A stretch of DNA of 64,000 bases, taken from Clostridium sp. UBA701 (lineage in GTDB: Bacteria > Bacillota > Clostridia > Clostridiales > Clostridiaceae). Positions 1 through 64,000 of the stretch are shown here, one piece after another (position 1 is the first letter of the stretch; the number at the start of each line of letters is the position of its first letter). The DNA lies in NCBI GenBank assembly GCA_002298125.1, contig DBMJ01000016.1:1-64000 (forward strand). Direction: 5' to 3'. The notes under the pieces were generated by a model. It was not told where the DNA came from. It searched no databases and saw nothing but the letters and a program-made list of their open reading frames with translations. The translations under genes were made by a program, and so were the position numbers.

Positions 1-144
1 AACCTTAACATAGGATGTATTTATATACCATTTTGCCTATAGCAAGATAGCCAACAATTTAACTACAAACAATCAAACCCACCATAGTCCTTTGATTTAA
101 ATTTCAACAATTTGGATATAAATTTATAAGAAAGGGGTAATAGT

Positions 145-366
145 ATGCCAGACATAAAATTTGAAATAAAAGAAACCTTCGGAGTGCTTTCAGAATCAGC
201 TAAGGGCTGGAAGAAAGAATTAACTCTTATCAGCTGGAACGATAGGGAGCCTAAGTATGACATCAGGGATTGGGATTTAGGGCATGAGAAAATGGGAAAG
301 GGAGTCACCTTAACATTGGAGGAGCTTAGAAGTCTTAAAGAAATTTTAAACAGCATAAACTTATAA
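145..366 (+). CDS. YdbC-like PC4-type ssDNA-binding protein (bacterial transcriptional coactivator p15 fold)
   Basis: 73 aa; motif KFEI..E..VLSE.AKGW.KEL..ISWND.EPKYDIR.W...HEKMGKG.TL matches the Lactococcus YdbC family as recalled; GGGG RBS 8 nt upstream. Confidence 0.8.
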   Translation: MPDIKFEIKETFGVLSESAKGWKKELTLISWNDREPKYDIRDWDLGHEKMGKGVTLTLEELRSLKEILNSINL

Positions 367-400
367 AAAGGTGCAGAAGTTTTCTCCTGCACCTTTTATC
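366..400. terminator. bidirectional intrinsic terminator (aaaaaGGTGCAGaagttttctcCTGCACCtttt)
   Basis: GC-rich stem flanked by A-run and T-run, between convergent genes. Confidence 0.6.
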
Positions 401-2524
401 TTACTTCTCCTCAGCTATATCCTTAGCTCTCATCTTACTTAAAATCTCATCTCTTAGCTTCTTTAGCTCTGGAGAGGATTCATTCTCCACTCCCTTAGAG
501 AGAGCTACCTTGTCACTTAAAAGCAGCATAACTAGACTTTCGAAGGCATTTGGAACGTTGCTTTCTCCATCCTTTCCTCCTGCAGCTATGACGGTCTTTG
601 GAACTATGTCTACGCCGGAGGTCTTTACTGCGTCTGCGAAGGAGGTCATAATATCCTGCATAATCTTGTATTGTGCTCCTCCGTATGCATTAACCTGCTC
701 GCGAGCAGCAATAGCCTTAGATATACCAACTCTTGCTTCTCTATCAGCTTCAGCTTCACCCACAGTCTTAGTCTTGTAAGCATCAGCTTCACCAGTCTGT
801 TTAGTCTTGTAAGCCTCTGCCTCTGCCTGCTGTTTTACTCTATAGGCTTCAGCTTCCGCCTGCTGTTTTACCTTGTAGGCATCAGCTTCAGAAAGTCTTT
901 GAATCTTCTCGGCATCCTGTCTGGATTTCATAAGATCTGCCTTACCATGGTTTTCCTGAATCCTGATGTTGATATCGGATTCTGTAAGGGAGGTCTGCTG
1001 CTTGGCTATGGCTTCAGCTTCTCTTAGCTCTTTTTCTTTCTCTGCTGCAGTCTGCTGGTTTTCATAGGTTTGAAGCTGTTCCTTAGCCAGCTGTCTGCTT
1101 CTGAGCTGAGTTAGAATCTGCTCAATGTTGTTGTCATTTTTAGAGCTGGTTGGAGTACCTATTAATACTTCCTCAAGCTCCAGATTGTAGTGATCAAATT
1201 TGCCCTTCATTTCACTAGAGGAAAGGTCTTGAATCTCATTTCTCTGCTGAATAAGCTCTATTAAGGTCTTTGTTTGTCCTATGTTTTTAAAGTAAGCAGA
1301 TACCATTGGGTCCAAGGTCTGGTCAACCAGCATTTTTACGTCTCCAAATCTCTGTATTACAAGAGGTGCTTTTCTGTAGTCTATGTGGAACACCACAGAT
1401 AGAGGAAGGGATGGCTCGAAGGCATCCTTTGTGATTAAGCTTACTTCCTTTAGATTTTCATCATACTTATGGGTTCCATTTTGATTGGAAATCCACTTTA
1501 ATATTACGTTGGTGGTAGGTACTTGAATTATGCTACCTGCATAGGTGTTAAAGGCATATTTACCAGGCATTAATGGATCGCTCCATACTCCTCTAAAGCC
1601 TGCCTTTACCAGCTCACCATGTTTGTAATCTGTTCCAGAGCTGTCCTCACCCTTAAGGCCTGTATAAGAAACTACAACTCCAACAAAACCCACTGGAATA
1701 ACTGTTTTCTTAATATATTCCACCGTAGCAAAGAGCCTGTTAATAAAGTAAGTACCATCTGCCAGCACTTGGTATTGTCTGCCTCTAAAACCGCCAGCCT
1801 TAAGGAAGCTCTCAGGGTCCTGGAAGTTATTGTGATAATGCTCTGCTGTAGCATCATCGCCAACTGTAGGACATATTATATTGTCCTTACCAAGAGATGG
1901 ACCGTCATGTACAGTCACTATTCCAACTAGATCTGATTCACCCTGTATTATTACTGGGTCAAAGCCTCTTCTTTCACTAATCTTCTGAGCCATTTCCATT
2001 ATGGTCTGCTGCTCGGACTTGGTTCCAAGTGGAAGATAGTAGGTCTGACGCTCTGTGATGATTATAAATTGTGCTAGGTTAAAGGCATAAGTACCTTCAC
2101 GGATGACTCCTCTTTGAGGCCCCTTTTGTCCGCCATTTTTCAAAAATGCTCGTACATCTTGAAAGTTGTTGCACTCAGGAATGATTTTGCCCAGTGTTTG
2201 AGTAGGCTCTAGGGATTTACCGTCTCGTGAAAACACATAGGCTATCTTTCCCTGAGGGATGGTAACCAGTGGTACGGTGTGTACCTTGTAAACAAGTGGT
2301 GAAAGAAAGTGAATACCTCCTCTAACCAGGTCAGGTTGATAACCAGCCTCTCCATTTAACGCTATGATCTGCTCCTTTAAGGACCCCTTGGCGGACCACC
2401 ATTTTTCCACAATAGCAACCTGGTTGTTGGGGATAATCTTAAGACCTATTATCCATAGAAACAGTAGGAAGCCTACAACTCCAACTCCTACCCAAATTAG
2501 TGTGTTTAGCATTGCTGCATCCAT
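401..2524 (-). CDS. flotillin-like SPFH/band-7 domain protein (YqiK/FloT family) with C-terminal coiled-coil AEAEAY(K/R)VKQQ repeats
   Basis: 707 aa; N-terminal TM helix, SPFH-like core, long Ala/Glu/Lys-rich heptad repeats; AAAGGGGG RBS. Confidence 0.8.
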   Translation of the reverse strand: MDAAMLNTLIWVGVGVVGFLLFLWIIGLKIIPNNQVAIVEKWWSAKGSLKEQIIALNGEAGYQPDLVRGGIHFLSPLVYKVHTVPLVTIPQGKIAYVFSRDGKSLEPTQTLGKIIPECNNFQDVRAFLKNGGQKGPQRGVIREGTYAFNLAQFIIITERQTYYLPLGTKSEQQTIMEMAQKISERRGFDPVIIQGESDLVGIVTVHDGPSLGKDNIICPTVGDDATAEHYHNNFQDPESFLKAGGFRGRQYQVLADGTYFINRLFATVEYIKKTVIPVGFVGVVVSYTGLKGEDSSGTDYKHGELVKAGFRGVWSDPLMPGKYAFNTYAGSIIQVPTTNVILKWISNQNGTHKYDENLKEVSLITKDAFEPSLPLSVVFHIDYRKAPLVIQRFGDVKMLVDQTLDPMVSAYFKNIGQTKTLIELIQQRNEIQDLSSSEMKGKFDHYNLELEEVLIGTPTSSKNDNNIEQILTQLRSRQLAKEQLQTYENQQTAAEKEKELREAEAIAKQQTSLTESDINIRIQENHGKADLMKSRQDAEKIQRLSEADAYKVKQQAEAEAYRVKQQAEAEAYKTKQTGEADAYKTKTVGEAEADREARVGISKAIAAREQVNAYGGAQYKIMQDIMTSFADAVKTSGVDIVPKTVIAAGGKDGESNVPNAFESLVMLLLSDKVALSKGVENESSPELKKLRDEILSKMRAKDIAEEK

Positions 2525-2952
2525 TTAAATAACCCCCTTTAATTTATTGTAATAAATATTATCTATTACTATGAAAATAATTATATTATGTGGTAATAAA
2601 TAACTCAAAGCCTCTTTTTAATGTTTTTTATTCACGGCAGTTAATGGAAGGCAGAGTAACCTATTAACTCTTTTACTATCGCTATTTATCTCATCTTTGC
2701 TATGGTGTACAAGATATTTTCAGCCCTACTGCTATATTATTAAACTTCACTAGAAGATATGAGAAGAATTTTCAAATATACTTTTTCCGTAATATATGTT
2801 ACCGATTTATTTTTAACCCTTAAGTAATATATATATATGAGTAAAATATAATTAATTAAAACACAACCCAGAAACATACCTGCCCTGTCCAGCCCATATG
2901 AGGCGTTTGGGAAGGTATTAAAGGGAGAAATAATTTTTAGGAGGTATTTTAA

Positions 2953-4641
2953 ATGATAAATGAAGTTAACACAGGCTGCAGCAGCTGCAGTGGATGTCAA
3001 AGTGCAATGTTTTGCTATCAATGTGAGCAGACCGTAAAGGGTACAGGATGTACAACCATGGGTGTATGCGGAAAGGACCCTGAGGTAGCAGCACTACAAG
3101 ACCTTATGATCCATGAACTAAAGGGCATTGGAGTACTAGGACAAAAACTAATTGAAAGAGGAGAGACATTAACAGAAAAATTACACAAGTTTGTAATGGA
3201 TGGATTATTCTCCACCTTGACCAATGTAAACTTTTCTCCAGCAAGATTTGTAGAGCTGATTCATGAAGCTGAGGAACATAAAACAGAGCTTATTTCAAAG
3301 TTTGGGGAAGAAAAGCTCCCAGAGGCTGCACTATATAGAGCACCAGAGAGCAGAAGTGAAATGGTTAGAGAGGGAAGAAGACTAGGTGTATTTAGCAATC
3401 CAGAGCTTAATGAGGATGTAAGAGCTACTAAGGAGCTTGCAATTTATGGCTTAAAGGGTGTTGCAGCATATGCTCATCATGCATATGTGTTAGGCAAGAG
3501 TGACCTTGAGGTTAATAATTTCTTCTATAAGGTATTGTCTGCAGCAGCAGTGGATGATAAGGACTTAAACTTCTGGGTTAACATGAGCCTTGAGCTTGGA
3601 CGAGTTAACTTCAGATGCATGGAGCTCTTAAGTGAAGCAAACAGCGGAACCTATGGAACTCCTACTCCAACCAATGTTGTGATTACTAAGAAAAAAGGTC
3701 CAGTAATCGTTGTATCAGGACATGACTTAAAGGATCTTAAGGAGCTTTTAGAGCAGACAGAGGGTAAGGGCATAAACATCTATACTCATGGAGAAATGCT
3801 TCCTGCTCATGCTTATCCAGAGCTTAAGAAATATCCTCATCTTGTAGGAAACTACGGCGGAGCTTGGCAGGATCAGCAGAAGGAATTTGACAGCCTCCCA
3901 GGCTGCATATTAATGACTACAAACTGCATTCAAAAGCCAAGAGAAAGCTACAAGGACAGGATTTTTACCTCAAGTGTAGTAGGCTGGCCAGATGTAGCTC
4001 ATATAGAGGATGCTAAGGAAGGTAAGGCTAAGGACTTTTCTGCTATCATAGAAAAAGCACTTTCATTAGGTGGATGGACTGAGGATGAAGAGGAAAAGAC
4101 TATTATGGTAGGCTTTGGTCACTCAGCAGTGCTTAGTCATGCAGATAAGATTATTGAGGGCGTAAAGAGCGGAGCAATAAAGCACTTCTTCCTAATTGGC
4201 GGCTGCGATGGAGCAAAACCAGGAAGAAATTACTATACTGATCTTGCAACCTCCTTGCCAAAGGATACTATAATCCTTACTCTTGCCTGTGGAAAGTACA
4301 GATTTAACAAGCTGGACTTTGGTAATATAGGAGAGCTTCCAAGATTATTAGATGTAGGTCAGTGTAATGACGCCTATTCTGCAGTAAAGATAGCTCTTGC
4401 ACTAGCAGAGGCCTTCAACTGCGGCGTAAACGACCTGCCCCTATCTCTTATCCTATCCTGGTATGAGCAGAAGGCAGTATGTATACTACTATCCTTACTG
4501 GCACTTGGAATAAAGAATATAAAGCTAGGGCCATCACTTCCAGCCTTTATATCTCCAAATGTACTAAAGGTATTGGTTGAAAACTTTGGAATAAAGCCAA
4601 TCTCCACTCCAGAAGAGGACATAAAAGAGATTTTAGGATAA
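2953..4641 (+). CDS. hcp: hydroxylamine reductase / hybrid-cluster protein Hcp, with an 18-aa Cys-rich N-terminal extension
   Basis: Canonical MFCYQCEQT motif begins at residue 19; the conserved C-terminal half is present; strong GGAGG RBS supports the upstream ATG at 2953. Confidence 0.9.
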   Translation: MINEVNTGCSSCSGCQSAMFCYQCEQTVKGTGCTTMGVCGKDPEVAALQDLMIHELKGIGVLGQKLIERGETLTEKLHKFVMDGLFSTLTNVNFSPARFVELIHEAEEHKTELISKFGEEKLPEAALYRAPESRSEMVREGRRLGVFSNPELNEDVRATKELAIYGLKGVAAYAHHAYVLGKSDLEVNNFFYKVLSAAAVDDKDLNFWVNMSLELGRVNFRCMELLSEANSGTYGTPTPTNVVITKKKGPVIVVSGHDLKDLKELLEQTEGKGINIYTHGEMLPAHAYPELKKYPHLVGNYGGAWQDQQKEFDSLPGCILMTTNCIQKPRESYKDRIFTSSVVGWPDVAHIEDAKEGKAKDFSAIIEKALSLGGWTEDEEEKTIMVGFGHSAVLSHADKIIEGVKSGAIKHFFLIGGCDGAKPGRNYYTDLATSLPKDTIILTLACGKYRFNKLDFGNIGELPRLLDVGQCNDAYSAVKIALALAEAFNCGVNDLPLSLILSWYEQKAVCILLSLLALGIKNIKLGPSLPAFISPNVLKVLVENFGIKPISTPEEDIKEILG

Positions 4642-4650
4642 TATCCATAA

Positions 4651-4682
4651 CAAAAACTCTCAGTTTTATCTGAGAGTTTTTT
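4651..4682 (+). terminator. intrinsic terminator after hcp (AAAAACTCTCAGttttatCTGAGAGTTTTTT)
   Basis: perfect 9-bp stem followed by T6. Confidence 0.65.
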
Positions 4683-4759
4683 GCTGTACTGTGTAACTAT
4701 TTGAATTGTTTACCGTATACTAGGTATACTAAGTTTCCACCAAAAGGGGGTCAGGTGGC

Positions 4760-5188
4760 ATGTCCAAATATGATGCAATAGTAATTATAAGCTTGGCACT
4801 GGTTTTCTATAATGTATATTTTGTAATAAAGAACTTTTTAATAAAGTTTATAGCTAGTGACCACGGTTTTCTTAATGTGGCTATAATTTTATTATTCGTG
4901 GTCTCTTTATGCGGAGCCCTAATAGCAGGCTGTGATGCTCTTTATGCACAAAATATCATAGACTATCTAGCTTCAAAGAAGTACATTGGCGATAAGGAGC
5001 TTGATTATCTTCAGAAGGAGCTTATTAGGTTGTCCACCCAAATTAATATATCCTTAATAACAGGGTATGTAGCTGCCCTATTGGGACTTGGTGGACATCA
5101 GTTAATCAAGAGGGAAATTAAAAGGGCTAATGAAAGACCTAAAAGGCTATGGAATTGGGAAAAGGTAACTAGTAAGGATAATAGGTAA
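4760..5188 (+). CDS. hypothetical membrane protein (2-3 TM helices)
   Basis: ORF with GGGGG RBS, hydrophobic segments, no recognisable family. Confidence 0.4.
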   Translation: MSKYDAIVIISLALVFYNVYFVIKNFLIKFIASDHGFLNVAIILLFVVSLCGALIAGCDALYAQNIIDYLASKKYIGDKELDYLQKELIRLSTQINISLITGYVAALLGLGGHQLIKREIKRANERPKRLWNWEKVTSKDNR

Positions 5189-5550
5189 GACCTCTAGGAG
5201 ACTTTCTTTTTTTTCTTCAGTACCCATATACACTCCCACCACTCCTTTTTACCTATATTTTAATTATATATGGCTATGAATTATAAAGAGTTAATTTAAT
5301 ACAACAAAAACATTACAAATGAGTAACACTTTACATATTAGACTGTATTTAAAGCATAGTGGTTTTATCTTTATCTAAAACTATTAAAATATTTAAGGTT
5401 TAGTAAAGATAAGCTTAATAATTTCTGTAGACAGCTTAAAAATATATATAAGATTTGTTCACCATAAAAGCACCCTTGTAATATTATGTAGCAGGCGAAC
5501 AAAAGATATCTCCATAGTTTTACTTATTCTTAAAATGGAGGTAGATATTT

Positions 5551-5922
5551 ATGGCTATCCATGTAATAAAAAATCAACAGGTGTCACCCTGCCAAGATAC
5601 TTCAGATTCCCAGACTCACGTTCATGAATTTGAAGGAAGCACAAAATTAGCTGAAACAGGAGCTGACACGCACAATCATAGATTTGCAGGAGTAACAGGA
5701 GAAGTCGTTCCTAGACCTAATGGAAGACACGTGCATGCTCTGCTCACTAACACAGATTTTTTTGACCATCATCATGATATTGGAGGCTTTACGGAGCTAG
5801 ATACTCCTATTCCTAACAGTGATAAGCACGTTCACTTGGTTCAGGGCACCACATCCATGGTAGAAGGACATGTTCATGATTTTATTTTTACAACTTTAAT
5901 TAATAGTCCATTAGAACCTTAA
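5551..5922 (+). CDS. YmaF-family histidine-rich protein (spore-associated family in Bacilli/Clostridia)
   Basis: 123 aa; repeated HVH / HxH motifs (HVHEFEGST, HNHRFAG, RHVHAL, HHHD, HVHLVQGTT, GHVHDF) typical of YmaF; GGAGG RBS. Confidence 0.6.
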   Translation: MAIHVIKNQQVSPCQDTSDSQTHVHEFEGSTKLAETGADTHNHRFAGVTGEVVPRPNGRHVHALLTNTDFFDHHHDIGGFTELDTPIPNSDKHVHLVQGTTSMVEGHVHDFIFTTLINSPLEP

Positions 5923-5928
5923 TAATAA

Positions 5929-5956
5929 GGGCTGCTGACTTGTAAGTCAGCAGCCT
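5929..5956. terminator. bidirectional terminator (GGGCTGCTGACTtgtaAGTCAGCAGCC)
   Basis: 12-bp perfect stem between convergent ymaF-like and patB-like genes. Confidence 0.65.
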
Positions 5957-5964
5957 GTTTAAAT

Positions 5965-7137
5965 TTAGAGCTTTTTAATGGCGTATTCAAGTCTCTCTAG
6001 AGCTTCCTTTAGAATATGACGAGGACAAGCTAAATTTATCCTTTGGAAGCCTTCTCCTCCTGGCCCAAAGATTATACCCTCATCAAGGGCTAGCTTAGCT
6101 TTATTTACTATAAAGCTCTTAAGAGCCTCATCTGAAAGCTTCAAGGCATTAAAGTCCACCCATAGAAGATAGGTACCCTCTGGCACAAGGGGCTTTAGCA
6201 TAGGAAGTCTTTCTTTTATAAAATTTATGGCATAATCGCAATTTCCCTTAAGATAAGGCAGCAGTGCCTCAAGCCAAGGCTCCCCATGGGTATAAGCAGC
6301 TTCAAAGGCCGTTATGCCAAAGATATTTGACATGATTAGTCCAAGGCTATCAATAGTTTTGTTAAACTGTGCTCTAAGCTTTTCGCTTGGTATTATTATT
6401 GAGGACAGCATAAGCCCTGCCAGGTTGAAGGTTTTACTAGGAGCCATACAGGTTATGGTGTTTTGGGCTAACTCCTCTGATAATGAGGCAATGGGAATGT
6501 GCACCTTGGGCTTAAAAATTAAATCACAGTGGATTTCATCAGATACTATTAAAATATTGTGTTTTAAACAGATATCTCCGAGAGATAGCAGCTCTTCTCT
6601 TGTCCAAACTCTCCCTACAGGGTTGTGAGGGTTGCAGAGTATAAGCATTTTGGTCTTAGGAGTTATAAGTTTTTCAAGTCCTTCAAGGTTCATCCTATAG
6701 CTTTTTCCATCAAATATAAGGGGATTATAAACAAGCTCCCTGTCATTATTATTAATTGAAGACATGAAGGGATAATAAACGGGAGACTGTACCACTATCT
6801 CATCCCCAGGTCTAGTATAGGATAAAATTGCAAGGTTAAGTGCAGTAACTACTCCAGGTGTAAAGCATAGCCATTCCTTTTCAAGGCTCCAGCTATGTCT
6901 TTTATTTACCCAGTTTATAAAGGAGGTATAAAATGCTTCTGGCATAGCAGTATAGCCATAGGCACCATGCTTAGCCCTTTCTACAATTGCTGAAACTACT
7001 TCTTTAGGGGCTTCAAAATCCATATCTGCTACCCATAGAGGAAGTAAATCCACTCCGCCATAAAAGGAGTCTACAAAATCCCACTTAAGACAAGCTGTAT
7101 TATGTCTATTAATACCTTTATCAAAATTATAATCCAT
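5965..7137 (-). CDS. patB: PLP-dependent C-S lyase / cystathionine beta-lyase PatB (MalY family aminotransferase class I/II)
   Basis: 390 aa; N-terminus MDYNFDKGINRHNTACLKWDF is typical of the PatB/MalY family; AAGAGG RBS. Confidence 0.8.
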   Translation of the reverse strand: MDYNFDKGINRHNTACLKWDFVDSFYGGVDLLPLWVADMDFEAPKEVVSAIVERAKHGAYGYTAMPEAFYTSFINWVNKRHSWSLEKEWLCFTPGVVTALNLAILSYTRPGDEIVVQSPVYYPFMSSINNNDRELVYNPLIFDGKSYRMNLEGLEKLITPKTKMLILCNPHNPVGRVWTREELLSLGDICLKHNILIVSDEIHCDLIFKPKVHIPIASLSEELAQNTITCMAPSKTFNLAGLMLSSIIIPSEKLRAQFNKTIDSLGLIMSNIFGITAFEAAYTHGEPWLEALLPYLKGNCDYAINFIKERLPMLKPLVPEGTYLLWVDFNALKLSDEALKSFIVNKAKLALDEGIIFGPGGEGFQRINLACPRHILKEALERLEYAIKKL

Positions 7138-7282
7138 AGCTTTAAACCTCTTTCCATTATAATTGAAGTATAAATAAATAATTCTACTAAGAATGCAAAT
7201 TTCCTTTATATTGATAATTACACTAGCAAATAAAGTAGCTGCTTCATACTATAAACTGAAGTAAATTTTATGGAGGAGCTCT

Positions 7283-8296
7283 ATGAAGAAAAAATTATGT
7301 GTATTTTTGACAGCACTGCTTACACTTACCTCACTTGCAGGCTGTAGCAGCACAAAGGATAAGAGCCTTGTAAAGGTAAAGCTAAATGAAGTTGTACGTT
7401 CTGTTTTCTATGCTCCTATGTATGCAGCCATTTCCCAAGGCTTCTTTAAGGAGGAGGGAATAGAAATTGATCTTTCCACAGGACAAGGGGCAGACAAAAC
7501 CATGCAGCAGGTGTTAAGCGGCAGCGATGATATTGGCTTCTGCGGACCTGAACAGGTAATCTATATCCATAATCAACATAGAGATGACTACCCTGTAATC
7601 TTTGCACAGCTCACTCAAAGAGATGGGTCTTTTATGGTAAGCAGAAAGGATGAGAAGGATTTTACTTGGGAATCCTTAAAGGGAAAGACTATAATTGGGG
7701 GAAGACCTGGTGGAGTTCCAGAGATGGCACTAGAATATGTGCTTAGAAACCATGGACTAAACCCTGCTACAGATGTTAATCTCATCACAAACCTGGCCTT
7801 TACGGCTACAGCTGGAGCCTTTAAGGCAGGCACTGGAGACTATGTTGCTCTCTTTGAGCCCACCGCCTCCATGCTGGTAAAGGATGGCTCAGGCTATATT
7901 GTATCCTCTGTAGGAAAATCTGCAGGGACCCTACCCTACACCTGCTTCTTTACAACTAAATCCTATATGGATAAGAACCCAGATATAATTGAAAAGTTCA
8001 CAAGAGCCATATACAAGGGACAGCTCTGGGTTGACAAAAAGAGCGACAAGGAAGTAGCTCAAGCCATAATATCCTATTTCCCAGGCACAGATGAGGAGTT
8101 AATAGCTCAGGTTGTAAAAAATTATAGAGATGTAGATGCCTTTGCCAAGAATCCAATTTTAAAGGAGGAGGAAATGTCAAGATTAATGGACATTATCCAG
8201 TCCTACAAGGGAGACCTTATAAAGGAAAGACCAGCCTTTAACAAGATGGTAAATAACAGCTTTGGAGAAAAGACCATAGAAAATATAAAGAAGTAA
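7283..8296 (+). CDS. ABC transporter substrate-binding lipoprotein, NMT1/THI5-like (NitT/TauT-type)
   Basis: 337 aa; signal peptide plus lipobox LAGC; SsuA/NMT1-like fold signatures. Confidence 0.75.
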   Translation: MKKKLCVFLTALLTLTSLAGCSSTKDKSLVKVKLNEVVRSVFYAPMYAAISQGFFKEEGIEIDLSTGQGADKTMQQVLSGSDDIGFCGPEQVIYIHNQHRDDYPVIFAQLTQRDGSFMVSRKDEKDFTWESLKGKTIIGGRPGGVPEMALEYVLRNHGLNPATDVNLITNLAFTATAGAFKAGTGDYVALFEPTASMLVKDGSGYIVSSVGKSAGTLPYTCFFTTKSYMDKNPDIIEKFTRAIYKGQLWVDKKSDKEVAQAIISYFPGTDEELIAQVVKNYRDVDAFAKNPILKEEEMSRLMDIIQSYKGDLIKERPAFNKMVNNSFGEKTIENIKK

Positions 8297-8301
8297 GCTA
8301 A

Positions 8302-8327
8302 AGGGTGCCGTTTGGTGCCCTTTTAAA
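8302..8327 (+). terminator. intrinsic terminator (AAGGGTGCCgtttGGTGCCCTTTT)
   Basis: hairpin plus T-run after the SBP gene. Confidence 0.55.
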
Positions 8328-8385
8328 CTTGAGGTCAAGTTTAACCTAACTCATACGTTATATGTAATGTGGACTAGAATAAGGA

Positions 8386-9525
8386 GTGATAATATTGGCA
8401 AATAGCTTTGAAATAGAGATCAATTCCCAAAATAGCTTCTATAAAAAATACCAAGGTTCCTCAGGCTGTGATAGAAAGGTGAAGGTATATTTTTCTGTAC
8501 CTGAAAGGGGAACAGATAGTGATACGGGTTTATTACTTTTTATAGCTGGATTTGGGGGGCAAGCTACCTCAAAGGTATACAAGAAGATGAGAGAAAGCTT
8601 TGCAGATGAATATAACCTGGTGACAATACAGTGTGATTACTTTGGATATGAGTTTATGCAAGAGCCAAAGAACATTTACGTGTTTAAGTCATGGCCAGAA
8701 AAGTTAAGGGGAATCCTTACTGATAAAGAAATTGAGGAAATTAGTGAAGATGGAGGCTTCAATTTAGAAAAATTTTATGAGATAGCCAGTAAATATGAAA
8801 TTACTTTTGAGATTTTCACAGATTTATCAGAAGAAAATACAGATAATTTTAATGATATGGGTTTACTGCAGGCTGTAGACAATATCACTGCTGTACTAAA
8901 TGTGATGAACATTTTATTTGAAAACAGCTGCGAATTTAACACGAAAAAGATAATCATGTATGGACATTCTCATGGAGCTTATCTATCTCATTTGTGTAAT
9001 GCCTTTGCACCTACTCTTTTTTCGCTAATCATTGATAATTCAGCCTGGCTATATCCAGTATATCTAAGGCATGACAGGTTATGGCTTAAACAAGCAAATA
9101 AGTTGACAATACAATGCAGATATAATTACTTAGCAAAAAAGGTGATTAGAGATTTGGAAATTCTAGACCTAGAATATCTTTATACTAAGTTTCATAATAA
9201 CTGCAGCATAATTACCTATCAAGGTACAGAGGATAATCTGATAAATCATAAGCAAAAGCAAAGCCTTTGCAGCAAAATTAAAAAATGCAGCTATAATGAA
9301 GTAGACGAGAGTAAGGTTGATGATATAATCTTCAAGTCCACAAAGCATGGCTTAGATGCAGACTTTTTAAAGCTCTTTGAGTATGCCATGAAGGAATATA
9401 ATAATTCCTTTGAAAAGGATAACCTCTTTCAGCTAGATGAAGAAGTTGTTCTTGAGACAAGTAAATACATATATATCATAGATTACAGCAATATAGCACC
9501 TCATATAAAGATATGGAGAAAATAA
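8386..9525 (+). CDS. DUF2920-family protein, predicted alpha/beta-hydrolase (GHSHG nucleophile elbow)
   Basis: 379 aa; GxSxG motif (YGHSHGAY); family assignment from memory; start probably TTG at 8395 (AAGGAG 8 nt upstream) rather than GTG at 8386. Confidence 0.5.
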   Translation: MIILANSFEIEINSQNSFYKKYQGSSGCDRKVKVYFSVPERGTDSDTGLLLFIAGFGGQATSKVYKKMRESFADEYNLVTIQCDYFGYEFMQEPKNIYVFKSWPEKLRGILTDKEIEEISEDGGFNLEKFYEIASKYEITFEIFTDLSEENTDNFNDMGLLQAVDNITAVLNVMNILFENSCEFNTKKIIMYGHSHGAYLSHLCNAFAPTLFSLIIDNSAWLYPVYLRHDRLWLKQANKLTIQCRYNYLAKKVIRDLEILDLEYLYTKFHNNCSIITYQGTEDNLINHKQKQSLCSKIKKCSYNEVDESKVDDIIFKSTKHGLDADFLKLFEYAMKEYNNSFEKDNLFQLDEEVVLETSKYIYIIDYSNIAPHIKIWRK

Positions 9526-9550
9526 AAGGAGAGCCCAATGGACTCTCCTT
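9524..9550 (+). terminator. intrinsic terminator (AGGAGAGcccaatggaCTCTCCTtt)
   Basis: hairpin immediately after the stop. Confidence 0.5.
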
Positions 9551-9710
9551 TACACTTTTTACTTAAAAACCAGCGTTTTTTACTTTTTTAATTTCATTTA
9601 TTACAAAAAAACAACCAAGTTTTACATAGTTATTGTAATATTTGTAAATAGAGCATATGCTTATTATAATAGCAAATAGTAAAATACTGCATAATTGGAA
9701 GGTGTAGTTT

Positions 9711-10517
9711 ATGATAAATATACTATCAGTAGAGCTAAAAAGGGCAATATTTAACATAAAGTTTTTAATAGCAATAATTGTTGGCCTTGGAATATTGCTT
9801 CTTGGAATGCTTACTAACATAGAAGAGCTAAATAAGTTATATTCCTCTCAAGGTGGTGCTAACGCCTATTTCAATTGGATGGATGTAATGGTAAGAGCTA
9901 ACAGGGGGTACTTTAGTAAAATTGCGCCACTGCTTGCTGCCCTCCCCTTCGCAGATTCTTTTATAAGAGATAAAAATAGTGGTTATATAAGAAGTGTACT
10001 ATATAGAAGCAATATTAAGGAATATAGCTACGCAAAGTTTACAGCAAATGGGGTATGTGGCGGAGCGTCTATTGCCATTCCTTCGCTTATTATGTATTTA
10101 ATCTGCAGTGTACTTTATCAAAATACTCTTCCACCAATTATTGATGGGCACATAAGAGTAGGCTATTACCCTCAAGGAACGGCAGCGTTTTTATTTACTT
10201 CCTATCCTTATCTATACATACTAGCTATGATAATACTTCAATTTATTTTTGGCTTTGTATATGCCAATATAGGCTTTGTGATATCCTTATTTACTGAGAA
10301 GAGAATAAGTGCAATGCTCTCACCTTTATTAATATTTATTGCTCTTAGTATATTATGTGAATTTTTCAATGTAGCCTGGTTTAATCCTGAATATCAGCTT
10401 ATGCCATGGAGAACTGTAAACACTAACTTTTTTAGCACCTATGGTGAACTGATTTTCATAGCAGGTATATGCTTTTATTATACTGTTGCCAATTGTTATA
10501 AGGAGCAAGTGTACTGA
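9711..10517 (+). CDS. polytopic membrane protein, ABC-2-type permease-like (paralogue 1 of 3)
   Basis: 268 aa, ~6 TM helices; first of three consecutive similar permease genes ahead of an ABC ATPase. Confidence 0.5.
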   Translation: MINILSVELKRAIFNIKFLIAIIVGLGILLLGMLTNIEELNKLYSSQGGANAYFNWMDVMVRANRGYFSKIAPLLAALPFADSFIRDKNSGYIRSVLYRSNIKEYSYAKFTANGVCGGASIAIPSLIMYLICSVLYQNTLPPIIDGHIRVGYYPQGTAAFLFTSYPYLYILAMIILQFIFGFVYANIGFVISLFTEKRISAMLSPLLIFIALSILCEFFNVAWFNPEYQLMPWRTVNTNFFSTYGELIFIAGICFYYTVANCYKEQVY

Positions 10518-11302
10518 TGAGTGAATTAATAAATTATACAAAAATACAATATTTAAGAAGTATAAGCTGGAAAAGGATTATATTTACACTATGTATGATA
10601 ATCTTTATGTTTATAGGTTCTTATACCAGTACTAACAGGGATATAAATTACTTGGATTTTTTATTTGTTACCTTGATTTTTCCTCGAAATATTGTGCTAT
10701 GGCTAATTCTTTCCTACATAATTTTTATAAGTAATATTAATTCATCCTCTAGTGCAGCTAGTGAAATGTTTATAAGAATTGGGAGTAGAGCGAAATGGTG
10801 GCAGAGCAAAATATTACTTTTGACTATAAAAACCACGATTTTTAGCTTTACTGTGTTTTTATTAGGCTTCGGATTTTCCCTTACCACTTTTTCTTATGGA
10901 AATAGTTGGAGTGCGAATTTAATCAAATGCGATTATATTATGCTGGAAGAATACTTGAGCGTGCAGCCAGTTAATGCCTTTATATCCATTGGCCTATTAT
11001 TGTTTTTGGGTATGCTTTGCATTGGTATTTTAGGCTTAGTAGCTTCTACCATCATTAAGGGAAGATTTACCTTTGTTATTACAGAATTGCTGCTGTGGGT
11101 GGGCATATCCTCTCAGTTGACACTTACTCCAGGCTCCTTTATACGAAAATTATACTATAACCACATAAACTTTATATATCATAGCTTTGGGTATGGATCA
11201 AGGTACCTGTCTATATCGCAATCCATGCTCTACCTTGCTGTGGTATCACTTATCCTTTATTATCTAGGAAAGCTGTTAAGCTATAAAAAGGACTTATTAT
11301 GA
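10517..11302 (+). CDS. polytopic membrane protein, ABC-2-type permease-like (paralogue 2 of 3)
   Basis: 261 aa; start overlaps upstream stop (ATGA). Confidence 0.5.
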   Translation: MSELINYTKIQYLRSISWKRIIFTLCMIIFMFIGSYTSTNRDINYLDFLFVTLIFPRNIVLWLILSYIIFISNINSSSSAASEMFIRIGSRAKWWQSKILLLTIKTTIFSFTVFLLGFGFSLTTFSYGNSWSANLIKCDYIMLEEYLSVQPVNAFISIGLLLFLGMLCIGILGLVASTIIKGRFTFVITELLLWVGISSQLTLTPGSFIRKLYYNHINFIYHSFGYGSRYLSISQSMLYLAVVSLILYYLGKLLSYKKDLL

Positions 11303-11303
11303 G

Positions 11304-12116
11304 GTGGAAATGAGAAGAAATTATATATTTGAGTTGATAAAATACAATCTTCAAATGCTATCCTTTAAAAGGTTTTTTATAATAACACTGCTATTTAATG
11401 GTATCATGGCGTTTATCAATTATGAAGCATTCAAAGGGGAAGGGCTAAAAAGTGCCTTGGATATACTTTTTGTCACTTTTGCAGGTCCAAGAGCGGATGA
11501 GGTATTTCTATATAAGAATATGGAGTGGTTTTTACTTCAGCTTATAATCATGCTTTTTACCGGAGATTTTTTATATAACCTTATACTTCGGAAAAGCTCC
11601 TTTTTGTTTGTAAGGACGAATAGGAAAAACCTATGGTTATCCTTGATGTTATCTCTTGGTATCATCCTTAGTTTATTTTTTATAGTTTCGTTCTTAGAGG
11701 TGCTTTTTATAGCTCTACTTAAGGCTCCTCTAAATATCACTCAGGGTATTTTTATGGAGAACCTTGAGAGATTTAATAATTTTCAAATCATATTTTGGAT
11801 GTGGTTTTTACTATTTCTGTCCTGTTATGCTATAATGGCTGTACATTTTTTATGCACTCTGTATTTTAGAAGCTTTCTACCTTCATTGATTGGAATAATA
11901 ATACTTCAGGTAATAACAATCTTTTATAAGGGACTAGATATAAAACTTATAAAGTGGCTTCCAGGAAATCAGGGAATCATTATTAGACACAGTTTGTTTC
12001 AAAATTATTCTGCCAGTTTTTCATTAAGCTTTTCTATAGCTTATAGCATAATTTTAATTGCCTTGGTGCTCTTTATAGGTATGAAAAAAATAGAGAGCAT
12101 GGATATCTATATATGA
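11304..12116 (+). CDS. polytopic membrane protein, ABC-2-type permease-like (paralogue 3 of 3)
   Basis: 270 aa, translationally coupled. Confidence 0.5.
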   Translation: MEMRRNYIFELIKYNLQMLSFKRFFIITLLFNGIMAFINYEAFKGEGLKSALDILFVTFAGPRADEVFLYKNMEWFLLQLIIMLFTGDFLYNLILRKSSFLFVRTNRKNLWLSLMLSLGIILSLFFIVSFLEVLFIALLKAPLNITQGIFMENLERFNNFQIIFWMWFLLFLSCYAIMAVHFLCTLYFRSFLPSLIGIIILQVITIFYKGLDIKLIKWLPGNQGIIIRHSLFQNYSASFSLSFSIAYSIILIALVLFIGMKKIESMDIYI

Positions 12117-12132
12117 TGGAGGGGTTAAATCA

Positions 12133-12768
12133 ATGGAAAATATAATAGCTGTAAAAAATTATAATAAAAGAATAGGAAGTCAAGTGGTGCTTAAGGATAT
12201 AAATATGCAGCTTGAAAAGGGAAAGATATATGGACTTAAGGGGAGAAATGGGTCTGGGAAAACTATGCTTTTAAGAGCTATGTGTGGACTCATATTCCCT
12301 GACAGTGGAGAGGTATGCATTAAGGGGAAACCTATTAGTATAAGAGATGTTATCCCTCCAAGCATTGGTGCAGTAATTGAAGCTCCAGGCTTTATACTGG
12401 AATATTCAGGCTATAGGAATTTGAAGCTATTGGCAAGTATAAAAAATACCATAGATAGCAAGCGTATTGAAGAGGCTATGGTGATGGTTGGGCTAGATCC
12501 TCATGATAAGAAAAGGGTTAAAGCATATTCCCTAGGCATGAAGCAGCGTTTAGGAATTGCCCAAGCAATAATGGAATACCCTGAGCTAGTTTTATTAGAC
12601 GAGCCAACCAATGCTCTAGATACTGATGGAGTGGAGATTTTAAGAGCATTGCTTTTGGATTTAAAGGGAAAGGGTGTTACCGTTGTAATTGCAAGCCACA
12701 ATCAGGAGGACTTAAATTTACTCTGTGATGAAGTGTTCTTAATTGAAAAGGGCTGTATAACTACTTGA
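12133..12768 (+). CDS. ABC transporter ATP-binding protein (short, 211 aa)
   Basis: Walker A GRNGSGKT, signature LSLGMKQRL, Walker B LVLLDEPTNALD, H-loop. Confidence 0.85.
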   Translation: MENIIAVKNYNKRIGSQVVLKDINMQLEKGKIYGLKGRNGSGKTMLLRAMCGLIFPDSGEVCIKGKPISIRDVIPPSIGAVIEAPGFILEYSGYRNLKLLASIKNTIDSKRIEEAMVMVGLDPHDKKRVKAYSLGMKQRLGIAQAIMEYPELVLLDEPTNALDTDGVEILRALLLDLKGKGVTVVIASHNQEDLNLLCDEVFLIEKGCITT

Positions 12769-12773
12769 AATAT

Positions 12774-12800
12774 GAAAGCTTCGGAAACTCCGAAGCTTAT
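12774..12800. terminator. bidirectional terminator (AAAGCTTCGGAaactCCGAAGCTT)
   Basis: perfect palindromic stem between convergent genes. Confidence 0.6.
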
Positions 12801-13309
12801 TTAATAACATCAAAGCCATATTTCCTATCTATAATATAGCTGTCAAAGCCATATCTTATAAGTGCTAAAGCCATAATTATATCCCCTGTGCTGCCCGTAA
12901 GATTTATTATAAAAATCATGCCTCCAAGATATAGGGGCAGCAGCAGTGAAAGCAATGATATTATGGTGAGTGGTGCAAGCAGTATTATTAAAAAGGCAAT
13001 TCTTTCAATAGGCTTGCCGGAGGTTTCCTCTGTATAAGCATAAATCAGCTTAAAGCCATAGCGCACCCTTCCACCAAAGAGTTTGTAGAACAGCCCATGG
13101 ATAAGCTCGTGAAAAAGAGAAACCTTTGCCACCATAAGTAATAGACTCAGTAGACAAAAGATCATTAGGAACTCTTTTGGAACTAAGACTGCCACCCGTT
13201 CAACATATTCCTTCATTATAAAGTAGAAGGTATCATAGAGACAAAGAGTTAGTAACAGGGAGAGAACAAAGCTTAGTAAATGAGTTTTCCAGGTGATTTT
13301 AAAACACAT
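12797..13309 (-). CDS. DUF3267-family membrane protein (putative zincin-like, HELIH motif)
   Basis: 170 aa; FHELIHGLFYKLFGG motif and TM helices; AAGGAG RBS. Confidence 0.5.
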   Translation of the reverse strand: MCFKITWKTHLLSFVLSLLLTLCLYDTFYFIMKEYVERVAVLVPKEFLMIFCLLSLLLMVAKVSLFHELIHGLFYKLFGGRVRYGFKLIYAYTEETSGKPIERIAFLIILLAPLTIISLLSLLLPLYLGGMIFIINLTGSTGDIIMALALIRYGFDSYIIDRKYGFDVIK

Positions 13310-13379
13310 GATAACACTCCTTAGTTATTGAACTTTGAACATATAGTCCCCAATAAACACATAAATATGCATTTGGCAA

Positions 13380-13410
13380 AAAAGCACCTGGGGAAATAAC
13401 CAGGTGCATC
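13380..13410 (-). terminator. intrinsic terminator downstream of permease B (GCACCTGGggaaataaCCAGGTGC, T-run on minus strand)
   Basis: 8-bp GC-rich stem, A6 on plus strand corresponds to T6 after the hairpin on the minus strand. Confidence 0.55.
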
Positions 13411-13414
13411 AAAG

Positions 13415-14626
13415 CTAGGAATAGACCTCCTTCCTTCTAAAAATAAAGAAGGAAGCAATTGCAAACAGTAAAGAGGTTGCTATAAACACTATAATACAAT
13501 TAGAAAGGCATAGACTGCTCTTTATCTGCTGCAAATTTCCGCTAAGCACAGCCCAAATATCTCCATAGGATATATAAGCATATTGCTGCAGAGGAACAGG
13601 CTTTTTTGTGGAGATAAAAATATAGTAAAGAACCATAGAGAAACAGCAGCCTGTGGTGAGAGATAGAGTACTCTTAGTAAAAAGTGAAGACATAAAGAAT
13701 GCCCCAGAGGCAAGGGCTGCAATATAAAGAATCTCTAATAACGCATAGTAAAGTATAAAGCTGTATGCTGGAATAAGGCTTTGAGAGCCTGCAGCATAAG
13801 CTGGAATACTATCCTTTAATATAAAACTAGCACCGTATTCTGTGGGTGAATTTAAAGGCCCCCAACCGTTTAGTACTCCTGTTGCAATAAAAAATATAAA
13901 TTGTACACCAAGTACCAGTATTACTGAGGAAATTATTGAAGCAACGTACTTAGAGATAAATACCTCAGTTTTAGAAAGAGGTTGGGAAAGATATAATCTC
14001 ATGGTACCCTCACTATGCTCTACAGATACTATATCAGCCACAAGCAGGGTGACTACAATGAGTAAAAACAGTGGGGATATCTCCTCAGAAAAGGTATTTA
14101 AGAACTTAGTAGCAGTGAGCTTCATTTCATCTGGTACTATTCCAGTTTCCTTATAGGCAGTAAGTCTTTCATAATTCTTAATTTGAAGACTCCCCTTGTC
14201 TACAGCACTTCCTTCTAATAGGGTATCCTTAGGATTAAAGCCGTCTGTTGAGCCCTTATCAATATTATCCTTTAGCATATTTAGATCTATGTTAAGTTTT
14301 TTATATTTGTCGCTTAGACTAGCAAGCTTAGTCTGAAGGTCAGTCTGTTTTTTTTCTTCCTCTGCTATCTGCAGCTTAATAGACTCATAGGTCTCAAGCT
14401 CACCCTTACTTTTCATGCTTTCACTATAATCCTTAAGGCTTGTAAGCTTCATATCTATGGCATCTATTTTATTAACAAGCTCCTTACGGCTAGAATACAC
14501 ATTTCCCTCATAGGTAGAATTTACTCTATAGCATACGATGATGCAAAGTACTGCCAAAAGTGCTGCAATAACCAGAGTTTTAACCTTTAATTGTTTATAT
14601 AACTCAATGTTAATTAGCTTAAGCAC
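13415..14626 (-). CDS. ABC-2 family permease with large extracytoplasmic coiled-coil loop (NatB-like), copy B
   Basis: 403 aa; N-terminal TM, ~170-aa Lys/Glu-rich coiled-coil, then 5 TM helices; probable GTG start with GGGGGGAG RBS. Confidence 0.6.
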   Translation of the reverse strand: MLKLINIELYKQLKVKTLVIAALLAVLCIIVCYRVNSTYEGNVYSSRKELVNKIDAIDMKLTSLKDYSESMKSKGELETYESIKLQIAEEEKKQTDLQTKLASLSDKYKKLNIDLNMLKDNIDKGSTDGFNPKDTLLEGSAVDKGSLQIKNYERLTAYKETGIVPDEMKLTATKFLNTFSEEISPLFLLIVVTLLVADIVSVEHSEGTMRLYLSQPLSKTEVFISKYVASIISSVILVLGVQFIFFIATGVLNGWGPLNSPTEYGASFILKDSIPAYAAGSQSLIPAYSFILYYALLEILYIAALASGAFFMSSLFTKSTLSLTTGCCFSMVLYYIFISTKKPVPLQQYAYISYGDIWAVLSGNLQQIKSSLCLSNCIIVFIATSLLFAIASFFIFRRKEVYS

Positions 14627-14650
14627 ATTACTCCCCCCTTAAAAGTGTCG

Positions 14651-15364
14651 TCATCTTATATCACCTTTCATCAGGGCTTTGTAGCACTCTGAAATGCCCT
14701 CATATTTCTGGAAAATCTCTTCCTTGGTATAATTAGCTATGAGCTGTCCTTCTTTAATAAAAATGAATCTGCTGCATATCTCCTCTATATCCAGTAAATG
14801 GTGGGAGGATACCAACACTGCAGTATTTTTAGACTTTGCAGTATCAATTATAAATTGTTTTAAATCAATTATTCCTGTGGGGTCAAGACCATTGGTAGGC
14901 TCGTCTAAAATAAGCAGCTTTGGATTGCCAAGTATGGCTATGCCAAATGCCAAGCGCTGTTTCATGCCATAAGAATACTTATATACCCTATCTTTAATTC
15001 TTTTTTGCAGACCAATCTGCCCTATTACCTCAGGAGTTGCTGATTTAGGAAGCTTACGCACCTTCCTAATCATTTCAAGATTTCCGTAGCCATTTAAGTA
15101 TTTATACAGAGAGGGGCTTTCAATGATAGCTCCAGCATACTTTAAGGCTTCCTCTCTGTTTTCTTTTACCTTGATGTTGTTAATTATGACCTCTCCGCTG
15201 CTCGCTTTTACTATGTCCATGATAATCTTTATTGTGGTACTCTTCCCTGCGCCATTAGGTCCAATAAAGCCAACTATTTCTCCCTCTGAAAGAGAAAAGG
15301 TTATATCCTCAAGTATCTTTACAGATTTAATAGACTTTGAGATGTGATTGACCTCTAGTATCAT
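14651..15364 (-). CDS. ABC transporter ATP-binding protein (NatA-like)
   Basis: 237 aa; Walker A GPNGAGKST, signature YSYGMKQRL, Walker B LLILDEPTNGLD. Confidence 0.85.
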   Translation of the reverse strand: MILEVNHISKSIKSVKILEDITFSLSEGEIVGFIGPNGAGKSTTIKIIMDIVKASSGEVIINNIKVKENREEALKYAGAIIESPSLYKYLNGYGNLEMIRKVRKLPKSATPEVIGQIGLQKRIKDRVYKYSYGMKQRLAFGIAILGNPKLLILDEPTNGLDPTGIIDLKQFIIDTAKSKNTAVLVSSHHLLDIEEICSRFIFIKEGQLIANYTKEEIFQKYEGISECYKALMKGDIR

Positions 15365-15381
15365 AATAAACCTCCTTGAAA

Positions 15382-16569
15382 TTAATATATCTGTTGTTTT
15401 TTAAATATAAAATGAGACAATAAATAGCACACCACACAGGTGACACCCATAGTAATAATAGCGGTAGGTATAGTTAAAGCATTATTTCTCATATCTGGCC
15501 GAAGATTTCCTGTAAGCAGTCCTGTTATGTCTCCATAGCTTGAGAATAAGAAGCTATGAACTGCTTTAAAGGCCTTGATATTATAGATTATGGTATATAT
15601 CATGAGCAGCAGACACACGTTAAAGCTTAGGGATACAGCAGGCTTCTTAAAGATTACTGAAATTAAGAAGCCCAAGGAAGCAACTGCTGCAATATACAAA
15701 CATTGAAGAAGGAGAGAGTATATCATAAAAATATATCCTGGGACAAAGTACTGTGTACCTTTGATATATACAAGAGAGGAGGAGTTCTTAATATAGCTTG
15801 CCCCAAGCTCCATAGGGGCATTAAGAGGACCCCAGCCATATAGAAGACCTAAGATAACAAAATAAAATAGCTCTATAAATAGAAACAGTACAATGGATAC
15901 AATAATCGCTGCCAGATATTTTGCAAGCAGGACCCTTCCTCTTTTTACTGGCTGGGATAAATATACCCTTAAGGTGCCTGAGCTGTGCTCTGAGGATACA
16001 GCATCACCTACAAGCAGGAGTATGAATATTGCCATGTAGAGAATGCACATATTTGTAGGAAATTCTCTTATATAGCGAAGAGCTGTAAATCTATCATCAT
16101 CAGGTATGATTCCTGAAGCTTTATAGGCTTTATATATCTCCAATTGCTTTTCCATCTCTTGAATATTTCTATAATTTACTGTATCTAAGGCCTTGTTCTT
16201 CAATTGAAGCTCAAGCTCCTTTATACTATAATCCATCCGGGAAAGCTTATCCTTTGCAGAGGTTCTTTTTGCATAAAGTAGGTCTAAAGCTTCGTTATTA
16301 TTTGTAATACGTTCCTCTGTTCTTTGAATTCCTGCAATATCACCATTTTTCTTATACCTCTCAAGGTCTTCTAAAAAATTCTTATTCAAGTTTTCACGGC
16401 TTTTTATAACAATGTCTGAAGCAGAACCATTGGAGTTTTTAACAGCAACCTGGATATGACAATAAGCATTGTATACCAATTTACCACAGAGAATGAAGAA
16501 GAGGAGTATAACAATAAGAGTCTTTAGCCTTAAGAATTTCTTTAATTCAATTCCCAATAGCTTTATCAT
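15382..16569 (-). CDS. ABC-2 family permease with coiled-coil loop (NatB-like), copy A, paralogue of 13415..14626
   Basis: 395 aa, same architecture and conserved motifs (SSEHSSGTLRVYLSQP.. / GWGPLN..) as copy B; AGGAGG RBS. Confidence 0.6.
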   Translation of the reverse strand: MIKLLGIELKKFLRLKTLIVILLFFILCGKLVYNAYCHIQVAVKNSNGSASDIVIKSRENLNKNFLEDLERYKKNGDIAGIQRTEERITNNNEALDLLYAKRTSAKDKLSRMDYSIKELELQLKNKALDTVNYRNIQEMEKQLEIYKAYKASGIIPDDDRFTALRYIREFPTNMCILYMAIFILLLVGDAVSSEHSSGTLRVYLSQPVKRGRVLLAKYLAAIIVSIVLFLFIELFYFVILGLLYGWGPLNAPMELGASYIKNSSSLVYIKGTQYFVPGYIFMIYSLLLQCLYIAAVASLGFLISVIFKKPAVSLSFNVCLLLMIYTIIYNIKAFKAVHSFLFSSYGDITGLLTGNLRPDMRNNALTIPTAIITMGVTCVVCYLLSHFIFKKQQIY

Positions 16570-16720
16570 AATAACCTCCTTAAAAATAGGGGATGGATTA
16601 AATCCTCACTTATATATACGATTTCTATATACTGAGAGTTCAAACAATTATTACCTGTATACAGTCTTTTACGTCAAAACAAAAAGCAGTTTTTACAAAA
16701 AAAGCAGCACTTTTTACAAA

Positions 16721-16752
16721 AACAAAAAAATGGCTTGATTTTGCCATTTTTT
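16721..16752. terminator. A/T-flanked hairpin terminator (AAAAAAATGGCttgattttGCCATTTTTT), probably bidirectional
   Basis: seen in sequence between permease A stop and kinase-like gene stop. Confidence 0.5.
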
Positions 16753-16765
16753 CACTGACTATTGT

Positions 16766-17353
16766 TTATTTAATTTTATAGGTTAAGTATCTGTTCATGT
16801 TTGAGCGCCAGGACTTAAAATTTTGTGAAACTGTCTCAGCTGTTTGTAGAAATTCTTCCAGTACATGAAGGTTGTTTAACCCTTTCATTAGGTGTCTTGG
16901 ATAGTTTACCTGCTTTGTATAATTCTTTTTGGGATCTATTACTATAAGGGATAAATCTTCTTGCACATAGATGTCTTTACAGCGTATATCTAATCTACTA
17001 AAGCCTATTTCCTTAAACTCAAGGATTAAACTAACTAGGTTTTCTGCAAGCTTTTTGCATAATCCACTTTCCCTGATATAATGATCGAGTCTTTTACCCC
17101 CCACATAATCTCTCACTATATAATAGTCACCATGCTCATATACCCTTGGGAAATGTCTGCTTAACTTTCCTGCTCTTTGAAGTATTTCATATTCACCCTT
17201 GCAGACCCTTTCACTTTTAAACACCTTTAGAATCTTACATTCAGGCAGCATATATATTATTCCGTTATGACCGCTATCAAGATATTGTCCCTTCTTAAGA
17301 TACCTTTCAAGATTTGCATCTCCTCCTATGAAGTACCCAAGCATATTACCCAA
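16766..17353 (-). CDS. small protein-kinase-like fold protein (RIO/Kdo-kinase-like, atypical)
   Basis: 195 aa; Gly-rich N-terminus (GYFIGGDANLE), conserved K in ILKVFK, IVIDPKK catalytic-loop-like segment; weak recall-based assignment; TTG start. Confidence 0.4.
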   Translation of the reverse strand: MGNMLGYFIGGDANLERYLKKGQYLDSGHNGIIYMLPECKILKVFKSERVCKGEYEILQRAGKLSRHFPRVYEHGDYYIVRDYVGGKRLDHYIRESGLCKKLAENLVSLILEFKEIGFSRLDIRCKDIYVQEDLSLIVIDPKKNYTKQVNYPRHLMKGLNNLHVLEEFLQTAETVSQNFKSWRSNMNRYLTYKIK

Positions 17354-17547
17354 AGCTATAACCTCAACTTACATTGTTTATCTATATATTATTCAAAAAA
17401 ACTGCATAGGTTACTAGTTTTTTGAAGCCTTAATATAATATTAACGTGATCTTGTCAACATATTTTATCATTGGGATTCCATATTATTGAAATATTCATG
17501 GAAAAGTTGTAGAGTATAATTATTATGAAGAATGGAAAGGGGTTAAA

Positions 17548-18144
17548 TTGATGAAAGAAAAAATAGCAAAGCTTATAAGCATAGTAACCGTTGCTCCCAT
17601 TGTTGCTTTTATTTCTTTGACCTTACTATACTCTAGTGATAAAGGCATGTTTAATAACAATGTATTGTGGTATATAATTTCAGTGGTTTTCTTGACATTG
17701 CTACCCATTTCAGCCTATGCCTTAAAACCTGTATTGCCTAATTATAAAGATAAGGGCAGAGAGGGTGAGAGAAAATTAGCTTTTATATTAGCCGTTATAG
17801 GATATGTTTTAGGAACCTTATGGGCAGTGATTTTCAATGCACCCAAGGATGTGAAGATTATCTTTATAATTTACTTGTTATCCGGTGTTGTACTCTCGTT
17901 TTTAAACAAGGTATTAAAGATAAAAGCAAGCGGACATGCCTGTGGGGTTTCCGGCCCTGTGACATTTCTTTTGTTTTTTATGGGCGCTAAGCTATGGTAC
18001 ATAATAATTGTGCTTCCACTAGTTTTTTTTGCTAGAGTAAGTCAGAAGCGGCATACCTACAAGGAACTGCTGCTAGGCACAGCTGTAGGGGTATTTTCAG
18101 CACTGATGGTATTAGGTGCTTACTTCTTGACACTCAAAATATAA
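17548..18144 (+). CDS. hypothetical polytopic membrane protein (5-6 TM)
   Basis: 198 aa hydrophobic ORF. Confidence 0.4.
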   Translation: MMKEKIAKLISIVTVAPIVAFISLTLLYSSDKGMFNNNVLWYIISVVFLTLLPISAYALKPVLPNYKDKGREGERKLAFILAVIGYVLGTLWAVIFNAPKDVKIIFIIYLLSGVVLSFLNKVLKIKASGHACGVSGPVTFLLFFMGAKLWYIIIVLPLVFFARVSQKRHTYKELLLGTAVGVFSALMVLGAYFLTLKI

Positions 18145-18222
18145 AAAAATAATAACTAGTAATGTAATTATCTATATTTGTATATTAAGCAATTGTTGCA
18201 CTATAAAATACCTGATATATAA

Positions 18223-18849
18223 TTGAAATATAGTAATTATAATACAATATTTTCTGGAAGCATACAAAAAGGAGTTGAAGGAATGTCTGGTGAATTATGC
18301 AAGAAGGTTTTCTCTATTATTTTTTTAATTCTTGTTCTATTTTCTTCTACTGCATGCGACAAAAAACAAAAGGACCCGATTATAGATAAAGCAGCTTCTT
18401 ACAAGTTCGCAATTTACTATAAGAGTTTTGACTCTGCACCAAATTCTCCAGAAGATCGAAAGATAAGTGAAAAACCGCTGATAACTGAACATGACATTAA
18501 AAATTACTACTGGACTAGTCATAAAATTGAATTTACAGATGAGTTCTTAAAAAATCATAATTTTGATATAGATAATGATTTTGAATTATTTAGCACTAGT
18601 GATAAGCTTGGGATATCTGACCTAGATACTGCTCTCATAGTGGTAAAGGGGAAGCTTATTTATGAAGCAGGCTTTCCACTAAAACCGTACAGGTCTTCTT
18701 ATAGTGGGGATGAAATTGTTTTAGAGGTTGCTCCTAAAAGTAACATGCTTCACATTGCGTTAAATGATCCAAGTAAATCAAAGGATTTACGTAAAGACGA
18801 TAGAATATATAATGCGTTAAAAGAAGCCGGGGTTTTAGTGGAGAAATAA
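18223..18849 (+). CDS. hypothetical lipoprotein (signal peptide + LFSSTAC lipobox)
   Basis: 208 aa; GGAG RBS; lipobox Cys at ~residue 45 if the 18223 start is used, or a shorter signal from internal M (MSGELCKK..). Confidence 0.45.
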   Translation: MKYSNYNTIFSGSIQKGVEGMSGELCKKVFSIIFLILVLFSSTACDKKQKDPIIDKAASYKFAIYYKSFDSAPNSPEDRKISEKPLITEHDIKNYYWTSHKIEFTDEFLKNHNFDIDNDFELFSTSDKLGISDLDTALIVVKGKLIYEAGFPLKPYRSSYSGDEIVLEVAPKSNMLHIALNDPSKSKDLRKDDRIYNALKEAGVLVEK

Positions 18850-18852
18850 TAT

Positions 18853-18893
18853 AATCCCCTAGGATAGAAAATTTTGTTATCCTAGGGGATTTA
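18853..18893. terminator. bidirectional terminator (AATCCCCTAGGATAGaaaattttgtTATCCTAGGGGATT)
   Basis: 15-bp near-perfect stem between convergent genes. Confidence 0.65.
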
Positions 18894-19688
18894 CTATATT
18901 GTCTTCACAGCTTTAGTAGGACATTTCTCTGTGCAAGCCTTGCACTGAGTACATTTCTCGTAGTCCACAGCTGCAAGGTTGTCCTTTACATGTATGGCGT
19001 CATAGTCACAGCTTTTTTCACATATCCTGCAGGAAATGCAGCCTGCAGAGCAGCTCTCTCTCACAGCCTTTCCTATATCCTTGGAGTTACACTGCACTCT
19101 AACCTTCTTCTGAATAGGAACGGCCTCAATAAGGTTTCTAGGACATACCCTCATACAGGCACCACAGTTTACACACTTTTCTTCAACTATTCTTGCAATA
19201 CCATTTTCCAGTACTATAGCACCAAATTTGCATGCCTCATAGCAGCTTCCAAGACCAAAGCATCCATAACCGCAGCCCAAGGGATTTTCCTTCCACAGCT
19301 TTTCTGCTGAAATACAATCATTTATTCCACCATAATCAGCCTTGATTTTAGTATTGTCACAGCTGCCATTACATTTGACAAAGGCTATCATTTCCTCTTT
19401 TGCTTCTACCTTAACACCTAGAATATCTCCTATGGAGGAGGCTACGGAGGCACCGCCTACAGTACAGGCATCAGCTGCTGCACCTTCCTCTACTACTGCC
19501 CTGGCATAAGCGTCGCAGCCAGTATAACCGCAGCCGCCGCAATTTGCCCCGGGGAGCACTTCTCTTATACTTGTTATTTTTGGATCTACTTCTATTTCAA
19601 ATTTCTTGGAGGCATAGCCTAGCAATGTGCCAAAGACCATTCCAAGACCTCCAAGGGTCAAGGCTGAATATATAAAAGTCATCTGCAT
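18894..19688 (-). CDS. rnfB: Rnf electron-transport complex subunit B (polyferredoxin)
   Basis: 264 aa; N-terminal TM, multiple CxxCxxCxxxCP 4Fe-4S motifs; last gene of the rnf cluster. Confidence 0.85.
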   Translation of the reverse strand: MQMTFIYSALTLGGLGMVFGTLLGYASKKFEIEVDPKITSIREVLPGANCGGCGYTGCDAYARAVVEEGAAADACTVGGASVASSIGDILGVKVEAKEEMIAFVKCNGSCDNTKIKADYGGINDCISAEKLWKENPLGCGYGCFGLGSCYEACKFGAIVLENGIARIVEEKCVNCGACMRVCPRNLIEAVPIQKKVRVQCNSKDIGKAVRESCSAGCISCRICEKSCDYDAIHVKDNLAAVDYEKCTQCKACTEKCPTKAVKTI

Positions 19689-19702
19689 ATCTCACTCACC
19701 CC

Positions 19703-20281
19703 CTAATGTATAAGTCCCTGGAAGGACATAAATGCTATGGACATAAGCCCTGCAGTTACAAGGGAGATGGGAAGGCCTCTTAGAAATACTGGAATGCTTT
19801 CGTTGTTGTCAATTTTTTCTCTAATACCTGCCAGTAAAACTATTGCCAACATATATCCAAGTGCAGAGCCAACTCCATTAACTACGGATTCTAAAAAGTT
19901 GTAGTTTTGTTGAATATTGATAACGGTCATTCCCAGTACGGCACAGTTTGTAGTTATCAGCGGGAGGTAGATACCAAGAGCCTTATACAGAGAGGGGCTC
20001 TTCTTTTGTATTACCATCTCAACAAACTGCACCAGGGCGGCAATTACAAGTACAAAGGCTATAGTGGATAGATACTCTATGCCAAGAGGCTTTAGCAGCC
20101 AGTTATAGACCATATAGGACATGGTGGAGGCTAGAGTCATAACAAAGGTAACAGCCAAGCCCATGCCCACTGCTGCATTTAGTTTTTTGGAAATGCCAAG
20201 GAAAGAGCAGATACCCAAAAACTTTGTAAGGACAAAGTTGTTAATCAGCATAGCGCTTATAAATATCAATAGTATCTTCAA
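19703..20281 (-). CDS. rnfA: Rnf complex subunit A
   Basis: 192 aa polytopic; RnfA/NqrE family pattern. Confidence 0.9.
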   Translation of the reverse strand: MKILLIFISAMLINNFVLTKFLGICSFLGISKKLNAAVGMGLAVTFVMTLASTMSYMVYNWLLKPLGIEYLSTIAFVLVIAALVQFVEMVIQKKSPSLYKALGIYLPLITTNCAVLGMTVINIQQNYNFLESVVNGVGSALGYMLAIVLLAGIREKIDNNESIPVFLRGLPISLVTAGLMSIAFMSFQGLIH

Positions 20282-20304
20282 AATTTCACCTTCCTTCTCT
20301 CACA

Positions 20305-20973
20305 TTAAGCATTAGTGGCTTTGCTGCAGCCTACAGCGCATCTGCTGCAGTCATGCTCCACCAGAGTGCAATTATCTTTATTTCTTTTAAGCTTAACTGC
20401 ATTTAATATTGCCATCAATATACCCAGAGTAAAGAAGGCTCCTGGTGCTAGCACCATTATGGAGGCTGGTTTATAGGCCTCTGGCATTACAGCTATTTCA
20501 AAGATAGTTCCTGCTCCTAAAAGCTCTCTTATCACACCTAGTATAGCAAGGGAGCAAGTAAAGCCCAAGCCCATTCCAATGGCGTCAAAGAGAGAGGCTA
20601 TAACTCCGTTCTTTGATGCATAGGCCTCGGCTCTGCCAAGGATTATACAGTTAACCACTATTAGTGGGATGAAAATTCCAAGAGACTTATAAAGTGCAGG
20701 TACGTAGGCCTGCATAAGCATGTCTATTATGGTAACAAAGCTTGCAATAACTACTATATAGGCAGGTATTCTAATCTTTGAGGGTATTAGCTTTCTAAGC
20801 AGGGATATAGCTATGTTGGAAGCAATAAGTACCACTAAGGTGGCAGCTCCCATGCCAAAGGCATTTTTAGCAGAAGAGGTAACCGCAAGGGTTGGACACA
20901 TAGCTAGTACTTGAACAAAGATTGGATTTTCTGTGATGACTCCATTTTTTATTCTCTCAAATATAACGGACAT
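20305..20973 (-). CDS. rnfE: Rnf complex subunit E
   Basis: 222 aa polytopic RnfE/NqrD-like. Confidence 0.9.
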   Translation of the reverse strand: MSVIFERIKNGVITENPIFVQVLAMCPTLAVTSSAKNAFGMGAATLVVLIASNIAISLLRKLIPSKIRIPAYIVVIASFVTIIDMLMQAYVPALYKSLGIFIPLIVVNCIILGRAEAYASKNGVIASLFDAIGMGLGFTCSLAILGVIRELLGAGTIFEIAVMPEAYKPASIMVLAPGAFFTLGILMAILNAVKLKRNKDNCTLVEHDCSRCAVGCSKATNA

Positions 20974-20975
20974 GG

Positions 20976-21542
20976 CTATTTGCCTCCCTTCAGGTTTGTT
21001 TTGTAGAAGCTTATGGCTTCATTTACTCCGCTATTTACAGCTGTAGAGGACACTGTGGCTCCTGATACAGCCTCTATCTCACTGTCTGAAGAGGCAGGAA
21101 GCTTAACAAGCTTTAAAGCTGTCTTAATAGATTTATCCTTAAACTTATCTGTAAAGCTCTCCTTTTCTATTTTAGAGCCTACCCCAGGAGTTTCAGAGTG
21201 GGACAACACCTTTACGCCGCTTAGCTTATCATCACTGGTTATGCCCACTAGTAAACCAATATCGCCATGAAAGCCCTTAGTGGTAACCTTAATTAAATAC
21301 CCAGCGTGCTCCTCCCCCCTGTAGGCCTCATAGACCTCTTTTACATTACTTCCTTCAATAATAGAGACCGGGATTTCACGAACCTTATCTGCACCAGGCA
21401 TTATTATACTTATCTGTTCCTTTGAGAGCTTCCCGTTTTGTGCTATGACGTCTTTTGTATTCTCATAGGCAAAACCTAAAAGCAGTCCTGCAATAGCAGT
21501 AATAAGTGCCAATATTAAACCTAGCTTTATATTTTCCTTCAT
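20976..21542 (-). CDS. rnfG: Rnf complex subunit G (FMN-binding)
   Basis: 188 aa; N-terminal TM, FMN-binding motif region (..AVSGATVSS..). Confidence 0.85.
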   Translation of the reverse strand: MKENIKLGLILALITAIAGLLLGFAYENTKDVIAQNGKLSKEQISIIMPGADKVREIPVSIIEGSNVKEVYEAYRGEEHAGYLIKVTTKGFHGDIGLLVGITSDDKLSGVKVLSHSETPGVGSKIEKESFTDKFKDKSIKTALKLVKLPASSDSEIEAVSGATVSSTAVNSGVNEAISFYKTNLKGGK

Positions 21543-22520
21543 TTATATGGCCTCCTTTACTGAAGCATTAAAAGCTCTTCTGCTAAATAATTTATCTATG
21601 AGTGGCACAAATAGATTCATTACAATTATGGCGTAGTAAGCACCCTCTCCATTGTAACCGTACACCTTAAATACCACCGCTAGGCTTCCGCATAGGGCAC
21701 CAAAGAGGAGCTGACTTCCAAAGTGAGAAGGAGAAGAAGCAGGATCACTTGCCATAAATAATGCAGCCATAAATAATACACCGCTTAAGGTTCCTGTAAT
21801 AACATCTCCTGTGAACATGCCCTCCTTTCCTCCTATAAACCAGGTCATAAGAGCATAGGAGGCTATAAAGGACAGAGGAATTTTATAGCTTATTACTCTT
21901 CTTATTAGAAGATAAAGTCCACCTAAAAGCAGTGCTGCTACAGAGGCCTCTCCTATATTTTGAGCACTTTGATTCAAAAACAGCTTCCATACACTATCTA
22001 GTGTTAGTGCGGATTGTACAACGGCTTGGCTAGCACTTGAAACTGCCTCCGCAGCGCCGCTGGCGGCAGAAACTGCCTCAGCTGCACTTGCACCTCCAAC
22101 AGCATCTACAGCTGGCTTAATTAATACAGCAGTCCAAGAGGTCATTAAAAATACCTTAGCAGCAATGGCTGGATTCATAAAATTACTGCCCACTCCTCCA
22201 AAGAACTGCTTTACCACTAAGGTGGCAAAGATACTTCCTAGGGCTGGAATCCAAAGAGGTACATGAACCGGCAGTATAAGAGCCAGTATAAGGCCTGTAA
22301 CTACTGCACTTAGATCAGAAATGGTGATTGTCCTATGGCAAATTAGCTCCCAGATAAGCTCTGAAAGCACAGAGCCTGCCACAGATACTAGAATTATTAA
22401 AGCTGCCGGTACCTTATTTTGATAAATTCCAAAGGCCGCGGCAGGTAATAAAGCTATGAGCACGTCTCTCATTATGCTTTGAGTACTTCTTGCAGAAATG
22501 ATTTTTTTTGATTTACTCAT
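21543..22520 (-). CDS. rnfD: Rnf complex subunit D
   Basis: 325 aa RnfD/NqrB family; no ORF for RnfC lies upstream (a 467-bp AT-rich non-coding gap follows). Confidence 0.9.
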   Translation of the reverse strand: MSKSKKIISARSTQSIMRDVLIALLPAAAFGIYQNKVPAALIILVSVAGSVLSELIWELICHRTITISDLSAVVTGLILALILPVHVPLWIPALGSIFATLVVKQFFGGVGSNFMNPAIAAKVFLMTSWTAVLIKPAVDAVGGASAAEAVSAASGAAEAVSSASQAVVQSALTLDSVWKLFLNQSAQNIGEASVAALLLGGLYLLIRRVISYKIPLSFIASYALMTWFIGGKEGMFTGDVITGTLSGVLFMAALFMASDPASSPSHFGSQLLFGALCGSLAVVFKVYGYNGEGAYYAIIVMNLFVPLIDKLFSRRAFNASVKEAI

Positions 22521-22987
22521 TTTTTAATGCATACCCCCTTATTAATGTAAACAGCTGGATATAGGTTTATATTTACCATATAACATAACCTATTATAACA
22601 TATCATAAAATGGATAAGTATTCAAGAATAGTTTAGTTGTTCACAAAGGGAAGCTTTGTACACATTACGAAACTTTGTTAATTAAATAACATTATGTATT
22701 GGAATAAATTTATAAATATACAAAATAATAAATATTTATAAAATAATTACAATTCCTAAGATGACAACTAAGTGGTATTACCAATACTGTGAATAGAAAT
22801 ATTAAAAGTATATTCAAAGTGGAGCTGAATTTTTGTAACAAAGTTGTTTAAAAATATATTTTGATTTTTCACTCTTTTTTAAGCTTACTGTATAACATTG
22901 TTAAATAATATATTATTTTTAAAACAGTAATTAATTGAGGGCACCTCTAATATAATTAATGGAAAATATTATTAATGGGGGAGTATA

Positions 22988-24811
22988 ATGAAAAAAACAC
23001 TCAGTGTTTTACTTTCAGCAATGCTTTGCATATCCTTCTTTAGGGTGCTGCCTGAAAAGAAGGCCTATGCAGCAGTAGATGCACTGAAGGTTCAGGATAT
23101 GAAAACTGGAGGAGTTACAAAGGAGCTTATGGTAGAAAAGCTTTTAGGAAAAGATGTGGTGGCAAGCAATATACAATACAGAGGAGTACCTGTAGCAGCA
23201 GGACTGTTTCAGGGAGGAAAGAACATCATAGGCATAGAGGAAGGCATAATATTAAGTACAGGGAAGGCAGCAGATGTCATAGGCCCAAATGATACCCCCA
23301 GTAAGAGTGCAATGAGTGGTATGCCTGGTGACCCAGACCTAGACAAATTGGGTTTAGGTGGTCATACTTATGATGCTGCTGTGCTGGAGTTTGACTTTGT
23401 GCCTAAGGGAGACAGCGTATCCTTCCAATATGTTTTAGCATCAGAGGAATACAATGAATTTCTTAAATACAGTGATATAGTAGGTCTTTTTGTAAACGGC
23501 GCTAACACAGCATGGCTACCTACTAATCCACCAGTAGCAGTTAATATTTCAAATGTTAATCTTGGAAAGAACCCACAGTATTATATCAATAATGAAAACG
23601 GTAAATTAAACACTCAGATGGATGGCATGACAGTGGTATTATCAGCTCAAGCTGCTGTAAAACCAAATGAGATAAATCACCTTAAGCTTGCTGTTGCAGA
23701 CTATGGGGATGATAAGCTCGACACAAATGTATTTTTCAAGGCTGGAAGCCTTAACAGCAAACCAGTCACTCCAGGGCAATTTGCCTTTGGTGAACCACAA
23801 ATAAAGCCTGAGAACAATGGTCTTAGAGCCAAAGTAGAGGTAAAAAGAGCTAATGGTAGTGATGGTACTGCATCTGTACAGTGGACTGCATCTGGCAATG
23901 CTTCTGAAGACAGCACAAATACTCTTACCTTTGGAGATGGAGAAACAAGCAAAATTGTTGAACTTCCTATAATTCCAGGAGAGACAATTTATTTGCAGCT
24001 TGAAAATCCTACAGGTGGAGCCACTATTGATGAAGAACACAGTTATGTGGAAATACATGCACCTGTTACTGTGGTTAAGGTGGTGGCAGATAAAGAAAAT
24101 GGCAGCTATAAGGCAGGAGTGGAGATACCTATAACCGTATACTTTAATGGAGATATATTTTTACAAAGTGAGCTGCCAACTCTTATGAAGATACCTGAAA
24201 AAGAGCTCGGTGAACTTATTTTAAACTCTGGAGCAACGGTTAAGTGTACAGGTAAGGTAGGGAAAAATGCCATAAGCTTTTTATACACCATAAAGGAAGG
24301 GGAGAATGCCAAGTATCTAGATTATTTAAATATGGATTCCTTGGTTTTACAGGATAATTCACTATTTGATATTTCCTATAAAAATGTAATCCCAAAGCTC
24401 CCTTTACCAGGAAGTGTTAACTCTATTTCAGGGACTAAAAAGATAATTGTAGATACTACAGCACCAGTAATTATCCTAACAGGCGGCAGTGAAACAAAGA
24501 CCGTGCTAAGTAAGACCTTTACGGACCCTGGCTACAAGGTTACAGATAACTTCGATGAGAATTTAGGTTCCAAGGTAGTTGTTTCAGGTTCAGTAGATAC
24601 CAGTAAGAAGGGAAAATACCTATTAAAGTATAATGTGCTAGATGCTGCAGGAAACCCTGCCTTAGAGGTAATAAGAACTGTGGAGGTAGTAGATGCACTA
24701 GAACTTCCAAAGACAGGAGCTCAGATGGATTACAATGTACTCCTTTCAATAGGTATCCTTATAATGGCTGCAGGAGCAGTGACTCTTATATACAAAAAGA
24801 AAAATGAATAA
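22988..24811 (+). CDS. LPXTG-anchored cell-surface protein with choice-of-anchor-like N-terminal domain and Ig-like (DUF5011-type) domain
   Basis: 607 aa; signal peptide; C-terminal LPKTG + hydrophobic stretch + KKKNE; F.YVLASEEY motif; DUF5011-like TAPVI.L.G...TV..G..YTDPG segment. Confidence 0.75.
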   Translation: MKKTLSVLLSAMLCISFFRVLPEKKAYAAVDALKVQDMKTGGVTKELMVEKLLGKDVVASNIQYRGVPVAAGLFQGGKNIIGIEEGIILSTGKAADVIGPNDTPSKSAMSGMPGDPDLDKLGLGGHTYDAAVLEFDFVPKGDSVSFQYVLASEEYNEFLKYSDIVGLFVNGANTAWLPTNPPVAVNISNVNLGKNPQYYINNENGKLNTQMDGMTVVLSAQAAVKPNEINHLKLAVADYGDDKLDTNVFFKAGSLNSKPVTPGQFAFGEPQIKPENNGLRAKVEVKRANGSDGTASVQWTASGNASEDSTNTLTFGDGETSKIVELPIIPGETIYLQLENPTGGATIDEEHSYVEIHAPVTVVKVVADKENGSYKAGVEIPITVYFNGDIFLQSELPTLMKIPEKELGELILNSGATVKCTGKVGKNAISFLYTIKEGENAKYLDYLNMDSLVLQDNSLFDISYKNVIPKLPLPGSVNSISGTKKIIVDTTAPVIILTGGSETKTVLSKTFTDPGYKVTDNFDENLGSKVVVSGSVDTSKKGKYLLKYNVLDAAGNPALEVIRTVEVVDALELPKTGAQMDYNVLLSIGILIMAAGAVTLIYKKKNE

Positions 24812-24814
24812 AAT

Positions 24815-24845
24815 AAAAACTCCGGATTTTCCGGAGTTTTACTTT
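24815..24845. terminator. bidirectional terminator (AAAACTCCGGAttttCCGGAGTTTT)
   Basis: palindromic stem with A/T flanks. Confidence 0.65.
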
Positions 24846-25129
24846 TTATTCTTAATTATAGGAGTGTACTGAAAAACCAAGGGCTCAATTATTAAAAAGG
24901 AAAGGGCAACCCAAACAACACTAACCCAGACTTGGCATTTCCACAAGGAATATATAAAGGGAAGTGCAAATATCACCATGAAAATAAATTTTGATTTGTT
25001 GGTAACACAGTATTCTGCACCACAATTTGGACAAGTATACTTATAATTATTCTTCATGGTTATTTTATAGAATTCCACGAAATTAATTTTTTTCTTACAA
25101 TGACTGCACTCTTTTAACATGAATTTCAT
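24839..25129 (-). CDS. small zinc-ribbon (CxxC...CPxC) membrane protein
   Basis: 96 aa; CSHCKK...CPNCG then two TM helices. Confidence 0.4.
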   Translation of the reverse strand: MKFMLKECSHCKKKINFVEFYKITMKNNYKYTCPNCGAEYCVTNKSKFIFMVIFALPFIYSLWKCQVWVSVVWVALSFLIIEPLVFQYTPIIKNKK

Positions 25130-25287
25130 CCTTCCCGTTGATAACTAATCTTTATTTAACTATAGCAGATTTTCTAATGCTTTTGCAGTAGTTTATCAAA
25201 TAATTAAGCAAAACCGGAATATTTATTAACCGTCCCCAATTCTCACTCATATACTAAAGTAGTTAATTTAGATGAGGAGATGAGAGT

Positions 25288-26058
25288 ATGGAAAAGCTTA
25301 GAGTAGAGGATATCAGTATGAATTATCACTCCCTGCAGGGAGAAACGCCTACTCTTTTAAATATATGCTTCTCTTTAGATGAAGGAGAATTTGTAAGTAT
25401 AGTGGGTCCCTCAGGCTGTGGCAAGTCTACTATTCTAAACATAATAGCGGGACTTATAAAACCCTCTTTTGGGGATATATATATAGACAATGAAAAGGTC
25501 ACAGGCTGCAGCACCAGAATAGGCTATATGTTTCAAAAGGATCACCTCTTTGGATGGCTAAGTGTATGGGAAAATGTAACCCTAGGGCTTAAGGTAAAGG
25601 GAAGGGTAACAAAGGAACAGGAGGAGCAGGTAAAGGGGCTTCTTGAAAAATACAAGCTATGGGAGTTTAAAAATCACTTTCCAAGACAGCTCTCAGGAGG
25701 TATGAGGCAGAGGGTTGCCCTTATTAGGACCCTCACTTTAAACCCTGAGCTACTGCTTTTAGATGAGCCCTTTTCTGCACTGGATTATCAGACAAGACTT
25801 AACCTAAGCAGTGAGATAGGAGAGATAATAAAGAAGGAAAAAAAGACTGCCCTCATGGTAACCCATGACATATCTGAGGCTGTGTCCATGAGTAATAGGG
25901 TACTAGTGCTCTCTAAAAGACCTGCCGCCATAAAGTTTAACCTGGCTATAGATTTCCCTCCACATTTAAACTCCTTAGAGAGAAGGGAACATGAGAACTT
26001 TAAGGAATATTTCAAAAAAATCTGGAAGGAGATGGACAGCAATGAGGAAAGAGAATAG
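25288..26058 (+). CDS. ABC transporter ATP-binding protein, NitT/TauT (SsuB-like) family
   Basis: Walker A GPSGCGKST, LSGGMRQR signature, Walker B LLLLDEPFSALD; GAGGAG RBS. Confidence 0.85.
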   Translation: MEKLRVEDISMNYHSLQGETPTLLNICFSLDEGEFVSIVGPSGCGKSTILNIIAGLIKPSFGDIYIDNEKVTGCSTRIGYMFQKDHLFGWLSVWENVTLGLKVKGRVTKEQEEQVKGLLEKYKLWEFKNHFPRQLSGGMRQRVALIRTLTLNPELLLLDEPFSALDYQTRLNLSSEIGEIIKKEKKTALMVTHDISEAVSMSNRVLVLSKRPAAIKFNLAIDFPPHLNSLERREHENFKEYFKKIWKEMDSNEERE

Positions 26059-26869
26059 TAGCATAAACCAAGCAGTGATAAGTGATGAGCATAAAGCTTA
26101 TATAAGCTCCATTAAAAGACAAAATCGCAGAGTAACCCTAAATAGATTGGCAATCCTAGTGCTGTTCTTTGCGCTTTGGGAGCTTGCTGGAGACCTAAAG
26201 TGGATAGACCCTTTCTTAACCAGTACTCCTTCTAGGATGGTAAAGAGTCTTATCACCATATATGGAGAGGGGACCTTATTTAAGCATATCTTTGTAACCT
26301 GCTATGAAACTATTTTGGGTTTTGTTTTAGGTACCATACTAGGCACCATAATCGCGGTGCTGCTTTGGTGGTCAGATTTTGTATCTAGGGTGATGGAGCC
26401 TTACCTTGTAGTGCTAAATGCACTGCCAAAGGTAGCCCTTGCACCAATAATCATCTTTTGGGCCGGTAATGGCATAAAAGCTATAATAATAATAGCTCTT
26501 TTAATATCTATAATAGTCACTATTATAGGGGTACTTTCAGGCTTTAAAGAGGTGGATGAAGATAAGATTAAGCTTATGAAGACCTTTGGAGCTTCTAAGC
26601 TTCAGATACTTAGAAAGCTTATAATTCCAGCCTCTATGCCTACCATGATTTCTGCCCTAAAGATCAATGTAGGACTGTCCTGGGTTGGAGTAATAATGGG
26701 TGAGTTTTTGGTGGCAAAGGATGGACTTGGATTTCTCATAGTGTTTGGAGGACAGATATCACAGCTGGACATGGTAATGATGAGCATAATAATTTTATCC
26801 TTTTTAGCCTATCTTATGTATGCCTTAGTCTCAGTAGTTGAAAAGAGGTTTATGAAGAGATTTGAGTAA
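26042..26869 (+). CDS. ABC transporter permease, NitT/TauT (SsuC-like) family
   Basis: polytopic; EAA-like loop region; start chosen at ATG 26042 overlapping the ATPase stop (the ORF track extends to 25991). Confidence 0.75.
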   Translation: MRKENSSINQAVISDEHKAYISSIKRQNRRVTLNRLAILVLFFALWELAGDLKWIDPFLTSTPSRMVKSLITIYGEGTLFKHIFVTCYETILGFVLGTILGTIIAVLLWWSDFVSRVMEPYLVVLNALPKVALAPIIIFWAGNGIKAIIIIALLISIIVTIIGVLSGFKEVDEDKIKLMKTFGASKLQILRKLIIPASMPTMISALKINVGLSWVGVIMGEFLVAKDGLGFLIVFGGQISQLDMVMMSIIILSFLAYLMYALVSVVEKRFMKRFE

Positions 26870-26871
26870 AG

Positions 26872-26905
26872 CAGAAGGCAGTCTGTGCACAGACTGCCTT
26901 TTAAA
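26872..26905. terminator. bidirectional terminator (AGGCAGTCTGtgcaCAGACTGCCTTTT)
   Basis: 10-bp stem. Confidence 0.6.
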
Positions 26906-26911
26906 ATTTTA

Positions 26912-28120
26912 CTAAATGATATCTTTTTTATAAATCCTGAAGGTCTTATTTATCTTGCCTCCTAATTTCTCTATGTCTCTTCTCATAGCTACGTTGTATT
27001 CCCATATGGTAGAGCCCTCTACAGCATCATAACCATGTCGCTTAAAGGCATCCTCACAATGTACATAAATAGCAGCAGTAACACCCTTCTTTCTATATTC
27101 AGGCACCACGAAGAGCACAAAGAGTCTGCAGCGGTTTATTTTTTTCTTCCCAAAGAGATATTTAAATACTCCAAAGGGGAATTTCTTGCCGTCCATGGAT
27201 TTTAGCACCTGGTTATAATCTGGCATAGCAATGTTAAAGCCAATAGGTCGTCCTTCTTTAGTTCTAGCAATGTAAATTAAATCAGGTACTGCCACAGGCA
27301 CCAGGTTTTTTGCCATAAGCTCAATTTCTTCGTCGGTAGGGGGTACAAAATCCTCCCACTCCTCCGGCATGGCTTCATCTAGAATACGCTTTATATCTGC
27401 CATATCCCTTTGAATATTCTCCAGGTCTATCATGTCCACTTTAAAGCCATATTTCTCCATGGCATAGGGCACCATTCTCTTATATCTCTCAGGAGCACCC
27501 TGCTTTACCTCTAGATGATAAGCATAGCAGTCCCAGTACTTATAAAAACCGTACTGTTCAAAGAAATCTACATAATAAGGCGGGTTATACACATTCATTA
27601 CATAGGGATCATCATCATAGCAGTCTATAAGAAGTCCTCTGCAGTCATCTCCGTCTGGAGGAGCAAGAGGCCCTATAATTTTAGTCATGCCTCTCTTTTT
27701 AAGCCAGGAGTTGGCATAGTCAAAGAGAGCCTTACAAACGGAATAGTCCTCTATGCATTCAAACAGTGAAAGGTATCCCTCTGCATAGTTTTTAGCATTA
27801 TTTAGAACATTGTTTATACCCACGCATAGTCTTCCACAGAGCACATCCTCCTTATAGGCAAGGAGCAGGGTGTAGGGGCCGCTTTCCTTTAGGGTATTAT
27901 TCTCTCCGCGAATGGTTTTTAAGCTATCACTTATTAGAGGAGGTACCCAGTAAGGATTGTCTTTATAAACCTTCCAGGGGAATTTAACAAAGTCCTTTTC
28001 CCCTTTTTTATCACAAACCTCCACTATTTTTATATTTTCAGTATTTACAGAGGGTTTAGTATTAAGCTCTGTTCTATTATTTATATTAGTTTTCTGTAAC
28101 TCCAATTTTTTCACTCCCAT
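26912..28120 (-). CDS. acyl-CoA N-acyltransferase (GNAT)-fold protein of unknown specificity
   Basis: 402 aa; C-terminal GNAT-like core (RCRLFVLFVVPEYRKKGV); 5' end overlaps MFS gene by ~35 nt so the true start is uncertain. Confidence 0.4.
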   Translation of the reverse strand: MGVKKLELQKTNINNRTELNTKPSVNTENIKIVEVCDKKGEKDFVKFPWKVYKDNPYWVPPLISDSLKTIRGENNTLKESGPYTLLLAYKEDVLCGRLCVGINNVLNNAKNYAEGYLSLFECIEDYSVCKALFDYANSWLKKRGMTKIIGPLAPPDGDDCRGLLIDCYDDDPYVMNVYNPPYYVDFFEQYGFYKYWDCYAYHLEVKQGAPERYKRMVPYAMEKYGFKVDMIDLENIQRDMADIKRILDEAMPEEWEDFVPPTDEEIELMAKNLVPVAVPDLIYIARTKEGRPIGFNIAMPDYNQVLKSMDGKKFPFGVFKYLFGKKKINRCRLFVLFVVPEYRKKGVTAAIYVHCEDAFKRHGYDAVEGSTIWEYNVAMRRDIEKLGGKINKTFRIYKKDII

Positions 28121-29309
28121 CTAAATTGCTCATAGGTTTAACCCTGCTGATAAAAAACAGGGCTAGAGCAAAGAAAAGTGTTCCATATAGGAACATGTAT
28201 TTATAGCCAATAATATCTATTACCCCGCCCAGTAGTGGAGGAGAGATGATATTGGCTATGGAGGAGAATAGGTAATATAGTCCTGTGTAGGTACCAATTA
28301 AACCTAGTGGCGCCATTTCAGCTACAAAGGGATAGGAGTTAATATTGATAAATGCCCAGAAAATTCCAAGCACAACGAATACAGCTCTTATTGCCCAGAG
28401 GTCTCTTAGAAAAGCAGCAACTATAAATCCTGCTATAATACCGATTATCCCAAGGATTATGGTTTTTTTCTTGCCAAGCTTTGTGCCTACAATTCCTGCA
28501 GGTACTGCAAAAATTAGAAAACTTATTGATATAAAGGCAAAGGATATGGCAGAGGCACTTTCTGTAGCTCCAATGAACTTTGTTCCATATCTTGTGAAAA
28601 AGGTCTCTATGCCATTAAAGCCTATAAACCAGCAGCAGATTGCCAGCAGTAGGTTTCTTGTAGCGGGATTTTTCAATCCATTTGCCAAGCCTTCAAAAAA
28701 ACCTACATTTTTTTCGGATTTTTCGTAGTAAAGAACATCTCTTTTTTCCTTAACGAAATTAAATAGTACAATAAAGGATAAGATCATAAGCCCTGAAGCC
28801 AAATAAAAAGGGTATCCATTATTATACTTCCAAAGGATGCCTCCTACCAAAAAGGCTATTACAGAGCCGACACCACCCATTAGGTTGATTATACTATTAG
28901 CCTTGCTCCTTTTCTCCTTTGGAGTGATGTCTGGCATAAGTGCCACCACAGGAGAGCGAAAAATGCTCATAGATAGGTTCATCAATACCAAAAAGGTGAT
29001 TAAGGTCCACAAATTAAAATGTTGAGGAATTAAAAATATAAATACCGTTGCTATAGGCATGCCTATCATAATAAAGGGCATACGTTTTCCATAACGAGTG
29101 TTTACCTCGTCACTATAGGCTCCTACCATAGGCTGAATAAAAAGCGCCAGGTAGTTGTCAATAGTCATTATAAAACCTATAATTGTAGAGCTTTCAATGA
29201 ATTTTCCAAGAAGTAAGGGCATAAAGGAATTGTAAACTGACCAGGTAATGCTTATGGCAAAAAAGCCAAAGCCTAAAAGAAATACCTTCCCATAATTAAA
29301 TTTTTTCAT
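28086..29309 (-). CDS. MFS transporter (12 TM; possibly lysophospholipid/LplT-like or sugar-phosphate type)
   Basis: 407 aa with typical MFS topology and G-rich loop motifs. Confidence 0.8.
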   Translation of the reverse strand: MKKFNYGKVFLLGFGFFAISITWSVYNSFMPLLLGKFIESSTIIGFIMTIDNYLALFIQPMVGAYSDEVNTRYGKRMPFIMIGMPIATVFIFLIPQHFNLWTLITFLVLMNLSMSIFRSPVVALMPDITPKEKRSKANSIINLMGGVGSVIAFLVGGILWKYNNGYPFYLASGLMILSFIVLFNFVKEKRDVLYYEKSEKNVGFFEGLANGLKNPATRNLLLAICCWFIGFNGIETFFTRYGTKFIGATESASAISFAFISISFLIFAVPAGIVGTKLGKKKTIILGIIGIIAGFIVAAFLRDLWAIRAVFVVLGIFWAFININSYPFVAEMAPLGLIGTYTGLYYLFSSIANIISPPLLGGVIDIIGYKYMFLYGTLFFALALFFISRVKPMSNLDGSEKIGVTEN

Positions 29310-29340
29310 AATAACCCCCTTAAAAACTTATTACTTTACC

Positions 29341-30063
29341 CTATTTCTTTAGAATTGCTTTAACCCTGTCTGGATAATTTGTTATAATTCCATCCACCCC
29401 CATGGATATGCAGTGCATAATATGAGGCTCCTCATCCACAGTAAAGGGATTGACAAAGATTCCTTCCCTATGAGCCTTTTCCACCACCTCTTTTCTTACT
29501 GCGTAGAAAAAGGGATGCAGGCCATCTGCCTTTAAGGTTTTGCAGTAGTTCTGAGGTTCATAGATGCCTTCCATGTAAAGAACAGCGGTTTTAATTGAAG
29601 GACACAGCTCCTTACAATGGGCTAGGGAATAATGATTAAAGCTTGATAGCATCACTCTCTTTTCCATACCCTCCTTATGAATAAGCTCCATAAGCTTTTC
29701 CTCTATCTGAGGATAAATCACTATACCGCTTTTAATCTCCAGGTTCAAATTTACCTTTGTTGGCTTTACTAGGTCTAAAAGCTCTTTTAGTGTTGGTATT
29801 TTACACTGGGAAAAGCTCTTATCCTTAAAGCTGCCAGCATCCAACCCTCGAAGCTCCTTTAAGCTGTAATCCTTCACAAGGCCTGTACCATTTGTGGTTC
29901 TGTTTACATATTCATCGTGAATTAGTACTAATTCTCCATCCTTAGTTAGCTGTACATCTGTTTCTATGGCATCACAGTCTAATTCTATGGCTTTTTCAAA
30001 GGCCAACAGGGTGTTTTCAGGATAATATGAGCTGGCACCTCTATGGGCATAGACTACCGTCAT
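29341..30063 (-). CDS. glycerophosphodiester phosphodiesterase (GDPD/UgpQ family)
   Basis: 240 aa; HRG..........ENT...F......D.IE.D...T.DG..V..HD motif at N-terminus. Confidence 0.85.
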   Translation of the reverse strand: MTVVYAHRGASSYYPENTLLAFEKAIELDCDAIETDVQLTKDGELVLIHDEYVNRTTNGTGLVKDYSLKELRGLDAGSFKDKSFSQCKIPTLKELLDLVKPTKVNLNLEIKSGIVIYPQIEEKLMELIHKEGMEKRVMLSSFNHYSLAHCKELCPSIKTAVLYMEGIYEPQNYCKTLKADGLHPFFYAVRKEVVEKAHREGIFVNPFTVDEEPHIMHCISMGVDGIITNYPDRVKAILKK

Positions 30064-30355
30064 GTCTTTCCCTCCTTCTCTATAATGTAAATATTTGTAG
30101 TTTAATTATAATATTCTCTAGGAATTTGTAAATTCCTTTTATTTTTACGCTTTTATAAAGATTATTCTATTAAAATTTACTAAAGAACCAGAATATTTGG
30201 TATAATTAAATTAGGTATATATTAAATTACATAGAAGGATATTTTCACTTCATTAGGGATATATAAATAGTAGGGTGTAAAACTCCTAAAGAGAAGAGAT
30301 AATTTAATGTTATGACAGAAATAATAGTATTAAATATTATATATGGAGGTATTTT

Positions 30356-32692
30356 ATGGTACAAAGGTATGGACTCAAAAATAAAGAGTCAGAAGAAAAG
30401 GTTATATTAAGAGAGGTGAGAATCAGCGGAAATGTCTGCGGAGAATTTGTTGAGCTATCCATGTCCCAAATATTTGAAAATACTGGAGATAAGGACATTG
30501 AAGGGGTATACATCTTCCCAATACCAGATACTGCTGTAATAACCGATTTTGAAGCTAATCTAGGGGGAAGAACCCTAAAGGCCAGAGTTGAAGAGAAGGA
30601 AAGAGCTCAGGAGGCCTATGAAGCCGCATTAGAAAGAGGAGACCGTGTACTCTCCTTAGAGGAAATAGATGATAATGTATTTAGAATAAATATCGGCAAG
30701 GTTTTAAGCAGTGAAAAGGTAAAGATAAAGGTTACCTACATAGATCAGCTTATATATGAAGAAGAAAATCTGATGCTTGTAGTACCTGCCATATTAAGCC
30801 CAAGACATGCCAGCTGTGGAGAGGAATTTATGGAAGAGTGTGAAGAGCAGGAGGAGGACTACAAGGTAAGCCTTAACTTATTAGTAGAACCCCTAAGCAG
30901 ACTTGATATAGAATCTCCTTCCCATGACATAGAAGTAGAATGGGATGAGGAAAAAAATCTTGCCAGAGTTAACCTGAAAAATGAAGAAACCTATCTTGAT
31001 GAGGATCTTGTGCTTTTACTTAAGGAAAGAGAACTGGTGGAAGCTAGCGGCATGCTCTATGAATATGAAGGTGAAGAAGAAAACAAGGGTGTACTGTATC
31101 TTAGAATAATACCAGATCTTGAGCAGGAGGAAAATGAGGAGCCAAATCACTATATATTTTTAATTGACATTTCTGAGACCATGGAGGGAGAAAAGCTGGA
31201 GGAGGCAAAGAATGCTCTTAGGCTTTGCATAAGAAATCTATCAGAGGGAGATACCTTTAATATAATAGCGGCAGAGGCTGAAAATCACCTCTTCTCAAAG
31301 AGTGGAAAGGTTCCCTTTAACCAGGAAAACCTTCAGCTTGCCTCTGATTGGATAGATAACCTTGAGGTTAAGGAAGATGCAGAAATCTTTGAAGCCTTAA
31401 AATACTGCTTAAGTGAAAAAAGTGAAAACGGCATAGGCACAATACTTATCTTTACTGACGACGAGGGAGAGCAGGACGAGGAGATAATTGAATATGTTAG
31501 AGAGAACATTAAGGATAATAGAATATTCCCCTTTGGTATAGATTCCTCTGCTAGCAGCTATCTCATAAACAAATTGGCTGAGGTAGGTCATGGAAGACCA
31601 GAATTTATTTATCAGGGTGAGAGAATTGACGACATGGTTATTAGACAATTTAGCAGGATTGAGAATCCCCAGATAGATGTTACAGAGATAAATTGGGGCT
31701 CCATGAAGGTAGAGAGAACCTATCCTAGAACTATTTCCTATCTGTACAACAATGAACCCTTCTCCATATTTGCCACAGTGGCTGGAGAGATTGAAGGGAA
31801 AATTACCCTTAAGGGCATGGTTTATGATAAGCCCTATGAAAAGGTAATAAACCTTGACGTTCTGGACCTTGAAGAAAATGCTGATCTAGTTCAGAAGGTA
31901 TGGATGAGAAAGAGAATTGAATCCATAGAAGAGAGACTAAGAGGAGAAAAGGGCCAAGTGGCACAGGCTATGAAGGATAAGATCATAGAGCTGTCTCAGG
32001 AATCTGGAATAATAAGTACCTATACCTCCTTCGTAATGGTGGAGCAGATGGAGGAGCCTCTTTTAGGAATGGTTATGAGCCACATAATACCTATGGAAAT
32101 CTCTGAGGAAGCCTTAAAAAACATTACAGAAGCTTACTTTATTGAATCTCCAAGCTTCATATATAAGTCTCTATATAACGGAAGAACAGCTGTTAAACAG
32201 GATAAGAGCTCAGAGTCTAATAAATATAGAAGAGATAATATCCTAAGAACCCTTGCAAGAAATCAATTTGCAGATGGAGCCTTTGCAAACTACCATGATA
32301 AGGATGAGGATATTGTTCTTGAGACCACCTCAGCTGCTGTGCTGGCCTTTACCCTAGGTAAGGAGGATTTATCCCTATATAGCAATCAGATATTAAAGTC
32401 CGTTAAGTTTATAGTAAAGACTTTAGAGGAGAAGACTGTAAGTGAAAAGACCAAGGAGCTTGCTATATTAGCCTTAAAGTCTGCAGCAGACAGAAACTTA
32501 GCAAAGGGAGGCTTTAAGCAGGCAATAGGAGAAAAGTACACCTCAAGCCTTTCTGGCATCAATATAAAGGAAAAGGTGGCTGCTCTGCTGGAGCTAGTGG
32601 ATGAAGACGACATAATAGAGAGAGCTATAATGGAGGAGAAATTTGCCATTAATACCCTGGCGAAGCTGGCAATTTTAAGAGCCCTCAAATAG
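30356..32692 (+). CDS. cytoplasmic VIT (vault/inter-alpha-trypsin) + von Willebrand A domain protein with C-terminal alpha/alpha-toroid-like repeats
   Basis: 778 aa; no signal peptide; VIT-like N-terminus; vWA MIDAS motif DISET; C-terminal FADGAF..TSAAVLAF.. repeats reminiscent of prenyltransferase/terpene-cyclase folds. Confidence 0.7.
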   Translation: MVQRYGLKNKESEEKVILREVRISGNVCGEFVELSMSQIFENTGDKDIEGVYIFPIPDTAVITDFEANLGGRTLKARVEEKERAQEAYEAALERGDRVLSLEEIDDNVFRINIGKVLSSEKVKIKVTYIDQLIYEEENLMLVVPAILSPRHASCGEEFMEECEEQEEDYKVSLNLLVEPLSRLDIESPSHDIEVEWDEEKNLARVNLKNEETYLDEDLVLLLKERELVEASGMLYEYEGEEENKGVLYLRIIPDLEQEENEEPNHYIFLIDISETMEGEKLEEAKNALRLCIRNLSEGDTFNIIAAEAENHLFSKSGKVPFNQENLQLASDWIDNLEVKEDAEIFEALKYCLSEKSENGIGTILIFTDDEGEQDEEIIEYVRENIKDNRIFPFGIDSSASSYLINKLAEVGHGRPEFIYQGERIDDMVIRQFSRIENPQIDVTEINWGSMKVERTYPRTISYLYNNEPFSIFATVAGEIEGKITLKGMVYDKPYEKVINLDVLDLEENADLVQKVWMRKRIESIEERLRGEKGQVAQAMKDKIIELSQESGIISTYTSFVMVEQMEEPLLGMVMSHIIPMEISEEALKNITEAYFIESPSFIYKSLYNGRTAVKQDKSSESNKYRRDNILRTLARNQFADGAFANYHDKDEDIVLETTSAAVLAFTLGKEDLSLYSNQILKSVKFIVKTLEEKTVSEKTKELAILALKSAADRNLAKGGFKQAIGEKYTSSLSGINIKEKVAALLELVDEDDIIERAIMEEKFAINTLAKLAILRALK

Positions 32693-32716
32693 TATTGGTG
32701 TATATCTTAGACAGCT

Positions 32717-32748
32717 TATTATGAAATAGGCTGTCTTTTTACGTCAAT
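32717..32748 (+). terminator. intrinsic terminator (AGACAGCttattatgaaatagGCTGTCTTTTT)
   Basis: stem + T5. Confidence 0.6.
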
Positions 32749-32898
32749 AACAATTTACAGAATATTACGAAAAATTACAATATTATATTAAACATACAAA
32801 TTTTATAAAATATTCTTGTATTTTTCAAAAAAAATAGCAGGAATTAGAATATTTATGTATAATATATTATGGAATACTTGGTGAATAATTGTATTTAA

Positions 32899-34170
32899 TT
32901 GTTAGGACAATGGGATGGAGATGAGCTAGGAGTGCTTGGTCAATACAATATCATGGAAGAGAAGACAGTGTCAAAGCCTTTAGGATATAAGGACTCTAAT
33001 GAATTAAACATGGAGCTGCTCTATAAAGCCTATATGGCAATACCAACTCCTCTTCTGGTAATAGATGAGAAAATGGATATCATTTTTATCAATCCAGAAG
33101 GGGATAAATTACTTTTTAACTATCGCCATGGAGAGGCTAAGGGAAATGTATGTAAGCTTTTCCTCTCAGATGTGACCTTTCTCCTCAGTGATTCTATGGA
33201 GGAAGAGGAGATAAGCTACTGCAAGTCTTTTTTTGTAGGTGAAAGCAAGAGATATTTTGAAGTAATCCTAAAAAGACTGTCTACCTTTAATAAAAGGAAT
33301 TACTATCTGCTTCTGTTACATGAGTTGAGTCCCTCACTTAACACCTCTGATGATGAACGTGAAAAGGAGCTCATGGAGAAGGTTCAATATGAGAAAATAA
33401 AAAATGAATTCTTTGCAAATATATCCCATGAATTTAGAACCCCGCTAAATATTATTTACAGCTCCCTGCAGGTAATGGACTTATATGTGATGAAAAACCC
33501 ATTGTTATCAAATATGAAAAAGTATCTATCTGTTATGAAAAAGAACTGCTTTAGGCTGCTGCGCCTTACCAGGAATCTTATGGATATAACCAGCATGGAT
33601 GTAGGTTTTTTTGAAATTCATCCCTGTAATTTAAATATTGTAAGCATAGTTGAGGATGTAACCTTATCCGTGGTAAAGTACTGCAAGAACAAAGAAATTG
33701 ACTTGGTTTTTGACACTGACGTGGAGGAGAAGGTTATTGCTTGTGATGAAGATGTTGTAGAGAGGATAATGTTAAATTTAATTTCTAATGCTCTTAAATT
33801 CACTCCAAGAAAAGGAACTATTGAGGTTAATCTTAAGGATAAGGGCAAGTGGATTAGTATTTCTGTTAAGGACAATGGAATGGGTATTGAAGAGTGCAAG
33901 CAAAAGTGTATCTTTGAGAGATTTAGACAGGTGGACAAGTCTTTTACCCGTAATACAGAAGGCAGTGGTGTTGGACTTTCTATTGTAAAACAACTTGTAG
34001 AATTACACGGCGGCACCATAACTTTAAATAGTAAATATGGCAAGGGCAGTGAATTCATAGTAGAGCTTCCGGCAAGGTATTTAAAGGAAGAGGAGATGGA
34101 CTGCAGCTTCGAGAGAGAAAGCTTTACAGAAAAAAATATAAACATAGAGCTTTCAGATTTATATGAATAG
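32899..34170 (+). CDS. soluble PAS-domain sensor histidine kinase (HisKA + HATPase_c), orphan
   Basis: H-box FANISHEFRTPLN; N, G1 (VKDNGMGI) and G2 (GSGVGLSIV) boxes; no TM; no response regulator nearby; ORF-track start is TTG, true start uncertain (ATG at 32953 possible). Confidence 0.8.
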   Translation: MLGQWDGDELGVLGQYNIMEEKTVSKPLGYKDSNELNMELLYKAYMAIPTPLLVIDEKMDIIFINPEGDKLLFNYRHGEAKGNVCKLFLSDVTFLLSDSMEEEEISYCKSFFVGESKRYFEVILKRLSTFNKRNYYLLLLHELSPSLNTSDDEREKELMEKVQYEKIKNEFFANISHEFRTPLNIIYSSLQVMDLYVMKNPLLSNMKKYLSVMKKNCFRLLRLTRNLMDITSMDVGFFEIHPCNLNIVSIVEDVTLSVVKYCKNKEIDLVFDTDVEEKVIACDEDVVERIMLNLISNALKFTPRKGTIEVNLKDKGKWISISVKDNGMGIEECKQKCIFERFRQVDKSFTRNTEGSGVGLSIVKQLVELHGGTITLNSKYGKGSEFIVELPARYLKEEEMDCSFERESFTEKNINIELSDLYE

Positions 34171-34177
34171 TAAAAGT

Positions 34178-34218
34178 GTTAACTCATACCCAGAGGACTA
34201 ACTTTGAGTATGAGTTAA
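34178..34218 (+). terminator. intrinsic terminator after the kinase gene (GTTAACTCATAC...GTATGAGTTAAC)
   Basis: 12-bp stem followed by TTTTATTT. Confidence 0.6.
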
Positions 34219-34226
34219 TTTTATTT

Positions 34227-34280
34227 AAAAATGCCAGAAGAGAAGTACGAGGGGGACTCATAACATTTCTTCTGGCAGGG
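34227..34280 (-). terminator. intrinsic terminator for the PilZ gene (TGCCAGAAG...CTTCTGGCA, with T-run on minus strand)
   Basis: 9-bp stem with A5 on plus strand immediately 5' of it. Confidence 0.5.
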
Positions 34281-34298
34281 GGGGAATGTGAAATTCAT

Positions 34299-34952
34299 TT
34301 ACTCTAATTTGGCAATTACATAGGCTGAGAGAGCTTGTCTTTGTTCATCTATTAAATTGACAAATTGAAGGGCTGTCCTATATATAAAGGTTCTGGCAGC
34401 TTCAGTTCTCACTACTCTAGCCATTAGTAGTATATTGCTCTCAAGAGGTATCTGAAGCAAAACTAAATCCCCTTCCTTATACTCTATATGGGTTTGTATT
34501 CTAATGCCTCCTGCACTTAAGTCGATTGCAGGAGTTCTTATCATGTTGTTTGTGCTTTTAAATCTCTTTGGTATAGCTTCAATGGAGGAGCTTTCAAGAT
34601 ACCCTGGAAGCAGTGCGTAATAAATCGGAGCTTCATAGGTTACTCTTATATAGTTTCTTCTCTCTACCCTGCTCTCTACATTGGGATCGCTAAATACAAG
34701 GGTGAGCTCATCATTTCCATGCTTAATTCCAATAATTTTGGAGCTAAAGCATACATATTCCTCCTCCAGGTGTGCAGAAAAGCCTACCATCTCACCATTT
34801 TCTATGTTGGTAAGCACTTCATCCTTGGGTATATCAAAGGTAGCTAAAAAGAAATAGGGAAATATCCTTATTATGGTACCTTCATAAATTTTCTGCTTAT
34901 AAGAAAGCATAATTATGAGCTGTTCTTTAAGACTGTTACTGCCTAATACCAT
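34299..34952 (-). CDS. PilZ-domain c-di-GMP-binding protein (YcgR-like flagellar brake architecture)
   Basis: 217 aa; RRNYIR (RxxxR) and D.SAGG(IR) PilZ motifs. Confidence 0.7.
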   Translation of the reverse strand: MVLGSNSLKEQLIIMLSYKQKIYEGTIIRIFPYFFLATFDIPKDEVLTNIENGEMVGFSAHLEEEYVCFSSKIIGIKHGNDELTLVFSDPNVESRVERRNYIRVTYEAPIYYALLPGYLESSSIEAIPKRFKSTNNMIRTPAIDLSAGGIRIQTHIEYKEGDLVLLQIPLESNILLMARVVRTEAARTFIYRTALQFVNLIDEQRQALSAYVIAKLE

Positions 34953-35152
34953 TTTTCATCACCACCCAATATTTATAGTTAAATTATACCACACATAAGT
35001 TAAATGTAAAATTAAATTTCATTAAATATTTAATTAAAAATAAAAAAATATACAAAATCTTTGCTTTTGGGGTTCTTGTAGGGAAAGATAAATATTGGTA
35101 ACATATAAGTATATGATTAATTTGAGGTTTTTGTTTTACAGGAGATGGAGTA

Positions 35153-35926
35153 ATGATAAGAAGAATTGAAAAGGCTCATTATGAGGTGCTTGTAGATTTT
35201 TTAAGCACAGCTAAAGAATATAATCAGTATCCCTTAGGCTATCTATATCAATATGGACTTGAGGACCCTAAGCTAAGCTTCTACGGCGATTTTACTGAAG
35301 ATGAGCTTAAAGCTGTGGTGATGAAGTATTTTGACTATGTGGTATTTTATGGACATAACTGTGACTATGAAGGTATTGGAGATCTCATTATGAAGCTGGG
35401 CTTTACCATGCTTGGAGGGAAAGCGGAGCTTATGGTGCCACTAGAGCCTTACATAAAATATGGAGAACATGAAAATGCTCACTACTGTAAGCTTGAAAAG
35501 CTAAGCTTAGAAAAAAAGGATTCTAAGGGAAGGGTTAAGGCCATGAAGGGCAGAGAACTCTTAGGGGTTATTGAGCATTATAATCTAATAAAAGAATTTC
35601 ATAACACCAAAAGAGATAATGAAGCATTAAGATATAAGCTTGAAAAGGGCTGTGACAGGGGATATTACTATGAGGAGAATGGTGAGGTTACAGCAGCGGT
35701 GCAAAGTGCTGCAGAATATGCCGAAGGAGCCATGGTGGTATGGGTGAGCAGCAGTCCAAGACATAGAGGAAGGGGACATCTTTCTGCTTGTCTATATAAA
35801 CTTTGTGCAGAACTTAGAGCTGAAAATAAAAATGTATATCTTTATTATTATAATGAAAAAGCAGGTTCAATCTATAGACGCCTAGGCTTTAACACCATAG
35901 GATACTGGGCTCTTTATATGAACTAA
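35153..35926 (+). CDS. GNAT-family N-acetyltransferase-like protein
   Basis: 257 aa; C-terminal motif A-like RHRGRGHLSA and YRRLGF. Confidence 0.5.
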   Translation: MIRRIEKAHYEVLVDFLSTAKEYNQYPLGYLYQYGLEDPKLSFYGDFTEDELKAVVMKYFDYVVFYGHNCDYEGIGDLIMKLGFTMLGGKAELMVPLEPYIKYGEHENAHYCKLEKLSLEKKDSKGRVKAMKGRELLGVIEHYNLIKEFHNTKRDNEALRYKLEKGCDRGYYYEENGEVTAAVQSAAEYAEGAMVVWVSSSPRHRGRGHLSACLYKLCAELRAENKNVYLYYYNEKAGSIYRRLGFNTIGYWALYMN

Positions 35927-36021
35927 AGTATTATATTAGAATAGTCTTTCATTACACGGGGTAATTTAAGTAATAATCCCGTTTGATAGATAAATAATTT
36001 AAAGCTAAAGGGGGCTAAATT

Positions 36022-38949
36022 ATGATACCAGTAATAGGACAGAGCATGGAAGGCTTCAAATTGATATCCAAGGAGAAGGTCAATGAAATAAATTCTACCT
36101 CCTGGATTTTTCTACACGAAAAAAGTGGGGCAAAACTCATGTTTCTTCAAAATGAAGAGGATAATAAAGTATTCTCTATAGCCTTTAGAACACCACCAGA
36201 GGATAGCACAGGAGTGGCCCATATACTAGAGCACTCTGTACTATGCGGCTCTAGAAAGTTTCCTGTAAAGGAACCCTTTGTGGAGCTTATTAAGGGCTCA
36301 CTTAATACCTTTTTAAATGCCATGACCTTTTCTGACAAGACCATGTATCCTGTGGCCAGCAGAAATGAAAAGGACTTTTACAATCTCATGGATGTATATC
36401 TTGATGCTGTTTTTTATCCAAACATCCATGAGGTGCCAGAGATTATGCTGCAGGAGGGCTGGCATTACCATATTGAAAAGCCAGAGGATGAAATTACCAT
36501 AAAGGGTGTAGTATACAATGAAATGAAGGGTGCCTTCTCTTCTCCTGAGGGAATTTTAATGAGAAAGATTCAGGAGTCGCTTTTCCCAGATACCCCCTAT
36601 GGAGTGGAGTCTGGCGGAGATCCAGAGGTGATACCTAATCTTACTCAGGAGCAGTTTAATTCCTTCCATAAGAAGTATTACCATCCATCCAATAGCTACA
36701 TCTATCTCTATGGGAACATGGATATGGAAAAGACCCTAAAGTTTATAAATGACAATTATCTTTCAGCTTTTGACAAGCTTGAGATACATTCAGAAATTGG
36801 TCTTCAGAAGCCCTTTGAGAATATGAGGACTATGTTAGTTGATTACCCTGTATCCTCCAATGAAAAATTAGAGGATAAAACCTTTATGAGCTTAAACTTC
36901 TGTACAGGCAGCTCCACCAACCCAGAGGAATATCTTGCCCTTGATATTTTAGAGCATTTGCTTTTAGAGACACCTGCTTCCCCTCTAAAAAAGGCCCTGC
37001 TGGAGGCTAAGCTTGGCAAGGATGTATTTGGGATATATGACAACAGCATTCGTCAGCCCTACCTTGGAGTAGTTGTTAAAAACTCTAATGAGGCCGAGGC
37101 GGAGACCTTCAAAACTGTGGTAATGGATTGCTTAAGAGACCTAGTAAATAAGGGTATAGATAAAAAAATGCTGGAGTCTGTTATAAATATAAAGGAATTT
37201 GCCCTTCGTGAAGCAGATTACAGTGGATATCCAAAGGGCTTAGTCTACCACATTAAGACCATGGACAGCTGGCTCTATGACAGTGATCCAAATATGCATT
37301 TAAAGTATGAAAATATACTAAAGACCATAAAGCAGGGTGCGAAGGAGAGATATTTTGAAGAGCTAATTGAAAAATATATCTTAAAGAATCCTCACAGCTC
37401 TATGGTAATTGTAAGACCTGCAAGAGGCATAGAGGAGAGAAAATCTGAAGAGATGAGACAAAAGCTTTCAGCCTTTAAGGCCTCCCTATCAAAGGAACAG
37501 CTCCTAGACCTTGTTAAAAACACTGAGAAGCTTTTAAGCAGGCAGAATGCTCCAGACAGCAAGGAAGCTTTAGAGAGCATTCCACTGCTTTCACTAGAGG
37601 ATATAAATAAGAACATAGAGGTGCTGCCTATTGAGGATAGGAGCATTAAGGGAAGTAAGCTCCTATATCATGATGTGTTTACCAGCGGCATAGCCTATAT
37701 TAATTTATACTTTGATGGAGCGGTGCTTCCGGAGGAGCTCATACCCTATGGCTCGCTGCTATGCTACTGTCTAGGAAAGGTTGCAACGGATAAGAGAAGC
37801 TATGAGGACCTATCTCAGGAGATAAACCTTCATACGGGAGGTATAAATTTCAATTTAAGAGCCTTTAGCGCAGCCTATGCAGATGAAAGATATTATCCTA
37901 AGGCAGTGGTGAGCTCAAAGGTCATGGTAGAAAAGCTTCCAAGGCTTATGGAGCTTTTAGCAGAGCTGTTATCAGACAGCAACTTTGAGGATACCAGCAG
38001 GCTAAAGGAAATCATCATGGAAGTTCGTTCTAGAATGGAAATGGGGATAATCCAAGCTGGCCACAGGATAGCAGCAAATCATACCCTATCTTATTTCTCT
38101 CCTGTGGGAGCCTATGAAGAAAAGGTTAAGGGCTTAGATTTTTACAAATTTGTGGAGGGACTTGAGAAGAGCTTTGAGGAAAGAGCAATAGATATAAGTG
38201 ATAAGCTTAAAAAGACCATGAGCTATCTATTTAATACACATAACCTAATCATAGGAGTAACCATAGATAGAGCTGAGTACCACAAGGTGGAGGAGGTACT
38301 TCCTACGTTGCTTTCAAAGCTTGGGAAGGTTATTCATCCAAAGCAGAGCTATGTACTAAACCCTGTTAACAAAAATGAAGGTTTGATTACCTCCTCTAAG
38401 GTGCAATATTGTGCTAAGGCCTATAACTTTATAAGAATGGGCTATGAATATAGTGGAGTGCTTCAGGTAGTGAGAACTATAGGCAGTTTAGATTATCTGT
38501 GGAACATAGTGAGAGTAAAGGGTGGAGCCTATGGCTGCAGTGCCTCCTTTAGCAGAAATGGAAACATGTTTATGACCTCTTACCGTGACCCTAACCTATC
38601 TGACACCTTTAAGGCCTATGATGAAATGGCAAATTATCTGGAGGCTTTTGAACCAGATGAAAGAGAAATGACAAAATACATCATTGGTACCATAAGTGAT
38701 TTAGATTCACCCCTAAGTCCAGCCATGAAGGGTGAAGTGTCTGATGCTCGATATATCAGTGGAATCACTGAGGAGAATCTTCAGAAGGAAAGAGATGAAG
38801 TGCTCTCTGCTAATGTAGATAAGATTCGCGGAGCCGCAGCACTAATACGTGACTGTATGGCAAAGAACTATGTTTGTGTTATTGGCAGTGAGGAAAAGCT
38901 AAAGAAGGAAAAGGACCTCTTTGAAGTATTAATAGACCTGTTTGAATAG
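36022..38949 (+). CDS. M16-family zinc metallopeptidase, insulinase/presequence-protease (PreP)-like, ~975 aa
   Basis: Inverted zinc motif HILEHSVLCGSRKFP (HxxEH) near N-terminus; length and domain order match M16C. Confidence 0.85.
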   Translation: MIPVIGQSMEGFKLISKEKVNEINSTSWIFLHEKSGAKLMFLQNEEDNKVFSIAFRTPPEDSTGVAHILEHSVLCGSRKFPVKEPFVELIKGSLNTFLNAMTFSDKTMYPVASRNEKDFYNLMDVYLDAVFYPNIHEVPEIMLQEGWHYHIEKPEDEITIKGVVYNEMKGAFSSPEGILMRKIQESLFPDTPYGVESGGDPEVIPNLTQEQFNSFHKKYYHPSNSYIYLYGNMDMEKTLKFINDNYLSAFDKLEIHSEIGLQKPFENMRTMLVDYPVSSNEKLEDKTFMSLNFCTGSSTNPEEYLALDILEHLLLETPASPLKKALLEAKLGKDVFGIYDNSIRQPYLGVVVKNSNEAEAETFKTVVMDCLRDLVNKGIDKKMLESVINIKEFALREADYSGYPKGLVYHIKTMDSWLYDSDPNMHLKYENILKTIKQGAKERYFEELIEKYILKNPHSSMVIVRPARGIEERKSEEMRQKLSAFKASLSKEQLLDLVKNTEKLLSRQNAPDSKEALESIPLLSLEDINKNIEVLPIEDRSIKGSKLLYHDVFTSGIAYINLYFDGAVLPEELIPYGSLLCYCLGKVATDKRSYEDLSQEINLHTGGINFNLRAFSAAYADERYYPKAVVSSKVMVEKLPRLMELLAELLSDSNFEDTSRLKEIIMEVRSRMEMGIIQAGHRIAANHTLSYFSPVGAYEEKVKGLDFYKFVEGLEKSFEERAIDISDKLKKTMSYLFNTHNLIIGVTIDRAEYHKVEEVLPTLLSKLGKVIHPKQSYVLNPVNKNEGLITSSKVQYCAKAYNFIRMGYEYSGVLQVVRTIGSLDYLWNIVRVKGGAYGCSASFSRNGNMFMTSYRDPNLSDTFKAYDEMANYLEAFEPDEREMTKYIIGTISDLDSPLSPAMKGEVSDARYISGITEENLQKERDEVLSANVDKIRGAAALIRDCMAKNYVCVIGSEEKLKKEKDLFEVLIDLFE

Positions 38950-38957
38950 CTTGCAAA

Positions 38958-38990
38958 AAGTCTGCAGAGAAATCTGCAGGCTTTTTTATT
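38958..38990 (+). terminator. intrinsic terminator (CTGCAGAgaaaTCTGCAGgcTTTTTTATTT)
   Basis: stem + T-run. Confidence 0.6.
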
Positions 38991-39101
38991 TAAAACTATT
39001 ATATAGCCATTAATTATTTGGTATACTTATTGCCACAAGTTAGTGGAAAAAGAATGCCCTTTTAATACTGAAGGGGTAAATATATAATTTAGATAAAGAG
39101 G

Positions 39102-41219
39102 GTGATCACCATTTTAGATGAAAGAACTTTTAAAATCTTAAAAATGCTGCTAGATTCTAATGCACCTATTAAAATTTCAGAAATTTCAAAAACATTAGGG
39201 GTTAGCAACAGGACTTTAAGATATGATTTAGACCGCATAGATGACTTTCTAAATGATAAAAAATTGCCACAACTAAACAGAAAGCCCGGTCTTGGCATTG
39301 AGTACTCTCCTTCGCCCGAAAAAAGACAGTTGGTGAAGGATATATTGAGGGAGCTCAATGTAAACTCATACATCCTCTCCAAGCAAGAAAGGGTAAACAT
39401 AATATTAAGTGAGCTTCTGCAGCAGAAAAATTATATAACAATTGATTATATTGCAGATAAGCTTATGGTAAGCAGAAGTACTGTACTAAAGGATCTTGAG
39501 GAGATAAGGGAGTGGCTGAAAAAGTATAATTTAAATTTAAAATCTACTCCTAGGCATGGAATAATGGCAGAGGGTGAAGAAAAAAGATTAAGAAGGGCTG
39601 CCATGAGACTTTTGATAGAGGCTATGGACATAGACAGCGCTTTGGATTTTGTAAAATCTCCTGTATATATGAAAAACCATTCTAAAGTGGAAGGCACTAT
39701 AGCAAATCTTTTCAGTGATATGGATATACCCTTTATTGAAATTGCAGTACAGGAGTCAGAAAGGGAGCTTAATACAGTATTTTCCGATGAAGCCTATTCA
39801 AACTTAGTTTTGCATATAGCAATAGCTATAAAGAGGATACAACAGGGCAGAGACATAGCTATGCCCCGGGAGGAGCTTAATGCGCTAAAGAGTACTAGAG
39901 AATATAAGGTAGCCTGCAGTTTAGTAGATAAGCTATCAAAGGGTTTTAAAATAATCATTCCAGAAGAGGAGATTGGATACATTACTGTGCACTTTTTGGG
40001 CAGCAGTATAACAAAGATTAATCGAGCTGAGGCCGAGAATTGGCTGGAGCTGCACCTTATTACTAATGAAATACTAAAAAGAGCAGCAGAAGAATTAGGG
40101 CAGGAGATGGGGAAGGATGAGCAGCTATTTAGGGGGTTATTAGAGCACTTAAGGCCTGCAGTCTATAGATTAAAAAATGACCTCACACTTAAAAATCCTC
40201 TTCTTAAGGAAATAAAACGTGATTATAGTGAACTCTTTACACAGGTTAAAGGCTTTATGTTACCCTTTGAGCAATATGTTGGTAAGAGCTTAAACGAAGA
40301 AGAAATTGGATATCTAACTATGCACTTTGGAGCTGCACTAGAGAGGGTACTTAACAGAAACACCCATAGGATGAATATTCTATTGGTATGTGGTACAGGG
40401 CTTGGGACAGCTAAGCTGCTAGATACCAGGATAAGAGCTCACTTTAATGTGAATATTGTAGATACAGTATCCTATAGGCAGATTGATGAGGCAGCCATTA
40501 ACAAGGCCGTAGATTTGATTGTTACTACGGTTCCGCTTAACAAACAGGAGATTCCATGGGTTAAGGTGAATGCACTTTTACCGGAAGAGGATGTTAAAAT
40601 ACTGAGCACCTATATTAACACTCCTAAAAGCTTCAGTAAGGAGCTGGATGAGCTTATAAGCATAATTGAAAGCTACTGTGAGGTGAAGGATTACAACCAA
40701 CTAAACACAAGACTGTCAACTTTTTTAAATATCAGTAATAAGGAAGTGGAAAGGAGAACCATAACACCTATGCTAAAAGAGGTATTAAAAGCTGAATATA
40801 TAGAACTAAACGTTGTTGCAAATAACTGGGAAGAAGCAGTAAGAGCAGGAGGTGAGCTATTAAGAAAAAATGATTGCATAGAGAGCAGATATATCGATGA
40901 AACCGTAAAAGCTGTAAAGGAGATTGGCCCATATATTGTAATTGCCCCAGGCATTGCCATGCCTCATGCCAGGCCAGAATTGGGTGTGAAGAAAATTGGG
41001 ATGAGCCTTATTTCTTTAAAGGAGCCAGTATGCTTTGGTAATAAGGATAATGACCCAGTGAGAATAGTCATAACAGTATGTGCTGTAGACCATTCCTCTC
41101 ACCTTAAAGCGTTATCTGAGCTGGTAGAATTCCTGCGAGATGAGAAATTTATAGATACTGTACTGAATACTATGGACAAGGAACACATTGTAAGCTATAT
41201 AAACTCAAAAAGTAATTAA
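39102..41219 (+). CDS. PRD-domain transcriptional regulator (BglG/MtlR/LicR family: HTH, Mga-like, 2x PRD, EIIB-like, C-terminal EIIA-like domain)
   Basis: 705 aa; PRD His motifs (LHIAIAI, LTMHFGAA), EIIB(Gat)-like CGTGLGTAKLL, EIIA(Mtl/Fru)-like C-terminus; GTG start. Confidence 0.8.
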   Translation: MITILDERTFKILKMLLDSNAPIKISEISKTLGVSNRTLRYDLDRIDDFLNDKKLPQLNRKPGLGIEYSPSPEKRQLVKDILRELNVNSYILSKQERVNIILSELLQQKNYITIDYIADKLMVSRSTVLKDLEEIREWLKKYNLNLKSTPRHGIMAEGEEKRLRRAAMRLLIEAMDIDSALDFVKSPVYMKNHSKVEGTIANLFSDMDIPFIEIAVQESERELNTVFSDEAYSNLVLHIAIAIKRIQQGRDIAMPREELNALKSTREYKVACSLVDKLSKGFKIIIPEEEIGYITVHFLGSSITKINRAEAENWLELHLITNEILKRAAEELGQEMGKDEQLFRGLLEHLRPAVYRLKNDLTLKNPLLKEIKRDYSELFTQVKGFMLPFEQYVGKSLNEEEIGYLTMHFGAALERVLNRNTHRMNILLVCGTGLGTAKLLDTRIRAHFNVNIVDTVSYRQIDEAAINKAVDLIVTTVPLNKQEIPWVKVNALLPEEDVKILSTYINTPKSFSKELDELISIIESYCEVKDYNQLNTRLSTFLNISNKEVERRTITPMLKEVLKAEYIELNVVANNWEEAVRAGGELLRKNDCIESRYIDETVKAVKEIGPYIVIAPGIAMPHARPELGVKKIGMSLISLKEPVCFGNKDNDPVRIVITVCAVDHSSHLKALSELVEFLRDEKFIDTVLNTMDKEHIVSYINSKSN

Positions 41220-41238
41220 TGGATAAGGGGGAAAAAGA

Positions 41239-41526
41239 ATGAAGGTTTTGACTGTATGCGGCATGGGAATGGGAACAAGCTTAATGCTCCTCATGGAAAT
41301 ACAATCTGTGGCCAAGAAGCATGGCATTGCAATTGAAGGAGAGGCGATAGACTTGGGTTCTGCCAAAGGAAGGACCTGTGATTTAATCGTAGCCTCTGCT
41401 GAAATAGCTAACGAGTTAAGCGATGTAAATGCAGAAATAGTTGGAATCAAAAATATCATTGACAGAGTGGAGATTGAACAAAAGGTAATGCCGGTTATCC
41501 AAAATATAATAAATAGGGGGAAATAA
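41239..41526 (+). CDS. PTS EIIB component, L-ascorbate (UlaB/SgaB) family
   Basis: 95 aa; MKVLTVCGMGMGTS active-site Cys motif. Confidence 0.85.
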   Translation: MKVLTVCGMGMGTSLMLLMEIQSVAKKHGIAIEGEAIDLGSAKGRTCDLIVASAEIANELSDVNAEIVGIKNIIDRVEIEQKVMPVIQNIINRGK

Positions 41527-41529
41527 AAT

Positions 41530-42792
41530 ATGTTAAATATCATTGTTGCGATTTTGAGTAATCCTGCTATAATAATTGCTTTAATTGCACTGATTGGACT
41601 TATTGCTCTTAGAAAAAATACATCTGACATTATAAAGGGTACTCTTAAGACATTACTGGGATTTTTAATTCTACAAGCTGGAGCAGGCATAATAGTTAAT
41701 GCACTGATACCCTTTAGTACAATGTTTACCAGTGCTTTTGGACTTACAGGCATAGTTGCAGAGGACAATTCCCTTGTGGCAGCTGTACAGACCATCTTAG
41801 GCACAGAAACTGCTCTTATCATGGTTTTTTCGTTCTTAATTAATTTAGTACTAGCTAGAGTTACAAAGTTCAAATATATATTCCTAACAGGACACATGAT
41901 GTTTTCCTTTGCAGGAACCATGGCCATAGTACTAGATCAGATGGGTATGCGCGGATGGAAGGCAATTCTAATAGGAAGTATCGTTCAAGGTATTTCTATG
42001 GTGTTGTTCCCAGCTATATCTCAATCCTCTGTACGTAAGGTAACTGGAAATGACAATGTAGCCTTTGGCTTCTGGGGAAGCTCCTGGATATCTCTTTCAG
42101 GCTGGCTTGGAGGGAAACTTGGGGACAAGTCCAAGAGCACTGAGGACATAAAGGTTCCAAAGTCAATAGACTTCTTAAAGGATATGTCTATATTAATGTC
42201 CATAGTAATGATAGTAGTTTATGTTGTTACTGCTATATTCGTTAATCCTGAGGAAGCAGCAAAGATTAGCAATGGTCAGAACATATACCTATTCTCTGTA
42301 ATGCAAGCCTTCACCTTTGTAGCAGGTATTTTAGTGCTGCTGCAGGGCGTTAGAATGTTCCTAGGTGAAATAGTTCCTGCCTTTAAGGGTATAGGAGAAA
42401 AGCTTGTTCCAGGTGCAAAGCCTGCACTGGATGTTCCAATATTCTATTCCTTCGCTCCAGTAGCTGTAACCTTTGGTTTCTTGTCTGCTGTTGTAGGAGG
42501 ACTTATAGTGACCTTTATTTCCAGCTGGCTGCCTGTTGTAGTACTACCATCAGTAATAGGCTTGTTCTTTATGGGAGGAGCAGCAGGAGTATTTGGCAAT
42601 GCTAGAGGAGGAAGAAGAGGCGCAATAATATCAGGCTTTATCCTTGGCTTTTCCTGGTCACTGCTTATTGCTCTTGCCTATCCACTGGTTGACATGGCAA
42701 AATATGGAGTACAGGGATTGTGGTTTGCTTCCCCTGATGCCATAATTGTTGTGATAATTATGAAGCTGGCAGGTATGATCTTTGGTGTATAA
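41530..42792 (+). CDS. PTS EIIC component, L-ascorbate (UlaA/SgaT) family
   Basis: 420 aa polytopic; UlaA-like pattern. Confidence 0.85.
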   Translation: MLNIIVAILSNPAIIIALIALIGLIALRKNTSDIIKGTLKTLLGFLILQAGAGIIVNALIPFSTMFTSAFGLTGIVAEDNSLVAAVQTILGTETALIMVFSFLINLVLARVTKFKYIFLTGHMMFSFAGTMAIVLDQMGMRGWKAILIGSIVQGISMVLFPAISQSSVRKVTGNDNVAFGFWGSSWISLSGWLGGKLGDKSKSTEDIKVPKSIDFLKDMSILMSIVMIVVYVVTAIFVNPEEAAKISNGQNIYLFSVMQAFTFVAGILVLLQGVRMFLGEIVPAFKGIGEKLVPGAKPALDVPIFYSFAPVAVTFGFLSAVVGGLIVTFISSWLPVVVLPSVIGLFFMGGAAGVFGNARGGRRGAIISGFILGFSWSLLIALAYPLVDMAKYGVQGLWFASPDAIIVVIIMKLAGMIFGV

Positions 42793-42811
42793 AATTCTAT
42801 AGCCATAAAAT

Positions 42812-42838
42812 AGCAAGCCCTCATTGTACATGAGGGCT
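42812..42838 (+). promoter_or_regulatory. intercistronic hairpin (AGCCCTCATgtacATGAGGGCT) between IIC and hydrolase genes
   Basis: 10-bp perfect palindrome without a clear T-run; possible processing/partial-termination element. Confidence 0.4.
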
Positions 42839-42857
42839 GCGCTATATCTTAAGGAGA

Positions 42858-43781
42858 GTGATAAATATGAAAAAAGTAAGGACAGTATTAGGGGATATCC
42901 CAATGGAGAACTTAGGTTTTACCTATTCCCATGAACATCTATGGTGTTATCCTCCAGAACATCAAAAGGACAGAGATTTGGAAATTTCAGATTATAATAA
43001 ATCCATTGGAGAATTAAATAATTTCAAGGCTGTTGGGGGAAAAACCCTGGTAGAGGCTTCTACCCTAGACTATGGCCGCAATGGAGCAAAGCTAAAGGCC
43101 ATGTCTCAAGAGACAGGAGTAAATGTAGTAGCCACCACAGGCTTTAACAAACATATTTACTTTCCAAAGTGGGTGGAGGAGGAATCCATTGAGCAGATAA
43201 AAGAAAGGCTTGTAAGAGATATTACCGTGGGTATGGATGGAAGCGATGCTAAGGCAGGGTTTTTTAAATCTGGTGCCTGGTATAACATGGTTCATCCCCT
43301 TGAAGATAAGGTTACAAGAGCCATAGCAAAAGCACACCTTGAAACTGGTGCTCCCATATGGCTGCATACAGAGGCTGGTACCATGGGCATGGAAATGCTA
43401 GACATACTTCAAGAGGAGGGAGTAGATCTAACCAAGGTAGCAGTAGGACATAGTGACAGAAATGCGGATCCTTATTATCACTTGAAGCTAGCGGAAAGAG
43501 GAGCCTATGTACAATTTGATGGGCCAGGAAAGGTGAAATATTATCCAGACAGCACCAGAGTAATGCTAATAAAGAATCTAATAGAGCATGGGTATTTAGA
43601 CAAGCTTCTTATCTCAGGAGATATGGGGCGTAAATCCTATTTAGAGGCCTATGGCGGAGGGCCAGGCTTTAGATTTATAGCTACTAAGTTTATAGCTAGA
43701 TTGCTGGATGAAGGTATAACACAGAAGGAGATTGATACAATCTTTGTGCACAATCCTGCACAATGGTTAGCTCAGTTCTAA
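42858..43781 (+). CDS. phosphotriesterase-family (PTE/Php, amidohydrolase) protein, probable lactonase
   Basis: 307 aa; GFTYSHEHL N-terminal His-His motif and conserved metal ligands of the PTE family. Confidence 0.85.
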   Translation: MINMKKVRTVLGDIPMENLGFTYSHEHLWCYPPEHQKDRDLEISDYNKSIGELNNFKAVGGKTLVEASTLDYGRNGAKLKAMSQETGVNVVATTGFNKHIYFPKWVEEESIEQIKERLVRDITVGMDGSDAKAGFFKSGAWYNMVHPLEDKVTRAIAKAHLETGAPIWLHTEAGTMGMEMLDILQEEGVDLTKVAVGHSDRNADPYYHLKLAERGAYVQFDGPGKVKYYPDSTRVMLIKNLIEHGYLDKLLISGDMGRKSYLEAYGGGPGFRFIATKFIARLLDEGITQKEIDTIFVHNPAQWLAQF

Positions 43782-43795
43782 GAGGAGGAATATGC

Positions 43796-44404
43796 ATGGG
43801 AAAGGGTAAGATAGTTGCCATAATGAGAGGTGTAGAGCCTGAGAATGCTGTGATGGTTGCAGGGGTTCTTTTGGAGGAGGGTATAAACTCCATGGAGGTC
43901 TCCTTAAGTGATGAGGAAAAGGGACTTCAATGCATAAGGGCAATAGCTGAGGCTTTTAAGGATAGGATTGATATTGGAGCAGGCACAGTAATTAATGAAG
44001 CTCAGGTTGACAAGGTAATAGCAGCAGGAGCAAGGTTTGTTATTACTCCTGGATGGGACAAAGAGCTGGTAAGATATATTATGCAGAAGGGTCTAAGGGT
44101 GTTTCCGGGAGTTTTTTCACCGGGGGAGATAATGGCAGCCATAAATGAAAAAGTAGAGATAATGAAGCTTTTTCCAGCTGGTACCCTTGGTACAGATTAT
44201 ATAAAAAATCTATTTGGACCATTTCCTAAGCTTAAACTAATGGCTGTTGGAGGAGTAAATAAGTCAAATATAAAAGCCTTCTATGCTGCAGGCTGTAGCT
44301 TTTTTGGAATTGGCAGTGACCTCATACCAAGAGGAGCAGGAGAAAGGGATCTAGAGTACATCAGAAAATCAGCTCAAGAGTACATGAGTATACTAAAGGA
44401 GTAG
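43796..44404 (+). CDS. KDPG/KHG aldolase (Eda) family protein
   Basis: ~203 aa from ATG 43796 (GAGGAGG RBS 8 nt upstream); IVAIMRGV..E.TL motifs. Confidence 0.75.
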   Translation: MGKGKIVAIMRGVEPENAVMVAGVLLEEGINSMEVSLSDEEKGLQCIRAIAEAFKDRIDIGAGTVINEAQVDKVIAAGARFVITPGWDKELVRYIMQKGLRVFPGVFSPGEIMAAINEKVEIMKLFPAGTLGTDYIKNLFGPFPKLKLMAVGGVNKSNIKAFYAAGCSFFGIGSDLIPRGAGERDLEYIRKSAQEYMSILKE

Positions 44405-44411
44405 AGGTTAA

Positions 44412-45158
44412 ATGTGTATTGTAAAAGAATTGATATTGATGAACCGAGATGAAGCAGCAGAGGCAGTAAGTGAATTTCCTGTGGCAGTGCTGCCCTTAGG
44501 TGCTACGGAGCAGCATGGCCATCATCTTCCTCTTGGAACAGATGTGTTTCTTGCAGAGGGTATTGCACGTAGGCTTTGTGCAAACACGGGAGCACTTTTG
44601 CTTCCCTCAATACCCTTTGGATATTCATGGGTGTGGAGAGATATTCCAGGCACAGTAACCATCGAAGAGGATATGGAGGAGGAGCTCATAAAGCAGGTAG
44701 CTCACAGCGTATCAAGATACGGAATAAAGCTTCTTATATTGGTAAACGGCCATGATGCAAATAATGCTGCTATGAAGTATGCCACCAGAGAGCTAATGGA
44801 TGAGCTTCAAATGCCAGTGGTATATCTATTCTATCCAAACCTGCAAAAGATAATTGATCAGTATTGTGAATCACCTACCTGGCATGGAATGATTCACGCT
44901 TGTGAATTTGAGACTTCACTTATGTTAGCTATAAAGCCTGAGCTTGTGAAAATGCATAGAGCAGTAAGGGAGTATCCTGAAAAGCCAATGCTCTATGGAA
45001 AGTCCACCATATCACTAGGAAACTTAAGTGCAAGCGGGGTATATGGAGATCCAACCTTAGCTACAAGGGAAAAAGGAGAATTAATGCTAGATAGCTTTGT
45101 AAACTCTATGACAAGCTTGGTAATGGAGGCAATAAAGACTCTTAAGTGTCCAAAATAG
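44412..45158 (+). CDS. creatininase-family (creatinine amidohydrolase-like) metal-dependent hydrolase
   Basis: 248 aa; LPLGATEQHGHHLPLGTD signature. Confidence 0.8.
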   Translation: MCIVKELILMNRDEAAEAVSEFPVAVLPLGATEQHGHHLPLGTDVFLAEGIARRLCANTGALLLPSIPFGYSWVWRDIPGTVTIEEDMEEELIKQVAHSVSRYGIKLLILVNGHDANNAAMKYATRELMDELQMPVVYLFYPNLQKIIDQYCESPTWHGMIHACEFETSLMLAIKPELVKMHRAVREYPEKPMLYGKSTISLGNLSASGVYGDPTLATREKGELMLDSFVNSMTSLVMEAIKTLKCPK

Positions 45159-45191
45159 AGTGACAGAGATAGGATTTTAGGAGGATGCAAC

Positions 45192-45455
45192 ATGGTTTCA
45201 AAAGACATTTTAGTTCGTAACAGTACAGGTATTCATACTAGACCGGCCTCCTTATTTGTCAAGGCTGCATCTCAATTCCAATCCGATATATATGTGGAAA
45301 AGGAAGATAAAAGTGCAAACGGCAAATCTATGCTAGGAGTGCTTTCACTGTGTATAAATTGTGGTTCGATAATAAAGATAAGAGCAGAGGGACCCGATGA
45401 GAAAGCAGCAGTTTATAAGCTAGTGGAGCTTGTAGAGACCGGTTTAGAGGAGTAA
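45192..45455 (+). CDS. ptsH: phosphocarrier protein HPr
   Basis: 87 aa; active-site GIHTRPA (His15) and regulatory Ser (KSxxGVL) present. Confidence 0.85.
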   Translation: MVSKDILVRNSTGIHTRPASLFVKAASQFQSDIYVEKEDKSANGKSMLGVLSLCINCGSIIKIRAEGPDEKAAVYKLVELVETGLEE

Positions 45456-45551
45456 GGTTTTTCATTTGAGCAGTAAAAAAATGTAGACCGTTATAGTTAA
45501 AACAATATTGAAATGGGTAAGAGGGTGATGGTATAATATAAATACAAATAA

Positions 45552-45626
45552 GGCTCCTTGGTCAAGCGGTTAAGACACCACCCTCTCACGGTGGTATCAG
45601 GGGTTCGAGTCCCCTAGGAGTCACCA
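45552..45626 (+). tRNA. tRNA-Glu with anticodon CUC (includes encoded CCA)
   Basis: Cloverleaf by eye: acceptor GGCTCCT/AGGAGTC, anticodon stem CCACC/GGTGG with loop CTCTCAC, T-arm AGGGG-TTCGAGT-CCCCT; aligns to bacterial tRNA-Glu except position 34 is C rather than U. Confidence 0.8.
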
Positions 45627-45659
45627 TAAAAAACCTGCAGTATTTCTGCAGGTTTTTTG
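45627..45659 (+). terminator. intrinsic terminator after tRNA (AAAAAACCTGCAGtatttCTGCAGGTTTTTTG)
   Basis: perfect stem + T6. Confidence 0.7.
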
Positions 45660-45733
45660 TTGCTTACATATTGTTTATATTTTACATATATAGATATATA
45701 ATAGTATATATCTATATATTGGGGGATGCGAGA

Positions 45734-45937
45734 ATGAAAAGAAGAATATTAATGTCTTTAGCTGTTATAGCACTTCTATTATCTGTCTATATAGTTTACG
45801 TTAATTCTAAGTCAGTATTATATGTGGGGAAAGTGAATACAGCCCTGGTAAACCACAGGGGGATTCAAACAGGAGACAAAACCTTTTATTTAAGGCTATT
45901 ATTATTGGAAGTGAAAAGCTGGTGCTTAAATATATAA
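45734..45937 (+). CDS. small hypothetical protein with N-terminal signal/TM segment (67 aa)
   Basis: ATG with GGGGG RBS; MKRRILMSLAVIALLLSVYIV..; no family recognised. Confidence 0.3.
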   Translation: MKRRILMSLAVIALLLSVYIVYVNSKSVLYVGKVNTALVNHRGIQTGDKTFYLRLLLLEVKSWCLNI

Positions 45938-46127
45938 ATACAGACAATTCAGAGGTTGACAATGAAATTGTACTTAATATTACTGTAAAGTAATTGCTAA
46001 TAGGATAAAGTCTTCTATTGTAGATTAAAAAACTGCAATAGAAGACTTTATTGTTTAAAATGAATAGATTTACGTAACCTTTCTATTGTCCTATAATTAA
46101 AATAGTGAAATCTGGGAGGTAAATTCC

Positions 46128-49067
46128 ATGGATAAGATAATATATTTTTTGCCACTGTATTCAGATAATAGGGAGCAGCTTATAGATAAGTGCTGCAAGC
46201 TTCAGAATAAAGGACAGAATTTTTTATACATACTGCCCTCAAGAGGGGCTTTGTCCTCAGTAAGACAGAGCTTTTTAGATAAAAGAGGGGGACTTATTAA
46301 CAGCTCCATTATAATGTTTGATGAGCTAGAGAGACTTTTATGCAGGGAAGTCCTAGCTGAGAGCAGGATAATAAATTCCAGGGTGAAGGAGGAGCTTCTT
46401 CAAGAGAGTGTTGAAAGAAATAGAGACAAGCTCTTATATTTTAAAAAACTAAGCAGCAGTATGGGCTTTATAAGAGAGCTGTCCTCTCTTATCTCTCGCA
46501 TGAAAAGGGAGTGCAAAACTTGGGAGGAGCTTATTATTCTCTCAAGCAGCTATGCCAATTCTCCTCTTAGTAAAAAGCTTCAGGACATAGCAATGCTTTA
46601 TAGGGCTTATGAGGATATAAAAAAAGCTAAGAGACTTTACGATAGCGAAGATATTTCTAAGTTTGCAATAGAGGAGGCAGCCGCAAATCCTATATGGCAA
46701 AGCATAGATACTATAGTTATAGATGGCTTTATAAACATAGACAGGGTAAATAAAGAGCTTATAAAAACCATAGCTAAGCAGGATAGGGTTAGTATATACA
46801 TAAACCTTCCTTATAGAAATGAGCTTCTAGAGCCTTTTTTAAATAGTGAAATTAATGAGGAGCTATTATCTTTAGGCTTTCAGCTTGTAACTAATGAAAC
46901 ATCTCAGCATAAGGCAGCAGCCGCCTTAAAGGAGCTTTCTCTGGGGCTCTATAGTGGAGAAAAATGCAACTCCTCCTGTGATGGTATAGTGCTTAGAAGC
47001 TTTCCCTGTGTGGAAGCTGAGGTGAGAGAGGCTGCGCGCTGCATAAAGAAGAGTCTTATGGAGGGTATGGAACCATCTCATATAGCTCTATATGTAAATA
47101 ATCTAGACCTATATGAAAAATCCATAACCTCAATATTTAGTGAATATAATATACCTCATAATTTAGGTCAGCGGGAAAAGCTTATAAATGTGCGTTTCGT
47201 AAGAGAGCTTATAACTGACTGCACCTGGCTCCAAGAGGAGGACACTATAGAAAAGCATCTCTTAAAGCTTGAGGATAGGCTTAGGGAGGAAAGAGAAAAA
47301 TTAAATAATGCTGCAGAAGCAATGCTTTTGGGAAATTTGACTAACACTGAAGCCATTTACCTAAGAGGGTATAAGGGGCTGCAAGGCATAATTGCTCTTT
47401 GGAGGAGTCAAAATTACCTACTGCAGCAAGGAAATAAAATTATTTCCCGGGAAAAGTTTGTAGAACAGATGAGGCAGTGGGTGGAGGAGGCTACAGTTAC
47501 CCTTAAAAAAGGCTTTAATACTGGAGTAAATATTTTAAATACAGATCTTGCTAAGGGAATATATTTTAAGGAAGTGTATATTCTTGGCCTAAATGAGGGA
47601 GAGGTGCCTAAGGCTGCTGAAAAGTCTGTGATATTTAATGGTGAAGAGAAGAGAAGACTTATGGAGGAGGGCTTTACGCTAAGAAGCGGAAGCTATGAAC
47701 AGTATAGAGAAAAGATAAGATTCAATCTAGCATTAGCTTCAGCTGAAGAAAGGCTCTACCTAAGCTGTAGAAATGCAGGAGAAAAGGGAGAGTTTGCAAT
47801 ACCCTCCTCTTTTATGGAGGAGGTATGCTATCTAACCTCAAGGTCAATTGTAAAATATTCTATGAAGGACAGGTTTTATAAGAATTTTTCAGAGCTAATG
47901 AGCAGGAGAGAGCTTGAAGAAAGCAGTCTAGTAAGCTACTGTGAAGCTCTTTATGAGGGCAGTATTACTGTAGAGGATCTAAGCTGTGGACTTTCAAGCC
48001 TATGCTCAAAGGGAGACATCTCCTCCACTCTTGTGGAATATCACAGGGAGTATGAGGAGGACTTTGACAGCTATGAGGGAATGGTGGGAGGAGCTTTTCT
48101 ACCTCAGGTGAGCAGCTTTTTCACCTATAGCGGCAGCAGCTTCAACGGCTATTTTCAATGTCCCTTTAGATATATGCTGGACAATATTTTTAAGCTACAG
48201 GAGTTTGAAGAAGAGGAGGAGGAGTTCTCCGCCATAGAGCTTGGACAACTATACCATAGGGTACTTGCAGCCTATTACAAAGAGGCAGACTATTGGCATA
48301 GTGTAAATGAGAAGCTCCTAAGTGAAAAATATGATGAGGAATACAGCAAGCTAAGACCCTTAGAGCTGCCAAAGCTTGTACTTGATACCTTAAGGGAAAA
48401 ATATTATAAAATCCTTAAGGACTTTATAGCTGCAGACCTAACTAGGCTTTCGGGCTATGAAAAGCTTACAGGAAGGGTACTAAGACCCTATAGGCTTGAG
48501 TGGTCTCTTCAAAATTATGACTTTTTAGGCATTCCCTTAAAAGGTATAGTGGATAGAGTGGATTTAGAATATGAGAAGGTAGAGGGAGGTTTAAAGCCTA
48601 CAGGAGCTTATGTCATCTATGATTATAAGAGGAAGTCGAGCTCCTCCTCCCCTAAAAATCTCAAGGATATAGTGTCAGGCAGGGATTGTCAGCTTCCCAT
48701 TTACTACTACCTGGCAGAAGAGCAGCTTAAAAACATTCTTAAGCTAGAGAATATAAGGTGCATGGGGCTTTTATATATGTATGTGGAAAATTTGAATAAG
48801 ACTGCCCCCAAGGCTTCAGGGATACTTTTAAATGAAGATAAAAAGGCCTTAGGCTATTCAAGAAGTGAAGGGATAAGTACACCAGCCTTTAAGGTAGTAG
48901 TGCAGCAGGTTCAGGATTTGGTTAAAGAGGCTCTTACCAAAATTAAAAGCGGAAGCTTTAACTATAAGCCATACTGTTATCACAAAGAGAGCAGCTTTGC
49001 CTATCCATGCAGATATGGAAATCTATGCCGCTATAGCAAAAATAAAATACGAAGGGGAGGGATTTAA
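46128..49067 (+). CDS. rexB: helicase-nuclease subunit B, RexB/AddB type (inactive helicase-like N-terminus, C-terminal RecB-type nuclease with Fe-S Cys staple)
   Basis: 979 aa; N-terminus LYILPSRGALSS resembles RexB (no Walker A); nuclease motif GIVDRVD..YVIYDYK; Cys pattern C(FQCPF)...YCYHKESSFAYPCRYGNLC. Confidence 0.8.
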   Translation: MDKIIYFLPLYSDNREQLIDKCCKLQNKGQNFLYILPSRGALSSVRQSFLDKRGGLINSSIIMFDELERLLCREVLAESRIINSRVKEELLQESVERNRDKLLYFKKLSSSMGFIRELSSLISRMKRECKTWEELIILSSSYANSPLSKKLQDIAMLYRAYEDIKKAKRLYDSEDISKFAIEEAAANPIWQSIDTIVIDGFINIDRVNKELIKTIAKQDRVSIYINLPYRNELLEPFLNSEINEELLSLGFQLVTNETSQHKAAAALKELSLGLYSGEKCNSSCDGIVLRSFPCVEAEVREAARCIKKSLMEGMEPSHIALYVNNLDLYEKSITSIFSEYNIPHNLGQREKLINVRFVRELITDCTWLQEEDTIEKHLLKLEDRLREEREKLNNAAEAMLLGNLTNTEAIYLRGYKGLQGIIALWRSQNYLLQQGNKIISREKFVEQMRQWVEEATVTLKKGFNTGVNILNTDLAKGIYFKEVYILGLNEGEVPKAAEKSVIFNGEEKRRLMEEGFTLRSGSYEQYREKIRFNLALASAEERLYLSCRNAGEKGEFAIPSSFMEEVCYLTSRSIVKYSMKDRFYKNFSELMSRRELEESSLVSYCEALYEGSITVEDLSCGLSSLCSKGDISSTLVEYHREYEEDFDSYEGMVGGAFLPQVSSFFTYSGSSFNGYFQCPFRYMLDNIFKLQEFEEEEEEFSAIELGQLYHRVLAAYYKEADYWHSVNEKLLSEKYDEEYSKLRPLELPKLVLDTLREKYYKILKDFIAADLTRLSGYEKLTGRVLRPYRLEWSLQNYDFLGIPLKGIVDRVDLEYEKVEGGLKPTGAYVIYDYKRKSSSSSPKNLKDIVSGRDCQLPIYYYLAEEQLKNILKLENIRCMGLLYMYVENLNKTAPKASGILLNEDKKALGYSRSEGISTPAFKVVVQQVQDLVKEALTKIKSGSFNYKPYCYHKESSFAYPCRYGNLCRYSKNKIRRGGI

Positions 49068-49068
49068 T

Positions 49069-52000
49069 ATGGCCTTTCCATTAAATGATGAACAGCTTCA
49101 GGCACTAAATATAGAAGAAAACATTTCACTATCAGCAGGAGCAGGTTCAGGGAAAACCAGGGTGCTTACAGAGAGATATATAAAGCTTCTAGAGGAGGAC
49201 AGTGAGGCTGATATTCTAAACATAGTGGCCATAACCTTCACCAATAAGGCTGCCCTAGAGATGAAGGACAGGGTGAGAAAGGCTATCCTCGTAAAGCTTG
49301 AGGAGTCTAAGAGTGAGGAGAGAAAGCTTTGGCAGCAAAGACTAGATGCGCTTAGTGAAGCACATATTAATACCATCCACGGGTTCTGTGGAGAAATAAT
49401 AAGAGAGCAGGCAGAAGAGCTAAACATAAGCCCAAGCTACTCTATTATAGATGCTGTAGAAAAGGAGCTGCTGCTTAGAGAAATCTTCACTAAGGTGGTA
49501 GCGGAAAGTCTTATTAAGGAGGACTTTAAAGAGGCTGTGGCAGAAATGGTGGAGCTCTATGGAGGAGAGTACCTTCAAAGGAAGGGCAGCTGTAATATTT
49601 ATAAAGATCTTCATAGGCTTCGGGAAAAGCTTTTAGAGAGAGGTCAGCTTAACAAAGAGCTTTTAAAAGCAGTTCAGCCTGAAAGCATGGAGCATTTTGT
49701 AATTTATATTCTGCTTAAGGTAGAGGAGCGCTATACAAAGAGCAAGAGAGAAAAAGACCTAATGGACTTTAATGATATGGAGCTTTTGTGTTATTCTGCT
49801 ATGCAGATAAAGGACATTAAAGAATACTATAAAAATAGATATAAAAGATTTCTAGTAGATGAATTTCAGGATACCAATGAACTTCAAAAGAAGATATTAT
49901 TTTCCTTTATTGAGGATGAGGATGGAATGCCTATGGATAAACGCCTCTTTGTAGTAGGAGATGTAAAGCAGTCCATATACCGCTTCCGTGGAGCAGATAT
50001 GCAGGTGTTTAATAGGGTAAGGGCAGAGCTTCCTGAAAACAGCAGAAAAAGTCTTCATATCTGCTACAGATGCCACCCCTCTATTGTAAAGGGAGTAAAC
50101 CAAATATTTAAAAAGCTTATGGCAGGCTATGAAGAACTTCAATCTGAAAGCGTGGAAGAGGATAAAAGAATTACCCTGCTCACCTATGAGGAGGAAGCAG
50201 AGGAAAAAGCAGATATCTACAGTGGCATAAAGGAGCTATATAAAACAGAGGATGAAGAGCATATGGAGGAGCTTAAGCTCAAGCTTAAGACCTTTTTAGA
50301 GGATATTAAAAATACAAAGCCCACAGAAGCTAAGGAAGGAGAGGCAGTGTTAAAGGCTGTCTATCATCTTAGAAATTGCGGCTTAGCCTATAGAGATATG
50401 GCGGTGCTTGTACGAAGCCGCTCCTCCCTGGCTGTACTGGAGGAGACTTTTATCAAGTATAAAATACCTTACTGTATCATAGGAGGAAAGGGCTTTTACA
50501 ATAAACAGGAGGTAATAGATATATTAAATCTATATAAGCTATCCATAGGGGATACTATTTCTAACGCAGAGCTTATTAGTGTGCTTAGAAGCCCCTTGTT
50601 TTCCATATCTGATGCAGCCCTTCTAAGAGGCAGGGTAGAGGCCATAGAACAGAAGGATATGGAGTTTTTAGAGGCTTTGGATTTAGCCTCGGAAACCCTT
50701 GAAGAAGAGAAGGAAAAGATTAATGCTGCCATAGGGGTCATTAGAGATTTACGCAGGGAGAGTGCAAATTGCAGTACTGTGCAGCTTCTAAAGTATATCT
50801 ATGATAAGACAGGAGTATGGAATAGATATATCTCACTAGAGCAGGGACTTCAGAAATACAGAAATCTAGAACAGCTATTACAGTGTGCAGAGGAATTTGA
50901 TAATAGGAAGCTGTTTTCACCTCAGGAGTTTATGGAATATATGACTCTTATGGCGGAGTACAGCAAGGAAGATGGAGAAGCTGCCCTAGACACAGAGGAT
51001 TCAGAGGCAATTAAGGTAATGACCATTCATGCCTCAAAGGGGTTGGAGTTTAAGGGAGTTATAATGCCCTCTCTAAACAAGAATTTACTGTATAATATAA
51101 ACAATGGGAAAAACAATTTTCTATACCAGGAGGATAATATAATAGCCTTTGACCGTTCAGCTAAGCAGGATGAAGCTTCTGACTTTCAGACTGGCAAGGC
51201 TCAAGAGGTTGAAAAGGAACTGCAGGAAGCAGTAAGAGTTTTTTATGTGGCTGTAACTCGTGCCATAGAACAGGTGGTGCTCATAGCACAGAGAGATGAA
51301 AAGTTGGAGGAGAAGCTTCAAAATGAAGCCTCCCTTAAGCCTGAGGACATCTATGGAAGCTACTATGCACAGCTTCTTTATGCCATTAATAGTGCTGGGG
51401 ATATTCCTGGTTTTCAAAGCCTAAGCATAGATGAGGTAGAGCTTAGGGAAGAAGCAGCTAAGGAGTACTATTTGCCTCAGGAGGATATTATAGTGCCAGA
51501 AGGAGTTGATTATAACTGTGAGGTGGTGCCACGTATTTTTTCCTCTGCCAGCAGCTATATGAGCTATAAACGCTGCCCTCTGGAGTATTATCTTAGTCGT
51601 GAATTGGCCTTTGCCCTGGACTTTTTAGAGGACAACAATGGTGAAGAGGAAAAGGAAGCTATAGAGGAGAGAGAACAGTCTTATGAGGGACTTACGGCAA
51701 TTGAGAAGGGACACATTATCCACAGTGTGTTAGAGCAGCTTGCAGTTAAGCCTGAATTAAGGGAGGAGGAGCTTCAGGAGTTTATTATAAGAGCTTCAGA
51801 GGAGGAGCTTGGTTATGAAAGCTATAATGAAGATATAGCCTCTGAAATAAAGCCCTATATTGATAGCTTTGTGAAGCTTGAAAAAAGCAGCAGGTTTAGT
51901 GCATTTACTCCCCTTTCAATCTTGTGTGAGGCTCAGTATACCTTTGCTCCACTTGAGGATAGGAAGCTAATATTAACTGGTGCCATAGATCGCCTTAGGC

Positions 52001-52326
52001 TTTATGAAATGGATGGAAAACTTGTGGCGGTTATTACGGATTATAAGAGTAACAACCTAAGAGATAGAGAGGAAGCAGAAATCACTGCTAAAAAATATCT
52101 TCCACAGATGCTCTTATACGGCCTTGCAGTTAAGACACTGTTTTCACATAAGGGAAGAAGTGTGGATGAGATTATTCTGCAGCTTTATTTCTTGAAGCCT
52201 GGAGAGGAAATTAAATTGAATTTTGATGAAAAAGAAGCACTGGTGCTGGTTGATGAGATGGATAGGATATTTAAGTCCATGGCGTTAAATAAGATAGAGG
52301 ATTTACAAGTGACAAGTGACAAGTGA
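49069..52326 (+). CDS. rexA: helicase-nuclease subunit A, RexA/AddA type (UvrD-like SF1 helicase + C-terminal PD-(D/E)xK nuclease)
   Basis: Start at ATG 49069 with GGGGAGGG RBS (ORF track extends to 48997); Walker A AGAGSGKTRVL, UvrD motifs, C-terminal GAIDRL..ITDYK nuclease motif; the stop codon lies inside the heptamer repeat. Confidence 0.85.
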   Translation: MAFPLNDEQLQALNIEENISLSAGAGSGKTRVLTERYIKLLEEDSEADILNIVAITFTNKAALEMKDRVRKAILVKLEESKSEERKLWQQRLDALSEAHINTIHGFCGEIIREQAEELNISPSYSIIDAVEKELLLREIFTKVVAESLIKEDFKEAVAEMVELYGGEYLQRKGSCNIYKDLHRLREKLLERGQLNKELLKAVQPESMEHFVIYILLKVEERYTKSKREKDLMDFNDMELLCYSAMQIKDIKEYYKNRYKRFLVDEFQDTNELQKKILFSFIEDEDGMPMDKRLFVVGDVKQSIYRFRGADMQVFNRVRAELPENSRKSLHICYRCHPSIVKGVNQIFKKLMAGYEELQSESVEEDKRITLLTYEEEAEEKADIYSGIKELYKTEDEEHMEELKLKLKTFLEDIKNTKPTEAKEGEAVLKAVYHLRNCGLAYRDMAVLVRSRSSLAVLEETFIKYKIPYCIIGGKGFYNKQEVIDILNLYKLSIGDTISNAELISVLRSPLFSISDAALLRGRVEAIEQKDMEFLEALDLASETLEEEKEKINAAIGVIRDLRRESANCSTVQLLKYIYDKTGVWNRYISLEQGLQKYRNLEQLLQCAEEFDNRKLFSPQEFMEYMTLMAEYSKEDGEAALDTEDSEAIKVMTIHASKGLEFKGVIMPSLNKNLLYNINNGKNNFLYQEDNIIAFDRSAKQDEASDFQTGKAQEVEKELQEAVRVFYVAVTRAIEQVVLIAQRDEKLEEKLQNEASLKPEDIYGSYYAQLLYAINSAGDIPGFQSLSIDEVELREEAAKEYYLPQEDIIVPEGVDYNCEVVPRIFSSASSYMSYKRCPLEYYLSRELAFALDFLEDNNGEEEKEAIEEREQSYEGLTAIEKGHIIHSVLEQLAVKPELREEELQEFIIRASEEELGYESYNEDIASEIKPYIDSFVKLEKSSRFSAFTPLSILCEAQYTFAPLEDRKLILTGAIDRLRLYEMDGKLVAVITDYKSNNLRDREEAEITAKKYLPQMLLYGLAVKTLFSHKGRSVDEIILQLYFLKPGEEIKLNFDEKEALVLVDEMDRIFKSMALNKIEDLQVTSDK

Positions 52327-52838
52327 CAAGTGGCAAGTGGCAAGTGGCAAGTGACAAGTGGCAAGTGACAAGGGAGAAGGGACAAGTTACAAGTGACAAG
52401 TTAAAAGTGAAGAAGTGACAAGTTACAAGTGAAGAGGGAAGAGGGACAAGGGACAAGTGAGAAAGTGACAAGTGGGAAAGTGACAAGTGACAAGTTACAA
52501 GTGAAGAAGTGAAGAAGTGGAGAAGTGGCAAGTGACAAGTGACAAGTGAAGAGTGAAGAGTGAAGAAGTAAGAAGTTATGAAGTGACAAGTGACAAGTGA
52601 CAAGTGACAAGTGACAAGTTATGAAGTGACAAGTGACAAGTGACAAGTGGCAAGTGACAAGTGAGAAAGTGACAAGTGACAAGTGACAAGTGGCAAGTTG
52701 CAAGTTGCAAGTTAAAAGTGAAGAAGTGAAGAAGTGAAGAAGTGAAGAAGTAAGAAGTAAGAGGTAAGAAGGAAGAGGGAAAAGTTAAGAGGGAAAAGTT
52801 AAGAGGGAAAAGTTAATAGTTAAAAGTGACAAGTTGTG
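52305..52838. repeat. ~530-bp microsatellite of heptamer/octamer units (GACAAGT, GGCAAGT, GAAGAAGT, GAAGAGT, GGGAAAAGTTAAGAG x3), ~75 units
   Basis: seen directly: long runs gacaagtgacaagtgacaagt..., gaagaagtgaagaagt...; plus strand is almost devoid of C; minus strand open in all frames. Confidence 0.9.
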
Positions 52839-53153
52839 GGTTGTGCAAATAATTTTGTGTATTCTATTTCTATTGGCAAATAATTAGGATATCAAATTGT
52901 TTGACCGTAATGTTAAATTTTGTCGATAAATCTTTAGCTGCATCATTAATATTATAGTAGATTATTCTTACTGCTTAAGTTAATATACAACATCTTTACC
53001 ATTAACAGGATAGGCCAATGCTGAGGAGCAACCTGAGCGGTTACTGGAGTTCTCTGAATAGGAACGGATGGTCTTTTGATCATCCTTTTCTCGTTCCTGG
53101 GAGAACTAAAGCGATAAACCTCTGGGGTTTGGGGACAGAGTCCCCAAGTTATG

Positions 53154-53472
53154 CCTACTTTCTTAAGATATCTTCAAATAGGATATTGAGTTGACTTACT
53201 ACAAGATCCCAGTTTGAACACACTCTACTCCACTTGTTGCTAATCTTTTCAGTAGATAGATATAGCATCTTCATAAGACTCTCGTCATTAGGGAATATAA
53301 GCTTTGTCTTAGTAACCTTTCTAAATTGGCTATTAAGGCCTTCTATAGCATTTGTGGTATTATCCCGATATCGGTATAGTTATTTTTTTGGCATTAGAGG
53401 TATACATAATCGTACGAATATATTCACAATGGAGAATACTACCATAGAATTCTTGAGGAAAAGGTTTAGTAT
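53154..53472 (-). pseudogene. IS256-family transposase, 3'-terminal remnant (~105 codons, one frameshift)
   Basis: Minus-strand translation gives EYIRTIMYTSNAKK / YRYRDNTTNAIEGLNSQFRKVTKTKLIFPNDESLMKMLYLSTEKISNKWSRVCSNWDLVVSQLNILFEDILRK*, matching the conserved IS256 C-terminus (IYTTNAIE.LN..R...K....FP...L.K.LYL.....KW....W) as recalled; no N-terminal DDE region, no inverted repeats. Confidence 0.7.
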
Positions 53473-53482
53473 AAAGTAAAGG

Positions 53483-53592
53483 GCCTGTTTAGAGGATTTG
53501 CTCGCTAAACAGGCTCTGTTCTTTAACAGGCCATGCTCTCTAAACAAGCTCTGCACTCTAAACAAGCTCTGCTCTCTAAACAGGCACTGCTA
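53483..53592. repeat. 3' UTR element: three perfect + two degenerate 18-bp direct repeats (CTCTAAACAAGCTCTGCW) and a 10-bp-stem hairpin (GCCTGTTTAG/CTAAACAGGC)
   Basis: seen directly at 53538-53591 (3x18 bp) and 53483-53514 (hairpin); lies immediately 3' of the minus-strand small-protein gene stop, so the hairpin probably acts as its terminator. Confidence 0.6.
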
Positions 53593-53990
53593 ATACAAGG
53601 GGGCTTTGCGGTTTAATTCCATTTGATTTTTTCTGTGCTCTTGTTTTTCCTTGGTGCTTTCAAGGGTTAATTCGTCCATTCGGGAGGCATTGTGATCTAG
53701 GTAGTTGTTAGCGTAGGTGTAATTTTTCAGCAGGTTATCATTTTCATCCACCTGCTCATGGATACCATAGGCGATGATGTTTTTTAGGTTTGCAATTTCA
53801 GCTTTTCTCTCCTCTTGAATTTTTAAGGTATGCTTTACGTCATCAAGAGTAGATTTTGCCAGATTTTCTTCTAGATGTTTTTCTGTACGAGTATATTTTT
53901 CCACTACATCGATAAGCTGCTCAATTCTTCTAGCATTGGATTTTTTATGCTCCTTATAAGAATCAGGCTGCTCTTTGTCACCATTCATAT
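53590..53990 (-). CDS. small highly charged coiled-coil protein (possible spore-associated/Tlp-like small protein)
   Basis: Start chosen at ATG 53990 (MNGDKEQPDSYKEHKK...), with AGGAGG RBS 8 nt upstream; the ORF-track extension to 54099 is unsupported; Lys/Glu-rich, no family confidently recognised. Confidence 0.45.
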
Positions 53991-54055
53991 AAATCCTCCT
54001 TTGACCCACTGTACTGCTTAGATATATGAAAAAAAGTGAAGAATGAAAATAAATA

Positions 54056-54100
54056 GAGGGCTCACTTATATTTTTAGCATAAGGAGCCCTAAAATACATG
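54056..54100 (-). terminator. probable nagA terminator hairpin (AGGGCTC...GAGCCCT)
   Basis: 7-bp stem with A/T flanks downstream of nagA and of the 15-bp repeats. Confidence 0.4.
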
Positions 54101-54120
54101 GGAAATATTGTTTTTTCAAA

Positions 54121-54255
54121 TTATAAATTATAGCTTTATAAACTATATCTTTATAAACTGTTGCTTTACAAACTGTTGCTTTACAAACTATAGCTTTATA
54201 AGCTGTTGCTTTATAAACTATAACTTTATAAGCTTTCCATTTACAATAACAAGCT
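54121..54255. repeat. nine tandem copies of a 15-bp AT-rich unit (TTATAAACTATAGCT consensus)
   Basis: seen directly: ttataaattatagct ttataaactatatct ttataaactgttgct ttacaaactgttgct ttacaaactatagct ttataagctgttgct ttataaactataact ttataagctttccat ttacaataacaagct; overlaps last ~12 codons of nagA. Confidence 0.85.
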
Positions 54256-55351
54256 TAATGTTTATATCCTCATCAAAGAGCACTAAGTCTGCATCATAAC
54301 CCTCTGCTATCAGTCCCTTTTGGTTTTCTACTCCACAGTGTACTGCAGCATTGTAGGTAGCCATTTTAACCACCTCATAAAGAGGATAATTGGTATTTTT
54401 GTATACGTTGGAGATAGCTTTATCTAAAGTGAGAATGGAGCCTGCCAGTGAACCAGTAGCAATTCTTGCAGCACCTTCCGTTACAAATACGTCTTGACCG
54501 CCAAGGGAGTATTTGCCCTCACCTAAGGTACATGCCATCATGGCATCTGTAACCAATATGGTCTTATCAAGGCCTTTTTGCTTAAAGGCTACTCTAAGAG
54601 ATGGGTATGCTATATGAATGCCGTCTGCAATGGTCTCTGTGGTTATATCACTATCAAATATTGCACCTACCACTCCAGGCTTTCTATGATGAAGAGGAGT
54701 CATGGCATTAAATAAATGAGTGGAGTGGCTAACTCCCTTTGCTATTGCAGAAGAGGCTTCTTCGTAGGTAGCATTTGTATGTCCCATGGATACCACTACA
54801 CCAAGGGAATGGGCATATTCAATGAGTTCAAGTGCACCCTCTACCTCTGGAGCTAGGGTTATACAGCTAATATCCTCTATATGCTCCTTGGCAATATAGT
54901 CAAAGGTCTCCTTTGAGGGCTTTTCTACGTATTTAGGGTTTTGTGCACCTATCATATTGGGACTAATAAAGGGGCCTTCAAGGTGAAGTCCCAATATTTG
55001 AGCTCCTTCTGTACCCACCTTCTTAGCTTCTGCTGCTGCTTCTACAGAATTTTTAATATCCTCTAAGGCTACCGTCATAGTAGTTGGAAGAAAGGAAGTG
55101 GTACCGTGCTTTACAATGGCCTTTGAAATTTCATTTAATGCTTCATAGGTACCATCCATGGTATCATATCCTGCGGCTCCATGAATATGCACATCTATAA
55201 AGCCAGGAGAGAGATAATTACCTTGGCCGTCAATTATTTCTTCACCATATAAGTCTGTGGGATTAAGCTCTACTATCTTTCCATTTCTTACTCTAAGAGC
55301 TCCTTCTTCTATTCCATCCTTTAAAATCAGTTTACAATTAGTTATTATCAT
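54218..55351 (-). CDS. nagA: N-acetylglucosamine-6-phosphate deacetylase
   Basis: 377 aa; GFIDVHIHGAAG metal-binding motif and overall NagA pattern. Confidence 0.85.
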   Translation of the reverse strand: MIITNCKLILKDGIEEGALRVRNGKIVELNPTDLYGEEIIDGQGNYLSPGFIDVHIHGAAGYDTMDGTYEALNEISKAIVKHGTTSFLPTTMTVALEDIKNSVEAAAEAKKVGTEGAQILGLHLEGPFISPNMIGAQNPKYVEKPSKETFDYIAKEHIEDISCITLAPEVEGALELIEYAHSLGVVVSMGHTNATYEEASSAIAKGVSHSTHLFNAMTPLHHRKPGVVGAIFDSDITTETIADGIHIAYPSLRVAFKQKGLDKTILVTDAMMACTLGEGKYSLGGQDVFVTEGAARIATGSLAGSILTLDKAISNVYKNTNYPLYEVVKMATYNAAVHCGVENQKGLIAEGYDADLVLFDEDINIKLVIVNGKLIKL

Positions 55352-55523
55352 AATATGTGGGAAAAACCCGCACCTCCTTTAATTAAACCTGATGTCTAAT
55401 TAAATTATACTCCTATTTTTATATAGATGTCTAGACCAGTTGTTTACAATAAAAATGCAAAGTGTTATAATTATTTTAAAATAATATGTAATTTGCACCG
55501 GTATATTGCTGGGAGGGAAGATT

Positions 55524-56246
55524 ATGATTGATAAATACAGTGCTATTCCCGTGTATTTTCAAATTAAAGAGGATATAAAAAATAAAATTCTTCAAGGTCA
55601 TTGGGGTCCTGGACAATGTATAGATAGTGAAAGAGAAATTTCAGAGCATTACGGTGTCAGCCGAATGACTGTAAGACAGGCTATAGGTGAGCTGGTGAAG
55701 GAAGGAATACTTCTTCGAGAAAAGGGAAGAGGAACCTTTGTATGTGAAACTAGGATAACTCAGCACAACATCATGAGCTTTACGGAAATGACTGAGAAAA
55801 GCGGGCTTACGGCAGAAACAGTACTGCTTGATGTGTGCGCCTTAGAAGGGGACGAGGAGCTAGCAGAGCTCTTTGGAACAAAAGAGCTTCTTAGGATTCA
55901 GAGACTAAGGAAGGCAGATGATACAGTCATAGGCTTTGAGCAGGTGTATATACCAGAAAAAACACTAGGAGATACTAAGAAAGAGGAACTACAAGGCTCA
56001 CTCTTTAAGCTTTTAGAGGAAAGAGGAAGATTAATTGCAACCTCCCATGCCTTTATTAAGGCTGTGGAAACTCCAGCCTCTCTTTTGGAGATTTTTAGTG
56101 CTGAGGAAGTAAGTGCACTGCTTATGACCAACAGCTCCTATTATGATGAGGGCGGAGAGCTTATTTTTGTAGAGGAATCCTACTATAATGGTGAAAAATT
56201 TACCTTGGAGGTTAATATAGCAAAAAAGCAGGGAATGATACTTTAA
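55524..56246 (+). CDS. GntR-family transcriptional regulator with UTRA effector domain (NagR/YvoA-like)
   Basis: HTH SEREISEHYGVSRMTVRQAIGELVKEG; ATG 55524 with GGGAGGG RBS (the ORF track starts at TTG 55506). Confidence 0.8.
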   Translation: MIDKYSAIPVYFQIKEDIKNKILQGHWGPGQCIDSEREISEHYGVSRMTVRQAIGELVKEGILLREKGRGTFVCETRITQHNIMSFTEMTEKSGLTAETVLLDVCALEGDEELAELFGTKELLRIQRLRKADDTVIGFEQVYIPEKTLGDTKKEELQGSLFKLLEERGRLIATSHAFIKAVETPASLLEIFSAEEVSALLMTNSSYYDEGGELIFVEESYYNGEKFTLEVNIAKKQGMIL

Positions 56247-56328
56247 GCATAAGAGGTTAAATTAAAATTTTTATATAAAAAGAGGTATAGACATCTATAA
56301 TACTAGAGTGAAATAGGAGGAAAAAATC

Positions 56329-57099
56329 ATGAAATTGATAATTACGAAGAACTACGAAGAGATGAGCTTATATGGAGCAAAGCAAATAGTGGAGCTGGTA
56401 TCAAAAAAGCCGGATTGTATATTAGGACTTGCCACTGGCAGCACTCCTGAAGGACTATATGCAAAGGTTATAGAGGCCTATAAAAGAGGAGAGGTGGATT
56501 TTTCAAAGGTCAGCAGCTTTAATCTGGATGAATATGTGGGCCTTAGCGGAGAGCATCCTCAAAGCTATAGGTATTTTATGAATGATAAGCTTTTTAATCA
56601 TGTAAATATAGATAAGAGTAAGACTCGTGTGCCTAACGGAAAGACAGACAATGCAGAAGAGGAATGTTTAAGCTATGATAGAAGCATAACAGAAGCAGGG
56701 GGCATAGACCTTCAGCTCCTAGGCATAGGTACTAATGGACACATAGGCTTTAACGAGCCCTCAGACTCCTTAAACTTATGCACTCATGTAACCAATCTAG
56801 CACTAGATACTATAAAGGCTAATTCTAGATTCTTCTCAAGTGAGGCGGAGGTTCCAAAGCAGGCTATCACTATGGGACTTGGAAGCATAATGCAGGCCAA
56901 GAGCATATTGCTTTTAGCTAGCGGAGTAAAAAAGGCTCCAATTATTTCAAAGCTTGTAGCTGGAAGTATCAGCACCCAGGTACCTGCCTCAGTGCTGCAG
57001 CTTCATAAGGATGTAACTGTAATAGTAGATACTGATGCAGCCTCAGAGCTAAACCTTGAGGAAATCCCGGAAAATGTAGAGATAATAAGGGTTAAATAA
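56329..57099 (+). CDS. nagB: glucosamine-6-phosphate deaminase
   Basis: 256 aa; LGLATGSTP and GIGTNGHIGFNEP motifs. Confidence 0.9.
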   Translation: MKLIITKNYEEMSLYGAKQIVELVSKKPDCILGLATGSTPEGLYAKVIEAYKRGEVDFSKVSSFNLDEYVGLSGEHPQSYRYFMNDKLFNHVNIDKSKTRVPNGKTDNAEEECLSYDRSITEAGGIDLQLLGIGTNGHIGFNEPSDSLNLCTHVTNLALDTIKANSRFFSSEAEVPKQAITMGLGSIMQAKSILLLASGVKKAPIISKLVAGSISTQVPASVLQLHKDVTVIVDTDAASELNLEEIPENVEIIRVK

Positions 57100-57599
57100 A
57101 AGTAGGATGCCTTTTCAATTTATCCCAACAATTAAACCATTGACACCTTCTGCCTTATATATCTTTAGCCAACTTTAATTAGCTTCTCCGTATGTTTAAA
57201 CAACACTATTTTCGTATTTTAAGGATGTGAGGTGCAATATCAATTTCTAGAAGATGTTGTATAATGCCCCAAAATAATGCTCAATAAATAGTAAGAATAT
57301 TATGAATAGTAATTGTAAATATTTGTCTTATACGTTATTATTAGCATAAGAGAATGCGAAGGAGTTGATTAAATGTAACTCATTTTGCAAGGAAAACAGG
57401 AACGAATACAATTGAATCAAAATGGGGAAGTTATGAGGCAGTCAAAAACAATTGTATAGGAACGTTTGATGCATTTCTTACTGCTGATTATGGAAAGCCT
57501 TTAGCATATTTCAAATTTCAATAATATCATGTAATAGAGTTTCAAAATTAAAAGGATGAATTTTTATATTTACGAAAATTATTATGAGGAGGTTAGTAT

Positions 57600-57758
57600 A
57601 TGATAAAAAAGTTAAATTTGAAAGTTGTTCTGATTACCTTTTCTATTATAACGTTAGGTATATTTGCAGGCTTCAAATATACTCAAACCTTAGCCTCAAG
57701 AAATATTGATAATGAAATGAAGAGTTTAGTTAATAAAAAAAGGTACAGGCATGGATAA
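57600..57758 (+). CDS. N-terminal signal-peptide segment (52 aa) of a gene interrupted at a poly-A(7) tract
   Basis: GAGGAGG RBS 7 nt upstream; MIKKLNLKVVLITFSIITLGIFAGFK signal/TM; frame ends 5 codons after A7 at 57735-57741. Confidence 0.35.
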   Translation: MIKKLNLKVVLITFSIITLGIFAGFKYTQTLASRNIDNEMKSLVNKKRYRHG

Positions 57759-57787
57759 CCTATTATGAAAGTAATGATAGAATATTA

Positions 57788-58348
57788 ATGTCTAGTAATC
57801 CATATGCCTATTTGCAAAATGAAAAATTTGAAGAGATTAAAAATTTAGGGCCAGAGTACATGCCATATATTTTAAAGGAAATAGGTGAGAATCCAGCTGC
57901 AGTGTTTGCATTATGGGAAATAAAAGATATTTCTAAAGCTTATAACTTACCCAAATGGGACAGTGATGACCAGTGTGTTAGCATTTGGAATCAATATGTG
58001 GAGAATTTTCCAGAGGAGTTTAACAAATTAAAAAAAGAGTTGTATTCTGAAACTGATACCGAAAAAATCAAATTAAAGTCTCAAGAAATAAAGGATTTAG
58101 GATATTTAGCTTTACCATTTATTGTAGAAGAAAACAATGAAAGGATGGATACAATAGCGAAACAATTATTTAGAGATAATATTAATCAAGTATCATATTC
58201 TGAATCTAACATGAATAGCTCTGAAAGTGAAAATACAACTATAGAGGAAAAAATAGATTCTAAACTTAAAAATTACAAAGCATTGGTGGAACTCAATAAA
58301 AATGTAAGCAGTTTAAATAAATTCAAAATAAATATAAAGTATAAGTAA
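57788..58348 (+). CDS. hypothetical protein (C-terminal segment; +1 frame relative to 57600 ORF)
   Basis: 186 aa ORF; its frame is open back to the stop at 57734-57736, i.e. into the A-tract, so one extra A would fuse it to the signal-peptide ORF. Confidence 0.5.
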   Translation: MSSNPYAYLQNEKFEEIKNLGPEYMPYILKEIGENPAAVFALWEIKDISKAYNLPKWDSDDQCVSIWNQYVENFPEEFNKLKKELYSETDTEKIKLKSQEIKDLGYLALPFIVEENNERMDTIAKQLFRDNINQVSYSESNMNSSESENTTIEEKIDSKLKNYKALVELNKNVSSLNKFKINIKYK

Positions 58349-58452
58349 ATTCAATATATAATAGTGAGTCAAATATAAAGTATTTTATAATATTTAAAAA
58401 ATGTGCAAGGGACTGGCAACTAACTGAATTAATAGTTGCCAGTCCCTTGTTT

Positions 58453-61008
58453 TTACATTAAATGAGTTTTTATTACTTCCTCCTTGGAGGCTTGTTTTTC
58501 AATATTGTTTACTACCTTTACAGAGTCATTAGTGCTGCCAAGGAGAATTCCACCCACCAGCCTTCTGTTTTTTAAGAATAGCTTTTTATATTGAAGCTTT
58601 CCAGCGGTCTTATAGCCAAGCTCCTCAAAGCTTTCATCCTTTGCACACACATCTCCTGCAGAGAACAGATTGATATTTAGTGCATTAAACATTATGGAGG
58701 AAACAAAATCTGCAAATTCCTTTTCATCTCCTACGGCCGCTGCTCCTGCTACCTTGCCCATCTCTGTAGCTGCAGGCCAGTTTCCAAATACCCTTCCATT
58801 ATATTCAGCCACATCTCCGCAGGCATATATATTAGGTATATTGGTCTCCATTTTCTTATTGACTATTATTCCCCTATTTACTGCTATTCCTGCATTTTCT
58901 GCCAGGGCTTTATTAGGACGAATGCCCACAGATAAAAGCACCATATCTCCCTGAAGTACCTTTCCGCTCTTTAATCTTACTCCGCTTACAGAGTCTTCTC
59001 CAAGGATTTCTTCCACAGCCTCGTTAAGGTATATGTCTACACCACAGCTGTCTATGAAAGGCTTTGCCAGAGAAGAACCCTCATCATCAAGCTGCATAGG
59101 CAAAAGTCTAGGAGCAAGCTCCACTACAGAAACCTTAATACCAAGCTTTTTCATCTCCCAAGCTGCCTCTAAACCCAGCACTCCACCGCCAATTATTACT
59201 GCACTCTTGCTTTCCTCTAGTGCAGTCTTTATTTTAGTTGCATCCTCAAAGGTTCTAAGTACAAATACATTTTTGTGCTCTGCACCCTTTATAGGTGGAA
59301 CAAAGGCACTGCTGCCATTTGCCAAAATAAGCTTGTCATAGGATATCTCCATACCATTATTAAGCACTAAAAGCTTATTTTCTGGTTTTAGCTCTTTTAC
59401 AACAACTCCAAGGGTAAGAGTAATATTATTTTCACTATACCAGTTTTTGTTTACTAGATAGAAATCTCTTTCTGGAATTTCTGAGCTTAAATAATCAGAA
59501 AGCTGAGGCTTGTAGTAGGTAAGCTCACTCTCAGAGGAGATAATCTCTATATCTGCTGCAGAGTTTCTCTTTCTTATGGCATCTGCTGCATAAAAGCCTG
59601 CAGCACCATTACCTATTATTATAAACTTTTCTTTTTTGTCACTGTGGAAGCTTATTATTTCCTCAGATACCTCTACAAATTGGTCTGAGCCTGCACCACA
59701 TGCTGGACAAACCTCTGGAGGAACCTCTCCTTCTAATATAAGCCCGCATACTATGCATTTCCACTTCTTTTTAGGCTTTTTATCTGCCTTTTCTGAGCTC
59801 TTATTTAGTTTTAATAGCAGCTCCTCCCCAAAGCCTTTCCCAAAGCTTACACACTGCTTAAGCTCCTCATAAGAAGGCTTAAAGTTTATTTTTAAACCCG
59901 GTATTAGCTTCATTCTAAGCTCTTTTAGCCTATTAATAATATTATCCACAGCTTCTCCACTCCAGCCATAGGAACCAAAGGCTGAGCAAAGCTTATCACC
60001 ATGGACTATAGGGCTTAAGCTTATGAGTAAATCCATCACAGGTAAAAGAGCATCACTGTTTATGGTAGGAGAACCAAAAATAATGCCGTCAGCATTTAAC
60101 ATATCCCCTAGAATATCCTCTTTTTTCTCTTTAATAATATCGTAGAGGTGAATTTCAAAGGGGTGGACTTCTTTTAAGCCCTCTGCTATCTTCATGGCCA
60201 TGCTCTCTGTATAGCCATAGGCAGATACATAGGGGATTACTATTTTGGGTTCAGGGTTCTTTTCTAAGGGTTCACTCCACTGTCTGTAAAGCTCTACTAT
60301 CTTCCAGGGGTCCTGTCTTAAAATAGGTCCGTGACCAGGGCAGATTATTTCTATATCAAGGTTTTTTATCTTATCGTAAGCCCTTAATAGGTGAGGCTTA
60401 AAGGGAGATATTATCATGTCATAGTAATATCTAAGGGCAGTGTTATAATCCTCAATATTTGGAATGAGGTCATTATACATCTCCTCAAAGCAGTAGTGAC
60501 TGCCGAAGGAATCACAGGTTAATAGAAGCTTATCCTCCTCCACATAGGTGTAGATGGAATCTGGCCAATGTAAAAAGGGTGCATTGATAAACTTTAAGGT
60601 CTTATCACCAAGGGATAAGGTATCCCCATCTTTTACAGTAATGGCCTCAAAGCTTCTGTTGGCAATGGCTTTTAGAAATTGTATTGCCATGGCAGATCCC
60701 ACTACCTTAGCCTTTGGAGCTAGTTCTAGAAGCTTTGCCACGGAACCTGCATGGTCAGGCTCTGTATGGTCTACTACAATGTAGTCTATACTGCTTATAT
60801 CAATATCAAGGGATTGAAGCCTTTCTAGATATTCAGGGAAAAATTTTTCCTTTACGGTTTCAAAGATAGCAGTTTTTTGCGAACCCTTTACTACATAAGA
60901 ATTGTAGGTAGTACCAAAGGGTGTGTACATGATTATATCAAACACTCTCAGGTTAAAGTCCTGGGCCCCGACCCAATAAATATCCTTTTTAATCTCTAAG
61001 GATTTCAT
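58453..61008 (-). CDS. multidomain flavodiiron protein: metallo-beta-lactamase-like diiron + flavodoxin + rubredoxin + NAD(P)H:rubredoxin oxidoreductase (class-F-type FDP fusion)
   Basis: H.E.DH diiron motif ([11 protein letters not shown]), flavodoxin segment, rubredoxin CxxC...CPxC (CIVCG...CPACG), two Rossmann GxGxxG motifs; start set at third ATG (MKSLEIKK) with GGAGGAG RBS. Confidence 0.85.
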
Positions 61009-61310
61009 CATATCTCCTCCATACATATGTTAATAAATTATTAATAAATAACAATTGTCCGTTATTTTTATTATAATACAGCTTAGCTCATACTTCAATT
61101 CTTTAGTAGTATTACTATTAGCTCATAATTCAATTATTTAGTAGTATTACTATTAGCGCATAATTCAAATATTTATTAGTATTACTATATGTAAAATCAT
61201 CTTACCTTATATTTCCCGTTATAAAAGTAAAAAAATTCATACTACTTCACAATTTTAGTGTTATAATTTTACCATAATGCATAATTAAAACCCGCGGGGA
61301 GGAATTAACT

Positions 61311-62267
61311 ATGAACGTAGAGAAATTTGTGGACTTTAGAGAAAGACTTACGGAAAACATCGGGGAAGTAATAGTAGGAAAGAAAGATAGGATTGACAAG
61401 ATAATTGTAGCCTTTATATGTTCTGGTCATGTACTATTAGAGGATGTACCAGGTCTTGGCAAAACAAAGCTGGCAAAGGCTCTATCAAAATCCTTAAACT
61501 GCAGCTTCAAAAGAATTCAATTTACCCCAGATTTATTGCCTTCAGATCTTACAGGAATATATTTTTACAACCAAAAGACCTCAGAATTTGAATTTAGAAA
61601 GGGGCCCCTTTTAAGTCAGCTTGTACTTGCAGATGAAATAAACAGAGCAACCCCAAGAACTCAATCTGCACTACTAGAATGTATGGAAGAGAGACAAATA
61701 ACTGTAGAGGGAAATACCGTTATTCTAGAAAGCCCATTTTTCGTTATTGCAACACAAAACCCAGTGGAGCAGTTTGGAACCTTCCCACTGCCAGAGGCTC
61801 AGCTGGATAGATTTTTCATGAGATTATCCATGGGCTATCCAGATTATCAAGAAGAAAAGACTATGATGAAGAGATTCAAGGAAGAGGATCCACTAGATTC
61901 ACTGCAGGCTATTATGTCCATGGAAGATATACACTATGTTCAAAACAATTATCATAAGGTACATTTAAGCGAAGAGGTAATGGAATACATTCTAAATATA
62001 GTATTAAGCACAAGGGATCATAGAGAGCTAGAGCTTGGGGCAAGTCCAAGAGCAAGTCTTAATCTCATGAGGGGAAGTCAGGCCTTGGCAGCAATAAAGG
62101 GACGAGATTACGTACTGCCAGAGGATGTTAGAGAGCTTGCTGTGCCAATCCTATCCCATAGATTAATTTTAAAGAGCTCCATGAATTCTACCATAAATGG
62201 AGGAGAAGAAATAGTAGAAGAAATTCTGCAGAAGGTGGAGGCTCCACTAGAAGCCATCAGGGAGTGA
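61311..62267 (+). CDS. MoxR-family AAA+ ATPase
   Basis: 318 aa; Walker A PGLGKT, Walker B LLADEINR; typical MoxR length. Confidence 0.9.
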   Translation: MNVEKFVDFRERLTENIGEVIVGKKDRIDKIIVAFICSGHVLLEDVPGLGKTKLAKALSKSLNCSFKRIQFTPDLLPSDLTGIYFYNQKTSEFEFRKGPLLSQLVLADEINRATPRTQSALLECMEERQITVEGNTVILESPFFVIATQNPVEQFGTFPLPEAQLDRFFMRLSMGYPDYQEEKTMMKRFKEEDPLDSLQAIMSMEDIHYVQNNYHKVHLSEEVMEYILNIVLSTRDHRELELGASPRASLNLMRGSQALAAIKGRDYVLPEDVRELAVPILSHRLILKSSMNSTINGGEEIVEEILQKVEAPLEAIRE

Positions 62268-62271
62268 TAGC

Positions 62272-63399
62272 ATGAGTAATTACCTAATCTTCGTGGTGAT
62301 TTCAGGGCTTCTGATTATTATAGGGAGAGTTACCCGAGCTAAGGGTTTTAATAAATTGACTATAAGGCGCCAAAGTGACAAGGTGCTGGTAAATCAGGGA
62401 GATACCTTTAAGATAACCACCATAATAGAAAACAATAAACTCTTACCCTTGTCCTTTATGGTGATGAAGGAGAAGATTCCAGGGAATATTCCAAGATGTA
62501 AGGCAGATTATGACTTTTCTGAAAGAGGGCTATACCTATATTACTTAAGTAAGTTCACTGTGCTTTGGTATGAGAGAATGAAGAGAACCTATGAGTATAA
62601 AGCTGAGAAAAGGGGTACCTATCTTTTAAAGGAAATTGAGGTAGCCATAGGTGATATATTTGGTTTTTCTTCTACCACTGAGGATCTAGAGGACTTTCTA
62701 GAGGTGGTGGTACTTCCAAGGGTGGTTCCGCTGAAACAGCTAAAGTTTGAAAGTACAAGCATTACAGGAGACAATATAGTAAAGAGATGGATATATAGAG
62801 ACCCTCTATATATAAAAGGAATTAGAGAATATAACAAGGAAGACAGAATGAAGGACATACATTGGAAATCCAGCCTAAAGATGAATAAGCTCATGGTTAA
62901 GGACTATGACTTCACCTCAGAAAGTGAATTTGTGGTGATTTTAAGCGTTCAGTGTGGTGAACCCTACTGGGCAAAGATCAATCCTGACACTGTGGAGAGA
63001 GGAATTACCCTTGCTGCAGCCTTCACCTCTGCTATCTTAGAAAATGGATTTCCTGTAGGCTTTTGGACAAATGCCCAGATTTCTGCCTTTCATTCAAAAA
63101 ACATTAACTCTGTAGCTCCCTCCATGAACTCTATGAGAACTATACTGGAGATGCTTGGGAGGGCAGATTACACCCCTAGAAAGGAATTTGGGGATTTTCT
63201 ACTTGAAAAGCAAAGGGATTTTAATCATCACTGTACCTATATTATGCTGCTGCCCTACCTTAATGAAGAGGATGCAGCAGTTATTACAAAGCTAATTAAG
63301 GCTGGATATATGCTAAAGGTTATAGACATCTCAAAGGATGGAGATTTAACTGTTCCTCATGGCGTGGAAAAAATAGTTTTCAGGGGGGATAGTCTATGA
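62272..63399 (+). CDS. DUF58-family protein (vWA-like, MoxR partner)
   Basis: 375 aa, N-terminal TM; conserved position after MoxR. Confidence 0.75.
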   Translation: MSNYLIFVVISGLLIIIGRVTRAKGFNKLTIRRQSDKVLVNQGDTFKITTIIENNKLLPLSFMVMKEKIPGNIPRCKADYDFSERGLYLYYLSKFTVLWYERMKRTYEYKAEKRGTYLLKEIEVAIGDIFGFSSTTEDLEDFLEVVVLPRVVPLKQLKFESTSITGDNIVKRWIYRDPLYIKGIREYNKEDRMKDIHWKSSLKMNKLMVKDYDFTSESEFVVILSVQCGEPYWAKINPDTVERGITLAAAFTSAILENGFPVGFWTNAQISAFHSKNINSVAPSMNSMRTILEMLGRADYTPRKEFGDFLLEKQRDFNHHCTYIMLLPYLNEEDAAVITKLIKAGYMLKVIDISKDGDLTVPHGVEKIVFRGDSL

Positions 63400-64000
63400 G
63401 TTGGTCAAGACAGGTAAGGATATTTTATACAGTTTTAGCTGCTATGTTTTTATATATGTTTTGGGGTGTGGCCTCAAATGTAATACTTGGCAATCCCACA
63501 GATTATAGGCTGTATCCCCTTCTAGTGGCCTTAGCTTTTTTACTTCAGTTTGTAAACAGCAGGATGGCTAATGTAAAAAGAGAAAACAGGCAGCTTGTGG
63601 CCATGGGGATATCAGGAGCCCTTGGAGCTTTATACGTATTTTATCAGTATTCAGGTTTGTACATCTTATATAACCTCTTCTTTATGGCTTTGGCAATGTT
63701 CCTTTTCTTTGTGATGGAGGAGGAGGAGGTTAGCTACGATTTGTACAGGGATAGGATAATACAGTCAATTCTTGCACTGGCAGTGGGAGGAATAATGCTT
63801 CTATTTGCCTCAGAGAACACTCTAAATCAGGTGCTGAGATTTTATATATTCTATCTAATATTAGCCGTTATTACCCTAAGAGAGGTTCGAAACTACTCCA
63901 ATAGGATTAGAAATAGAAAAAGCTTTTACACAAACATTGGCTTAGCAGTATTAATAGTGCTTTCCTCTACAAGTATAGTCTATAAATTCTTCTCTAAAAT
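63396..64000 (+). CDS. polytopic membrane protein, third gene of the MoxR-DUF58 triad (probably transglutaminase-like/DUF4129-type); 3' end outside window
   Basis: ATGA start/stop overlap with DUF58 gene; ≥6 TM helices; truncated by window end. Confidence 0.45.
   Translation, partial: MSWSRQVRIFYTVLAAMFLYMFWGVASNVILGNPTDYRLYPLLVALAFLLQFVNSRMANVKRENRQLVAMGISGALGALYVFYQYSGLYILYNLFFMALAMFLFFVMEEEEVSYDLYRDRIIQSILALAVGGIMLLFASENTLNQVLRFYIFYLILAVITLREVRNYSNRIRNRKSFYTNIGLAVLIVLSSTSIVYKFFSK

Follow-up and report, generated by a model that had tools for sequence, protein, structure and literature searches.

The right-hand end of a dead IS256-family element was found in the 64-kb window (the whole stretch of DNA analysed), and within its non-coding part lies one member of a conserved family of structured RNA genes. 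This RNA is most likely a trans-acting passenger or accessory RNA of insertion sequences (IS), a reading to which we give a probability of roughly 55%. The transposase remnant alone shows only that an IS was once inserted here, which is ordinary, and the RNA gene is the sole unusual thing at the locus. It is ~160-190 nt long, strongly conserved and apparently undescribed, and related copies are found in Clostridia, Planctomycetota, Acidobacteriota, Leptospira and others.

Transposase remnant

On the minus strand, positions 53425-53390 read ...EYIRTIMYTSNAKK... in one frame, and positions 53379-53158 read LYRYRDNTTNAIEGLNSQFRKVTKTKLIFPNDESLMKMLYLSTEKISNKWSRVCSNWDLVVSQLNILFEDILRK* in a second frame, ending in a TAG stop codon at 53155-53157. 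The C-terminal coding segment (TTNAIEGLNSQFRK...FEDILRK, 53155-53360, minus strand) was delimited by translation, Pfam, tblastn and alignment with the relatives L003, L001 and L002, and an upstream segment in the other frame (EYIRTIMY(TSNA), 53404-53425, minus strand) by a second tblastn alignment and by DNA alignment. PF00872 (Transposase_mut) is matched by the long segment (E 4.8e-9) and by the joined segments (E 1.3e-9), the alignment spanning profile positions 328-378 of 379. A protein homologue search returned 87 homologues of the remnant, each a PF00872 protein. Identity is 70-83% with the closest relatives, and 83% with the C-terminus of one near-full-length relative (tblastn). These matches, together with the collinear DNA alignment, bear out the original prediction of an IS256-family transposase 3' remnant. 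The internal frameshift that it proposed, with two segments in different frames, was also recovered; the frame changes because of a 43-bp insertion at 53361-53403, which appears as a gap in all three relatives aligned (L003, L001 and L002). The insert consists of an imperfect 13-nt duplication (ATACCTCTAATGC / ATACCACAAATGC), in which ATACCTCTAATGC imperfectly copies the next 13 nt, plus a near-palindromic filler (TATACCGATATCGGGATA).

The conserved part had been put at ~105 residues; the homology is indeed C-terminal, but is demonstrable for about 75-80 residues only. Weak DNA similarity extends upstream of 53425 to about 53440, beyond which no homology is found in the relatives; the sequence upstream of 53425 (FPQEFYGSILHC) cannot be aligned with theirs. 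The surviving transposase is limited to its last ~75 residues, with a frameshift and a premature stop, and lacks a complete DDE triad. The N-terminal ~340 residues are missing, both catalytic aspartates included. Loss of the DDE region, as originally proposed, therefore holds for the two aspartates, but the NAIEGLN...R signature, which we take to be the IS256 segment with the catalytic glutamate, persists. Relatives run two codons further than the remnant (K-E-A-stop), so the ancestral stop codon would correspond to 53149-53151. There is no second copy of the remnant in the 64-kb window, and, judged from its sequence, the transposase gene at this locus is dead.

Right end and limits of the element

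Homology to full-length relatives runs 316 bp beyond the transposase stop codon. In DNA alignments, this non-coding right end, from the stop codon to the terminus (52839-53154, minus strand), shares, where it aligns, 81-83% of its bases with L003 and L004, and 76% with L005, and a clade-conserved TTTATCGACAAAA box lies inside it at 52918-52930. The right terminal inverted repeat (IRR) was located from the alignments at 52839-52864 (minus-strand text GAATACACAAAATTATTTGCACAACC), with its outermost base at about 52839, and in three independent relatives (L003, L004 and L005) homology ends precisely at this terminus. The counterpart of IRR pairs with a left inverted repeat (IRL) upstream of the transposase gene in full-length L050 (arms 457-474/2057-2074, 94% complementary) and L003 (arms 412-429/2006-2023, 94% complementary), and in both elements IRL and IRR enclose the transposase gene and the RNA gene together. 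No left inverted repeat is present in the 64-kb window.

The terminal inverted repeats had been described as gone and the remnant as bounded by 53472 and 53154. In fact, the right repeat is intact and in place, and the element runs from about 53425-53440 down to 52839. What survives of this dead IS256-family element is about 600 bp at its right-hand side (~53440 to 52839); the left part of the element, including the left end and the two catalytic aspartates, has been deleted. Membership of the IS256 family is seen in the protein segment, which fits the C-terminal signature of PF00872, and in the terminal repeat, which holds the ...ACACAAAAT... motif and pairs with the left repeat in full-length relatives. 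These relatives measure about 1.62 kb and have a right non-coding end of ~310 bp; the prototype IS256, of about 1.3 kb, has short non-coding ends. The RNA gene accounts for the additional length.

Distribution and structure of the RNA family

The RNA gene occurs in AT-rich Clostridia and in GC-rich Planctomycetes hosts. Cultured bacteria are among the hosts, namely Clostridium hydrogenum CUEA01 with three copies (L008, L046 and L049), C. homopropionicum DSM 5847, Anaerovirgula multivorans SCA and Roseimaritima sediminicola JC651. A 20-mer has at least 50 exact matches in genomes of at least 8 phyla, where about 1 would be expected by chance, and >120 metagenome matches were obtained with a bait in which that 20-mer was left free. 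Only 2 matches come from the viral contigs searched, while the plasmid collection holds no match to the window tail or to an intact copy. The RNA module is better conserved than the adjoining transposase gene.

In the common architecture, an outer stem closes a conserved internal-loop/hairpin arm (AGGAUAGGGC..YGCU-GAGG-AGCR..ACCYGAGCG), and 3' of this core arm follow a hairpin that is long and variable, then a conserved box that is single-stranded (AAAGCGAUAAACCUC) and, last, a GC-rich hairpin. All 9 pairs of the outer stem vary on both sides in the family alignment, 84.7% of the outer-stem cells are paired (about 40% in slid controls), and the observed score is reached by 0/500 shuffles. Within the internal hairpin, pair 10-21 is TA in 63 and CG in 52 sequences with 1 non-pair, and pair 13-18 is TA in 99, AT in 16 and GC in 1. 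For the whole fold in 87 sequences, 93.7% of positions are paired against 66% in shuffled and 36-51% in slid alignments, percentages that are inflated by the alignment being model-fitted; compensatory changes are found in 44 of the 49 pairs of this alignment. An upstream box is present in 38/46 copies (≤2 mismatches), though it was never part of the bait.

Several alternative identities and pairings were tried and rejected. The window region 51500-55500 has no match in Rfam 15 on either strand at E up to 1, and at E up to 0.1 no Rfam model, HEARO included, matches any of eight intact copies taken from different IS families. ARAGORN finds neither a tRNA nor a tmRNA, and no published description of the RNA was found in the literature. 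A protein-coding core is contradicted by the 43-aa ORF of the window (52952-53083), which is not conserved and has no ATG in L003, and by the core, which varies at none of the three codon positions across phyla. A long-range CCUGAG/CUCAGG pairing of the core with the region of the upstream box was discarded as unconvincing in its co-variation, with counts of T-A 23, C-G 22, C.A 21 and T.G 9. In several clades the 5' end of the RNA can be paired by eye with the AAAGCGAUAA box into a closing stem, but this stem is tentative; its register varies between clades and it partially overlaps the outer stem.

Strand and predicted promoter

A sigma-70-type promoter match lies at a fixed distance upstream of the RNA gene. 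TAnnnT hexamers, counted over 109 distinct copies, are most frequent at 16-17 and 21-22 nt before the core, and TTGACA-N16-18-TATAAT is matched at ≥9 of 12 positions in 40/109 copies, as compared with 3.7% of shuffles and 2/109 copies on the other strand. G.U pairs favour the RNA-gene strand, and G.U-type pairs are frequent at conserved positions (e.g. 41/84 at pair 23-50). The evidence for strand asymmetry is mixed: the IS256 sub-clade of L011, L029, L038 and L054 folds better on the opposite strand, and the small internal hairpin has 9 G.U on the other strand and 3 on the RNA strand. The structure was also considered as a 3' UTR of the transposase mRNA, and this sense-strand reading was dropped because of the G.U/A.C counts, the IS30-like arrangement described below and the promoter analysis. 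An intrinsic terminator after the last hairpin is not a general feature, as a U-run follows it in only 12/94 copies. Taken together, the presence in the IS tail (52993-53148, plus strand) of a conserved structured RNA gene, predicted to be independently transcribed, is strongly supported.

The copy in the window

The window copy lies at 52993-53148 on the plus strand, opposite to the transposase remnant. A covariance model built from 13 other copies finds it as a full-length match (142.9 bits, E about 1e-38) and as the sole match in 64 kb; the 13 seed copies score 153.5-176.7 bits, and the window copy is below all of them. The following parts were recognised, all on the plus strand: the outer stem (52999-53006 with 53040-53047), the conserved 33-nt core AGGATAGGCCAATGCTGAGGAGCAACCTGAGCG with the hairpin TGCT-GAGG-AGCA (53007-53039), the long hairpin (53061-53097), the conserved box AAAGCGATAAACCTC (53108-53122) and the final hairpin GGGGACAGAGTCCCC (53131-53145). 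The core pattern occurs once in the window with 1 mismatch, the expectation being 0. A promoter scan places a -10-like hexamer, TAATAT, before the gene (52981-52986, plus strand), although the best promoter match of this copy is weak (TAGATT-17-TAATAT, 7/12). Damage is also seen in the core, where GGG>GGC breaks a conserved pair, in a mismatch of the outer stem and in an extra AG. As the promoter is weak and several pairs are broken, the window copy is probably a decaying relic.

This damage (core substitution, stem mismatches, 7/12 promoter), like the dead transposase gene, would also be expected if nothing functional were present, the tail being IS debris and its similarity to other tails reflecting the recent horizontal spread of one IS. 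We consider this highly improbable. The module outdoes the neighbouring transposase gene in conservation, and the RNA accompanies unrelated transposases in GC-rich and AT-rich hosts alike. In addition, the stems differ in sequence yet stay complementary, which recent spread cannot yield, and so at the level of the family recent spread is contradicted by the covariation counts.

Host elements and arrangements

The RNA is located within ~50-140 bp of one end of IS256, IS3, IS21, IS110, IS30-like and two-gene DUF1670 elements, and IS5 is possibly a host as well. That the RNA is shared by elements of at least six or seven transposase families, unrelated to one another and spread over many phyla, is strongly supported. 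Families were assigned by Pfam on neighbouring genes, and all counts given for them are among the matches listed and are not representative frequencies. Among the matches listed, 94 loci were classified: two are IS110, and the others are IS256, IS3, IS30-like, IS21, IS5 (one locus) or of the DUF1670 type.

Three arrangements were found. In IS256, IS3, IS21 and IS110 the RNA and the transposase gene are convergent, and the start of the RNA at the 55 convergent loci among the matches listed is 100-140 bp in from the right end; the clostridial IS256 clade has a terminator-like helix that overlaps the stop codon of the transposase gene. In IS30-like elements (18 loci among the matches listed) the RNA is upstream of the transposase gene and codirectional with it, in the order promoter, RNA, hairpin plus U-rich run, and SD/ATG of the transposase. 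The predicted promoters of these elements are good matches, reading TTGACA-17-TACAAT (L074/L061) and TTGAAC-17-TAAAAT (L121). In the DUF1670 type (21 elements among the matches listed) the RNA is downstream and codirectional, and is directed outward at a distance of about 50 nt from the terminus. These two-gene elements encode no recognisable transposase, and no literature on DUF1670 proteins was found. The RNA reads inward, with its core side towards the nearest terminus, at 73/75 loci with a recognised transposase among the matches listed. As a rule without exception this orientation was rejected, since the 21 DUF1670-type elements contradict it.

Possible roles of the RNA

Because the RNA takes three different arrangements relative to transposase genes, it is most likely a diffusible, trans-acting passenger or accessory RNA, which would engage a conserved host component. 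A purely cis-acting regulator of one transposase fits less well, and the trans-acting passenger is favoured over it. Such a regulator, acting on its own transposase as an antisense RNA to the mRNA 3' end or 3' UTR in IS256, IS3, IS21 and IS110 or as a 5' leader of attenuator or riboswitch-like type in IS30-like elements, is possible but unlikely. The convergence with the transposase gene at the 55 classified loci among the matches listed is consistent with it, as are the terminator-like helix over the stop codon in the clostridial IS256 clade and, in IS30-like elements, the position of the RNA between promoter and SD/ATG, precisely where a leader would sit, with a U-rich run after the last hairpin. 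Conserved loops and covarying stems are also typical of ligand- or factor-sensing leaders. However, a single module would need opposite logics in different families, and in the DUF1670 type the RNA follows the genes and is directed outward. Simple antisense control, moreover, requires no sequence conservation across phyla. Pairing of the RNA with the start region of its own transposase gene was tried and rejected, as duplex energies equal those of shuffles (median z about 0), and there is no unusual complementarity to that region.

It is improbable that the module acts as a DNA-level structure or as a primer RNA in copy-out-paste-in transposition (an ssi/primosome signal, or an R-loop primer near the IS end). 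IS3, IS21, IS30, IS110 and IS256 are classical families that transpose via replicated circular or tandem intermediates, and all five copy-out types are among the hosts. The module is always sub-terminal, the transcript contains G-tracts (GGGGUUUGGGG), and mixed evidence for strand asymmetry is expected if both strands, or DNA, matter. On the other hand, the fixed-distance promoter points to an RNA product, the frequent G.U-type pairs at conserved positions also argue against a DNA-level role, and the orientation to the nearest terminus varies, being mostly inward and outward in the DUF1670 type.

In a wider proposal, which we regard as rather doubtful, the RNA would be a modular, horizontally exchanged IS accessory with a direct part in transposition or its control across mechanistically unrelated families. 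It might then respond, as sensor or leader, to a universal cellular signal, serve copy-out replication as a primer or by forming R-loops, or act as a decoy for some conserved host factor that keeps IS activity in check. In DUF1670 elements it might be the indispensable RNA part of a novel type of mobile element.

The breadth of the RNA implies a function useful to IS in general, or an RNA that uses IS as vehicles, and it implies a conserved cellular partner. If confirmed, this would be a new class of bacterial structured RNA and a handle on host-IS interactions, and DUF1670 proteins would be flagged as components of mobile elements. Long non-coding IS ends, even those of dead fragments, can hold annotatable RNA genes.

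Comparison with known systems

Known IS-encoded RNAs (antisense, bridge/seek and omega RNAs) are, to our knowledge, each tied to one transposase family. IS10 RNA-OUT and IS200 art200 resemble the present RNA in being small RNAs with their own promoter (here predicted) inside the IS, on the strand opposite to the transposase gene (here in most families). The IS antisense RNAs known to us are each confined to a single IS, and they overlap the transposase mRNA at its 5' end and ribosome-binding site. The present RNA, in contrast, lies beyond the 3' end of the gene in the convergent families, without complementarity to the start region, and has a complex conserved fold common to unrelated IS families.

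The IS110 bridge RNA and IS1111 seekRNA are similar in being structured, ~150-200 nt long, supported by covariation and located in a long non-coding IS end, and the approach reported in PMC11208160 is of the same kind as the analysis applied here. However, those RNAs are tied to a DEDD recombinase and have loops that pair with target and donor DNA, whereas the present RNA is found alike with DDE (IS256, IS3, IS21, IS30-like) and DEDD (IS110) enzymes and with DUF1670 proteins. Its association is not exclusive to IS110/IS1111, with IS110 at only 2/94 loci among the matches listed.

The omega RNAs of TnpB and IscB (reRNA, HEARO; IS200/IS605, IS607) are also structured RNAs at a transposon end, and the outward geometry of the DUF1670 type resembles that in which omega RNAs pick up a guide from the flank. 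In contrast to these, the present RNA has no adjacent TnpB or IscB, its neighbours being other transposases or DUF1670 proteins, it reads inward in most families, and it has no match to Rfam HEARO. A riboswitch or other cis-acting leader would be placed in a 5' UTR, which applies only to the 18 IS30-like loci among the matches listed.

The passenger genes of 'transporter' insertion sequences (tIS) are comparable: they too are additional genes under a promoter of their own (here predicted), placed between transposase gene and IS end, and the chemistry of transposition does not need them, as would hold for the present RNA. The tIS passengers that we know of are all protein-coding and element-specific, whereas here one non-coding RNA gene recurs in many IS families and phyla.

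Sequences flanking the remnant

A possible rearrangement hotspot had been suggested at this junction from the adjacency of the sequences described here. Outside the IS, a microsatellite of about 58 heptanucleotide units (ACAAGTG and variants; Tandem Repeats Finder) occupies 52305-52835, and its end at 52835 is 3 nt from the IS terminus. On the other side, also outside the IS, positions 53483-53514 (minus strand; sequence and tandem repeat table) contain a hairpin of 10 bp (GCCTGTTTAG...CTAAACAGGC) with a T-rich run after it. The hairpin is made by the last, inverted unit of an 18-bp repeat array (53499-53591) and is likely to be the terminator, as predicted from its sequence, of the small ORF 53590-53988. 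The 5' truncation point of the IS is about 45-60 nt from the terminator hairpin of this neighbouring gene.

The remnant and its extent

This locus is of interest for a structured RNA gene in the tail of an insertion sequence (IS), and not for the ordinary transposase remnant of that IS. On the minus strand, 53425-53390 translates to EYIRTIMYTSNA and, in another frame, 53379-53158 translates to LYRYRDNTTNAIEGLNSQFRKVTKTKLIFPNDESLMKMLYLSTEKISNKWSRVCSNWDLVVSQLNILFEDILRK, followed by TAG at 53155-53157. The long segment matches PF00872 (Transposase, Mutator family) in Pfam (E 4.8e-9), as do the joined segments (E 1.3e-9), over the very C-terminal end of the profile (positions 328-378 of 379). All 87 relatives found in a search of 5.8 billion proteins carry PF00872, with identity of at most 83%. 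The original prediction of an IS256-type transposase C-terminus on the minus strand, in two frames with a repeated YT(T/S)NA, is thus confirmed. The frame change and the repeat result from a 43-nt extra segment, 53361-53403, which the window has and the aligned relatives lack. It consists of ATACCTCTAATGC, an imperfect copy of the next 13 nt (ATACCACAAATGC), and then the near-palindrome TATACCGATATCGGGATA, which is flanked by this imperfect 13-nt direct duplication. The insertion resembles a footprint left by repair or excision more than a product of simple slippage. As the relatives' protein ends K-E-A-stop (ancestral stop at 53149-53151), the TAG of the window is a GAA>TAG change two codons ahead of that stop. 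Demonstrable homology covers about 75-80 residues, short of the ~105 first claimed, and the stretch 'FPQEFYGSILHC' upstream of 53425 cannot be aligned with relatives. No second copy of the protein segment is present in the 64 kb.

DNA homology to three related loci (L003, a near-full-length relative on a JGI metagenome contig, L004 and L005) passes the stop codon and reaches 52839. About 600 bp of the IS therefore survive, and the boundaries originally proposed (53154-53472) need correction. All three loci diverge from the window, and from one another, at one shared point, after ...GAATACACAAAATTATTTACACAGCC. In L003, this terminal sequence pairs with an inverted repeat upstream of the transposase gene (arms 412-429/2006-2023); a further locus, L050, has arms at 457-474/2057-2074, with the left arm upstream of the transposase gene. 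The arms in both are 18 nt long, 94% complementary and ~1.58 kb apart. Given the shared homology end and the paired arms, the window keeps the right terminal inverted repeat (52839-52864), plus a 316-bp non-coding right end. The inverted repeats had been described as gone, which is wrong for the right end; the original finding was otherwise right in kind.

Decayed copies are abundant in this IS clade, as seen from the relatives P0001-P0087, which are all short (71-153 aa), many being exactly 141 aa with the same internal Met start (MKYIPYKDRK), from an internal-deletion derivative joining transposase residues 1-51 to residue 238-end (L001 3774-4426), and from a transposase reduced to its C-terminal third (L002). 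The closest near-full-length gene (L003 509-1721) is split into two ORFs that overlap (306 and 106 aa), which may reflect either decay or a programmed frameshift. The L003 element is bordered at its right end by its own terminal sequence in inverted orientation (arms 2010-2027/2081-2098, 100% complementary), and ~160 bp further out there is another end-like sequence (region 2006-2098 and 2079-2262), suggesting a neighbouring MITE-like derivative of the same IS.

A conserved structured RNA in the tail

The non-coding tail is better conserved than the transposase gene: a block of ~50 nt is invariant in a four-way alignment of the window with L003, L004 and L005, while coding sequence is 76-83% identical. 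A 20-mer of this block, CGCTCAGGTTGCTCCTCAGC, has at least 50 exact matches in one-genome-per-species contigs, against ~1 expected by chance. Its carriers are found in Clostridia, Tissierellaceae, Desulfotomaculum, Thermoanaerobaculia, Anaerolineales, Nitrospirota, Leptospira, Kiritimatiellota and Planctomycetota (Pirellulales, Phycisphaerae and Brocadiia), and every match has the same surrounding layout despite unlike flank sequences. Positions 1-20 of the conserved 33-nt core (window 53007-53039) were the bait of the first search and are invariant by construction. Metagenomes were therefore searched with these positions free, using GAGGTTTATCGC, a gap of 85-115 nt and GCCCTATCCT. This gave at least 120 matches, 80 of which were taken as loci; the core is variable in these, and its changes are compensatory. 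The plasmid collection contains no copy of the RNA gene, and few were found in viral contigs. Two copies lie close together in tandem in L072 (1926-2102 and 2286-2454) and inverted in L017 (6351-6461 and 6643-6788).

On the strand that does not encode the transposase remnant of the window, the structure begins with an outer stem of 9-10 bp and a conserved arm, AGGAUAGGGC-AA-[YGCU-GAGG-AGCR]-ACCYGAGCG, in which GGG/CCY and YGCU/AGCR pair. These are accompanied by a long hairpin of sequence unrelated from clade to clade, a conserved single-stranded box (AAAGCGAUAAACCUC) and, as the last element, a GC-rich hairpin. In an ungapped alignment of 40 sequences anchored on the core, 9/9 outer stem pairs vary on both sides and 84.7% of cells are paired (54% when shuffled, 30-45% with the partner slid), with a covariation score reached by 0/500 shuffles. 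In the internal hairpin (116 sequences), pair 10-21 is T-A in 63 and C-G in 52, with one non-pair, and pair 13-18 is T-A in 99, A-T in 16 and G-C in one. These two core-anchored analyses are free of model-fitting bias. The long hairpin has a median folding z-score of -3.5 relative to shuffles, and the box, which was not part of the bait, is found with at most 2 mismatches 71-115 nt from the core in 38/46 genome copies. A covariance model built from 13 clostridial IS256 copies, with the window left out, gives full-length matches in all of the diverse loci (45-177 bits). Pairing reaches 93.7% of cells in an 87-sequence alignment, compared with 66% after shuffling and 36-51% after sliding, an optimistic value because the alignment was fitted to the model; both sides change in 44/49 pairs, and every helix has compensatory changes.

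Rfam 15 has no match to 51500-55500 of the window (both strands, E up to 1) or to eight intact copies of different families (both strands, E up to 0.1), and ARAGORN finds nothing. A protein-coding core was rejected: none of its codon positions varies, and the ORF that spans it in the window lacks conservation. The RNA class is undescribed in a full-text literature search (core sequence, IS-family and RNA keywords, transposase-associated RNA motifs). The abundant mobile motif MRSC-65-2 is, unlike this RNA, a single stem with UYCCGG repeats (PMC11109978). The analysis shows a conserved fold, a predicted promoter, a location near the element end and occurrence across unrelated elements and phyla. 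As far as tools and libraries show, the RNA gene represents a widespread class of structured RNA carried by ISs that is well supported and undescribed.

Predicted transcribed strand and promoter

The strand opposite the transposase is predicted to be the transcribed one, a match to the promoter consensus being the deciding argument. On the RNA strand, TAnnnT hexamers peak at 16-17 and 21-22 nt before the core, and TTGACA-N16-18-TATAAT is matched there at 9 or more of 12 positions in 40/109 distinct copies, e.g. TTGACA-17-TACAAT (L061) and TTGACT-16-TATAAT (L018). The same match is found in 3.7% of shuffles, in 8/109 with the search window shifted by 28 nt, and in 2/109 on the opposite strand. 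The predicted transcript start is at the 5' strand of the outer stem. In that stem, 24 cells are A.C when read on the transposase strand (G.U on its complement), versus 11 G.U cells. In 31/39 copies the long hairpin folds more stably on the strand opposite the transposase (87 versus 40 wobble pairs), and pair 23-50 of the GGG/CCY helix is G.U in 41/84 sequences. As exceptions, the transposase strand gives the better fold in one IS256 sub-clade, and it has more G.U in the 4-bp hairpin (9 versus 3). A U-run follows the last hairpin in only 12/94 copies. In the clostridial IS256 clade, the outer helix plus UUUGUUUAA over the transposase stop codon looks like a terminator.

Host elements and possible role

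Neighbouring genes were typed by Pfam and counted by tblastn over 133 loci. The hosts are IS256 (28 loci, PF00872), IS3 (18, rve and HTH_21), IS30-like (18, HTH_38), IS21 (6, IstB, PF01695), IS110 (2, PF01548/PF02371) and IS5 (one locus, DDE_Tnp_1, which may be a nested insertion), plus a type with two tandem DUF1670 genes (21 loci: L051, L101, L075 and 18 others, in Planctomycetota and Acidobacteriota), assigned by PF07900 alone (E 1e-40 and 1e-54). DUF1670-type elements have no recognisable transposase, and a full-text literature search found no mention of DUF1670.

Three arrangements are seen. In IS256, IS3, IS21, IS110 and IS5, the stretch from the last gene to the right end contains the RNA gene, directed inward and convergent with the transposase gene. 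IS30-like elements have it upstream of the transposase start, on the left-end side and directed at the gene, in the order terminus, ~125 nt, promoter, RNA, ~60 nt, SD/ATG. The DUF1670 type is a 1.92-kb unit with 19-bp terminal inverted repeats, CTGACATATGTCCCACCGG... (L051 4150-6069); here the RNA gene is downstream of the second gene and codirectional with it, is directed outward, and ends ~50 nt from the right end. The RNA gene is therefore always sub-terminal, without a fixed orientation to transposase or terminus.

A cis-regulatory role, as an antisense RNA in most families and as a leader in the IS30-like ones, seems rather unlikely, as the three arrangements speak against one cis mechanism. 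Direct pairing of the RNA with the transposase start region was tested, and no such pairing was found. Five of the host families are known as classical circle-forming IS families, which suggests a DNA-level or primer role in copy-out-paste-in transposition, although such a role is improbable overall. Since the arrangements argue against a single cis mechanism, a diffusible accessory or passenger RNA is the preferred reading, at a probability of roughly 35-40%. The near-invariant loops across phyla suggest that the RNA may recognise a conserved cellular partner.

The copy in the window and its neighbourhood

The covariance model has a single hit in the 64 kb, full length at 52993-53148 on the plus strand (142.9 bits, E ~1e-38), scoring below all 13 seed copies (153.5-176.7 bits). 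A GGG>GGC change in the core at 53015 breaks a pair that is G-C in 81/84 sequences, and further departures from the consensus are an extra AG and, within the outer stem, a G.A mismatch. The best promoter match is 7/12. This copy is probably best seen as a relic decaying together with its IS.

The outer end of the remnant is 3 nt from the last unit of a heptanucleotide microsatellite (52305-52835, ~58 units of ACAAGTG and variants), with sub-arrays of AAGTGAAG, GAAGAGG and AAAAGTT. The microsatellite begins within the last codons of an AddA-type helicase-nuclease ORF (48997-52326, UvrD and PD-(D/E)XK domains), and the GC skew of the region is +0.48. The inner, truncated end is ~45-60 nt from a 10-bp hairpin followed by a T-rich run (53483-53514), formed by the inverted last unit of an 18-bp tandem repeat, TGCTCTCTAAACAGGCTC (53499-53591, 5.2 units). 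This array is at the 3' end of a small ORF (53590-53988) with no Pfam match, and the hairpin is the likely terminator of that ORF. NagA is among the wider neighbours, and the interval separating nagA from the small ORF contains a 15-bp tandem array, TTATAAACTATAGCT (54121-54231, 7.4 copies). A stretch of 2 kb thus has three short tandem arrays, all different.

Follow-up and report, generated by a model that had tools for sequence, protein, structure and literature searches.

Variable tandem-repeat loci are well known in the Clostridia and are used there for MLVA typing (PMC3191483). Such VNTR/MLVA loci, described for instance in Clostridium difficile (PMC3191483), are built of short, imperfect units placed head to tail; they are lineage-specific, and close strains differ by whole units while the flanking sequences are conserved. 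The 15-bp array analysed here, which lies at the 3' end of a nagA gene, resembles them in each of these respects. It departs from them in that it starts within the final codons of a gene, whose stop codon it reuses, and in being known from assemblies of an uncharacterised Clostridia species that has no close sequenced relative.

Other described systems share part of this architecture. The iterons of plasmids and phages and the partition centromeres (parC, tubC-type) also consist of direct repeats of 10-20 bp with partly palindromic cores. The nagA array, however, is located in a chromosomal sugar-catabolism locus, in a 3' UTR ahead of a terminator, with no gene of the Rep, ParR or TubR type nearby, and neither the sequence nor the number of its units is conserved. 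Phase-variable contingency loci are comparable in being prone to slippage and in varying in copy number from strain to strain, but the unit of the nagA array measures 15 bp and its copies follow a stop codon instead of separating the -35 and -10 hexamers of an identifiable promoter. The last term of comparison is provided by the dre operators of NagR/DasR, whose consensus is palindromic (..TGGTCTAGACCA..) and which have in common with the array a regulon neighbourhood and a central TATAG-like element. An array of NagR/DasR operators was nevertheless rejected as a candidate, because the unit TTRTAAAGCWAYAGT has no GGT...ACC arms and a dre-like site, ATGTCTAGACCAGT, sits instead at 55428-55441.

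Anatomy of the array at the end of nagA

The window, i.e. the whole 64-kb stretch of DNA that was analysed, carries the array and its immediate surroundings on the minus strand:

54218..55351, minus strand: nagA, N-acetylglucosamine-6-phosphate deacetylase (ORF; Pfam Amidohydro_1; NCBIfam TIGR00221)
54120..54246, minus strand: 15-bp array (TRF, minus-strand read, unit table, self-match and shuffles)
54246-54232, minus strand: unit U0, TTGTAAATGGAAAGC, plain nagA codons (I V N G K), 10/15 match
54231-54217, minus strand: unit U1, TTATAAAGTTATAGT, last nagA codons and TAG stop
54216-54127, minus strand: units U2 to U7, 3' of the nagA stop
54126-54120, minus strand: unit U8, partial (7 nt), 3' of the nagA stop
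54057..54090, minus strand: hairpin of 13 pairs with one bulge and a 7-nt loop (RNA fold -16.6 kcal/mol, z -3.6; alignment)

The identity of nagA, proposed by the initial annotation, is well founded: the TIGR00221 equivalog was matched with 366 bits for a cutoff of 226. Nine 15-bp units had been described at 54121-54255, and a head-to-tail array is indeed recovered at these positions both by TRF and by the scoring of individual 15-mers. TRF delimits it to 54121-54231 (period 15, 7.4 copies, 83% matches, score 138), super-periods of 30 and 45 bp scoring equally well. When compared with TTATAAACTATAGCT, the nine plus-strand 15-mers from 54121 to 54255 reach 14, 14, 13, 12, 14, 12, 14, 10 and 9 matches out of 15; the last two, at 10/15 and 9/15, had been fairly called degenerate beside the other seven (12-14/15). 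These head-to-tail copies are well beyond chance, as established by TRF, by self-match and by shuffling. Computed over 120 nt, the period-15 self-match reaches its maximum of 0.77 at 54112; across the window it averages 0.28 (sd 0.05), and outside the array it does not exceed 0.525, which makes this array the strongest period-15 signal of the window. In 10,000 local shuffles, the maximum self-match was 0.47, against 0.70 observed.

Read along the gene, the array runs from 54246 to 54120 in the register TTRTAAAG-CWAYAG-T. The octamer TTRTAAAG is conserved while the rest of the unit drifts. A palindromic core, TTTATAAA, had been attributed to each unit; this does not hold, since the perfect core is present in only three of the nine (at 54135, 54150 and 54210), the remaining ones having TTTACAAA or TTTATAAG at that place. 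The plus-strand ORF 54108..54299 (63 aa, FINY-type pentapeptide repeats), which is antisense to nagA, starts with TTG and has no RBS, was rejected as a gene: it is a by-product of the repeat, liable to be miscalled as a gene.

The TAG stop of nagA, at 54220-54218, is situated inside the array. Translated in the nagA frame, the successive units read LIKL, FIKQQ, LIKL, FVKQQ, FVKQQ, FIKI, FIKL and FII, the four-residue peptides and FII each being followed by a stop. These peptides are drifting copies of the four terminal nagA codons and of the stop. NagA itself ends in VIVNGKLIKL and has the same length as its closest homologues: NagA homologues stop 2-5 residues past an xGK motif, and the closest stop four past it (e.g. 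VIINGKVFKR). It follows that U0 and U1 are ancestral coding sequence and that NagA has been neither lengthened nor truncated. The initial statement that about 12 codons of nagA are covered is correct if one also counts the two degenerate units, which consist of conserved nagA coding sequence, and not otherwise; the well-matching unit takes in the last 4 codons and the stop.

The array is followed, after a spacer of 29 nt, by the hairpin 54090-54057 and, directly after it, by the U-rich run CUAUUUAUUUUCAUUCU. This hairpin, which a simple terminator scanner did not flag, is the probable intrinsic terminator of nagA. Since the array extends between the nagA stop and the hairpin, it belongs to the 3' untranslated region of nagA.

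Alleles within the species, relatives and other copies

Exact matches to NagA of the window and to the small charged protein encoded downstream were found on public contigs. The allele of the window was recovered base for base on a contig of the Logan assembly of SRR5320859 (L001), identical over 2239/2239 nt, array included. Two alleles of other strains were obtained from SRR31637312 (L004) and SRR35580759 (L005), in which nagA is respectively 97.6% and 98.1% identical to the window at the nucleotide level. These three sources are Logan metagenome assemblies of short reads, built with k=31.

The comparison of copy number among strains, which the initial annotation had called for, gives three complete alleles with 8 (window and L001), 5 (L004) and 4 (L005) units after U0. 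Compared with the window, the array lacks exactly 45 bp in L004 and exactly 60 bp in L005, with breakpoints in register, and point substitutions distinguish the alleles besides length. One unit of L005, TTGTAAAGCTATAAT, looks like a hybrid that begins with TTGTAAAG, as do U4/U5 of the window, and finishes with CTATAAT, as does U7. In a fourth sample, DRR438471 (L016), U2 carries a substitution and the contig is interrupted within the array. The flanks, on the other hand, hardly change: L004 and L005 match the window at 98.5% over the 132 bp separating the array from the ATG of the small gene, and all three strains have the same hairpin, followed by a U-rich run that is one T shorter in L004 and L005. 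The distance from the stop to the hairpin amounts to about 127, 82 and 67 nt in the three complete alleles. As judged from these short-read assemblies, the locus thus combines whole-unit differences in copy number with conserved flanks, and the array, which changes by whole units, changes faster than any other part of a locus that is otherwise very conserved.

Short-read assemblies often give tandem repeats a wrong size, and one Logan contig ends within the array. It is nonetheless extremely improbable that the array, or its polymorphism, is an artefact of assembly. The window allele was reproduced by an independent assembler (SRR5320859), the array was found in four separate samples, and the alleles differ by substitutions and not by length alone. 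Moreover, no 31-mer occurs twice within any of the complete alleles, and the assembly of these alleles with k=31 is therefore unambiguous. The Logan alleles may still be collapsed versions of longer true alleles.

The same alleles bear on the idea that the array acts as a switch of the NagA C-terminus, in which the in-register loss of the stop-bearing unit would add pentapeptides of the FIKQQ type to the protein. The unit is exactly five codons long and the CAACAG-type units contain no in-frame stop, two points in favour of such a switch. This reading is very improbable, however: U1 and its stop are retained in all four observed alleles, and NagA has its normal length; an in-frame TAG or TAA is present in five of eight units, so that any extension would be short; and a frameshift is impossible.

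At the loci examined outside the species, the array is missing. The nearest NagA proteins (L002 and L003) show 72% identity, and TRF detects no tandem repeat downstream of nagA in either case; in L002, where the sequence was read, a canonical terminator begins about 6 nt after the nagA stop. The relatives checked for the small gene (56-66% identity) lead to the same result: in L009 and L012, this gene occupies other contexts and its aligned upstream region contains no array, TRF finding none in L009. Since the relatives of nagA and those of the small gene (L002, L003, L009 and L012) are all devoid of it, the array is the conserved companion of neither gene.

The array has no other copy in the available sequence. 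A scan for further 15-mers had been proposed as a check of a binding-site function, and in the 64-kb window it returned no extra copy beyond chance: outside the array, 13 matches to the unit were found at 2-3 mismatches for 8.6 +/- 3.0 expected, none of them closer. The two-unit pattern GTTTRTAAAGCWAYAGTTTRTAAAGC was absent from the genomes of 185,579 species, a collection in which this species is missing; the small protein has no relative in that collection, which places the species outside the GTDB representatives. Among 241 million metagenome records, the same pattern was matched twice (L007 and L008), a relaxed pattern made of three TTTATAAAG motifs retrieved two viral contigs (L014 and L015), and the pattern of the invariant flank had no match in metagenome contigs. 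The four contigs contain short 15-bp arrays of their own with TTTATAAAG, at 660-745 in L007 (CGTTTATAAAGCAAT x5), about 1045-995 in L008, 8130-8168 in L014 and 6197-6260 in L015. On these metagenome, viral and giant-virus contigs, the arrays lie in AT-rich intergenic DNA with no common gene context, and they are judged to be coincidences among AT-rich repeats. Finally, a cmscan search of positions 50000-58000 against Rfam (E<=1) produced only a chance snoRNA match elsewhere, and none for the array.

Candidate roles in protein binding and gene expression

The initial annotation had interpreted the array as an iterated binding site. A nucleoid-associated, AT-hook, sporulation-regulator or centromere/iteron-type protein would nucleate on the TTTATAAA repeats and thereby affect nagA or the small gene. 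The tandem direct repeats, their quasi-palindromic cores and the conserved TTRTAAAG are compatible with such a platform, as is the occurrence of intergenic 15-bp arrays with TTTATAAAG in the unrelated L007, L008, L014 and L015. The gene content of the locus, however, speaks against it. The neighbours of the array are nagA, a GntR/HutC regulator, nagB and a conserved hypothetical gene, and neither a Rep, ParR or TubR gene nor any other candidate for a cognate binder adjoins the repeats. The regulator next to nagA contains GntR and UTRA domains (Pfam), and its probable operator, unrelated to the array unit, is the following element:

55428..55441, no strand assigned: dre-like palindrome ATGTCTAGACCAGT (sequence read), in the divergent region between nagA and the GntR-HutC gene

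From the dre consensus, we take ATGTCTAGACCAGT to be, probably, the operator of NagR; a possible dre half-site, ATGTCTAA, is also observed near 55392. The distribution of the repeat is equally unfavourable to a dedicated platform. Nothing else in the locus is as poorly conserved as the number and the sequence of the units, the palindrome is imperfect in most units, the relatives of both neighbouring genes do without the array, and the unit recurs neither in the window nor in the 185,579 genomes; the four outside arrays, which have no gene context in common, are few enough to be coincidental. The claim of an iterated binding-site array consequently finds no support in the locus, and this function is decidedly unlikely.

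A second type of function would operate in cis on transcription or on the messenger. The array could tune the length, the stability or the termination of the nagA 3' UTR, or serve the small gene as an AT-rich activating region upstream of it or as a cryptic promoter, the number of copies setting the level of expression. This possibility involves two further elements:

53590..53988, minus strand: gene of a 132-aa charged protein (ORF; the exact protein is annotated as 132 aa in public sources)
54003-53995, minus strand: RBS AAAGGAGGA of the small gene, located with the ATG about 70 nt beyond the hairpin

The small gene had been described as divergent. It is in fact transcribed from the same minus strand as nagA, immediately downstream of it, and the hairpin terminator stands between the array and the gene; the ATG (53988) is 132 bp away from the array, in agreement with the distance of about 130 bp initially given. 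Its product has 56 homologues across the Clostridia (Caldicoprobacterales, Tepidibacter, Defluviitaleaceae), with up to 66% identity, and matches no Pfam or NCBIfam family; it is a conserved Clostridia hypothetical protein of an unannotated family. Strains that differ by about 2% in nagA are 99.5% identical in the nucleotide sequence of this gene. The alignment of the upstream regions of its homologues revealed no convincing common promoter motif. In these relatives, only about 75-110 bp, with no array, separate the end or the terminator of the upstream gene from the start codon. Such short upstream regions suggest that, here too, the promoter of the small gene is probably downstream of the hairpin.

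Several observations could be put forward for a role in cis. The array occupies the nagA 3' UTR, from the stop to the terminator, its copy number varies among strains, and its RNA folds into hairpins better than shuffled sequences (z -4.6). In addition, weak sigma-70-like pairs, TTGTAA-18-TATAGT and TTGAAA-17-TATTTT, occur within or just after it. The promoter-like matches are nevertheless at the level of chance (9 found for 8.2 +/- 3.0 expected), and a transcript starting in the array would meet the -16.6 kcal/mol hairpin and its U-rich tail before the small gene, whose promoter is probably located beyond them. The folding of the RNA follows from the unit itself, which combines TTTATAAA and CTATAG, both of them near-palindromes; treated as single-stranded DNA, the array folds unremarkably (z -0.8). 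The array also has no match in Rfam. A regulation in cis is therefore unlikely, and, on the sequence evidence, the array most likely has no regulatory role.

Origin of the array and neighbouring repeats

In view of these results, the array is likely to be a lineage-specific minisatellite, or VNTR, generated by slippage, seeded by the AT-rich 3' end of nagA and probably neutral. The seed would have been a direct repeat TTRTAAA already present with a spacing of 15 bp within the nagA 3' end (U0/U1). The AT-rich terminal codons and the stop (CTT ATA AAG YTA TAG) would then have been duplicated in tandem, and copies would be gained and lost, always in register, by slipped-strand mispairing or by unequal recombination. 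Translation would end at the first stop-bearing copy, and the later copies, sitting in the 3' UTR before the terminator hairpin, would for that reason be free to drift. The only effect of gaining or losing copies would be a longer or shorter 3' UTR, the stop and the hairpin being about 67 to 127 nt apart. The neutrality of the array is deduced from its lack of conservation and can only be presumed; the conserved TTRTAAAG octamer may reflect a sequence constraint, against such a neutral reading.

The initial annotation had also proposed that the array is a slippage-prone contingency element. The first half of this proposal agrees with the alleles, which have 8, 5 and 4 units at about 2% divergence, in-register indels of 45 and 60 bp and near-invariant flanks. 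The second half does not: no switch of the reading frame is possible, because the unit equals five codons and the variable copies follow the stop, and the hairpin precedes the core promoter region of the small gene. Nor do the copies occupy a site at which gaining or losing one would displace the reading frame or modify a -35/-10 spacing, the promoter-like hexamers being at the level of chance.

The minisatellite is accompanied by other repeats and by the trace of a mobile element:

52305-52835: heptamer array of about 530 bp, ACAAGTG x~58 grading into AAGTGAAG and GAAGAGG
53155-53375 (approximate), minus strand: C-terminal remnant of an IS256/Mutator-family transposase (Pfam PF00872, E 4.8e-9)
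53499-53591: 18-bp x5.2 array, directly 3' of the stop of the small gene
61083-61188: 35-bp x3.0 repeat (92% matches), in the divergent promoter region between ORFs 58453..61026 (minus strand) and 61311..62267 (plus strand)

The heptamer array starts in the last six codons of a UvrD/PD-(D/E)XK helicase-nuclease ORF (48997..52326, ending in DLQVTSDK) and its plus strand is strongly purine-rich (A 232, G 176, T 82, C 41). The units of the 18-bp array repeat the left arm of the terminator hairpin of the small gene (GCCTGTTTAG...CTAAACAGGC); in L004 and L005, this array has the same copy number and many substitutions, next to a nearly invariant small gene. The IS256/Mutator remnant lies between the heptamer array and the terminator of the small gene, and the Logan contig L001 ends at this remnant. 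In L004 and L005, the remnant is absent from this place and a similar heptamer array abuts the terminator of the small gene. Furthermore, an ENA metagenome contig (L006, 400-2446) contains a NagA fragment of the species cluster beside an IS110-family transposase, which suggests IS activity around nagA in another strain; this contig stops short of the array.

Since two further arrays are present at gene ends within the same 2 kb, repeat expansion looks like a local mutational habit. Such clustering points less to a dedicated signal than to gene ends being, locally or throughout the organism, prone to repeat expansion. It is quite improbable that the three gene-end arrays of these 2 kb stem from a particular mechanism, or serve a particular function, that recurs at the 3' ends of genes; template switching at termination zones, or a selected spacer or binding platform between stop and terminator, could be candidates. 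In that event, the nagA array would belong to a class, as one of its functional members, and would not be neutral junk.

As a probable minisatellite, the nagA array is of little importance for biology at large. For annotation, it illustrates that the 63-aa plus-strand ORF spanning it is spurious, and that arrays of this type break short-read assemblies. It also offers an example of a minisatellite arising from the terminal codons and the stop of a gene and growing into the 3' UTR while the protein is left untouched. For this uncharacterised Clostridia species, it constitutes a potential marker for strain typing.

What the first reader, a model, noticed from the sequence alone, without database searches (positions are those of the whole stretch)
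57600..58348. Signal-peptide gene split by a poly-A(7) tract; +1 A restores a ~240-aa secreted protein
The ORF starting at 57600 (strong GAGGAGG RBS; MIKKLNLKVVLITFSIITLGIFAGFK signal/anchor) terminates 5 codons after an A7 run at 57735-57741. The downstream 186-aa ORF (57788-58348) is open in the +1 frame right back into the A-tract. An A7 to A8 slip would fuse the two into one exported protein. This is either a recent pseudogenisation, a slipped-strand phase-variable surface/secreted protein, or programmed +1 frameshifting.
Basis: seen in the sequence. Interest (0 to 1): 0.6.

Follow-up and report, generated by a model that had tools for sequence, protein, structure and literature searches.

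The report
Frameshifted remnant of an exported-protein gene
The split gene is real, but it is an ordinary strain-specific pseudogene: two extra A's (A5 to A7) broke an exported helical protein whose neighbouring partner gene had already been deleted, so this is gene decay and not a switch or programmed frameshift.

Summary
ATG 57600 has a GAGGAGG ribosome-binding site. An A7 run lies at 57735-57741 and a stop at 57756-58. The 186-aa ORF's frame is open back into the tract, and one added A gives a 249-aa fusion.

The natural intact state is A5, not A8. Two near-identical alleles from other samples (L001, and the syntenic L090) read AAT-AAA-AAG-GTA and encode 248 aa. All other full-length homologues are also uninterrupted there. 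The window therefore carries a lineage-specific +2 insertion.

The gene is the second half of a two-gene exported cassette. In L090 an intact 263-aa secreted DUF7689 protein sits directly upstream. In the window and in L001, a 640-bp deletion between AATG microhomologies removed it. What remains is ATG-TAA and an out-of-frame 48-codon tail (57375-57521).

Best reading: stepwise decay, with the partner deleted first and this gene then frameshifted. Phase variation and programmed frameshifting are not supported. The tract is short and not conserved, and a ribosome would need a -1 shift, not +1. Assembly error cannot be excluded without reads but looks unlikely. Low-level rescue by A7-to-A8 transcript slippage remains possible. 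Interest is low.

The parts
57586..57592 (+). Shine-Dalgarno sequence GAGGAGG, 7 nt upstream of the start codon
   Evidence: Read directly; identical in L001.
57600..58348 (+). Whole pseudogene: an exported all-alpha (HEAT/ARM-like) protein of an uncharacterised family, interrupted by a +2 frameshift
   Evidence: The fused translation matches P0001 (248 aa) at 96% identity over 100% coverage, E 6e-149. There is no Pfam or NCBIfam match.
57600..57758 (+). 5' fragment (ORF1, 52 aa). It carries an N-terminal signal peptide or anchor: n-region MIKKLNLK, h-region VVLITFSIITLGIFAGF, then TLA-S. It ends with 5 out-of-frame codons and TAA.
   Evidence: An N-terminal hydrophobic signal is conserved across 40 family members. 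Homologues in L002 and L003 have lipoboxes LLCAC and LLSAC.
57735..57741 (+). A7 homopolymer. Two of the seven A's are an insertion relative to the ancestral A5 (AAT AAA AAG GTA).
   Evidence: Pairwise DNA alignment with L001 shows a 2-nt gap exactly here. L090 also has A5. Other homologues read CAAAAGG, CAAAAGA, CAAAAAG or CAAAAAATA, all in frame.
57740..58348 (+). 3' continuation of the ancestral reading frame (K-V-Q-A-W-I-T-Y-Y... to TAA). The mechanically listed ORF2 starts at ATG 57788. No SD lies before that ATG and ORF2 has no signal peptide.
   Evidence: The sequence upstream of 57788 (AGTAATGATAGAATATTA) has no GGAGG-like motif.
57372..57378 (+). Deletion junction. The AATG microhomology lies at 57372-75. 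The surviving DUF7689 start codon ATG (57373-75) is now followed directly by TAA.
   Evidence: blastn against L090 gives L090 4102-4368 = window 57109-57375 and L090 5005-7053 = window 57372-59419. Junction sequences are; 640 bp are missing. L001 has the same junction.
57375..57524 (+). Relic of the upstream partner gene: the C-terminal 48 codons plus stop of a secreted DUF7689 (PF24738) protein. It is out of frame with the surviving ATG.
   Evidence: tblastn gives 79% identity, E 3e-21, to the DUF7689 gene upstream of homologue P0008. The Pfam hit is 24.9 bits against a GA of 22.6, model positions 75-118 of 118. An intact 263-aa version sits at the same position in L090.
57744..57797 (+). Moderately stable RNA hairpin starting 3 nt after the A tract. 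It is probably incidental.
   Evidence: Folding energy is -16.2 kcal/mol, z -1.85 for 70 nt and -2.97 for 101 nt. The same sequence is present in the in-frame allele L001.
58405..58455 (.). Strong bidirectional intrinsic terminator: an 18-bp perfect stem with A-run and T-run flanks. It lies between this gene and the convergent 857-aa gene.
   Evidence: Folding energy is -34.3 kcal/mol, z -8.8.

Best explanation
The locus is the decaying remnant of a two-gene cassette that encoded two exported proteins. The first was a secreted DUF7689 protein: signal peptide, an N-terminal domain, and a C-terminal domain with invariant Asn-Cys and His-Phe motifs. The second was a roughly 248-aa signal-anchored (lipoprotein in some relatives) all-helical, HEAT/ARM-like partner.

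In the lineage of this genome, a 640-bp deletion between two AATG microhomologies first removed almost all of the DUF7689 gene. That event is shared with the strain behind L001.

Later, and only in this genome's lineage, replication slippage added two A's to an A5 run in codons 45-47 of the partner gene. It cannot be told whether this was one +2 event or two successive +1 events. The insertion moves the ribosome out of frame and translation stops after 52 residues. The remaining 203 codons have no ribosome-binding site and no export signal of their own, so no functional exported protein is expected.

Shown: the +2 lesion, its lineage specificity, the intact ancestral architecture, the shared upstream deletion, and the synteny.

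Inferred: that the lesion is real in the DNA rather than in the assembly; the order 'partner lost, then relaxed selection, then frameshift'; and that the two proteins work together outside the cell.
For: 1. Intact A5 alleles exist in two independent samples. L001 has a 2-nt gap as its only indel in 1081 aligned nt. L090 reads ...GTTAATAAAAAGGTACAGG....

2. L090 is syntenic with the window: nagA-gntR-nagB-[DUF7689 263 aa]-[target 248 aa]-convergent 857-aa gene, at 92-96% nt identity. Being the more divergent allele, it serves as an outgroup showing that A5 is ancestral.

3. All 10 other homologues, and 40 aligned members of the wider family, are single ORFs with the N-terminal signal.

4. The upstream gene relic and a clean deletion junction are shared with L001.

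5. DUF7689 and this domain are linked in other genomes. DUF7689 is adjacent at the P0008 locus (L086). The two are fused in P0034, P0039 and P0052.

6. pN/pS for the gene is 0.18-0.19 against L090. It is 0.49 (9 non-synonymous, 4 synonymous) between the two alleles that have lost the partner. This fits relaxed constraint, although the counts are small.

7. The assembly does not look error-prone. 22 other A/T runs of 7 or more lie inside uninterrupted long ORFs, and no other split gene was found in 64 kb.

8. The exact 186-aa ORF2 product is on record from NCBI, JGI/IMG, Logan and GEM.
Against: No reads were available, so a consensus error at the homopolymer cannot be formally excluded.

The pN/pS contrast rests on 13 substitutions and is not statistically meaningful.

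L001 keeps the partner gene intact despite lacking DUF7689, so loss of DUF7689 does not by itself prove the partner became useless.

A small fraction of A8 transcripts, or -1 slips by the ribosome, could still yield some full-length protein.
Confidence: 0.75

Rival explanations
1. Sequencing or assembly artefact: the true genome has A5 (or A8) and the gene is intact.
For: The lesion sits in a homopolymer, the classic site of consensus errors. The window's genome could not be retrieved at read level. The exact-product look-ups returned no contig.
Against: The difference from the intact alleles is +2, not the usual +/-1. 22 other runs of 7 or more, including three T8, sit in frame inside long ORFs, and no other gene in 64 kb is split. 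The identical 186-aa truncated product is listed from four sources, including Logan's independent assemblies.
Confidence: 0.1
2. Slipped-strand phase variation: the tract toggles expression of a surface or exported protein on and off.
For: The product is exported. The tract lies early in the ORF. Two tract lengths (A5 and A7) exist among close strains.
Against: A5 to A7 is shorter than usual contingency tracts (general knowledge; typically 8 or more). The ON and OFF states seen differ by 2 nt, not 1. No A6 or A8 allele was found. The tract is not conserved in the family: A4-A6, preceded by C where this lineage has A, so the run is shorter. A second A7 in the same gene (58030-58036) is stable and in frame in both alleles. 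The cassette is otherwise decaying, given the 640-bp deletion.
Confidence: 0.05
3. Recoding or leaky rescue: a -1 ribosomal slip on AAA-AAA-A, or RNA-polymerase slippage producing A8 transcripts, yields a functional amount of the 249-aa protein.
For: One extra A in the mRNA, or a -1 slip, restores the frame. Single-A insertions by RNA polymerase occur in A/T runs and rise exponentially with run length (PMC5574713). AGG follows the tract as a possibly slow codon. A hairpin starts 3 nt downstream.
Against: The layout is not conserved: every homologue is a single ORF. Runs used for productive slippage are 9, rarely 8 (PMC1088944). In frame 0 the site is T-AAA-AAA, not X-XXY-YYZ. The hairpin is too close at 3 nt and is equally present in the in-frame alleles. 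The rescued product would carry an extra Lys that no family member has.
Confidence: 0.07
4. Two genuine separate genes: a 52-aa membrane peptide and a 186-aa cytoplasmic protein.
For: Both ORFs have ATG starts. Public annotation lists the 186-aa product.
Against: Homology runs straight across the junction in every relative. ORF2 has no SD. The last 5 codons of ORF1 (RYRHG) have no counterpart in any homologue.
Confidence: 0.03

Closest known systems
Homopolymer-slippage frameshift pseudogenes in bacterial accessory genes
   Same: A short A run in a coding region gained bases. The result is a premature stop, intact orthologues in sister strains, and a neighbouring gene also degraded.
   Different: The change is +2 rather than the commoner +/-1. 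The gene family itself is undescribed.
Contingency loci / phase-variable surface proteins with poly-A, poly-G or poly-C tracts (e.g. Neisseria, Campylobacter, Haemophilus)
   Same: A homopolymer lies near the 5' end of a gene for an exported protein, and the tract length sets the reading frame.
   Different: The tract here is short (A5 or A7) and not conserved. The ON and OFF alleles differ by 2 nt. No intermediate lengths were seen.
Transcriptional-slippage or -1 frameshift recoding sites (Thermus dnaX A9, Shigella mxiE, IS element A9/A8 runs; PMC1088944)
   Same: An A run lies at the overlap of two frames, where one extra A in the mRNA joins them.
   Different: Those sites are 8-9 or more nt long and are conserved together with the two-ORF layout. 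Here the run is A7 and unique to one genome.
DUF7689 (PF24738) proteins
   Same: The upstream relic matches the C-terminal third of the model above the gathering score. The intact L090 orthologue matches model positions 2-118.
   Different: Only 48 codons survive in the window. No function has been published for the family (no paper found).
HEAT/ARM/TOG/VHS-type alpha-solenoid repeat proteins

Membership tests
Lineage-specific frameshift pseudogene | Close orthologues encode one uninterrupted ORF across the break | tested here: met
   L001 and L090 encode 248 aa with A5. Ten more homologues are in frame.
Lineage-specific frameshift pseudogene | The lesion is derived, not ancestral | tested here: met
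   The outgroup allele L090 and all distant homologues lack the extra bases.
Lineage-specific frameshift pseudogene | The lesion is present in the DNA (reads), not only in the consensus | not testable with these tools
   No reads were available.
Phase-variable contingency locus (slipped-strand mispairing) | A long hypermutable repeat conserved at the site among strains | tested here: not met
   The relatives carry A5, and other homologues have shorter, non-conserved A4-A6 runs.
Phase-variable contingency locus (slipped-strand mispairing) | Tract-length polymorphism that toggles the frame by single-unit steps | tested here: inconclusive
   Only three alleles were seen (A5, A5, A7). They differ by 2, with no A6 or A8. 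Within-culture heterogeneity is untestable here.
Phase-variable contingency locus (slipped-strand mispairing) | The product is surface-exposed or secreted | tested here: met
   The N-terminal signal or anchor is conserved, and some homologues have lipoboxes. This is a sequence reading, not a predictor.
Programmed -1 ribosomal frameshift / productive transcriptional slippage | Two-ORF layout and slippery run conserved among homologues | tested here: not met
Programmed -1 ribosomal frameshift / productive transcriptional slippage | Canonical X XXY YYZ heptamer in frame 0, or an A/T run of 8-9 or more | tested here: not met
   Frame 0 reads AAT AAA AAA AGG, giving T-AAA-AAA, and the run is 7. Thresholds come from PMC1088944.
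Programmed -1 ribosomal frameshift / productive transcriptional slippage | Stimulatory RNA structure at the proper spacing | tested here: inconclusive
   There is a hairpin of -16 kcal/mol, z -1.9 to -3.0. It lies only 3 nt downstream and is also present in in-frame alleles.
DUF7689 (PF24738), for the upstream relic | Match to the Pfam model above the gathering threshold | tested here: met
   24.9 bits against 22.6, model positions 75-118 of 118.
DUF7689 (PF24738), for the upstream relic | Complete domain, including the invariant N-C and H-F motifs | tested here: not met
   The N-terminal part, with NNCLAY, has been removed by the 640-bp deletion.
HEAT/ARM-like alpha-solenoid | Structural match to helical-repeat folds | tested here: inconclusive

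The most novel reading that the evidence does not exclude
The A7 allele may not be dead. RNA-polymerase slippage to A8, or -1 ribosomal slippage helped by the adjacent hairpin and the AGG codon, could give low constitutive expression of the exported helical protein. A5/A7 alleles would then act as a population-level dimmer for an orphaned partner (possibly an inhibitor or immunity-like protein) of a secreted DUF7689 enzyme. Separately, DUF7689 plus this alpha-solenoid domain may form a previously undescribed extracellular two-component module of Clostridia.
Probability: 0.07. Interest if true: 0.45.

Novelty: new member of a known kind. Interest (0 to 1): 0.15.

Why it matters
For annotation, the 52-aa and 186-aa ORFs should be merged and flagged as one pseudogene. 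The stretch 57100-57585 should be flagged as holding a deleted DUF7689 gene rather than being intergenic.

Biologically it is a small, clean example of stepwise cassette decay: a microhomology-mediated deletion of one partner followed by a homopolymer frameshift in the other.

The by-product with more value is the link between DUF7689 and an unnamed exported alpha-solenoid family. They are adjacent genes in three loci (L090, L086/L087, and the relics in the window and L001). They are fused in three proteins (P0034, P0039, P0052). This gives a testable hint that the two act together outside the cell.

Tried and rejected
- **GTDB species-representative scan for the family:** no confirmed hit. 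The window's genome is not among those representatives.
- **JGI metagenome scans:** one with the tract pattern and one with the family alignment. Neither gave a hit, so no population-level tract lengths were obtained.
- **Exact-product look-ups** for ORF1, ORF2, NagB and the 857-aa protein: nothing on record, so the source contig and reads were unreachable.
- **Scan with the 857-aa neighbour:** returned only relatives at 60% identity or less (Clostridiaceae such as Desnuesiella, C. akagii, C. simiarum, C. arbusti). This gave a rough taxonomic placement but no synteny.
- **Single-sequence AF2 model of the DUF7689 protein:** unusable at pLDDT 42. The idea that it is a papain-like Cys/His hydrolase therefore rests only on the invariant N-C and H-F motifs and is not claimed.
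- **Word-index search with the DUF7689 protein:** found only itself.
- **Other apparent ORF overlaps in the window** (ABC ATPase/permease, AddB/AddA, GNAT/MFS): checked as possible further split genes and rejected as separate genes.

Full report
**1. The observation**

- GAGGAGG (57586-57592) lies 7 nt before ATG 57600.
- The ORF encodes MIKKLNLKVVLITFSIITLGIFAGFKYTQTLASRNIDNEMKSLVNKK, runs through an A7 tract (57735-57741), and then reads RYRHG and TAA (57756-57758).
- The listed 186-aa ORF starts at ATG 57788. Its frame is open back to 57737, inside the tract.
- Adding one A gives a 249-aa protein.

One correction: ORF2 lies at -1 (or +2) relative to ORF1, so a translating ribosome would need a -1 shift, not +1. 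A7 runs are common in this 38% G+C window (21 A7 and 9 T7).

**2. The split is real and derived**

The fused protein finds 11 homologues among 5.8 billion clusters. The best is P0001, 248 aa, 96% identity, full coverage. In the alignment every homologue has one residue fewer than the A8 reconstruction at the junction (...N-KKVQAW...).

The DNA of P0001 (L001, a Logan contig from DRR438471) is about 98-99% identical to the window over 1.08 kb. The only indel is a 2-nt gap in the tract: L001 has AAT AAA AAG GTA (A5), and the window has A7.

The 90% cluster of P0001 holds two more members.
- P0108 is 248 aa and intact.
- P0109 is exactly the window's 186-aa ORF2. It is listed from NCBI, JGI/IMG, Logan and GEM on a 794-kb contig.

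The contig of P0108 (L090, SRR31637312) is syntenic with the window: nagA-gntR-nagB-X-target-convergent 857-aa gene, at 92-96% nt identity. It also carries A5. L090 is the more divergent allele and all distant homologues are in frame. A5 is therefore ancestral, and the window carries a lineage-specific +2 insertion.

The Q-to-K change (CAA to AAA) that created the A5 run is itself specific to this small clade.

**3. Surroundings: a decaying two-gene cassette**

The 485-bp 'intergenic' stretch upstream is not empty.

Window 57375-57521 encodes the last 48 residues of a DUF7689 protein. It is 79% identical, E 3e-21, to the gene upstream of homologue P0008. The Pfam hit is 24.9 bits against a gathering score of 22.6, model positions 75-118 of 118.

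In L090 'X' is an intact 263-aa DUF7689 protein with its own signal peptide. Comparison of the junctions shows a 640-bp deletion between AATG microhomologies:
- L090 left: ...GGAGTTGATTAAATG|AAAAGT
- L090 right: ...GGAAATAATG|TAACTCATTTTG
- window: ...GGAGTTGATTAAATG|TAACTCATTTTG

The deletion leaves ATG-TAA (57373-57378) and an out-of-frame tail. L001 has the same junction. The deletion therefore predates the split between the window and L001, whereas the A7 lesion is found only in the window.

**4. What the gene encoded**

A profile search of 1.84 billion representatives finds 96 relatives at E up to 1e-3. Most are about 225 aa. In an alignment of 40 of them, nearly all have an N-terminal signal or anchor and share two motifs, 'SSNPYDYI.N..F..IV.LG..ALP' and 'LG.PAIPYI.D.I..GN'. 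Two closer homologues have lipoboxes.

No Pfam, NCBIfam or PDB sequence relative exists. The AF2 model is all-helical with pLDDT 74. It gives only weak, generic alpha-solenoid matches.

Three family members are fusions with DUF7689, in both domain orders. DUF7689 is also the immediate upstream gene at the P0008 locus and in L090. The inference is that the two exported proteins act together.

DUF7689 has invariant N-C and H-F motifs, but its fold could not be modelled. No enzymatic class is claimed.

**5. Mechanism and rivals**

The best-supported account is stepwise decay: the partner was deleted, and the remaining gene was then frameshifted by replication slippage.

pN/pS is 0.18-0.19 against the DUF7689-positive allele. 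It is 0.49 between the two DUF7689-negative alleles. The direction fits relaxed constraint, but the counts are too small to be significant.

- **Assembly error** is unlikely but not excluded. The change is +2. 22 other runs of 7 or more sit in frame inside long ORFs, and no other gene in 64 kb is split. The truncated product is on record from several sources.
- **Phase variation** is unsupported. The tract is short and unconserved, the alleles differ by 2 nt, and a second A7 in the same gene (58030-58036) is stable.
- **Programmed recoding** fails on conservation and on site anatomy. Frame 0 gives T-AAA-AAA, and the run is 7, whereas utilised slippage runs are 9 or occasionally 8 (PMC1088944). 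The hairpin 3 nt downstream is also present in the in-frame alleles.
- **A trace of A8 transcripts** is plausible, because single-A insertions rise exponentially with run length (PMC5574713). Nothing suggests that such a leak is used.

**6. Verdict**

This is an ordinary, young pseudogene inside a degrading accessory cassette. The phenomenon is known. The gene family and its pairing with DUF7689 are undescribed (no paper found) and are the only mildly new element.

Noticed in passing
window 57372-57524 (and L001 39-188; L090 4366-5157): The 'intergenic' region upstream holds the relic of a secreted DUF7689 gene. A 640-bp deletion between AATG microhomologies destroyed it. The intact 263-aa version is present at the same place in L090.
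   Followed up: yes
P0034, P0039, P0052; L086 1261-2429; L090 4366-5982: DUF7689 and the unnamed exported helical domain are either adjacent genes or fused in one protein, in both domain orders. This suggests an undescribed extracellular two-component module.
   Followed up: partly
L086 783-1623: The 165-aa and 120-aa overlapping ORFs upstream of homologue P0008 together match the single 263-aa DUF7689 protein of L090. That gene therefore also appears split in that metagenomic contig.
   Followed up: partly
L002 4881-5003; L003 4887-5003: JGI gene calls for homologues P0002 and P0003 start at the conserved Met40. The upstream in-frame sequence encodes a lipoprotein signal. L003 has a GTG start with an SD. 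L002 has ATT/ATA where relatives have ATG, next to an A7 run, so its start codon may be mutated.
   Followed up: partly
P0011 (167 aa homologue): Its C-terminus diverges abruptly after an A-rich stretch (…DAEKNKNKNSRDC…). This looks like another frameshift in this family, or a low-quality contig.
   Followed up: no
window 58030-58036: A second A7 run lies inside the same gene. It is in frame and identical in L001, which makes it a useful internal control for tract stability.
   Followed up: yes
window 52305-52830: A large tandem array of a 7-nt unit (ACAAGTG, about 58 copies, with a 43-nt higher-order period) is followed by AAGTGAAG-type repeats. It lies just after the addA-like gene and gives spurious 'SLVTCHL' ORFs on the minus strand.
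   Followed up: no
window 53499-53591: An 18-nt tandem repeat (TGCTCTCTAAACAGGCTC, about 5 copies) lies in a roughly 1-kb stretch (52600-53590) without a convincing gene.
   Followed up: no
window 58453-61026 (-): An 857-aa single-chain fusion combines a flavodiiron core (ODP/metallo-beta-lactamase plus flavodoxin), rubredoxin and an NAD(P)H:rubredoxin oxidoreductase. The best GTDB species-representative matches are only 57-60% identical. The organism is therefore a Clostridiaceae without a close representative in that collection.
   Followed up: partly
L084 1028-3918; L088 596-2187: Some homologues of the target sit near polymorphic-toxin-type genes: Toxin-deaminase plus Imm3, SUKH/SMI1, Peptidase_M23 and VanZ. 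This hints at an accessory, conflict-related neighbourhood. It is not seen in the window.
   Followed up: no
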